Shown: one piece after another, positions 1-17,639 of the stretch | Position numbering within the stretch: position 1 is the first letter of the stretch | Layout: the number at the start of each line of letters is the position of its first letter | Notes under the pieces: generated by a model | What the model was told of the DNA's origin: nothing | Databases searched by the model: none | The model's input: only the letters and a program-made list of their open reading frames with translations | Source: a virus | Taxonomy: Duplodnaviria > Heunggongvirae > Uroviricota > Caudoviricetes | Reading direction: 5' to 3' (one strand) | IMG/VR virus record: IMGVR_UViG_3300029076_000068 | DNA length: 17,639 bases | Made by a program: the position numbers and the translations under genes

Positions 1-2858
<2,858 letters not shown>

Positions 2859-2884
<26 letters not shown>

Positions 2885-3404
2885 TCAGCAACCCCGGTAT
2901 CAGTTCATCCAGCGCGGCTGCTTTGTTCATGGCTTTGATGATATCCCGTTTCAGGAAATCAACATGTCGGTTTTCCAGTTCCGGAAAACGCCGCTGCACC
3001 GACAGGGGGATCCCGTCGAGAATACTGGCAATTTCACCTGCGATCCGCGACAGCACGAAAGTACAGAATGCGGTTTCCACCACTTCAGCGGAGTCTCTGG
3101 CATTTTTCAGCTCCTGTGCGTCGGCCTGCGCACGCGTAAGTCGATGGCGTTCGTACTCAATAGTCCCTGGCTGGAGATCTGTCTCGCTGGCCTGCCGCAG
3201 TTCTTCAACTTCCCGGCGCAGCTTTTCGTTCTCAATTTCAGCATCCCTTTCGGCATACCATTTTATGACGGCGGCAGAATCATAAAGCACCTCATTACCC
3301 TTGCCACCGCCTCGCAGAACGGGCATTCCCTGTTCCTGCCAGTTCTGAATGGTACGGATACTCGCACCGAAAATGTCAGCCAGCTGCTTTTTGTTGACTT
3401 CCAT
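2859..3404 (-). CDS. Nu1: Terminase small subunit gpNu1
   Basis: 181 aa, MEVNKKQLADIFGASIRTIQNWQEQGMPV... (winged-HTH N-terminus); overlaps A start by 26 nt as in lambda. Confidence 0.95.
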
Positions 3405-3640
3405 TGTTCATTCCACGGACAAAAACAGAGAAAGGAAACGACAAAGGCCAAAAAGCCCGTTTTCAGCACCTGTCGTTTCCTTTCTTTTCAGGGGGTATTT
3501 TAAATAAAAACATTAAGTTACGACGAAGAAGAACGGAAACACCTTAAACCGGAAAATTTTCATAAATAGCGAAAACCCGCGAGGTCGCCGCCCCGTAACC
3601 TGTCGGATCGCCGGAAAGGACCCGAAAAATGATAATAATT
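3405..3640 (-). other. cos site (cosB with Nu1 R-sites, cosN, cosQ) of lambda type
   Basis: Reverse complement of 3541-3593 reads GGGCGGCGACCTCGCGGGTTTTCGCTATTTATGAAAATTTTCCGGTTTAAGG, the lambda left end as recalled. The 12-nt cohesive end GGGCGGCGACCT is at plus 3582-3593; 3594-3624 matches the lambda right end (..CGATCCGACAGGTTACG). Confidence 0.85.
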
Positions 3641-3792
3641 ATCATCTACATGTCACAACGTGCATCTACGCCATCAAACCACGTCAAATAATCAATTATG
3701 ACGCAGGTATCGTATTAATTGATCTGCATCAACTTAACGTAAAAACAACTTCAGACAATACAAATCAGCGACACTGAATACGGGACAACCTC

Positions 3793-4026
3793 ATGTCAAC
3801 GAAGAACAGAACCCGCAGAACAACAACCCGCAACATCCGCTTTCCTAACCAAATGATTGAACAAATTAACATCGCTCTTGATCAAAAAGGGTCCGGGAAT
3901 TTCTCAGCCTGGGTCATTGAAGCCTGCCGCCGGAGACTGTGCTCAGAAAAAAGAGTTTCTCCTGAAGCAAACAAAGAAAAGAGTGACATTACTGAATTGC
4001 TCAGAAAACAGGTCAGACCAGATTGA
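3793..4026 (+). CDS. ylcI: DUF3950 / YlcI-like small protein with predicted ribbon-helix-helix DNA-binding fold
   Basis: 77 aa; RNIRFPNQMIEQINIALDQKGSGNFSAWVIEACRRRL fits the RHH pattern (beta strand, helix, G-x-S turn, helix). Resembles the DLP12 ylcI product as recalled. Confidence 0.6.
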   Translation: MSTKNRTRRTTTRNIRFPNQMIEQINIALDQKGSGNFSAWVIEACRRRLCSEKRVSPEANKEKSDITELLRKQVRPD

Positions 4027-4068
4027 AGCAATTTAGATAATCGTGCAGACTACGCCCCCTCATATCAC

Positions 4069-4494
4069 ATGGAAGGTTTATCTATGGATCAGGTAGTCAT
4101 TTTTAAACAAATATTTGATAAAGTTCGAAACGATTTAAACTATCAATGGTTTTATTCTGAGCTAAAACGTCACAATGTCTCACATTACATTTACTATTTA
4201 GCCACAGAGAATGTTCATATTGTATTAAAAAATGATAATACAGTGTTATTAAAGGGCCTAAAAAACATTGTGTCTGTCAAATTTTCAAAGGATAGGCATC
4301 TTATAGAAACGACCTCTAATAAGCTGAAATCCAGAGAGATCACATTTCAGGAATACAGAAGAAACCTTGCTAAAGCAGGAGTTTTTCGGTGGGTTACAAA
4401 TATCCACGAACAAAAAAGATATTACTATACCTTTGATAATTCATTACTCTTTACTGAAAACATACAGAGCACATCACAAATGTTTCCACACTAA
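4069..4494 (+). CDS. ybcV: DUF1398 / YbcV-like protein (AT-rich moron)
   Basis: 141 aa, ...[45 protein letters not shown]...; resembles DLP12 YbcV as recalled. Alternative start at Met 6 (4084). Confidence 0.6.
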
Positions 4495-4988
4495 ACCATA
4501 ACGTCCGGTTTCTTCTACCCCTGCACCGGACTGGCTGACATGAAGAGCAACCCCGCGTTCAGTTGACGCGTTAATAACCCGGTGTGCATCGTTTTTGATT
4601 ATTCCCGCACACTCACGCAGAAGGAATTCCCCGTCGGGCTACGGTCATGGTTAATGCGGGAATACGGCGACGATACAGCGCATGATGTGTCAGGCTTGAA
4701 TACCTTTATCCGTTAAAAGGGATATCAGTTAAGTTATCCCGTGTAGGGTATAAGCCATTGTCGAGACCACTCATTGAATGGCCTCTGCAATAACCGATGT
4801 CTTTCCATCAGTCCGCCACCACAAAGAATCTTTTTTGCCTTAAGGCAGGAGCTTCATCTTTCAGTGGCTGCCAGTGTTATTTCCCCACTTACTGGCTTGG
4901 GTTGTTTCGTGGTACTGCCGTTAACTGGTGGCCCAGAATAAATTCCGGTTTCATTATCAAGCCCACCCGTAAATGGGCTTTGTAATGG

Positions 4989-5264
4989 CTACTTCACTTT
5001 TGCTTTTGCTTTTGCTTTTGCTTCCGCTCGCTTATGCCGGCGCTCTTCTTTCCTCTCGGCTTTTGCCATGTCCATGAATGCCTGCATGATCGAGTTCCGC
5101 ATCATGTAGCTAACAAAGTGATGATTGACACAGCCGTTGAGGCGCAGCTGCTCGCCAAACTCATCCACCGAGGCCAATGCTTCCATCATGCCCTTCTCGC
5201 CTTTCATGAACTCTGAGAAGTCGCGCCCCGCTCTGGAGGCGCATTCAATGACACGATCACTCAT
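4989..5264 (-). CDS. Hypothetical small protein with C-terminal (AK)n tail
   Basis: 91 aa ORF; its ATG overlaps the stop of the upstream KilA-N gene (ATGA). C-terminus AEAKAKAKAKVK is encoded by a hexanucleotide repeat. Confidence 0.5.
   Translation of the reverse strand: MSDRVIECASRAGRDFSEFMKGEKGMMEALASVDEFGEQLRLNGCVNHHFVSYMMRNSIMQAFMDMAKAERKEERRHKRAEAKAKAKAKVK
4997..5020 (-). repeat. Tandem hexanucleotide repeat (CTTTTG)x4 on plus, encoding (AK)n
   Basis: cttttg cttttg cttttg cttttg, followed by a degenerate unit; lies in the 3' end of the 4989-5264 ORF. Confidence 0.9.
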
Positions 5265-5758
5265 CCCGGAAGCCCGGGGATCGTAATCTGCAGCTGGTTA
5301 GCCAGGGAGTTAATCTCAGCGACCAACACTGGCTTCGTATAGCGCCATGCTGCCAGCCCTTGTCCGCAGAAGCTCGCCATGTCTTTCTTCTGGTCAAACT
5401 CATGACATTTCATGTTGAGCTGCGCACTTAAGCTGTTGCGATGCTGAAGTTCTCCGGTGAAGTAGTCATCGAGGACTTTATAGGCCGCGTACTTGAACCC
5501 GGGGTTTAACCAAGCCGCATAATCGTAAGCAACAAACTTCCCGCCATATGTTCCACCGTGTACACCGCGCTCAGTAAAAACCACAGATTCGTGGTTTTTC
5601 TCCAGCTCGGCTAAGAACTCTTTGGTCTGCTTGTTTCGCAGATAGTGGTACGGCGATTCAGATTCACTTTTACCACTAGCTTTCCACATGTCAGTGAGGC
5701 AGATCATGCCATCTTCACCGATACGAATTGGTTGATTGAAGAGGGTTAATGATTTCAT
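5261..5758 (-). CDS. KilA-N domain protein
   Basis: 165 aa; IRIGEDGMICLTDMWKASGKS...KQTKEFLAELEK...ERGVHGGTYGGKFVAYDYAAWLNPGFKYAAYKVLDDY fits the KilA-N pattern. Confidence 0.65.
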   Translation of the reverse strand: MKSLTLFNQPIRIGEDGMICLTDMWKASGKSESESPYHYLRNKQTKEFLAELEKNHESVVFTERGVHGGTYGGKFVAYDYAAWLNPGFKYAAYKVLDDYFTGELQHRNSLSAQLNMKCHEFDQKKDMASFCGQGLAAWRYTKPVLVAEINSLANQLQITIPGLPG

Positions 5759-5959
5759 AGCGTGTACCTACTCTTTGAAATGAACCTTTGCCGCACAGGA
5801 AACCAGCCCACCGAGGCTCGCCAGCACTAACTGGTATCCTCAAAGGCCCATTCCAAAGGGGCAGGTTCGGTGTAAAAAACATGCGTTGCGGTACGCATTT
5901 ATTGCAAAAAGCCCCGCATCGCGAGGCTCATTAAATGGACTTTGTGATTTGCAAAAAAA

Positions 5960-6430
5960 TTATTTCAGGCATTGCGTCCTGATGTATTCCTGCAGGTAGT
6001 TAACCTGCGCGGTTATCTTGTCGATTCCACTTCGGAGACGGTAATAATTGAGTTCAGCATCTGCTGTAAGTCCTGGGCTTTCTCCATCGCCCATGCCGCT
6101 GGCTCCGGTCGTTGACTTTGCACAGGTGGCGGCGACTTGCAGGCGCTTACGCCCAGCAGAAACATCAGCACGGAGACTTTCGATAGTCGCGTTAGCATCA
6201 GCAAGCTCCTTTGTGTATCTTGCGTCGAGTTCTGCTACATCACGTTGACGCTTCCGCATGTCAGCGATGGTGGCGTTCGCCTTCTCCAGTTCACTGGCCT
6301 TGTTATCGCGCTGCTCTTTGTAGGCGATTGCGTTATCACGGTAATGATTAACAGCCCATGACAGGCAGACGATGATGCAGATAACCAGAGCGGAGATAAT
6401 CGCGGTTACTCTGCTAATTGTTTCCCCCAC
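5960..6430 (-). CDS. rzpD: Spanin inner-membrane subunit Rz (i-spanin)
   Basis: 156 aa; N-terminal TM ([20 protein letters not shown]) then coiled-coil-like region; similar to lambda Rz. Track start is GTG at 6428-6430, so the start codon is uncertain. Overlaps endolysin 3' end. Confidence 0.8.
6013..6204 (-). CDS. rzoD: Spanin outer-membrane lipoprotein Rz1 (o-spanin), embedded in Rz in the +1 frame
   Basis: 63 aa; signal peptide with lipobox-like LLGVSAC followed by proline-rich [12 protein letters not shown]; fully nested inside Rz. Confidence 0.7.
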
Positions 6431-6912
6431 AAACAGATTTCACGCTCAATCTCACGACGAGTCATGAGACCTTTCCATTGCTTACCGCCAGCATATGTCC
6501 AGCGACGTAGCTGATCACATGCGCCTTTGATATCGCCCTGGTTTATTTTGCGAAGAAGCGTCGATGTTCTGAAATTGCCAGCACCCACGTTGTAAACGAA
6601 TGAGTAAAGAGCGCCGCGCGTTGTTTCCGGTATATCGACTTCGATGTACGGGTTAATTTGTCTGGCGACAGTGGCAAGGTCTTTATTCAAGAGTGCTTTG
6701 CATTCTGCTTTGGTATACGTTTTACCGAGCATGATGTCTTTTCCTGTATGCCCGTGACATACAGTCCATACACCAACAATATCTTTGTATGGTATGTAGC
6801 TGACACCTTCCAGACCATCGTTACCACTTGGGCCAGTGATTAACACTGATGCTATAGCAATTGCTCCGCCACCAATAGCAGCAGCAACGGCTTTTCGTAA
6901 TGATGGAGGCAT
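6406..6912 (-). CDS. rrrD: SAR endolysin (phage 21 R-type lysozyme)
   Basis: 168 aa; N-terminal Gly/Ala-rich signal-anchor-release segment [17 protein letters not shown]; rest resembles P21 / DLP12 lysozyme as recalled. Confidence 0.9.
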
Positions 6913-7127
6913 TATTCACCTCTCGCAGCCTTGCGCTTATCTTCTTTAATCTTGAAATAAAGGTTTGTCAGGTACGTCAGCAGGCCAAATACCAGGCTAC
7001 CCAGCACACCTATTGCTGCCCACTGTGAGGGCGTGACTTTATCGAGCAGCTGTAAAAACCAGTAACCGGCACTACCTGCTGAGGTGCCATAGGCGACACC
7101 CGTTGTTAACTTATCCATGGATTTCAT
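6912..7127 (-). CDS. essD: Pinholin (phage 21 S-type holin) with dual-start motif
   Basis: 71 aa, [31 protein letters not shown]...; two TM segments; Met1-Lys-Ser-Met4 dual start typical of antiholin/holin pairs. Confidence 0.9.
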
Positions 7128-7237
7128 AACCCCACCTCGCAGACAAAGCGGGTGTAAATTGAGGGAATACTACGAAACGTAACAGACTCGGAGTCAGTGA
7201 ATAACTCAGGTATTGGGTTATCAGCTAATATCGAGAC

Positions 7238-7272
7238 TCAAAAAATGGAAAAACCCGCTCGACGGCGGGTTT
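7238..7272 (-). terminator. Candidate intrinsic terminator, minus-strand oriented, upstream of the holin
   Basis: Stem AAACCCGC (7251-7258) / GCGGGTTT (7265-7272), loop TCGACG. On the minus strand the hairpin is followed by TTTTTCCATTTTTT. Confidence 0.45.
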
Positions 7273-7610
7273 AAGCTGTGTGACGAAGTAACCACTCTTA
7301 ACAGCATAACCAATTTTTTACGTACGTAAACCACAAAATGATATTTGCGAGAATGCTACCGAGTATTGAAAACACCACTACAAATACATAAGCAAATCTC
7401 AACAAATAACCAACAAATAATTTCCAGTGTTATTTTCAGCCGATTTAAATTGAACCTTCAAATTACAGAGCACTTATAAATAACAGCCGTTAATATAAAT
7501 TGGCTAATAGATTTATTTTTATTCAGCCAAGAGCCATGAATAGGATTCGATAGAAAAAAGTTCAGATAAAAATAGAGATCTACTTCACAAATCAAACGAG
7601 AAACCAAAAC

Positions 7611-7624
7611 TTACATCTTGAAAT
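7611..7624 (+). promoter_or_regulatory. OmpR-box-like element upstream of the porin gene (speculative)
   Basis: TTACATCTTGAAAT resembles the ompC C1 OmpR site TTACATTTTGAAAC as recalled; about 80 bp upstream of the porin ATG. Confidence 0.25.
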
Positions 7625-7700
7625 AATCACATTGATTAGATGAATATTTATCGCGCAGTGACATCATTTTTTAATAATAGTTCAAAAAAAAGGGCTCACG

Positions 7701-8798
7701 ATGAAAAAATTAACAGTGGCAATTTCTGCTGTAGCTGCATCAGTACTGATGGCGATGTCTGCTCAGGCAGCTGAAATTTATAATAAAGACAGTAACAAGC
7801 TGGATCTGTACGGGAAAGTTAATGCTAAGCACTACTTCTCCTCTAATGATGCAGATGATGGTGATACTACTTATGCCCGTCTTGGCTTCAAAGGTGAAAC
7901 CCAAATCAACGATCAACTGACTGGTTTCGGTCAGTGGGAATATGAATTCAAAGGCAACCGCGCTGAATCTCAAGGTTCCTCCAAAGACAAAACCCGTCTT
8001 GCATTTGCAGGCCTGAAATTCGGTGACTACGGCTCAATCGATTACGGCCGTAACTACGGTGTAGCATACGACATCGGTGCGTGGACTGACGTTCTGCCAG
8101 AATTCGGTGGCGATACCTGGACCCAAACAGATGTGTTCATGACTGGTCGCACCACTGGTGTTGCAACCTATCGTAACAACGACTTCTTTGGTCTGGTTGA
8201 TGGTCTGAACTTTGCTGCTCAGTACCAAGGCAAAAACGATCGTAGCGATTTCGATAACTACACTGAAGGTAACGGTGATGGCTTCGGTTTCTCTGCTACC
8301 TATGAATACGAAGGATTCGGTATCGGTGCAACTTATGCGAAATCTGATCGTACCGACACTCAAGTTAATGCAGGGAAAGTTCTTCCTGAAGTATTTGCTT
8401 CCGGTAAAAATGCAGAAGTTTGGGCCGCAGGTCTGAAATATGACGCTAACAACATTTACCTGGCCACTACCTATTCTGAAACCCAGAATATGACTGTATT
8501 TGCTGATCACTTCGTTGCTAATAAAGCCCAAAACTTCGAAGCTGTTGCACAATATCAGTTCGATTTCGGTCTGCGTCCGTCCGTTGCTTACCTGCAATCT
8601 AAAGGTAAGGATCTTGGAGTATGGGGCGATCAGGACTTAGTCAAATATGTTGATGTAGGTGCAACCTATTACTTCAACAAAAATATGTCTACTTTCGTTG
8701 ATTACAAAATCAACCTGCTTGACAAAAATGACTTCACTAAAGCACTCGGTGTAAGCACTGATGACATCGTTGCTGTAGGTCTGGTTTACCAGTTCTAA
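7701..8798 (+). CDS. nmpC: OmpC-family general porin (NmpC/OmpD-like), intact, antisense to the late operon
   Basis: 365 aa; signal peptide [23 protein letters not shown] then [17 protein letters not shown]...; C-terminal ...VGLVYQF beta-barrel motif; SD AAGGG upstream. Confidence 0.9.
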
Positions 8799-8936
8799 TC
8801 TGATTACGAAAAAGATATGTTGCGGGAGGCGTTGCCTCCCCAACATATAAGTGGCTCCCTCAAGCCACTTCCTTTAGAAGCACAACCTTGCTTCTAACTA
8901 TATAAACCTTCTGTTATATATTACCCTTTATTTTTG

Positions 8937-8970
8937 GGGGCGTCTCAACGCCCCATTTTTAATAATTTTT
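8937..8970 (+). terminator. Candidate intrinsic terminator (plus-oriented, probably for the porin gene)
   Basis: Stem GGGGCGT (8937-8943) / ACGCCCC (8948-8954), loop CTCA, followed by ATTTTTAATAATTTTT. Confidence 0.5.
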
Positions 8971-8987
8971 AGTAAACAATTGGCATA

Positions 8988-9371
8988 TTAATTAGAGTTA
9001 TTAACAACGATATCCATCTCTAACCGGATATCTAATGCCATTAACATCCCTTCAATTATGCCCTCAGCCTTCTGTAACCTTTTCCCGATATAACCATCAG
9101 AGCAGCAATGCTTACCTGCCAGTGACATGAATGTCATACCGACTACATAATAATCTACTAATAAATCGTGCAAATCGCTGTTGTTCTTTTTCAGACGGGC
9201 CATGCACCCGCAAATGATCATCGCGTCATCGTCACAACATTGCGGGCGAGATTTTACTTTTGAAGTAATTAATCCCTTAAAACCGGCGGCAATGGACGAC
9301 CAGGTCACATCTTCATGATTATTAGCCGCCCACGCTCCCCAACGCTCAAGAACCATCTGAATATCACGCAT
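8988..9371 (-). CDS. quuD: Late-gene antiterminator Q (phage 82 / DLP12 QuuD type)
   Basis: 127 aa from ATG at 9369-9371, [24 protein letters not shown]... with Cys-rich zinc-binding region [13 protein letters not shown]. The track ORF begins at an upstream TTG (9386). Confidence 0.85.
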
Positions 9372-9456
9372 CAACTTACTCCACAAAAATCAGACCAAAA
9401 CGCCAATTACAAGCAAAAATCAACAAAACAGTATTAGTTGATTGTTATCTCTGACT

Positions 9457-9579
9457 TCATACTCCTGCTCCTGTCAGGGTTTTGGCGTAATTCTTCAGTA
9501 TTCGGTAATCGGTCAAAACAGAACCGGGGAAACGATATAAGCGCAGACGCCCCCAGCGGTGGCGAAGAAGTTCTGCCAT
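9457..9579 (-). CDS. ylcG: Small YlcG-like ORF (40 aa)
   Basis: Hand-translated: MAELLRHRWGRLRLYRFPGSVLTDYRILKNYAKTLTGAGV*. Sits between rusA and Q as ylcG does in DLP12; below the ORF-track size cutoff. Confidence 0.5.
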   Translation of the reverse strand: MAELLRHRWGRLRLYRFPGSVLTDYRILKNYAKTLTGAGV

Positions 9580-9593
9580 ATTAAACTCAAACA

Positions 9594-9956
9594 TCATTCA
9601 TTCCCCATTTCGGTGATGGTCAGTTCCAGCCTCCCACCTTTGGTAACAGGCATCTTCACAACGCGGTAATCAACGACCTGAGCATCATCCAGCCAGAAAC
9701 CTGCTTTAGTGAGTGCGTCAAAAGCGGCTTTTTGCAGATTATCCAGGTCACGGCGACGGCGATCCGGCATGTGGCACTCAATGCGGATTTTCACAGGCAT
9801 AGCCAGGCCGATATCCAGCATTGCGTTTTTAATGATTCGGGCGACGTTATCGCGGTATGCCTGCCCCTCTGCGCTGATGTGCGTGCGCCCGCGATTATGG
9901 CGGTAATAGCGATTATTGCTCGGAGGCCAGGGTAATGTGATGCTGTAGGTATTCAC
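9594..9956 (-). CDS. rusA: Holliday junction resolvase RusA
   Basis: 120 aa, [38 protein letters not shown]...; GTG start at 9954-9956. Confidence 0.9.
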
Positions 9957-9959
9957 GCC

Positions 9960-10073
9960 TTAATAACCCCCTCTTTCAGCCAGATAGACGGCCTGCTGTG
10001 AAACTTCGCAGGCAGCGCCTAGTTTCTTTTGTGAACCAACGATATTGATCGCTGTTTTGATGGCTGGGTTCAT
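9960..10073 (-). pseudogene. Truncated Cro/YdaS-family HTH ORF (37 aa), divergent from cI
   Basis: Hand-translated: MNPAIKTAINIVGSQKKLGAACEVSQQAVYLAERGGY*; carries only the HTH segment. Its stop is in frame with, and one codon upstream of, the rusA GTG start. Confidence 0.45.
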
Positions 10074-10177
10074 AACAACCTCCGTGGTTAATTTGAATCA
10101 AGATTAAAACTATGGTTTTTTTTAGTCAACAACCATTTTCGTTTGATGAAATAAAACCTTGGTTGTACATTTGGACT
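10074..10177. promoter_or_regulatory. Divergent cI/cro-like promoter-operator region (oR-like)
   Basis: Inverted ACAACCA (10129-10135) / TGGTTGT (10160-10166) plus near-palindrome TTGAATCAA (10093-10101); lies between divergent repressor and cro-like starts. The same ACAACCA motif recurs at 12578-12584. Confidence 0.4.
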
Positions 10178-10867
10178 ATGAAAACAACACTCTCAGAAAG
10201 ACTTAAAGAAGCCAGATTAGCGCGAGGCCTTACACAAAAGGCGCTTGGGGATTTGGTCGGGGTTAGCCAAGCAGCTATTCAGAAAATCGAAACAGGGAAA
10301 GCTAACCAAACAACTAAAATCGTGGAGATCGCGAACGCTTTGGGTGTGCGCGCAGAATGGTTATCTTCTGGCGTTGGAAATATGTCAGACAGTACAGTGC
10401 AACCAATACAAACAACTGTCAGCCATTCCAAATACTTTAAGATTGACGTTCTTGATATCGAAGTGAGTGCCGGGCCGGGAGTCATCAACCGTGAGTTTGT
10501 AGAAGTTCTACGTTCGGTTGAGTATTCGTTTGACGATGCTCGTCACATGTTCGATGGCAGGAAGGCGGAAAATATCCGTATCATTAACGTACGCGGTGAC
10601 AGCATGTCAGGAACGATCGAACCAGGTGATCTGCTGTTCGTTGATATCACTGTTAAATCTTTCGACGGTGATGGTATCTATGCGTTTCTGTACGACGACA
10701 CAGCCCATGTAAAGCGCCTGCAAATGATGAAGGATAAACTGCTGGTTATCTCTGATAACAAGAGCTACTCACCGTGGGACCCAATCGAGAAAGACGAGAT
10801 GAACCGGGTATTCATCTTCGGGAAAGTCATCGGGAGCATGCCGCAGACGTATAGGAAGCATGGATAA
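10178..10867 (+). CDS. CI-type prophage repressor (HTH_XRE N-domain + LexA/S24 autopeptidase C-domain)
   Basis: MKTTLSERLKEARLARGLTQKALGDLVGVSQAAIQKIE (HTH); Ala-Gly cleavage site in EVSAGPGV; Ser nucleophile in VRGDSMSGTIEPGDLLFVD; Lys in HVKRL. The track ORF starts at 10112; an HTH at the N-terminus favours 10178. Confidence 0.85.
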   Translation: MKTTLSERLKEARLARGLTQKALGDLVGVSQAAIQKIETGKANQTTKIVEIANALGVRAEWLSSGVGNMSDSTVQPIQTTVSHSKYFKIDVLDIEVSAGPGVINREFVEVLRSVEYSFDDARHMFDGRKAENIRIINVRGDSMSGTIEPGDLLFVDITVKSFDGDGIYAFLYDDTAHVKRLQMMKDKLLVISDNKSYSPWDPIEKDEMNRVFIFGKVIGSMPQTYRKHG

Positions 10868-10962
10868 TTCGACATAAATTCAACAAGTTAACTTTGGCTT
10901 CAAAAAAGCATCGATAACATTGCATTATATTTTTCCTTTTGTCTAACTTAAAAGGATGAACA

Positions 10963-11688
10963 ATGGAAGAACGTGGGAATTACCTAATAGACCCCCTAGA
11001 AGTAATTGGTTCTGGCGGTTTTGGCCTTGTAGAAAAAATAAGGTTATATAACTCACAAAGAAAAATTTGTGGTCTATATGCCAGAAAAATTTTACGACCT
11101 GATGCAACAGATCCTGAACTCTTTACCAGATTTGAACGAGAAGTAAGATATCAAACTGAATGCCTGCATACTAATATTGTCCAAATATTCATATGCCACT
11201 TACAGAATGCTCAGCCTTGGTTCGTAATGGAACTAGCAGAAACAAATCTTGAAGAAGAAATAAAAAGTGGAACTCTTACAAAGGCTGAAAAAATCTCTAT
11301 TGTAAAAATGGTACTAAATGCCGTCGGATGGATTCATAAGAAAGGATATCTTCATCGGGATATAAAACCACTAAATGTACTAAAATTTAAAGATGGAATT
11401 TATAAGTTATCTGACTTCGGCCTTGCAAAAAATGTGTCACCAGATGCCAATACACAGCTATTAACACAAATTGGCCAATACCCCGCTACTCCTAAATACT
11501 TTGATTACAACGTTTTCCTCAACGGATATTCAAAACAATCAGATATATATTCAATTGGTATTTTAATTGAAGAATTAAATATTGATGGTTTTGATGATAT
11601 AATAAACAAATGTACGCATAGACAACTTAACAAAAGATTCCTGACCGTAGAGCAGATCTTTGAGGAATTGGAGTTGAAACGCTTATGA
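10963..11688 (+). CDS. Hanks-type (eukaryotic-like) Ser/Thr protein kinase, minimal kinase domain
   Basis: 241 aa; Gly-rich loop GSGGFGLV, Lys in LYARKIL, catalytic loop HRDIKPLN, DFG in LSDFGLAK, subdomain IX SDIYSIG. SD AAAGGA upstream. About 35-40% GC by eye. Confidence 0.85.
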   Translation: MEERGNYLIDPLEVIGSGGFGLVEKIRLYNSQRKICGLYARKILRPDATDPELFTRFEREVRYQTECLHTNIVQIFICHLQNAQPWFVMELAETNLEEEIKSGTLTKAEKISIVKMVLNAVGWIHKKGYLHRDIKPLNVLKFKDGIYKLSDFGLAKNVSPDANTQLLTQIGQYPATPKYFDYNVFLNGYSKQSDIYSIGILIEELNIDGFDDIINKCTHRQLNKRFLTVEQIFEELELKRL

Positions 11689-12428
11689 TTAGCATACTCT
11701 CATCATCCATATTTTCTGTACCAAAACATAATGGCAGGGAAAATCAAGATAGCGTGCTTTATCCACTTCAAACACCAAATGGTTATCTTATGGCTATAGC
11801 TGATGGGGTTGGTGGTTATAAAGGAGGAAAAGAAGCATCTGCAGCAGTAATAAATCATTTGTATAGTATTAAAGACAGCTTCACTCATGAAGACAATGTC
11901 TTATCCTTACTTAAGACCCTACAAGAAAAGGTGGCATCTCTTTCGTCAGTTGATAAAGAATTAGCATCTGCTGCTACAACTTTAACAATGTGCCTACTTC
12001 ACAATCAAGGTCTAACAATTATACATGTAGGTGACTGTCGTGTTTATTTAAAAAATGGAAATAAGCTAATCCAATTAACAACAGATCATACTCAACATCA
12101 AATGTTGATAGATAGCGGTATTTATACAGCTCGACAGCTCAAAAATGCAAAAGGTAAAAATATTATTACAACTGCACTTGCTGCCAAGATCCCTCTTCAA
12201 CATCAAGTCATAAATATTGATAAAGATGAACTTCCTCTTGACGATGGTGTTCTATCTCTATTCATCATGTCTGATGGCGCGCATACCTTTTGGGAGCAAC
12301 GCCCACGATTTTCTTACCGTACATTGTCAACCGCATCAAGGTTTGCCTCCAGCCTAATGCGAAGAATAGAGACAAAAGGCCCGACTGACGATTATTCTCT
12401 TATAGCGGTAAATGTAAAGTATTTGTAA
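11685..12428 (+). CDS. PP2C-family (PPM) Ser/Thr protein phosphatase
   Basis: 247 aa; metal-binding motif AIADGVGGYKGGKEAS, then HVGDCRVYL, TTDHT and C-terminal MSDGA. Start ATG overlaps the kinase stop (ATGA at 11685-11688). Confidence 0.85.
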   Translation: MISILSSSIFSVPKHNGRENQDSVLYPLQTPNGYLMAIADGVGGYKGGKEASAAVINHLYSIKDSFTHEDNVLSLLKTLQEKVASLSSVDKELASAATTLTMCLLHNQGLTIIHVGDCRVYLKNGNKLIQLTTDHTQHQMLIDSGIYTARQLKNAKGKNIITTALAAKIPLQHQVINIDKDELPLDDGVLSLFIMSDGAHTFWEQRPRFSYRTLSTASRFASSLMRRIETKGPTDDYSLIAVNVKYL

Positions 12429-12432
12429 ACTT

Positions 12433-12460
12433 CCCGGCCACCGTGCCGGGTTTTCTTTTA
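12433..12460 (+). terminator. Intrinsic terminator closing the cI-kinase-phosphatase unit
   Basis: Stem CCCGGC (12433-12438) / GCCGGG (12445-12450), loop CACCGT, followed by TTTTCTTTTA. Confidence 0.6.
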
Positions 12461-12574
12461 TCCCCTCCCCTCATCACGTATACCGTTCAAAAAACCACCA
12501 CAATCTCCCTTCAGTTATCGCTATGCGATGCAAGTCACAAAATAAATCCATCCTAAATACAACCAGTTACATCT

Positions 12575-12640
12575 AAAACAACCAATAAAACAACTTTTGT
12601 TGTTGACGATAAAACAACTATAGTTTTAAATAAATTCATC
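12575..12640 (+). promoter_or_regulatory. pL/oL-like promoter-operator candidate
   Basis: -35 TTGACG (12603-12608), 17-nt spacer, -10-like TTAAAT (12626-12631). Overlaps palindrome ACAACTTTTGTTGT (12590-12603) and repeated ACAAC(CA) motifs shared with the oR-like region. Confidence 0.35.
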
Positions 12641-12824
12641 GCAACAACACAACGATACGGCAACCACCTGATTCACCGTTGCGATGACCGCTTAGATCCG
12701 CAGCTTGAATTTCAGCAGGCTTCGGGAAGTGCGAGGGGTGAAGCGGACGCGTGAACGTCGGTGTGACCAGCTGAAATCAACTCAACACTTCATACCTCAG
12801 TCGCTTCAACGAGGCGGCTTAGTT

Positions 12825-13115
12825 ATGACAACCGGCGGCCATCCACCGCCTGAATACGCGCAGAAGTCTTTATATGTTCAGCAGCCCAGCTTACGGGCAG
12901 GAGTTTTTATGGTTCATCAACATTACGGAACGCAGACCGTTAATCGCGGTGCGGTCATGCCAGGAATGCTGGTCAAACACAAAGATGGTACCTGGACTGC
13001 ATCAGCTAATTTATGCGGACGGCTATATCTGCATCGCGGCATCGAGCGCACTTATACCCGTGATTTGCTCGTGGAAGTTTTTCTCGACGGACGAGGCAAC
13101 GGCCTGAATCACTAA
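12825..13115 (+). CDS. Hypothetical protein (non-lambda segment upstream of gam)
   Basis: 96 aa from ATG 12825 (MTTGGHPPPEYAQKSLYVQQ...), with GAGG 10-13 nt upstream. The track ORF extends to a TTG at 12705. No family recognised. Confidence 0.35.
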   Translation: MTTGGHPPPEYAQKSLYVQQPSLRAGVFMVHQHYGTQTVNRGAVMPGMLVKHKDGTWTASANLCGRLYLHRGIERTYTRDLLVEVFLDGRGNGLNH

Positions 13116-13190
13116 TCCCCTTTCCTGTTTTCCTAATCAGCCTGGCATTTCGCGGGCGATATTTTCACAGCCATTTTCAGGAGTTCAGCC

Positions 13191-13487
13191 ATGAACGCTT
13201 ATTACATTCAGGATCGTCTTGAGGCTCAGAGCTGGGCGCGTCACTACCAGCAGATCGCCCGTGAAGAGAAAGAGGCAGAACTGGCAGACGACATGGAAAA
13301 AGGCCTGCCCCAGCACCTGTTTGAATCGCTATGCATCGATCATTTGCAACGCCACGGGGTCAGCAAAAAAGCCATTACCCGTGCGTTTGATGACGATGTT
13401 GAGTTTCAGGAGCGCATGGCAGAACACATCCGGTACATGGTTGAAACCATTGCTCACCACCAGGTTGATATTGATTCAGAGGTATAA
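13191..13487 (+). CDS. gam: Host RecBCD inhibitor Gam (short GamS form)
   Basis: 98 aa, [56 protein letters not shown]...; matches lambda Gam from its internal Met. In-frame TAA at 13134-13136 upstream. Confidence 0.9.
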
Positions 13488-13492
13488 AACGG

Positions 13493-14278
13493 ATGAGTAC
13501 AGCACTCGCAACGCTGGCTGGGAAGCTGGCTGAACGTGTCGGCATGGATTCTGTCGACCCACAGGAACTGATCACCACTCTTCGCCAGACAGCATTTAAA
13601 GGCGATGCCAGCGATGCGCAGTTCATCGCATTGCTGATCGTCGCCAACCAATACGGCCTTAATCCGTGGACGAAAGAAATTTACGCCTTCCCTGATAAGC
13701 AGAACGGCATCGTTCCGGTGGTGGGCGTTGATGGCTGGTCCCGCATCATCAACGAAAACCAGCAGTTTGACGGCATGGACTTTGAACAGGACAACGAATC
13801 CTGCACATGCCGGATTTACCGCAAAGACCGCAATCATCCGATCTGCGTTACCGAGTGGATGGATGAATGCCGCCGCGAACCATTCAAAACTCGCGAAGGC
13901 AGAGAAATCACGGGGCCGTGGCAGTCGCATCCCAAACGGATGTTACGGCATAAAGCCATGATTCAGTGTGCCCGTCTGGCCTTCGGATTTGCTGGTATCT
14001 ATGACAAGGATGAAGCCGAGCGCATTGTCGAAAATACTGCATACACTGCAGAACGTCAGCCAGAACGCGACATCACTCCGGTTAACGATGAAACCATGCA
14101 GGAGATTAACACTCTGCTGATCGCCCTGGATAAAACATGGGATGACGACTTATTGCCGCTCTGTTCCCAGATATTTCGCCGCGACATTCGCGCATCGTCA
14201 GAACTGACACAGGCCGAAGCAGTGAAAGCTCTTGGATTCCTGAAACAGAAAGCCTCTGAACAGAAGGTGGCTGCATGA
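13493..14278 (+). CDS. bet: Red beta single-strand annealing protein Bet
   Basis: 261 aa, [59 protein letters not shown]...; lambda Bet as recalled. Confidence 0.95.
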
Positions 14279-14955
14279 CACCGGACATTATCCTGCAGCG
14301 TACCGGGATCGACGTGAGAGCTGTCGAACAGGGGGATGATGCATGGCACAAATTACGGCTCGGCGTCATCACCGCTTCAGAAGTTCACAACGTGATAGCA
14401 AAGCCCCGCTCAGGAAAGAAGTGGCCTGACATGAAAATATCCTACTTCCACACCCTGCTTGCCGAGGTTTGCACCGGTGTGGCTCCGGAAGTTAACGCTA
14501 AAGCACTGGCCTGGGGAAAACAGTACGAGAACGACGCCAGAGCCCTGTTTGAGTTTACTTCCGGCGTGAATGTTACTGAATCCCCGATCATCTATCGCGA
14601 CGAAAGTATGCGCACCGCCTGCTCTCCCGATGGTTTATGCAGTGACGGCAACGGCCTTGAACTGAAATGCCCGTTTACCTCCCGGGATTTCATGAAATTC
14701 CGGCTCGGTGGTTTCGAGGCAATAAAATCGGCTTACATGGCCCAGGTGCAGTACAGCATGTGGGTGACGCGAAAAGATGCCTGGTACTTTGCCAACTATG
14801 ACCCACGAATGAAGCGTGAAGGCCTGCATTATGTCGTGGTTGAGCGGGATGAAAATTACATGGCGAGTTTTGACGAGATGGTGCCGGAGTTCATCGAAAA
14901 AATGGACGAGGCACTGGCTGAAATTGGTTTTGTATTTGGGGAGCAATGGCGATGA
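14275..14955 (+). CDS. exo: Lambda exonuclease (Red alpha)
   Basis: 226 aa, [47 protein letters not shown]...; overlaps bet stop (ATGA). Confidence 0.95.
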
Positions 14956-15134
14956 AGCATCCTCACGATAATATCCGGGTAGGCGCGATCACTTTCGTCT
15001 ACTCCGTTACAAAGCGAGGCTGGGTATTTCCCGGCCTTTCTGTTACCCGAAATCCCCTGAAAGCACAGCGGCTGGCTGAGGAGATAAATAATAAACGGGG
15101 AGCTGTATGCACAAAGCATCTCCTGTTGAGTTAA
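14946..15134 (+). CDS. Lambda b-region small protein (orf60a-like)
   Basis: 62 aa, [33 protein letters not shown]...; position immediately after exo as in lambda. Confidence 0.65.
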
Positions 15135-15298
15135 GAACGAGCATTGAGATGGCACATAGCCTCGCTCAAATTGGAGTCAGGTTTGTGCCAATACCAGTAG
15201 AAACAGACGAAGAATTTCATACGTTAGCCACATCCCTTTCACAAAAACTGGAAATGATGGTGGCGAAAGCAGAAGCAGATGAAAGAGACCAGGTATGA
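15107..15298 (+). CDS. Lambda b-region small protein (orf63-like)
   Basis: 63 aa, [31 protein letters not shown]...; overlaps the preceding ORF by 28 nt. Confidence 0.6.
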   Translation: MHKASPVELRTSIEMAHSLAQIGVRFVPIPVETDEEFHTLATSLSQKLEMMVAKAEADERDQV

Positions 15299-15374
15299 CA
15301 ACCACTGAATGCATTTTTCTGGCAGCGGGCTTCATATTCTGTGTGCTTATGCTTGCCGACATGGGACTTGTTCA

Positions 15375-15596
15375 ATGACACCTCAGCAAGAAAACGCCCT
15401 TCGCAGTATTGCCCGTCAGGCTAATTCTGAAATCAAAAAAGCCAGACAGCAGTTTCCNNNNNNNNNNNNNNNNNNNNNNNNNNNNNNNNNNNNNNNNNNN
15501 NNNNNNNNNNNNNNNNNNNTAACGCTGATGGGATTCACACCGACTCATTTAAGCCTGGCGATCGGCATGTTAAACGGCGTCTTTAAGGAACGGTGA
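15375..15596 (+). CDS. Lambda b-region small protein (orf61-like), interrupted by an N run
   Basis: MTPQQENALRSIARQANSEIKKARQQF, then 62 N, then TLMGFTPTHLSLAIGMLNGVFKER*. Frame and length across the gap cannot be verified. Confidence 0.4.
   Translation: MTPQQENALRSIARQANSEIKKARQQFXXXXXXXXXXXXXXXXXXXXXXTLMGFTPTHLSLAIGMLNGVFKER
15458..15519. other. Run of 62 ambiguous bases (N): assembly gap or masked segment
   Basis: Directly visible in the sequence. Confidence 0.99.
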
Positions 15597-15694
15597 GCAT
15601 GAAAAACAATATCATCATGGAGCTACAGGCTCCTTTTTTATTATTCGCATTCACCCTCAAGCGTATTAACCAACAATTCAGGGATTAATGAAAG

Positions 15695-15916
15695 ATGGCA
15701 GACATCATTGATTCAGCATCAGAAATTGAAGAATTACAGCGCAACACAGCAATAAAAATGCGCCGCCTGAACCACCAGGCTATATCTGCCACTCATTGTT
15801 GTGAGTGTGGCGATCCGATAGATGAACGAAGACGCTTGGCCGTTCAGGGTTGTCGGACTTGTGCAAGTTGCCAGGAGGATCTGGAACTTATCAGTAAACA
15901 GAGAGGTTCGAAGTGA
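15695..15916 (+). CDS. TraR/DksA-family C4 zinc-finger protein (lambda Orf73-like)
   Basis: 73 aa; CCECGDPIDERRRLAVQGCRTCASCQ four-Cys zinc finger typical of TraR/DksA C-terminus. Confidence 0.8.
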   Translation: MADIIDSASEIEELQRNTAIKMRRLNHQAISATHCCECGDPIDERRRLAVQGCRTCASCQEDLELISKQRGSK

Positions 15917-16126
15917 GCGAAATTAACTAGAAGCCAAAGATAAAATCATCGCTGAGCAGGAGAAAATCGCTAACGGAGAAAAGACAGTAAGTCAGTATAT
16001 GAAAACCGCATGATATCATCAGATAAAAATCGATCGTAAAGCGAAATATTAATACCAGAATAAACGAGTCGAGGTAAATTATATTACCTCGATAAATTAA
16101 CTAAAACTTGCCCGCTATATACTATC

Positions 16127-16729
16127 TCATTCAGTATCATCACGCGCGGTCTGTGTATATGTTACTACCGCACCTAATGTATTAATTTTCTTTTCAACAT
16201 AGATAATATTATCGTACTCATAATTGCCATACGGATAGCAAATGCGAATATTCTCATGTAGATCGGGGTCATCCACCTCAGCTCCAGAACAACTTTTTGA
16301 ACTACCGGAAGTATACCGATACGGTGCAACATAAGACGATGTCTCTCCAGGCAAAAAATAAGTTAGTGTTGTAAGGGGTATAATCAGAAAAAATCCAGCA
16401 AATATGCACATTCCTGCATAAACCTTAAGGTATGCTGACAGACTCTTCCAGCCGCTTTGTTTTACTATCCCCTTCTTAACCCAAAACAGAGATAACAGAA
16501 AAGCTATTCCCATGCTAAACAGAATGTAATAGTGGGATATACTCTGATTAAGAAACGTGACCCTGTAAATATCTGCCCGCCACCAGAAGAAAAGGAAAAT
16601 AAAGATCAGGCCTGAAACTGTCATGCAAATCAAATAAGGATACGAATCTTTTTTCATGTTTAGCGCCCATAAAATTTTTCCTGCCCCGGACAAATTTACC
16701 ATCCATTTTCTGCGCAGAAAATAGCTCAT
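16127..16729 (-). CDS. Hypothetical integral membrane protein (AT-rich moron)
   Basis: 200 aa; three to four hydrophobic helices (YLICMTVSGLIFIFLFFWW, YYILFSMGIAFLLSLFWV, VYAGMCIFAGFFLIIPLTTLTYFL) plus a ~80-aa Cys/Tyr-containing soluble C-terminus. Start ambiguous among Met1, Met10 and Met25. Confidence 0.55.
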   Translation of the reverse strand: MSYFLRRKWMVNLSGAGKILWALNMKKDSYPYLICMTVSGLIFIFLFFWWRADIYRVTFLNQSISHYYILFSMGIAFLLSLFWVKKGIVKQSGWKSLSAYLKVYAGMCIFAGFFLIIPLTTLTYFLPGETSSYVAPYRYTSGSSKSCSGAEVDDPDLHENIRICYPYGNYEYDNIIYVEKKINTLGAVVTYTQTARDDTE

Positions 16730-16971
16730 TACTTACTGCACAATAATACACAAAATTGCGTAAATTTTTTGCATGGATTTTAGCTCTTTCAGCCGACGTT
16801 TAAGGGGTAAATAGCATTTCCTAAAAGCAACTGCACCAACCCAACAGAATGAACTACCGCTTACGTTGAGAGCAAAAAAGTGTATAGCAGCAATGAACAG
16901 CATCCTCGCACTGACGGGGATTTCTTTTATCTGAGCTAGCTACGGCGAGTTTTGTTTTATGGAGACAAGAA

Positions 16972-17316
16972 ATGTCAGATTTGGCTATGAAGGTTTTGAA
17001 ATGGCAATCAACTGGCGATGTCGGCATCAGTAGCGCAACTCTTGCCTCAATCGCATGTGGCCTGAAAAAGAATATCTATGGTCATCACTTCGGCGCTCCC
17101 CATGACGCAGCAGACTTTCGGCGATGCGTTGCACTTGTTGAGCAGATTCCAGAAATCAGAGATTCATTCAACAAGGTTGCAAAGCGCGTTCCGGCATTCA
17201 AAGGAATCCTCAACGAATGGGATTCACTCGTTGCTCTGTTGAAGTCTGAAATGAAGACGTACGGGAACAAAGCACCAGAGACTTACAGAAGAATCAGCGA
17301 GCTACGCAAGGACTAA
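16972..17316 (+). CDS. Hypothetical protein
   Basis: 114 aa ORF with a good SD (GGAGACAAGAA-ATG); no family recognised. Confidence 0.5.
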   Translation: MSDLAMKVLKWQSTGDVGISSATLASIACGLKKNIYGHHFGAPHDAADFRRCVALVEQIPEIRDSFNKVAKRVPAFKGILNEWDSLVALLKSEMKTYGNKAPETYRRISELRKD

Positions 17317-17438
17317 CCCGCCTCACACTCGATGAGGCCTGTTCATTTCTCAAGATATCCAGACCTACCATTGCTGCATCAATGCGGCTTTTTATTGCCT
17401 GATTTGCAGGTTCGATTCCATATTCGGAGATAGCACTC

Positions 17439-17639
17439 ATGCAACACGAACTACAACCTGATTCACTGGTTGATTTGAAATTCATCATGGCTGATACTGG
17501 CTTCGGTAAGACCTTCATCTATGACCGGATTAAGTCCGGCGACCTGCCTAAAGCCAAAGTTATCCACGGACGAGCAAGATGGTTATATCGTGACCATTGT
17601 GAATTCAAAAATAAGCTCTTAAGCCGCGCCAATGGGTAA
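17439..17639 (+). CDS. AlpA-family HTH protein (excisionase / prophage regulator-like)
   Basis: 66 aa; LVDLKFIMADTGFGKTFIYDRIKSGDLPKAKVIHGRARWLYRDHCEFKNKL fits the AlpA/Xis winged-HTH pattern. Stop codon is the last three bases of the window. Confidence 0.65.
   Translation: MQHELQPDSLVDLKFIMADTGFGKTFIYDRIKSGDLPKAKVIHGRARWLYRDHCEFKNKLLSRANG

What the first reader, a model, noticed from the sequence alone, without database searches (positions are those of the whole stretch)
9954..10073. Cro-like gene truncated to its HTH and abutting rusA in frame: scar of a deletion removing cII, O, P and most of the nin region
The ORF divergent from cI encodes only 37 aa (a Cro/YdaS-type HTH). Its TAA (9960-9962) is in the same frame as, and one codon upstream of, the rusA GTG start (9954-9956). 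No replication genes occur between the immunity region and rusA-ylcG-Q. The element therefore cannot replicate as a phage, yet rusA and Q sit directly under the pR-like promoter, so repressor inactivation would feed straight into Q and late genes.
Basis: partly seen in the sequence, partly recalled or inferred. Interest (0 to 1): 0.5.

Follow-up and report, generated by a model that had tools for sequence, protein, structure and literature searches.

The report
Deletion scar in a defective prophage
A lambda-like virus resting in an E. coli chromosome has lost a 5-8 kb block with its DNA-replication genes, leaving a stump of its cro switch gene fused next to rusA; this is ordinary prophage decay, except that many independent deletions in related prophages break at the same two spots in cro.

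Summary
A 37-codon ORF (9960-10073, minus strand) ends in TAA one codon before the rusA GTG, in the same frame.

The deletion reading is also correct, with a sharper map. The true junction is the TAT at 9984-9986, inside the ORF.
- Codons 1-30 are the 5' end of a 76-aa YdaS-type cro.
- The last seven codons and the stop are the 3' end of ybcO, read one base out of frame.

Intact relatives carry 5.2-7.7 kb here: cro 3' end, ydaT (cII position), O, P, ren, accessory genes, ninB, ninE and most of ybcO.

The junction is real. It recurs almost base-identically in at least 44 collection blocks, but in none of 5,426 complete E. coli genomes. No replication gene remains in the window. cI, Q and most late genes look intact.

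That derepression would run straight from pR into rusA-ylcG-Q is plausible but untested.

One thing is unexplained. Of 22 independent fusion classes of this cro, 19 break at two TAT trinucleotides, codon 30 and codon 39/40, nearly always with TA-containing microhomology.

Verdict: a routine prophage-decay scar, a new member of a known kind, with a curious breakpoint hotspot.

The parts
9960..10073 (-). Chimeric 37-codon ORF (cro stump). Codons 1-30 (10073..9984) are the cro 5' end. Codons 31-37 and the TAA (9983..9960) are the ybcO 3' end read one base out of frame.
   Evidence: ORF list. Alignment with intact Cro of L001/L002 and with ybcO. Pfam YdaS_toxin positions 1-26 of 65, 23.1 bits against a cutoff of 30.
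9984..9986 (-). Deletion junction: the 3-bp microhomology TAT shared by cro (GCCGTCTAT|AAGTGG) and ybcO (CAGGTTAT|CTGGCTG).
   Evidence: The BLAST split falls at query 915-917. Base-by-base comparison. Overlap = 3 and deletion = 5186 bp relative to L013.
9953..9983 (-). Remnant of the ybcO (DUF1364) 3' end. Its TGA (9955-9953) overlaps the rusA GTG as GTGA.
   Evidence: Identical to the end of ybcO in L002 and L013.
9594..9956 (-). rusA, Holliday-junction resolvase, 120 aa, GTG start.
   Evidence: Pfam RusA, 82 bits. Full-length match to PDB 1Q8R, E = 3e-80.
9457..9597 (-). ylcG, a small phage protein.
   Evidence: PHROG 2705. Pfam Phage_YlcG in the identical loci.
8988..9371 (-). Late-gene antiterminator Q (QuuD type), 127 aa.
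   Evidence: Pfam Phage_antitermQ positions 1-118 of 118, 179 bits. The Q-porin-holin-lysozyme block is 99.1% identical and colinear with viable phage PhiR26_1.
10074..10177 (.). Divergent control region (OR-like). Operator-like sites lie at 10153-10166 and 10106-10119. The inferred pR is TTGACT (10129-10124), 17 nt, TAATCT (10106-10101). Base 10118 is a substitution found only in the window.
   Evidence: Operator pattern search. Multi-locus alignment. Variant table. The promoter assignment is an inference from position and from the parallel pL sequence; the consensus scan did not call it.
10178..10867 (+). cI-type repressor, 229 aa: N-terminal HTH and C-terminal S24 self-cleaving peptidase domain.
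   Evidence: Pfam HTH_3 and Peptidase_S24. 99.9% DNA identity to the repressor region of the intact E. coli T2 prophage. The AG site and the GDSM and VKRL motifs were read from the translation.
7251..7272 (-). Strong intrinsic terminator upstream of the holin gene. It is the likely tR' at which Q must act.
   Evidence: Terminator scan: 8-bp stem, 5 GC pairs, T-run. Sequence.
5960..7127 (-). Lysis cassette: holin (6912-7127), lysozyme (6406-6912) and Rz. In this copy the Rz ATG and the lysozyme TGA are changed (ATGA to ATTA at 6416).
   Evidence: ORF list. Pfam in identical loci. Comparison of 6416 across copies.

Best explanation
The window holds a lambda-like prophage of E. coli at the argW/dsdC site, with a torI-type excisionase. 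It suffered one internal deletion by illegitimate recombination.

The deletion joined the TAT of cro codon 30 to a TAT 24 nt before the end of ybcO. It removed 5-8 kb:
- the rest of cro;
- the ydaT-type gene in the cII position;
- replication genes O (which holds the origin in lambda) and P;
- ren and accessory genes;
- ninB, ninE and most of ybcO.

What is left is a prophage with these properties.
- It still makes its SOS-cleavable cI repressor.
- It has no Cro: the stump lacks the end of the recognition helix and the remaining helices.
- It has no replication module.
- Its pR-like promoter is about 150 nt upstream of rusA-ylcG-Q.

Shown: the anatomy, the endpoints, the loss of the genes, and the spread of this exact allele among E. 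coli samples.

Inferred:
- the element cannot replicate or complete a lytic cycle;
- loss of O/P removes the 'replicative killing' that an induced, trapped lambda prophage inflicts;
- after cI cleavage, transcription from pR would reach Q without the terminators normally in between, as in a nin5-type deletion taken further, and could then turn on the late and lysis genes from a single-copy template.
For: The break and its flanks:
- A split BLAST gives a 3-bp overlap, with flanks 97-99.9% identical to intact relatives.
- The gene content of the missing interval is seen in three intact relatives.

The stump is not a full cro:
- It covers only 26 of 65 YdaS profile positions.
- Intact Cro aligns to the solved all-alpha Cro 3BD1 over residues 4-66.

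No replication protein appears among all window ORFs.

The same junction occurs in many independent assemblies, with only 1-3 differences per 5-11 kb.

What remains looks functional:
- The repressor region is 99.9% identical to that of an intact prophage.
- Q and the late control region are 99.1% identical to a viable phage.
- Only weak terminator-like hairpins lie between pR and Q. A strong one lies before the holin.
- An intact relative has a strong terminator inside the deleted interval.

Literature:
- Induced trapped lambda fragments carrying cro-cII-O-P kill the cell, and survivors carry insertions or deletions in O or P (PMC3640518).
- Independent deletions of the same region exist in sister prophages.
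Against: Nothing contradicts the structural claim. The functional claims have several weaknesses.
- No expression or lysis data exist.
- pR was assigned by position only. The consensus scan did not call it.
- Rho-dependent terminators cannot be predicted here.
- This copy has a private operator change at 10118 of unknown effect and has lost the Rz start codon. Lysis after induction may therefore be weaker or absent.
- The part of the prophage left of the portal gene lies outside the window. A replication gene there cannot be formally excluded, although none sits there in relatives.
- The junction could be the end product of two or three successive deletions rather than one.
Confidence: 0.85

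Rival explanations
1. The 37-aa ORF is a complete small HTH regulator in its own right, and this phage type never had replication genes between the immunity region and rusA.
For: The ORF has a good ribosome-binding site and a weak YdaS hit. The allele is stably inherited in many samples.
Against: The first 30 codons are identical to a 76-aa Cro found in 1,505 or more complete genomes. The tail is ybcO out of frame. The Pfam score is below the cutoff and covers only 26 of 65 positions. All close relatives carry ydaT-O-P downstream.
Confidence: 0.02
2. The junction is an assembly chimera that joins two prophages of one genome.
For: Lambdoid prophages share long repeats. One metagenome contig (L004) places the same core beside a different integrase.
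Against: A 3-bp overlap cannot mislead a k-mer assembler. The identical junction is recovered by different assemblers and projects: NCBI, ENA, Logan, JGI and IMG/VR.
Confidence: 0.02
3. The scar is the end product of serial nested deletions, not one event. First cro codon 39/40 joined ybcO or another site through a longer microhomology. Then the 28 nt between the two TATs of cro were lost, and/or the interval between the two TATC[C/T]GGCTG repeats inside ybcO was lost.
For: Two pairs of alleles share a right end but differ in the cro end: P0106/P0117 at ylcG and P0103/P0121 at mid-ybcO. L044 has cro codon 30 joined to mid-ybcO in the same kinase/PP2C context. The partner sites always match hotspot B at least as well as hotspot A.
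Against: No codon-39 precursor of the window junction was found. L044 differs from the window by about 3 substitutions per kb, so it is not the direct parent. The paired alleles P0103 and P0121 sit in different accessory-gene contexts.
Confidence: 0.3
4. The arrangement is a selected, domesticated module. It would be an SOS-inducible rusA (repair) and/or Q-lysis cassette kept by the host, rather than neutral decay.
For: rusA in K-12 is silent until a promoter is placed upstream (PMC1636454). Here it lies directly under a cI-controlled promoter. The allele has spread. The few differences among copies fall disproportionately in pR/OR, Q, the Q-S spacer and the lysis genes.
Against: The allele is absent from 5,426 complete genomes. 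The copies are nearly identical, so it is young or clonal. Several of the variants come from contig ends or scaffolds and may be errors. Co-expressing Q and the lysis genes would defeat a repair role.
Confidence: 0.12

Closest known systems
DLP12 cryptic prophage of E. coli K-12 (ybcN-ninE-ybcO-rusA-ylcG-quuD-nmpC-essD-rrrD-rzpD)
   Same: Same right-arm gene set and order, including the porin gene between Q and the lysis cassette. Also a defective lambdoid prophage with a quiescent rusA.
   Different: By my recollection, DLP12 has lost its immunity region but keeps ybcN-ninE-ybcO. The window keeps cI/OR and has lost cro 3' through ybcO. It sits at argW/dsdC with torI, not at argU.
Lambda nin5 deletion, which removes the terminators between P and Q and makes late expression independent of N
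   Same: A deletion upstream of Q that removes intervening terminators, so that pR transcription can reach Q. This rests on my own knowledge. Support found here: lambda nin5 grows without NusB (PMC3177189), and Costantino et al. 1990 appears in a reference list.
   Different: nin5 leaves cro, cII, O and P intact, and the phage is viable. Here the deletion starts inside cro and also takes the replication module, so the element is defective.
Replicative-killing-resistant (RK-) derivatives of trapped lambda prophages (Hayes laboratory)
   Same: Survivors of induction carry insertions or deletions that inactivate O or P (PMC3640518). This gives a selective reason for loss of the same interval.
   Different: Those were laboratory selections on cI857 fragments lacking late genes. 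Here a natural, otherwise nearly complete prophage retains Q and its late genes.
Rac prophage YdaS/YdaT (Cro- and cII-position genes; Pfam YdaS_toxin and YdaT_toxin)
   Same: The intact form of the truncated gene belongs to PF15943. Its neighbour in relatives belongs to PF06254.
   Different: Only the first 30 residues survive in the window, and ydaT is absent.

Membership tests
YdaS/Cro family (Pfam PF15943), applied to the 37-aa ORF | Full-length domain match above the curated cutoff | tested here: not met
   23.1 bits against a cutoff of 30; profile positions 1-26 of 65 only. The intact 76-aa relative scores 60.2 bits over positions 1-60.
YdaS/Cro family (Pfam PF15943), applied to the 37-aa ORF | Complete helix-turn-helix and the following helices of the all-alpha Cro fold | tested here: not met
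   Intact Cro aligns to solved Cro 3BD1 over residues 4-66. The ORF departs from it after residue 30, inside the segment QQAVYKWL.
Microhomology-mediated deletion scar in a lambdoid prophage | Both flanks colinear with one intact relative, with the intervening genes missing and a short shared sequence at the join | tested here: met
   Left flank to 9984, right flank from 9986, overlap TAT. 5,186 bp are missing relative to L013, about 6.3 kb relative to L002 and about 7.7 kb relative to L001.
Lambda-type immunity region | S24 self-cleaving repressor divergent from cro, with repeated operators in the spacer and a second operator set at pL | tested here: met
   HTH_3 plus Peptidase_S24. Operator-like repeats at 10106-10119 and 10153-10166, and at 12590-12603 and 12614-12627. 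Operator binding itself was not tested.
Lambda-type replication module (O initiator with origin, P helicase loader) | Presence of Phage_rep_O and Phage_lambda_P genes downstream of cro | tested here: not met
   Absent from the window. Present in relatives.
RusA resolvase (PF05866) | Full-length match to the solved enzyme | tested here: met
   120 of 120 residues aligned to 1Q8R, E = 3e-80. Pfam 82 bits.
nin5-type N-independent arrangement | No effective terminator between pR and Q | tested here: inconclusive
   Only two weak hairpins (9552-9539, and 9032-9009 inside Q) are predicted on the sense strand. Rho-dependent sites cannot be predicted, and no transcription data exist.
Site-specific recombination or break hotspot (considered for the recurrent cro breakpoints) | A common crossover dinucleotide or a shared recognition motif at all partner sites | tested here: not met
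   Junctions share TA or TAT but no single fixed dinucleotide position and no extended motif. Microhomology ranges from 0 to 7 nt.

The most novel reading that the evidence does not exclude
The two TAT trinucleotides of this cro gene (nt 88-90 and 116-118) may be true fragile sites. Something would repeatedly create a DNA end there, which then rejoins to TA-containing microhomologies elsewhere in the prophage. Candidates are a sequence- or structure-specific nick or break, or a protein roadblock on the conserved 27-bp block between the two sites. If so, a very common E. coli prophage family, present in 2,221 of 5,426 complete genomes, would be grounded again and again through one mechanism. 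The window's scar would be one product of it.
Probability: 0.3. Interest if true: 0.6.

Novelty: new member of a known kind. Interest (0 to 1): 0.3.

Why it matters
Taken alone, the finding is one more example of how resident prophages decay. Loss of cro and of the replication genes turns a dangerous passenger into a fixed piece of chromosome that still confers immunity.

Its practical value is mainly for annotation.
- The 37-aa 'regulator' is a pseudogene stump.
- The element should be scored as defective.

Two points reach further.
- The deletion puts rusA and the late-gene activator Q directly under an SOS-sensitive promoter. This makes a natural test case for how much late-gene expression and lysis a non-replicating prophage can give.
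- Independent deletions in this widespread immunity type end at the same two trinucleotides. If that reflects a specific break-forming process, it would be a handle on how prophage grounding actually happens in nature.

Tried and rejected
Explanations tested for the clustered cro breakpoints, and why each failed:
- **Mosaic module boundary.** In sequenced phages the homology boundary lies at the start of ydaT, not at cro codon 30.
- **Assembly artefact.** The junctions sit in long contigs from several sources, including a 4.67-Mb chromosome.
- **Serine-recombinase crossover.** There is no common dinucleotide.
- **RusA cutting 5' of CC.** This fits only some partner sites.
- **IS insertion followed by excision.** No IS end was found at the sites. 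The one IS1-related fusion joins internal IS1 sequence.
- **Type IIB, IIS or III restriction sites, Chi, IHF, dif and lambda att cores.** I compared these from memory and saw no convincing match. No tool test was made.

Searches that added nothing or came up empty:
- I looked for codon-39 precursors of the window junction and for more junction types in IMG/VR. Only other cro alleles and one more window-type copy turned up.
- The GTDB representative genomes hold no copy of the junction.
- Rfam finds nothing in the window, so the question of an N or put-type antitermination system stays open.
- The consensus promoter scan did not call pR.
- The paper on nin region mutations (PMC213295) is not held.

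Full report
**Observation**

On the minus strand a 37-codon ORF (10073..9960) ends in TAA at 9962-9960. One codon (GGC) follows, then the GTG of a 120-aa RusA ORF at 9956-9954. The ORF is divergent from a 229-aa repressor with HTH_3 and Peptidase_S24 domains at 10178-10867. Downstream of rusA lie ylcG (9597..9457) and a full-length Q antiterminator (9371..8988; Pfam positions 1-118 of 118). The description is accurate.

**Where the break is**

I ran a 1.4-kb query across the region against 5,426 complete E. coli genomes and against phage records. Every hit split in two. One part ended at window 9984 (cI plus the cro 5' end). The other started at window 9986 (rusA side). No record covered both parts.

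Three intact relatives show what belongs in between.
- Phage PhiR47_2: Cro (76 aa), cII-position gene, O, P, Ren, an SMR pump, YbcK, NinB, NinE, YbcO, then RusA.
- The QEC11-421 prophage, which sits next to torI/dsdC like the window: the same core with other accessory genes.
- The E. coli T2 prophage, whose kinase-PP2C-cI-cro segment is 99.0-99.9% identical to the window: YdaT, O, P, ren, TagO, YbcN, NinE, YbcO, RusA.

Base by base the sequences read as follows.
- cro: ...GCCGTCTAT|AAGTGG
- ybcO: ...CAGGTTAT|CTGGCTGAAAGAGGGGGTTATTAAGGCGTGA
- window: ...GCCGTCTATCTGGCTGAAAGAGGGGGTTATTAAGGCGTGA

So the join is the shared TAT at 9984-9986. The missing DNA is 5,186 bp relative to T2, about 6.3 kb relative to QEC11-421 and about 7.7 kb relative to PhiR47_2.

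The ORF tail LAERGGY* is the end of ybcO read one base out of frame. In intact phages the ybcO stop overlaps the rusA start (GTGA). The stump and rusA share a frame only because both are offset by one base from ybcO.

**The stump is not a functional or complete cro**

Intact Cro reads MNPAIKTAINIVGSQKKLGAACEVSQQAVY|KWLHNKAKVSPEH..., 76 aa in all. It scores 60 bits on PF15943 and aligns to the solved all-alpha Cro 3BD1 over residues 4-66. The stump keeps profile positions 1-26 of 65 and scores 23 bits, below the cutoff. The cut falls inside the recognition helix.

**The junction is real and inherited**

The exact 37-aa product is on record in 44 blocks of public assemblies. Nine loci were fetched from ENA metagenomes, an NCBI genome (GCA_002545595.1) and Logan runs. 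All carry the same junction and the same neighbours: kinase, PP2C, cI | stump | rusA, ylcG, Q, porin, holin. They differ from the window by 1-3 bases per 5-11 kb. JGI and IMG/VR scans found further copies.

None of the 5,426 complete genomes has the junction, nor do the GTDB representatives. It is therefore a young or clonal allele, not an artefact.

**No replication genes**

Pfam and PHROGs annotation of all sizeable ORFs gives the following set:
- portal, head-tail joining protein, terminase large and small subunits;
- small accessory genes and a KilA-N protein;
- Rz, lysozyme, holin, porin;
- Q, YlcG, RusA, the stump, cI, kinase, PP2C;
- Kil, Gam, Bet, Exo, DUF1317, DUF1382, a TraR/DksA protein, unknowns and TorI.

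Nothing resembles O, P, a helicase, a primase or an initiator.

**Likely consequences (inference)**

The repressor region is 99.9% identical to that of the intact T2 prophage. The translation shows the motifs of a self-cleaving repressor: an AG site, GDSM and VKRL.

The spacer holds operator-like repeats ACAACCA-N2-GTTTT. Matching sites lie at the leftward promoter near 12590-12627. By position, pR is TTGACT, 17 nt, TAATCT (10129-10101). The consensus scan did not call it, so this is an assignment by analogy.

Between pR and Q only two weak hairpins are predicted. A strong terminator lies just upstream of the holin gene (7272-7251), as expected for the site where Q acts. The T2 relative has a strong terminator inside the deleted interval. 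The Q-porin-holin-lysozyme block is 99.1% identical and colinear with viable phage PhiR26_1, and 98.5% with phage 434.

After cI cleavage, transcription should therefore run through the stump, rusA and ylcG into Q with less hindrance than in the parent. This resembles lambda nin5 (my own knowledge). It would happen from a single, non-replicating template and without Cro.

Loss of O/P has a documented selective rationale. Induction of a trapped lambda fragment carrying cro-cII-O-P-ren kills by runaway origin firing. Rare survivors carry insertions or deletions in O or P (PMC3640518). rusA in K-12 is silent until an IS element supplies a promoter (PMC1636454). Here a regulated promoter lies directly upstream.

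**Differences among copies of the deleted allele**

The window's only difference from L009 (7.6 kb) and L011 (5.1 kb) is C to A at 10118. This lies in the operator inside the pR spacer. In relatives that operator forms a 9-bp inverted repeat with its neighbour.

A second difference from L003-L005 is at 6416. ATGA becomes ATTA, which removes the Rz start codon and the lysozyme stop. L006 and L008 share this change.

Other copies show:
- a change of the last T of the inferred -10 (L006);
- a 2-nt loss in the Q-holin spacer (L008);
- a 1-nt loss in Q (L010, 9 nt from a contig end).

Two of eight variant sites fall in the 104-nt control region (P about 0.002). This hints at selection against pR-to-lysis expression. 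The numbers are small, and some variants may be assembly errors.

**Recurrent breakpoints (unexplained)**

This immunity type is very common. It occurs in 2,221 of 5,426 complete genomes, and 1,505 carry the intact cI-cro-ydaT segment.

A search with the intact Cro returned many truncated or fused forms. In the part of the gene where fusions can be detected (about codons 24-65), 22 distinct fusion classes were found. Nineteen of them break at two places.

*Site A, after codon 30 (DNA GTCTAT|AAG), cro 5' part retained:*
- the window type;
- a fusion to the last 72 aa of P (L014);
- a fusion to the YlcG C-terminus (L023-25; 80 blocks);
- a fusion to mid-ybcO (L044);
- one further fusion (P0120).

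*Site A, cro 3' part retained:* four reciprocal fusions (X|YKWLHN...). These come from leftward deletions reaching DUF1317, bet, int or IS1 sequence.

*Site B, after codon 39/40 (AAGGTAT|CC):* fusions to Ren, O, ydaT, three different ybcO positions, ylcG (L026-28; 125 blocks), lysozyme, portal and the tail-fibre 3' end.

Only three classes break elsewhere.

The chance of such clustering is below 1e-13, even if all five site-A, cro-5' classes are discounted as possibly derived. These two places are the only TAT trinucleotides in that part of cro. The junction microhomologies are TA, TAT, CTA, TATA, GTA, GGTA, AGGTA, TATCC, AGGTAT and AAGGTAT, with three exceptions: one class joins through AT, and two show no microhomology.

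Two further right-arm junctions in strain TUM9812 do not involve cro, and both also use TA. One of them uses the same P site as L014. Left-arm deletions in the same loci use unrelated, longer microhomologies: CATTCC, GCAAGGCTA, GCGTTA and AATTAGTTCTTTA.

Partner sites recur. ylcG GATTA|CCG and ybcO CACATAT|CCGG are each used with both cro sites. The partners always match site B at least as well as site A. Site-A junctions, including the window's, might therefore derive from site-B ones by loss of the 28 nt between the TATs. ybcO also holds an imperfect repeat TATC[C/T]GGCTG that could turn an L044-type junction into the window type. No site-B precursor of the window junction was found, and L044 is not the same clone.

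The 27-bp block between the sites is conserved in divergent cro alleles and contains an operator-like half-site. I could not identify a mechanism. The ideas I tested and set aside are listed separately.

Many short-read contigs stop at cro nt 87-93. This is what one expects when a sample holds both an intact and a truncated copy of the same immunity region.

**Verdict**

As a biological object it is a routine decay product of a lambdoid prophage: a new member of a known kind, of low to moderate interest. The point worth following up is the site-specific clustering of independent deletions in this cro gene.

Noticed in passing
window 10118 (within 10106-10119): C to A on the cro strand, in the operator that lies in the pR spacer. 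It is found only in the window, among 11 deletion-bearing copies and all intact relatives. It is the only difference from L009 and L011. Its effect on repressor binding is unknown.
   Followed up: partly
window 6416: ATGA to ATTA removes the Rz start codon and the lysozyme stop, giving a lysozyme of 168 instead of 165 aa. L006 and L008 share the change. L003-L005 and intact relatives have ATGA.
   Followed up: partly
cro nt 88-90 and 116-118 (window 9984-9986 is the first; the second is deleted here); loci L012, L014, L023-L031, L040-L046: 19 of 22 independent fusion or truncation classes of this cro break at its two TAT trinucleotides. Nearly all have TA-containing microhomology, and deletions run in both directions from the first site. 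No mechanism was identified.
   Followed up: partly
window 10963-12428: A eukaryote-type Ser/Thr kinase and a PP2C phosphatase sit between cI and pL, in the position of lambda rexAB. Other copies of the same immunity region carry GevAT, HipA_2+DUF3037, DUF7946/7947 or a BamE-like gene there.
   Followed up: no
window 12585-12910: pL-like promoter with two operator-like sites. There is no N-sized ORF before kil. The 190-nt leader folds only slightly better than shuffles (z = -1.9) and matches no Rfam family. How early antitermination works in this phage group is therefore open.
   Followed up: partly
L015 and L016, cro codon 32: Two different nonsense mutations of the same codon (TGG to TAG and TGG to TGA) in otherwise intact prophages. 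This shows that cro is inactivated repeatedly by several routes.
   Followed up: no
L004 versus L003/L007 and window 15520-17639: The same deleted core lies next to a DLP12-type integrase and fimZ in one MEGAHIT contig, but next to torI/dsdC in the others. This is either a chimeric metagenome contig or recombination between prophages at argU and argW.
   Followed up: no
contig ends in L017-L022 and cluster members P0002-P0004: Hundreds of short-read contigs stop at cro nt 87-93. This fits samples or genomes that hold both an intact and a truncated copy of the same immunity region (homoimmune double lysogens or mixed populations).
   Followed up: partly
window 7701-8798 and 7128-7700: An OmpC/NmpC-type porin gene sits in the opposite orientation between Q and the holin. 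It is followed by a 570-nt AT-rich spacer with a strong terminator. Phage 434 and the PhiR phages have the same arrangement.
   Followed up: no

Follow-up and report, generated by a model that had tools for sequence, protein, structure and literature searches.

Genomic context

The window, the entire analysed stretch of 17,639 nucleotides, carries a lambda-like E. coli prophage that is defective, having lost the genes from cro through nin. Locus L001 is 100% identical to it and has the repressor (229 aa) annotated as a peptidase of the S24 family. This cI-type repressor gene (10178..10867, + strand) matches the Pfam families HTH_3 (E 6.5e-13) and Peptidase_S24 (E 1.5e-18). Its open reading frame opens at 10112, and the RefSeq start corresponds to window position 10178. 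The latter is probably the true start and the annotated 10112 doubtful, because a start at 10112 would place operators within cI. An oR-like operator region, comprising the pRM/pR area (10104..10147), is located between a truncated cro and cI. An oL/pL-like region (12585..12640, + strand) had been proposed in the initial annotation; it contains TTGACG and TTAAAT elements spaced by 17 nt, AACAAC/GTTGTT palindromes and, in the repeat comparison with oR, the direct repeat D8. The inverted matches I1 and I2, with 73-89% complementarity, connect the segment 12585-12629 with the oR region, and the proposal was thus borne out by shared inverted operator-like sequence. Downstream of oL/pL follow kil (12909-13115), gam, bet and exo, which are putatively pL-driven. 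An N gene is absent downstream of pL in the window, and an Rfam scan of the whole window yielded no RNA family match.

The repressor unit ends, as originally described, at a terminator (12433..12460, + strand), which is of the intrinsic type with a 6-bp all-GC stem and a T-run. The stem, CCCGGC/GCCGGG, occupies 12433-12450 and is followed by TTTTCTTTT. An identical hairpin is located 3′ of different cargo in the loci L002 and L003; the terminator belongs to the phage backbone and not to the cargo.

The segment between cI and this terminator (10868..12432, + strand) comprises a leader, a kinase gene and a PP2C phosphatase gene. Alignments by blastn against L002, L003 and L104 placed the breakpoints at 10866/7, in the cI stop codon, and at 12432/3, at the terminator stem. 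The cargo has a GC content of 35.3% and a GC3 of 25%, compared with 46.6% GC in cI and 51.8% in kil to exo, where GC3 reaches 50-60%. The AT-richness noticed and the horizontal acquisition suggested at first reading are both confirmed by these values and by the exact breakpoints: the kinase-PP2C cassette is foreign cargo, a moron. Between the same two breakpoints, sister phages carry a HipA-like kinase with a DUF3037 protein, the GevT/GevA pair, or almost nothing. The interpretation as a slot equivalent to that of rexAB and stk is supported by this exchange of toxin-antitoxin-like or defence-like cargo. The ‘HipA/HipD’ cargo of PhiR5_1 was examined as a diverged copy of the kinase-PP2C pair and ruled out (E 0.39 and 0.28); it consists of HipA_2 and DUF3037 and lacks sequence similarity to the pair. 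HipA_2 plus DUF3037 is the architecture of DS-6, for which phage protection was found experimentally. None of the papers searched is the source of the names GevT/GevA and HipD in PhiR phages.

Transcripts from pRM carry exclusion genes in lambdoid phages, e.g. rexAB and the stk gene of 933W, according to the literature. No terminator was found between cI and the kinase gene, and a simple promoter scan detected no promoter on the + strand of this interval. The missing promoter fits a read-through from pRM, although a simple scan is weak evidence. Because the cargo lies inside the cI-to-terminator unit, repressor transcripts from pRM are expected to span both genes, and kinase and PP2C are presumed to be made in lysogens. 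Genomic position and presumed co-expression from pRM are shared with lambda rexAB, to which the likeness is positional, and, together with the breakpoints, with HipA/HipD and GevT/GevA.

Kinase and phosphatase

The kinase gene (10963..11688, + strand) encodes a minimal Hanks-type Ser/Thr kinase of 241 aa and of the RD type (Pkinase, E 3.2e-32). A Shine-Dalgarno-like AAGGA (10952..10956, + strand) was read 6 nt 5′ of its ATG. The translation contains GSGGFGLV, ARK, HRDIKPLN and DFG. Among 35 family members, G18, G21, K42, E60, H131-R132-D133, K135, N138, D151-F152-G153, D194 and R225 are invariant; G16 of the glycine loop G16-x-G18-x-x-G21 is kept in at least 90%. The motif set of Hanks kinases is thereby complete, with the glycine-rich loop, the VAIK-type Lys, the alphaC Glu, HRDxKxxN, DFG, the subdomain IX Asp and the subdomain XI Arg. 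An AF2 model (pLDDT 90, pTM 0.88) shows the bilobal kinase fold, in which the first beta strands start at residues 2-7 and the glycine loop occupies 16-21. Foldseek matched the model to PknB, FGFR2 and Lyn with TM(query) values of 0.76-0.83. The alphaG segment (subdomain X) is missing in the whole family, which has lengths of 241-282 aa and is about 33 residues short of StkP between alphaF and alphaH. Apart from one sub-threshold chance match, Pfam identified only Pkinase and PK_Tyr_Ser-Thr; neither a cold-shock domain (CSD) nor an FHA domain was matched in the 241 residues. The NCBIfam model PknB_PASTA_kin scored 105 bits (cutoff 450), and LegK1 gave a weak match far under its cutoff (E 5e-8). 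The PADLOC models mad6, PD-T4-6 (E 1.5e-34) and Stk2 (E 1.9e-27) were matched as well.

The second gene (11685..12428, + strand) encodes a PP2C (PPM) Ser/Thr phosphatase of 247 aa (PP2C_2, E 4.8e-12). The NCBIfam model Stp1_PP2C was matched with an E-value of 1.2e-31 and 110 bits, compared with a cutoff of 230, and PADLOC gave only a weak match, to the candidate model PDC-M21C (E 8e-9). DGVGG, GDCR and SDG are present in the translation. In an alignment of 12 locus-derived and 39 database sequences, D22, D40-G41-x-G43, G116-D117-x-R119, S196-D197-G198 and D235-D236 are invariant, which represents the full metal-binding set of RxxxxD, DGxGG, GDxR, SDG and a terminal DD/DN. The AF2 model (pLDDT 91) adopts the PP2C beta-sandwich fold from residue 2 onwards and resembles PstP, Stp1 and tPphA in Foldseek (E 2e-15 to 1e-13, TM 0.72-0.83).

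Both reading frames and all catalytic motifs of the initial annotation were recovered in the translations, and its assignment of the two enzyme families agrees with the profiles and with the structural matches to PknB and PstP/Stp1. Profile, alignment and predicted fold support the view that both putative enzymes are catalytically intact.

Distribution of the gene pair

The ATG of the phosphatase gene overlaps the stop codon of the kinase gene in an ATGA at 11685-11688, as first noted, and this arrangement indicates translational coupling. The order kinase to PP2C was found in 14 loci, in most of which the genes overlap or are at most 2 nt apart. In L007 and L008, located by tblastn only, the two matches start about 24-26 nt apart. 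The identities of kinase and PP2C co-vary across the loci. By these sequence criteria, the pair forms a distinct gamma-proteobacterial family whose two genes co-evolve, being inherited together and diverging as one unit. In a contig scan based on the kinase alignment, the generic HRD and DFG peptides mostly retrieved ordinary Hanks kinases; L007 (Raoultella) and L008 (Pseudomonas koreensis) were its only family members. The pair loci were gathered by exact-protein look-ups instead.

The genomic settings of the family are diverse. A pair with 58% identity lies directly 3′ of an unrelated repressor gene in Rac-like prophages (L097) and is followed by a near-identical terminator hairpin; this Rac-type allele had no match in the complete E. 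coli genomes searched. In phiES15, the pair is located just 3′ of a pR′/tR′-like promoter and terminator and 5′ of the lysis genes, in the slot equivalent to that of stx. Flotzy carries it between the spanin gene (Rz) and the terminase gene. Expression of these two pairs may occur late in lytic growth and not in lysogens. The initial proposal of a lysogen-expressed module is supported for the window, where the pair lies inside the cI-to-terminator unit, but it does not extend to the whole family, since homologous pairs occupy late-gene slots of two phages. In Klebsiella, the pair is part of a P4-like satellite. In a defence island of Yersinia, it adjoins a ThsB-like TIR and a STAND gene, and PDC-M38A/B was found swapped into the place of this neighbourhood. 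Some copies are chromosomal and have neither mobile nor defence neighbours. Further members occur in Acinetobacter, Rahnella and Xanthomonas. PHROGs places both proteins in phage families that carry no defence label.

The kinase gene is frameshifted next to an intact PP2C gene in two assemblies (L106 and L107), and no locus among those examined showed the reverse, a disrupted PP2C gene next to an intact kinase gene. The asymmetry is weak, with three loci involved and one of them maybe an assembly error.

Comparison with known kinase systems

The pair falls outside KKP, 933W Stk, PD-T4-6 and Stk1/Stp1. None of the papers searched describes a two-gene kinase-PP2C defence system, and PADLOC matched only the kinase domain, besides the weak PP2C match, in agreement with the original impression that the layout is not a named system.

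KKP, which the initial annotation does not mention, is the closest precedent and the system most similar in logic. It is the PfpC-PfkB-PfkA module of Pf6, P2, P4 and Mu-like prophages, protects E. coli against T4 and T-odd phages, and has been shown experimentally to follow a kinase toxin/PP2C antitoxin logic (Guo et al., 2024, PMC11341870). The idea of a kinase restrained by a PP2C is less novel in view of KKP. In both modules, which are carried by mobile elements or prophages, a PP2C accompanies a Hanks-type Ser/Thr kinase with HRD and DFG. By definition, two kinase genes lie 3′ of a PP2C gene in KKP. Neither kinase is dispensable, nor are their accessory domains, an FHA in one kinase and a cold-shock domain in the other, and PfpC is a larger protein whose phosphatase domain is N-terminal (PMC11341870). 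The window pair, in contrast, consists of one bare kinase of 241 aa followed by one bare PP2C of 247 aa. Membership was judged on architecture and domains: a single kinase gene lies 5′ of the PP2C gene, cI and kil flank the pair, and kinases with a PfkA-like C-terminal cold-shock or a PfkB-like FHA domain are not present in the pair.

In 933W and phi24B, stk lies 3′ of cI, as correctly stated for 933W in the initial annotation; a terminator and pL follow, and the gene is co-transcribed with that of the repressor. Stk causes abortive infection of a superinfecting phage and excludes HK97, by which it is activated. The window repeats this layout, with the cI stop at 10867, the cargo, the terminator at 12433 and then oL/pL, and also has a eukaryotic-like kinase at this position. 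Orthology to Stk was not found: the identity is 26% over 218 residues, and Stk has 348 aa, a C-terminal extension, a non-RD HFD motif in place of HRD, and no phosphatase partner. The 933W stk gene is preceded by a DUF3024 gene and a resolvase gene.

PD-T4-6 of E. coli UMB0949 and the staphylococcal Stk2 resemble the window kinase in the domain recognized by their PADLOC models, but are single proteins with extra domains and no PP2C partner. PD-T4-6 is a single ORF of 436 aa, cloned on its own, whose kinase domain spans residues 9-284. The window kinase covers positions 15-205 (approximately 190) of the 327 of its model, and is not assigned to it.

Stk1/Stp1-type systems (PknB/PstP, PrkC/PrpC) comprise the same two enzyme families and provide the best structural matches. 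Their phosphatase reverses the autophosphorylation of the kinase. Stk1, PknB and PrkC are membrane-bound kinases with PASTA sensor domains, encoded in the chromosomal core of Gram-positive bacteria. In the matched Firmicute records, the coordinates of the PP2C precede those of the kinase, the reverse of the window pair, and both NCBIfam scores are far under the equivalog cutoffs.

Proposed function

The pair is most likely a minimal relative of the known kinase-based anti-phage systems. It is proposed, with an even chance of being correct, that the cassette represents a lysogen-expressed two-gene phospho-switch for abortive infection or exclusion, in which a kinase co-expressed with the repressor is held by PP2C and freed by an infecting phage. 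Transcripts of the repressor gene from pRM would read through both genes in the lysogen. The minimal RD-type (HRD) kinase has a flexible activation loop in which Thr168 and Thr176 are conserved; it would activate itself by autophosphorylation of this loop, and host or phage proteins required for growth would then become its substrates. Co-made PP2C would strip the phosphates continuously and leave the uninfected lysogen unharmed, in an enzymatic toxin/antitoxin logic of the type VII kind. An infecting phage may tip the balance by blocking PP2C, as T4 Gp59 blocks PfpC of KKP, or may activate the kinase, as HK97 does with 933W Stk. Release of the kinase would stop cell growth and hence phage growth. 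With cro through nin lost, the cassette may have become a fixed, repressor-linked host asset.

The restraint of the kinase by PP2C and any role in phage resistance or toxicity are inferred by analogy. A defence function is suggested by the known and candidate defence genes among slot-mates and neighbours (HipA_2 with DUF3037, ThsB-like TIR with STAND, PDC-M38A/B), by the copies in the Klebsiella P4-like satellite and behind the unrelated Rac-type repressor, by the KKP precedent, by the matches of the kinase to PADLOC models of defence kinases and, weakly, by the frameshift asymmetry. Functional coupling is suggested by the kept gene order and the co-varying identities. Defence in lysogens is opposed by the lack of a complete system in PADLOC, by the late slots of phiES15 and Flotzy and by the plain chromosomal copies; reasoning from KKP is opposed by its need for two kinases with FHA and CSD, which the window kinase is without.

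Several other functions were considered. The balance of kinase and PP2C may tune silencing or induction of the prophage via a host or phage regulator, such as a nucleoid protein, RecA/LexA or the repressor. KKP controls Pf lysogeny in this way by phosphorylation of MvaU (PMC11341870), and the pair lies directly 3′ of the repressor gene in two unrelated immunity regions. Such a regulator is nevertheless unlikely, as the family also occurs far from repressors, in late slots, a P4-like satellite, a defence island and plain chromosomes, and as both genes are intact in a window prophage that is not productively inducible because of the cro through nin deletion. It would be compatible with defence, because KKP combines both roles. 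A lytic takeover or host-physiology moron is suggested by the late-region placement in phiES15 and Flotzy and by the PHROGs families without a defence label. Here, the kinase would reprogram host proteins for a T7 gp0.7-like shut-off, stress tolerance or virulence, and PP2C would limit the damage. The lysogenic transcription unit of the window and Rac-like prophages, together with copies in non-phage defence islands, renders this rather improbable.

A selfish addiction module would stabilise its mobile element by toxin-antitoxin action and have no specific anti-phage role. The tight coupling of the enzymes, their spread over many mobile elements and the frameshifted kinase beside an intact PP2C would be in accordance with it. 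Post-segregational killing, however, needs an unstable antitoxin, and the compact and confident AF2 model of PP2C gives no hint of lability. Addiction of the plasmid kind is of little benefit to an integrated prophage or a chromosomal islet, and the neighbours and slot-mates are of the defence type, which makes addiction slightly more improbable still. The unusually small size of the kinase, similar to that of minimal effector kinases, and the weak LegK1 match recall a prophage-carried effector of the NleH/OspG kind, secreted to act on host cells. This origin is very improbable: an N-terminal secretion or chaperone-binding segment, named as refuting evidence in the initial annotation, was looked for and not found, the folds beginning at residues 2-7 and 2. 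A cytoplasmic phosphatase partner is always present, and the members from Klebsiella, Acinetobacter, Rahnella and Xanthomonas have no linkage to secretion systems, except for one coincidental T6SS neighbour.

Implications

In DLP12/lambda-like prophages, cargo is exchanged in a slot that runs from the stop codon of cI to the conserved terminator hairpin and that could be mined for more lysogen-expressed functions. Phage defence by kinases is known from few systems, namely 933W Stk, Stk2, PD-T4-6 and KKP, and their sensing of infection is poorly understood. A more tentative extension of the phospho-switch reading, possible but held with distinctly lower confidence, regards the pair as the prototype of a minimal ‘KP’ immunity module that is complete with two genes and in which an alphaG-less kinase is kept off by PP2C and freed by binding of a phage protein. 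The module may be portable between repressor operons, late-gene moron slots, P4-like satellites and chromosomal defence islands, and its repressor-linked version might feed back on lysogeny. If this is true, the FHA and cold-shock domains of KKP would be dispensable for kinase-based immunity. The bare-domain version of two proteins would then be the simplest tractable model of phosphatase-gated phage sensing and of the phosphorylations that stop an infection.

Gene layout of the prophage

The window is an E. coli prophage of the lambda/DLP12 type, as indicated by its ORFs and by the annotation of a 100% identical locus in strain TB06053 (L001). The left part carries rusA, a Q-family antiterminator gene, lysis genes and terminase genes on the minus strand. 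On the plus strand, the ORF of a cI-type repressor gene opens at 10112 and ends at 10867, with the RefSeq-equivalent start at 10178 (ORF and L001 annotation). It is followed by the ORFs of a 241-aa Hanks-type Ser/Thr kinase (10963-11688, +) and a 247-aa PP2C phosphatase (11685-12428, +) and, according to the L001 annotation, by kil (12909-13115, +), gam, bet and exo, also on the plus strand. Five bases past the PP2C stop codon lies a hairpin (12433-12460), a 6-bp all-GC stem and then TTTTCTTTT. At approximately 12585-12640, a promoter-like TTGACG/TTAAAT pair and AACAAC/GTTGTT palindromes were read from the DNA. A repeat comparison within the window matched this region, in inverted orientation, to the cro-cI interval (10104-10147), as would be expected of oL and oR in a single immunity region. 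The 270-nt leader between the pL-like promoter and kil (12640-12909) contains no N gene and has no Rfam match. The cargo has a GC content of 35.3% (GC3 25%), compared to 46.6% in cI and 51.8% from kil to exo (GC3 50-60%). The terminator, the pL/oL-like region and the AT-rich cassette described in the initial annotation are thus present, as is the translational overlap of kinase stop and PP2C start, read in the DNA as ATGA at 11685-11688.

Further AT-rich stretches were observed. The patch 3400-4600 (GC 0.34-0.42), located between the terminase and lysis genes, carries a DUF1398 gene on the opposite strand (ORF 4069-4494, +) and looks like another moron. The right end (15200-17000) has a GC content of 0.37-0.43, and no Pfam match was obtained for the right-end ORFs 15309-15596 (+), 16127-16729 (-) and 16972-17316 (+). 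A full-length OmpC/NmpC-like Porin_1 gene (7701-8798, +; E 1e-156) adjoins the Q antiterminator gene, opposite to the late genes, and the DNA upstream of it is very AT-rich (GC 0.32-0.34).

In comparison to L001 (7899-13084), the window has suffered a 5,186-bp deletion, in which cro lost its C-terminal half and ydaT/cII, O, P, ren and the nin genes as far as rusA were removed. At the deletion junction (9984-9986; window 9956-10073), what is left of cro/ydaS (37 aa) is joined to the rusA start; this junction is absent from all complete E. coli genomes in the collection (5,426 in the slot count). Due to the loss of cro and the replication genes, the prophage is presumably no longer able to replicate or to switch to lytic growth. 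That repressor and cassette are kept in such a prophage fits a retention for a host-beneficial function.

Kinase and phosphatase

The kinase matches Pfam Pkinase (E 3.2e-32). Invariant in 35 aligned family members are G18, G21, K42, E60, H131-R132-D133-x-K135-x-x-N138, D151-F152-G153, D194 and R225. The one exception among the catalytic residues is G16 in the glycine loop, which at least 90% of the 35 sequences share. The AF2 model (pLDDT 90, pTM 0.88) has low confidence only at about residues 160-180, the activation loop, and resembles PknB and many eukaryotic kinases with a TM of about 0.8. In the sequence alignment to the StkP structure, query 205/chain 227 is followed directly by query 209/chain 264, and past alphaF the model has two short helices only. 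Therefore, alphaG/subdomain X (about 33 residues) is missing, a feature of the whole family (241-282 aa). With HRDIKPLN as its catalytic loop, the kinase belongs to the Ser/Thr, RD type. RD kinases are usually turned on by phosphorylation of the activation loop; Thr168 and Thr176 in this loop are nearly invariant in the 35-member alignment.

The phosphatase matches Pfam PP2C_2 (E 4.8e-12) and, below the cutoff of 230, NCBIfam Stp1_PP2C (E 1.2e-31, 110 bits). All of 12 locus-derived and 39 database sequences share the metal-ligand motif residues D22, D40, G41, G43, D117, D197, G198, D235 and D236. Structural matches of the AF2 model (pLDDT 91) are PstP, Stp1 and tPphA. All kinase and PP2C motifs quoted in the initial annotation were found in the translations, and both proteins are predicted from sequence and model to be intact enzymes. 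Two family PP2Cs exceed the others in length by about 120 residues, namely P0123 (Yersinia enterocolitica, 366 aa) and P0253 (371 aa). The N-terminal extension of P0123 has a weak EAD1-like match (E 1.6e-4), and both proteins may be fused or sensor-bearing variants.

Cargo slot

In blastn comparisons, homology with sister phages stops at 10866/10867, the cI stop codon, and restarts where the terminator stem begins (12432/12433). The interval between these breakpoints is occupied by 'GevT/GevA' in PhiR47_2, the second being an ASCH protein, by a HipA_2 kinase and a DUF3037 protein in PhiR5_1, and by about 121 nt only in PhiR34_1. Hundreds of E. coli genomes share this cI and the flanks but have yet different cargo, for example hypothetical, ASCH, LAPAL and DUF4411 proteins. 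In the window and three sister-phage loci (L002, L003, L104), the hairpin CCCGGCCACCGTGCCGGG and the cI stop codon are exact breakpoints, reused for varied cargo. As one terminator stands behind differing cargo, it belongs to the phage backbone, with the cargo placed upstream. A near-identical hairpin is located 3' of a 58%-identical pair in a Rac-like prophage (L097:8484-8501). Cargo exchange may use the hairpin as an anchor for recombination.

A promoter/terminator scan of the cI-kinase interval revealed no terminator and no consensus plus-strand promoter; AAGGA is located 6 nt upstream of the kinase ATG. In the simplest reading, the pair would be co-transcribed with cI by read-through from pRM in lysogens. 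Such a repressor-unit arrangement has been described in the literature for rexAB, 434 hex and 933W stk.

Distribution and genomic contexts

Protein searches with the kinase yielded about 58 clusters (241-282 aa) from 541 down to 175 bits, followed by a sharp fall to generic kinases (at most 115 bits). With the PP2C, more than 120 clusters of 242-256 aa scored above 224 bits. When 1.84 billion representatives were searched with a profile, about 20 clusters (50% identity level) exceeded 200 bits. According to source names and record titles, almost all members are gamma-proteobacterial, from Escherichia, Yersinia, Klebsiella, Raoultella, Rahnella, Pantoea, Serratia, Pectobacterium, Xenorhabdus, Photorhabdus, Cronobacter, Acinetobacter, Pseudomonas and Xanthomonas. 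Each of the 14 loci examined has the PP2C directly after the kinase. In the 12 annotated loci, the genes overlap by 1-13 nt or sit at most 2 nt apart; in the Raoultella (L007) and Pseudomonas koreensis (L008) loci, located by tblastn only, the two matches start about 24-26 nt apart. Kinase/PP2C percent identities to the window pair co-vary (63/59, 60/56, 58/57, 57/48, 48/43, 44/47, 40/46, etc.). The pair forms a discrete, mobile and co-evolving unit. The kinase is frameshifted and the PP2C intact in two assemblies (L106/L107, 3001-3609), the frameshift variants breaking after residue 170-171 within the activation loop. Both genes are broken in one long-read assembly (L108, 3001-4579), where a sequencing error is possible. 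An intact kinase with a broken PP2C was not seen in this tiny sample of three assemblies. Kinase-only breakage, at this sample size, fits a toxin/antitoxin asymmetry.

The cI-to-terminator slot holds the pair in 15 of 5,426 complete E. coli genomes, 13 with the window cI and two with a repressor differing in its N-terminal half. In Rac-like prophages, the 58%-identical allele lies directly 3' of an unrelated 128-aa HTH repressor, and a CCCGGnCAnCGnGCCGGG hairpin again follows the pair. In Cronobacter phage phiES15, Q with a pR'/tR'-like site lies on one side of the pair and the lysis genes on the other; in Escherichia phage Flotzy, the pair sits between spanin and small terminase. It is found at a prophage end past the tail-fibre genes in Rahnella, within a P4-like satellite in Klebsiella, and also in plain chromosomal islets. 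In a Yersinia island, one strain has a ThsB-like TIR with a STAND NTPase right next to the pair; a second strain has PDC-M38A/B (AbiLi/AriA-like) there. This swap (Yersinia enterocolitica L087 and L088, 9051-11602) marks the site as a hotspot for defence-gene exchange. A Deam_C/DUF6911 pair and a giant LPD/MuF protein were also observed near these cassettes.

Proposed function and alternatives

The initial annotation interpreted the cassette as a lysogen-expressed abortive-infection or superinfection-exclusion module. This remains a reasonable interpretation and is now better supported. Sequence-level support comes from the translational coupling of two intact enzymes with opposing activities, their joint inheritance and their placement in the repressor unit of the window, and the pair is often placed in cargo and defence hotspots. 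The RD-type kinase would autophosphorylate its activation loop and then phosphorylate proteins on which growth or phage development depends. The PP2C, produced in step with the kinase, would hold its output low in the healthy lysogen. Infection would upset this balance, and the ensuing phosphorylation would abort the infection. The whole scheme of a PP2C-restrained kinase released on infection is given an even chance of being correct.

Control of lysogeny by the pair is unlikely. What defence explains poorly is chiefly the position of the pair among late genes in phiES15 and Flotzy. A takeover of lytic development or host physiology is considered somewhat less probable than lysogeny control. 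A pure addiction module is slightly less probable again. A secreted effector is very improbable, because both folds start within the first few residues and leave no room for an N-terminal secretion signal.

Relation to known systems

The prophage kinase-kinase-phosphatase module KKP (PfpC-PfkB-PfkA) comprises a PP2C followed by two kinases with FHA and CSD domains, and needs every one of these components. Together, the two kinases are toxic, and PfpC, the PP2C, neutralises both through its catalytic activity. KKP guards E. coli against T4 and T-odd phages; T4 Gp59 binds PfpC, inhibiting it partially (PMC11341870). The exclusion kinase Stk of 933W is co-transcribed with cI and aborts infection by HK97. 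KKP and Stk are direct precedents for the proposed scheme. The present pair is not a KKP member, having one bare kinase without FHA or CSD in the order kinase-PP2C. Nor is the kinase an orthologue of Stk, which shares 26% identity, has HFD instead of HRD, comprises 348 aa and lacks a partner. PD-T4-6 differs as a single 436-aa ORF, and only the kinase core of its models was matched. The housekeeping pair Stk1/Stp1 was rejected on scores far under the cutoffs; in the Firmicute records matched, the PP2C precedes the kinase, whereas the kinase comes first here.

PADLOC 2.0 called no complete system for the pair, in agreement with the initial annotation, which did not recognise this architecture as a named system; the only match of the PP2C was the candidate model PDC-M21C (E 8e-9). 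PHROGs includes both as phage protein families, the kinase as phrog_2361 ('serine-threonine kinase') and the PP2C as phrog_5650 (function unknown). Among the papers accessible to the literature search, none on a two-gene kinase-PP2C defence was found. The pair resembles KKP in logic and 933W Stk in position, but its architecture is distinct from both and simpler. Since KKP exists, it is less novel than initially thought, and represents a clean, minimal, testable candidate rather than a surprise.

What the first reader, a model, noticed from the sequence alone, without database searches (positions are those of the whole stretch)
16069..17316. AT-rich moron block near the excisionase: multi-pass membrane protein with Cys-rich C-terminal domain plus divergent unknown ORF
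A 200-aa minus-strand ORF with three to four TM helices and a soluble Cys/Tyr-rich tail is far more AT-rich than the adjacent red genes. It is followed downstream by a perfect 9-bp-stem hairpin (16069-16092, TCGAGGTAA/TTACCTCGA). A 114-aa unassigned ORF with a strong SD is transcribed divergently (16972-17316). Small membrane proteins at prophage b-region/int-proximal hotspots are frequently superinfection-exclusion or injection-blocking factors.
Basis: inference. Interest (0 to 1): 0.5.

Follow-up and report, generated by a model that had tools for sequence, protein, structure and literature searches.

The report
Prophage moron encoding orphan membrane protein
The AT-rich block is a single self-contained "extra" gene carried by many E. 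coli prophages; it encodes a small inner-membrane protein of unknown function that is a reasonable but untested candidate for blocking infection by other phages, and the neighbouring 114-aa gene is an unrelated ordinary early phage gene.

Summary
The sequence features are real, but several details and the grouping are wrong. The minus-strand ORF (16127-16729) is almost certainly a 176-aa protein starting at Met25 (ATG 16657). It has three TM helices, not four. Its roughly 70-aa C-terminal beta domain is predicted periplasmic, Tyr-rich, and has only two (invariant) cysteines. It is 97-99% identical to phage 434 gene CPT_434_36 and O157 Sakai ECs_0804, and occurs in 915 of 5426 complete E. coli genomes. 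It behaves as a one-gene moron: GC 0.38 against 0.52, a hairpin terminator, and a conserved upstream control region that travels with it. Diverged homologues (47-79%) sit in the gpA-gpQ anti-phage hotspot of P2-like prophages, where Rousset et al. 2022 catalogued the family as unnamed "System #4, 3 TM". Its sequence is absent from their table of tested systems. Other homologues are stable chromosomal genes in Enterobacter. No homology or fold match to any known exclusion or defence protein was found. ORF114 is the long-known 434 ORF114, a gene in the leftward early (pL) operon direction with normal GC. It co-occurs with the membrane gene in only about 12% of carriers. Superinfection exclusion at the envelope is the best guess (about 0.4), but it is unproven.

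The parts
16127..16657 (-). Coding sequence of the 176-aa membrane protein, from the conserved Met25 start to the TGA stop. It has three TM helices (N-terminus inside) and a C-terminal beta domain of about 70 aa, predicted periplasmic, with two invariant Cys.
   Evidence: ORF. Start conserved in all homologues. Hydropathy and charge bias. AF2 pLDDT 85.8. dN/dS 0.07-0.13.
16658..16729 (-). The 24-codon 'N-terminal extension' of the mechanical 200-aa ORF. It is most likely untranslated leader plus promoter, not coding sequence.
   Evidence: Not conserved as protein. Interrupted by a stop in the P2-like E. coli copy. Contains the conserved palindrome and -10-like block.
16693..16701 (-). TGGTAAATT, an extended -10-like element (TGnTAAATT), about 36 nt upstream of the conserved ATG.
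   Evidence: The block GGATGGTAAATTTGT / GGTGATAAATTT is conserved between lambdoid and P2-like copies. Assigning it as a promoter is inference; the consensus scan did not flag it.
16705..16722 (.). 18-bp perfect palindrome ATTTTCTGCGCAGAAAAT, a candidate operator over the -35/spacer region.
   Evidence: An imperfect version sits at the same place in P2-like copies. The binding factor is unknown.
16737..16753 (-). Direct repeats TTGTGTA-N3-TTGTGCA at a 10-bp period. Phage 434 annotators marked this as a CII-like TTGYN6TTGY site.
   Evidence: There are 2-4 copies in Salmonella and E. coli P2-like loci. The generic TTGYN6TTGY pattern is not enriched: 7 found against 4.6 expected.
16069..16092 (-). 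Perfect 9-bp stem, 6-nt loop hairpin followed by CTCGTTTATT. Probable intrinsic terminator of the membrane gene.
   Evidence: A related GGTAA...TTACC hairpin follows the stop codon in Salmonella P2-like copies.
16733..16903 (-). 56-aa ORF annotated in phage 434 (CPT_434_35) as 'putative membrane protein'. Doubtful gene.
   Evidence: Not called by RefSeq. No PHROG, Pfam or NCBIfam hit. Homology with P2-like copies ends downstream of it, so it is not part of the mobile unit.
16902..16921 (+). Terminator-like hairpin on the pL-direction strand, between the membrane gene and ORF114. It lies at the position of the terminator annotated tL4 in the 1990 phage 434 record.
16955..16971 (+). 17-bp Shine-Dalgarno-containing sequence. 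In phage 434 it precedes both ORF55 and ORF114. Here the two alignments to 434 overlap at 16949-16965, which marks the junction where ORF55 is missing.
   Evidence: BLAST of the window against 434; coordinates.
16972..17316 (+). ORF114, a conserved all-alpha protein of unknown function in the pL operon direction. It is an independent module, not part of the moron.
17373..17388 (+). Terminator-like hairpin at the position of t'I, upstream of xis.
17439..17639 (+). TorI-type excisionase, the right-hand boundary gene.
15695..15916 (+). DksA/TraR-type zinc-finger protein of 73 aa, in the 'orf73' position of the exo-xis region. The left-hand boundary gene.

Best explanation
Shown. The AT-rich block (about 15917-16971) is a one-gene moron inserted antisense into the leftward early (pL) exo-xis region of a lambdoid prophage. 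It encodes a 176-aa protein with three TM helices and a conserved beta domain of about 70 aa carrying two invariant Cys. It has its own hairpin terminator. About 100 bp of upstream sequence moves with the gene between lambdoid and P2-like prophages. This upstream region holds direct repeats, a palindrome and a -10-like block.

Inferred. The topology is N-terminus in the cytoplasm, with loop 1 and the C-domain in the periplasm, where the two Cys form a disulfide. The gene is transcribed from its own promoter in the lysogen, when pL is repressed.

Proposed function. The protein acts at the envelope as a superinfection-exclusion factor. Its conserved periplasmic face would bind a conserved host inner-membrane or periplasmic component, or the trans-envelope conduit of an incoming phage. 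This would block genome entry after adsorption without killing the cell.

ORF114 is a separate pL-operon gene of unknown function and plays no part in this.
For: Anatomy.

Moron behaviour. Gene GC is 0.38-0.44 against 0.52-0.55 in the flanks, in both phage types. The gene is present in 915 of 5426 E. coli genomes, and prophages that carry the adjacent genes often lack it. It is always a stand-alone gene. It is antisense to the lambdoid early operon (window) and convergent with gpA in P2-like phages.

Hotspot location. 14 of 79 IMG/VR loci, and the Salmonella, Klebsiella and E. coli homologues, lie between gpA and the portal gene gpQ. PMC9122126 describes this locus as holding old, tin and diverse validated defence systems. 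The family is its 'System #4', with 470 loci. One locus lies between an integrase plus HNH-domain gene and the prophage end.

Topology. Loop 2 carries +5 charges and no acidic residues, while the C-domain has a net charge of -6 and two invariant Cys. A loop-1 beta strand is modelled next to the C-domain strands.

Precedent. P22 SieA is a 162-164-aa inner-membrane protein with three predicted TM helices. It is encoded by a separately transcribed gene and blocks DNA injection. HK97 gp15 is a moron-encoded membrane exclusion protein.
Against: No functional data exist. The family's sequence is absent from the tested-systems table of PMC9122126, and no paper in the searchable library mentions the gene.

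The periplasmic domain is the most conserved part of the protein. This is not what an arms race with variable phage proteins would predict.

At least seven Enterobacter species carry a syntenic chromosomal orthologue with host-like GC and no phage or defence neighbours. This suggests a cellular role.

Neighbours in the P2 hotspot gave no PADLOC hits, and the hotspot also carries non-defence cargo such as partition systems and toxins.

The promoter is inferred only, and expression in lysogens is unknown.
Confidence: 0.4

Rival explanations
1. The protein is a lysogenic-conversion or host-fitness envelope factor unrelated to phage exclusion. Its periplasmic domain would bind a conserved host envelope component to change, for example, sensitivity to colicins, T6SS effectors or antimicrobials, envelope signalling, or a transporter. 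Prophages would have captured it from a chromosomal Enterobacteriaceae gene.
For: Syntenic chromosomal orthologues with host-like GC lie next to a HAMP-GGDEF gene in at least seven Enterobacter species. Single-gene chromosomal copies occur in Klebsiella, Citrobacter and Pseudescherichia with no phage genes within 6 kb. The periplasmic domain is under the strongest constraint. The P2 hotspot also carries virulence and maintenance cargo. Conserved upstream repeats and a palindrome suggest control by a host regulator.
Against: Nothing links the protein to any particular host pathway. It has no domain or fold assignment. The phage-borne copies sit in positions enriched for anti-phage cargo.
Confidence: 0.3
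2. The protein is a membrane-disrupting effector or toxin, acting as an abortive-infection or holin-like protein. It would be triggered during infection or induction and kill or arrest the cell.
For: Small multi-TM proteins are common effectors in defence systems found in the same hotspots. A YafO toxin gene is a neighbour in one Salmonella locus.
Against: It is always a lone gene with no sensor or partner. Its cytoplasmic parts are tiny: a 6-aa N-terminus and a loop of about 19 aa. It is stably kept in the chromosome of Enterobacter. It is not in the lysis cassette, which lies at 5960-7127.
Confidence: 0.1
3. The membrane gene and ORF114 form a two-gene functional unit expressed from a shared divergent control region.
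For: They are head-to-head, 242 bp apart (314 bp from Met25), in this window and in phage 434.
Against: The two genes are contiguous in only 115 genomes, against 915 carrying the membrane gene and 963 carrying ORF114. 49 of 64 lambdoid IMG/VR loci have ORF55 in place of ORF114, and P2-like and chromosomal copies have neither. ORF114 has normal GC, reads in the pL operon direction, and is separated from the membrane gene by a terminator-like hairpin.
Confidence: 0.03
4. The ORF is spurious or a decaying fragment of a larger gene.
For: It carries only 'hypothetical' annotations. The annotated start varies (200, 191, 188, 176 and 112 aa).
Against: dN/dS is 0.07-0.13 across genera. The AF2 model is confident. 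Invariant motifs are shared by proteins that are 41-78% identical. The full 176-aa frame is intact even where a 112-aa product was called.
Confidence: 0.02

Closest known systems
Phage 434 genes CPT_434_36 (putative membrane protein) and ORF114 / CPT_434_33. Also E. coli O157:H7 Sakai prophage Sp3 ECs_0804, and phages 2B8 and mEp332.
   Same: The DNA is 94-99% identical and the gene order is the same: orf73 zinc finger, membrane gene (antisense), [ORF55], ORF114, xis.
   Different: The window lacks ORF55 and has a TorI-type xis instead of the 434 xis/int. None of these genes has a known function.
'System #4' (no Pfam, '3 TM') of the P2-like gpA-gpQ hotspot, Rousset et al. 2022, Table S5B (PMC9122126).
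   Same: Same protein family: 51% identity, E = 2e-56, same length, same 3 TM helices and same C-terminal motifs. It is a single-gene cargo.
   Different: It sits in a different phage type and a different hotspot. It was catalogued but is not in the table of tested systems.
P22 SieA (superinfection exclusion A).
   Same: It is an inner-membrane protein of about 165 aa with three predicted TM helices. Its gene is separately transcribed, with its own promoter, on the opposite strand to the neighbouring genes 20 and 16. The single protein is sufficient to block DNA injection.
   Different: No detectable homology (hhalign probability 0.1%). The layout differs: one N-terminal TM, a long loop, then two TMs and a short tail. 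SieA's conserved motif FxRYPxEAxxFNK is predicted cytoplasmic and is absent here.
HK97 gp15 moron product.
   Same: It is a moron with its own terminator, encoding a small membrane protein that blocks genome entry.
   Different: It is 62 aa. There is no homology (hhalign probability 0.9%), and it lies within the tail genes.
Lambda exo-xis region accessory genes (orf60a, orf63, orf61, orf73, ea22, ea8.5).
   Same: Same genomic slot between exo and xis. The window has the DUF1317 (orf60a) and DUF1382 (orf63) proteins and the 73-aa zinc-finger gene.
   Different: The positions of ea22 and ea8.5 are taken here by the antisense membrane moron and ORF114. Neither is related to those proteins.

Membership tests
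Moron (independent transcription unit added to a phage genome; PMC3594210) | Nucleotide composition differs from that of the flanking phage genes | tested here: met
   GC is 0.38 against 0.52 in the window, and 0.41-0.44 against 0.52-0.55 in P2-like prophages.
Moron | Present in some related phages and absent from others; spread by horizontal transfer | tested here: met
   915 of 5426 genomes carry it, while 2451 match some part of the surrounding 1551-bp block. It is found in lambdoid, P2-like and integrase-proximal contexts.
Moron | Own terminator | tested here: met
   A hairpin at 16092-16069 with a T-rich tail is flagged as terminator-like. This is sequence-level evidence only.
Moron | Own promoter and expression from the repressed prophage | tested here: inconclusive
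   A conserved upstream block including TGnTAAATT travels with the gene. No consensus sigma-70 promoter was called, and there are no expression data.
P22 SieA family | Sequence homology to SieA types A-C, including the FxRYPxEAxxFNK motif | tested here: not met
   hhalign probability 0.1%. The motif is absent.
P22 SieA family | [quoted passage not shown] | not testable with these tools
   Needs fractionation and infection assays.
HK97 gp15 family | Sequence homology | tested here: not met
   hhalign probability 0.9% over 14 TM residues.
Any catalogued defence or exclusion family (PADLOC v2; PHROGs) | Profile match | tested here: not met
   No PADLOC hit at E <= 1. All 21 family members hit only phrog_1416, which has unknown function.
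P2 hotspot 'System #4 / 3 TM' family (PMC9122126 Table S5B) | Homology to the listed 181-aa protein | tested here: met
   51% identity over 167 aa, E = 2e-56.
P2 hotspot 'System #4 / 3 TM' family | Location between gpA and gpQ | tested here: not met
   The window copy is in a lambdoid exo-xis region. The criterion is met only by the 47-79% identical homologues.
Lambda CII-activated promoter (pRE/pI/paQ type) | TTGC-N6-TTGC straddling a weak -35, with a -10 about 13 nt downstream, and CII present | tested here: inconclusive
   TTGT-N6-TTGT lies at 16753-16740, but the generic pattern is at chance level: 7 found against 4.6 expected. The repeats are also conserved in P2-like copies. No cII-sized ORF lies between rusA and the repressor gene in this window.
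NfeD-like (TM helices plus C-terminal beta barrel) | Sequence or fold match to the NfeD C-terminal domain | tested here: not met
   No Pfam hit. There was only a non-significant BFVD hit, E = 0.17.
Phage 434 ORF114 (phrog_1229) | Sequence identity and position upstream of xis | tested here: met
   The DNA is 94% identical to 434 across this segment, and the position is the same. phrog_1229 matches at E = 3e-51.

The most novel reading that the evidence does not exclude
The 3-TM family is a new, broadly acting class of envelope-level superinfection-exclusion protein. It is carried by both siphophage (lambdoid) and myophage (P2-like) prophages. Its invariant disulfide-bonded periplasmic beta domain would disable a conserved host component that several phage types need for genome entry. 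Its expression would be set by a host regulator that binds the conserved direct repeats and palindrome that travel with the gene.
Probability: 0.2. Interest if true: 0.6.

Novelty: new member of a known kind. Interest (0 to 1): 0.4.

Why it matters
The gene is in about 17% of complete E. coli genomes, including O157:H7 Sakai and EDL933 and the classic phage 434. Its family is the fourth most common cargo of the P2 anti-phage hotspot. Yet it has no name, domain, fold relative or phenotype. Showing that it blocks phage entry, and identifying what its periplasmic domain binds, would add a widespread exclusion mechanism that could matter for phage therapy and typing. If it is not anti-phage, it is a common unexplained lysogenic-conversion factor. 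Either way the experiment is simple and cheap.

Tried and rejected
1. Family assignment. Pfam, NCBIfam and PADLOC gave nothing for the membrane protein or for ORF114. PHROGs gave only families of unknown function. The weak DUF6057 hit (13.8 bits against a 29.8-bit cutoff) is TM noise.

3. Repeat-protein hits. The two long repeat-protein hits in the exhaustive search (P0187, P0194) are low-complexity noise.

4. The '112-aa short form'. It is seen on more than 1000 contigs and looked like a one-TM isoform or a truncation. The DNA shows an intact 176-aa frame, so it is a start-codon miscall. This also explains the 90-residue phrog_1416.

5. CII-site idea from the 434 annotation. It could not be supported.

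7. Rfam. No RNA family was found in the window.

8. PADLOC on hotspot neighbours. No hits.

Full report
**What is there.** The window is the pL-arm end of an E. coli lambdoid prophage. The genes in order are gam, bet, exo (14275-14955), the DUF1317 and DUF1382 proteins, a 73-aa DksA/TraR zinc-finger gene (15695-15916), the minus-strand ORF of the finding (16127-16729), a 114-aa plus-strand ORF (16972-17316) and a TorI-type excisionase (17439-17639). In strain RM9088 the same 2 kb is 99.4% identical and is followed by dsdC. The segment 15601-16965 is 98-99% identical to phage 434 and to O157:H7 Sakai prophage Sp3. In 434 the ORFs are annotated CPT_434_36 ('putative membrane protein') and CPT_434_33. 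The latter was already named ORF114 in the 1990 GenBank record M60848, which also names ORF55 and the terminators tL4 and t'I. The window lacks ORF55. The two alignments to 434 overlap at 16949-16965, a Shine-Dalgarno-containing sequence that in 434 precedes both ORF55 and ORF114.

**Checking the observation.** The ORF, its AT-richness (GC 0.388 against 0.521 for gam-bet-exo) and the perfect 9-bp hairpin at 16069-16092 are all real. The hairpin lies 34 nt after the stop codon and is followed by CTCGTTTATT on the coding strand. The consensus scan flags it as terminator-like. The 77-nt region folds at -17.6 kcal/mol, z = -2.76. Perfect 9-bp hairpins are rare in the window: 3 were found against 0.45 expected, and one of the others follows the porin gene.

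Four details need correcting:
- The protein almost certainly starts at Met25 (ATG 16657) and is 176 aa long. Every diverged homologue starts there. An E. coli P2-like copy has a stop five codons upstream. The 24 extra codons overlap conserved non-coding-type elements.
- There are three hydrophobic segments and three TM helices in a confident AF2 model (pLDDT 85.8), not four.
- The tail is Tyr-rich (9 of 73 residues) but has only two cysteines, both invariant.
- ORF114 has ordinary GC (0.472) and reads in the exo/xis direction. It belongs to the pL operon, not to the AT-rich insert.

**The protein.** Loop 2 carries five Lys/Arg and no acidic residue. The N-terminus carries two positive charges, and the C-domain has a net charge of -6. 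By the positive-inside rule the N-terminus and loop 2 are cytoplasmic, and loop 1 and the C-terminal domain are periplasmic. The model shows five beta strands in the C-domain plus a short strand in loop 1. The invariant residues cluster in loop 1 (I..T.L) and in the C-domain (CSGA.V...L...I.IC.P.G.Y). The two invariant Cys fit a periplasmic disulfide; this is inference. The gene is under strong purifying selection (dN/dS 0.07-0.13), and in distant comparisons the C-domain is more conserved than the TM part. The family is small. An exhaustive profile search of 1.84 billion representatives found 62 proteins. It occurs in only 12 of 185,579 GTDB species genomes; eleven are Enterobacteriaceae and the twelfth is a 3.6-kb contig, in a genome labelled Nanosynbacter, that carries E. 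coli lambdoid genes. No Pfam, NCBIfam or PADLOC family matches, only a PHROG of unknown function, and no significant PDB or viral fold relative exists.

**Where the family lives.** The near-identical gene is in 915 of 5426 complete E. coli genomes and in phages 434, 2B8 and mEp332.

Of 79 IMG/VR loci:
- 64 are lambdoid exo-xis regions. All copies at 97% identity or more are in this group.
- 14 lie between the replication gene gpA and the portal gene gpQ of P2-like phages. These copies are 51-79% identical.
- One lies between an integrase plus HNH-domain gene and the prophage end.

Look-ups of individual homologues agree. Salmonella, Klebsiella michiganensis and E. coli homologues sit in the gpA-gpQ slot, convergent with gpA. 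Rousset et al. 2022 describe that slot as the P2 locus of old and tin and as a hotspot rich in validated anti-phage systems, although it also carries partition systems and toxins. Family motifs do not occur in their table of tested constructs.

In prophages the gene is always much more AT-rich than its flanks. In contrast, at least seven Enterobacter species carry a 35-44% identical orthologue at one syntenic chromosomal site next to a HAMP-GGDEF gene, with host-like GC. Klebsiella, Citrobacter and Pseudescherichia have isolated chromosomal copies.

**Control region.** About 100 bp upstream of Met25 is alignable between the lambdoid copy and the E. coli and Salmonella P2-like copies, although the flanking DNA is unrelated. 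It contains:
- 2-4 direct repeats TTGTGYA at a 10-bp period (window 16753-16737);
- an 18-bp palindrome, perfect in the window (16705-16722);
- a block GGATGGTAAATTTGT containing TGnTAAATT (16701-16693), about 36 nt before the ATG.

I read this block as an extended -10 promoter with regulator sites. That is inference: the consensus scan found no canonical promoter. The 434 annotators' CII-site label rests on TTGYN6TTGY, which is at chance frequency in the window. Its conservation in P2-like phages argues for some other factor. A promoter here would start transcription inside the 200-aa ORF's extension, which again favours Met25.

**Mechanism.** I rank envelope-level superinfection exclusion first (about 0.4). 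The arguments for it are these. The gene is a lone, separately transcribed membrane gene, antisense to an early operon. It moves between hotspots of unrelated temperate phages. It exposes a conserved domain to the periplasm, where incoming phage conduits and their host receptors sit. It resembles P22 SieA in size and TM count, and HK97 gp15 in being a moron. It is not a member of either family.

The strong conservation of the periplasmic domain and the stable Enterobacter orthologues fit a conserved host target better. They also keep open a non-phage envelope role (about 0.3). A toxin or abortive-infection effector is less likely, because there is no partner and almost no cytoplasmic mass (about 0.1).

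**Verdict.** This is a real and widespread but uncharacterised one-gene moron, already present in public annotation and in one hotspot catalogue. The exclusion hypothesis is reasonable, cheap to test and unproven. Interest is moderate.

Noticed in passing
window 10112-12428 (+): A cI-like S24/HTH repressor gene (10112-10867) is followed by a eukaryote-type Ser/Thr protein kinase (10963-11688) and a PP2C phosphatase (11685-12428). All are AT-rich (GC 0.33-0.38). From my own knowledge, this resembles the repressor-linked kinase of phage 933W that excludes HK97.
   Followed up: no
window 9594-10112: The RusA gene (minus strand) ends 156 bp from the repressor gene. No cro/cII/O/P-sized ORFs lie between them, and there is little room for N between the PP2C gene and cIII/kil. 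The prophage looks replication-defective or rearranged.
   Followed up: partly
window 7701-8897: A full-length general porin gene (Porin_1, 365 aa) sits between the antiterminator Q gene and the holin gene. It is followed by a perfect 9-bp hairpin at 8874-8897, so it is a second moron-like insert.
   Followed up: no
window 3793-4494: An AT-rich pair of genes, DUF3950 (77 aa) and DUF1398 (141 aa), lies next to the Nu1/terminase genes.
   Followed up: no
window 15458-15519: A run of 62 masked N bases lies inside the ORF that occupies the orf61 position of the exo-xis region.
   Followed up: no
window 16705-16753 (minus strand); L004, L005, L021, L022 upstream of the gene: Direct repeats TTGTGYA at a 10-bp period and an 18-bp perfect palindrome ATTTTCTGCGCAGAAAAT are conserved with the gene across lambdoid and P2-like prophages. 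The factor that binds them is unknown.
   Followed up: partly
window 16972-17316; proteins P0089, P0091, P0108, P0109, P0125, P0126, P0137: Public databases hold many chimeric ORFs that join part of ORF114 to Kil, ERF, Ea22 or DUF550 (PF04447, dATP/dGTP pyrophosphohydrolase-type) sequences. This marks the ORF114 gene as a frequent recombination junction in lambdoid phages.
   Followed up: no
L022-L024 (E. coli P2-like prophages), gene at 4001-4339: A 112-aa product indexed on more than 1000 contigs is a start-codon miscall (internal GTG) of an intact 176-aa gene. The same artefact probably created the 90-residue phrog_1416.
   Followed up: yes
L025 (GTDB record labelled Candidatus Nanosynbacter MAG, 3.6-kb contig): The contig carries E. 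coli lambdoid exo, orf73 and the membrane gene at 97-99% identity. It is almost certainly contamination of the MAG.
   Followed up: partly
L013-L015 (Klebsiella michiganensis P2-like hotspot) 2281-5623: A 790-aa AAA_16-domain protein and a 279-aa protein sit next to the 3-TM homologue in the gpA-gpQ hotspot. They have no PADLOC match and may be an uncatalogued defence pair.
   Followed up: partly
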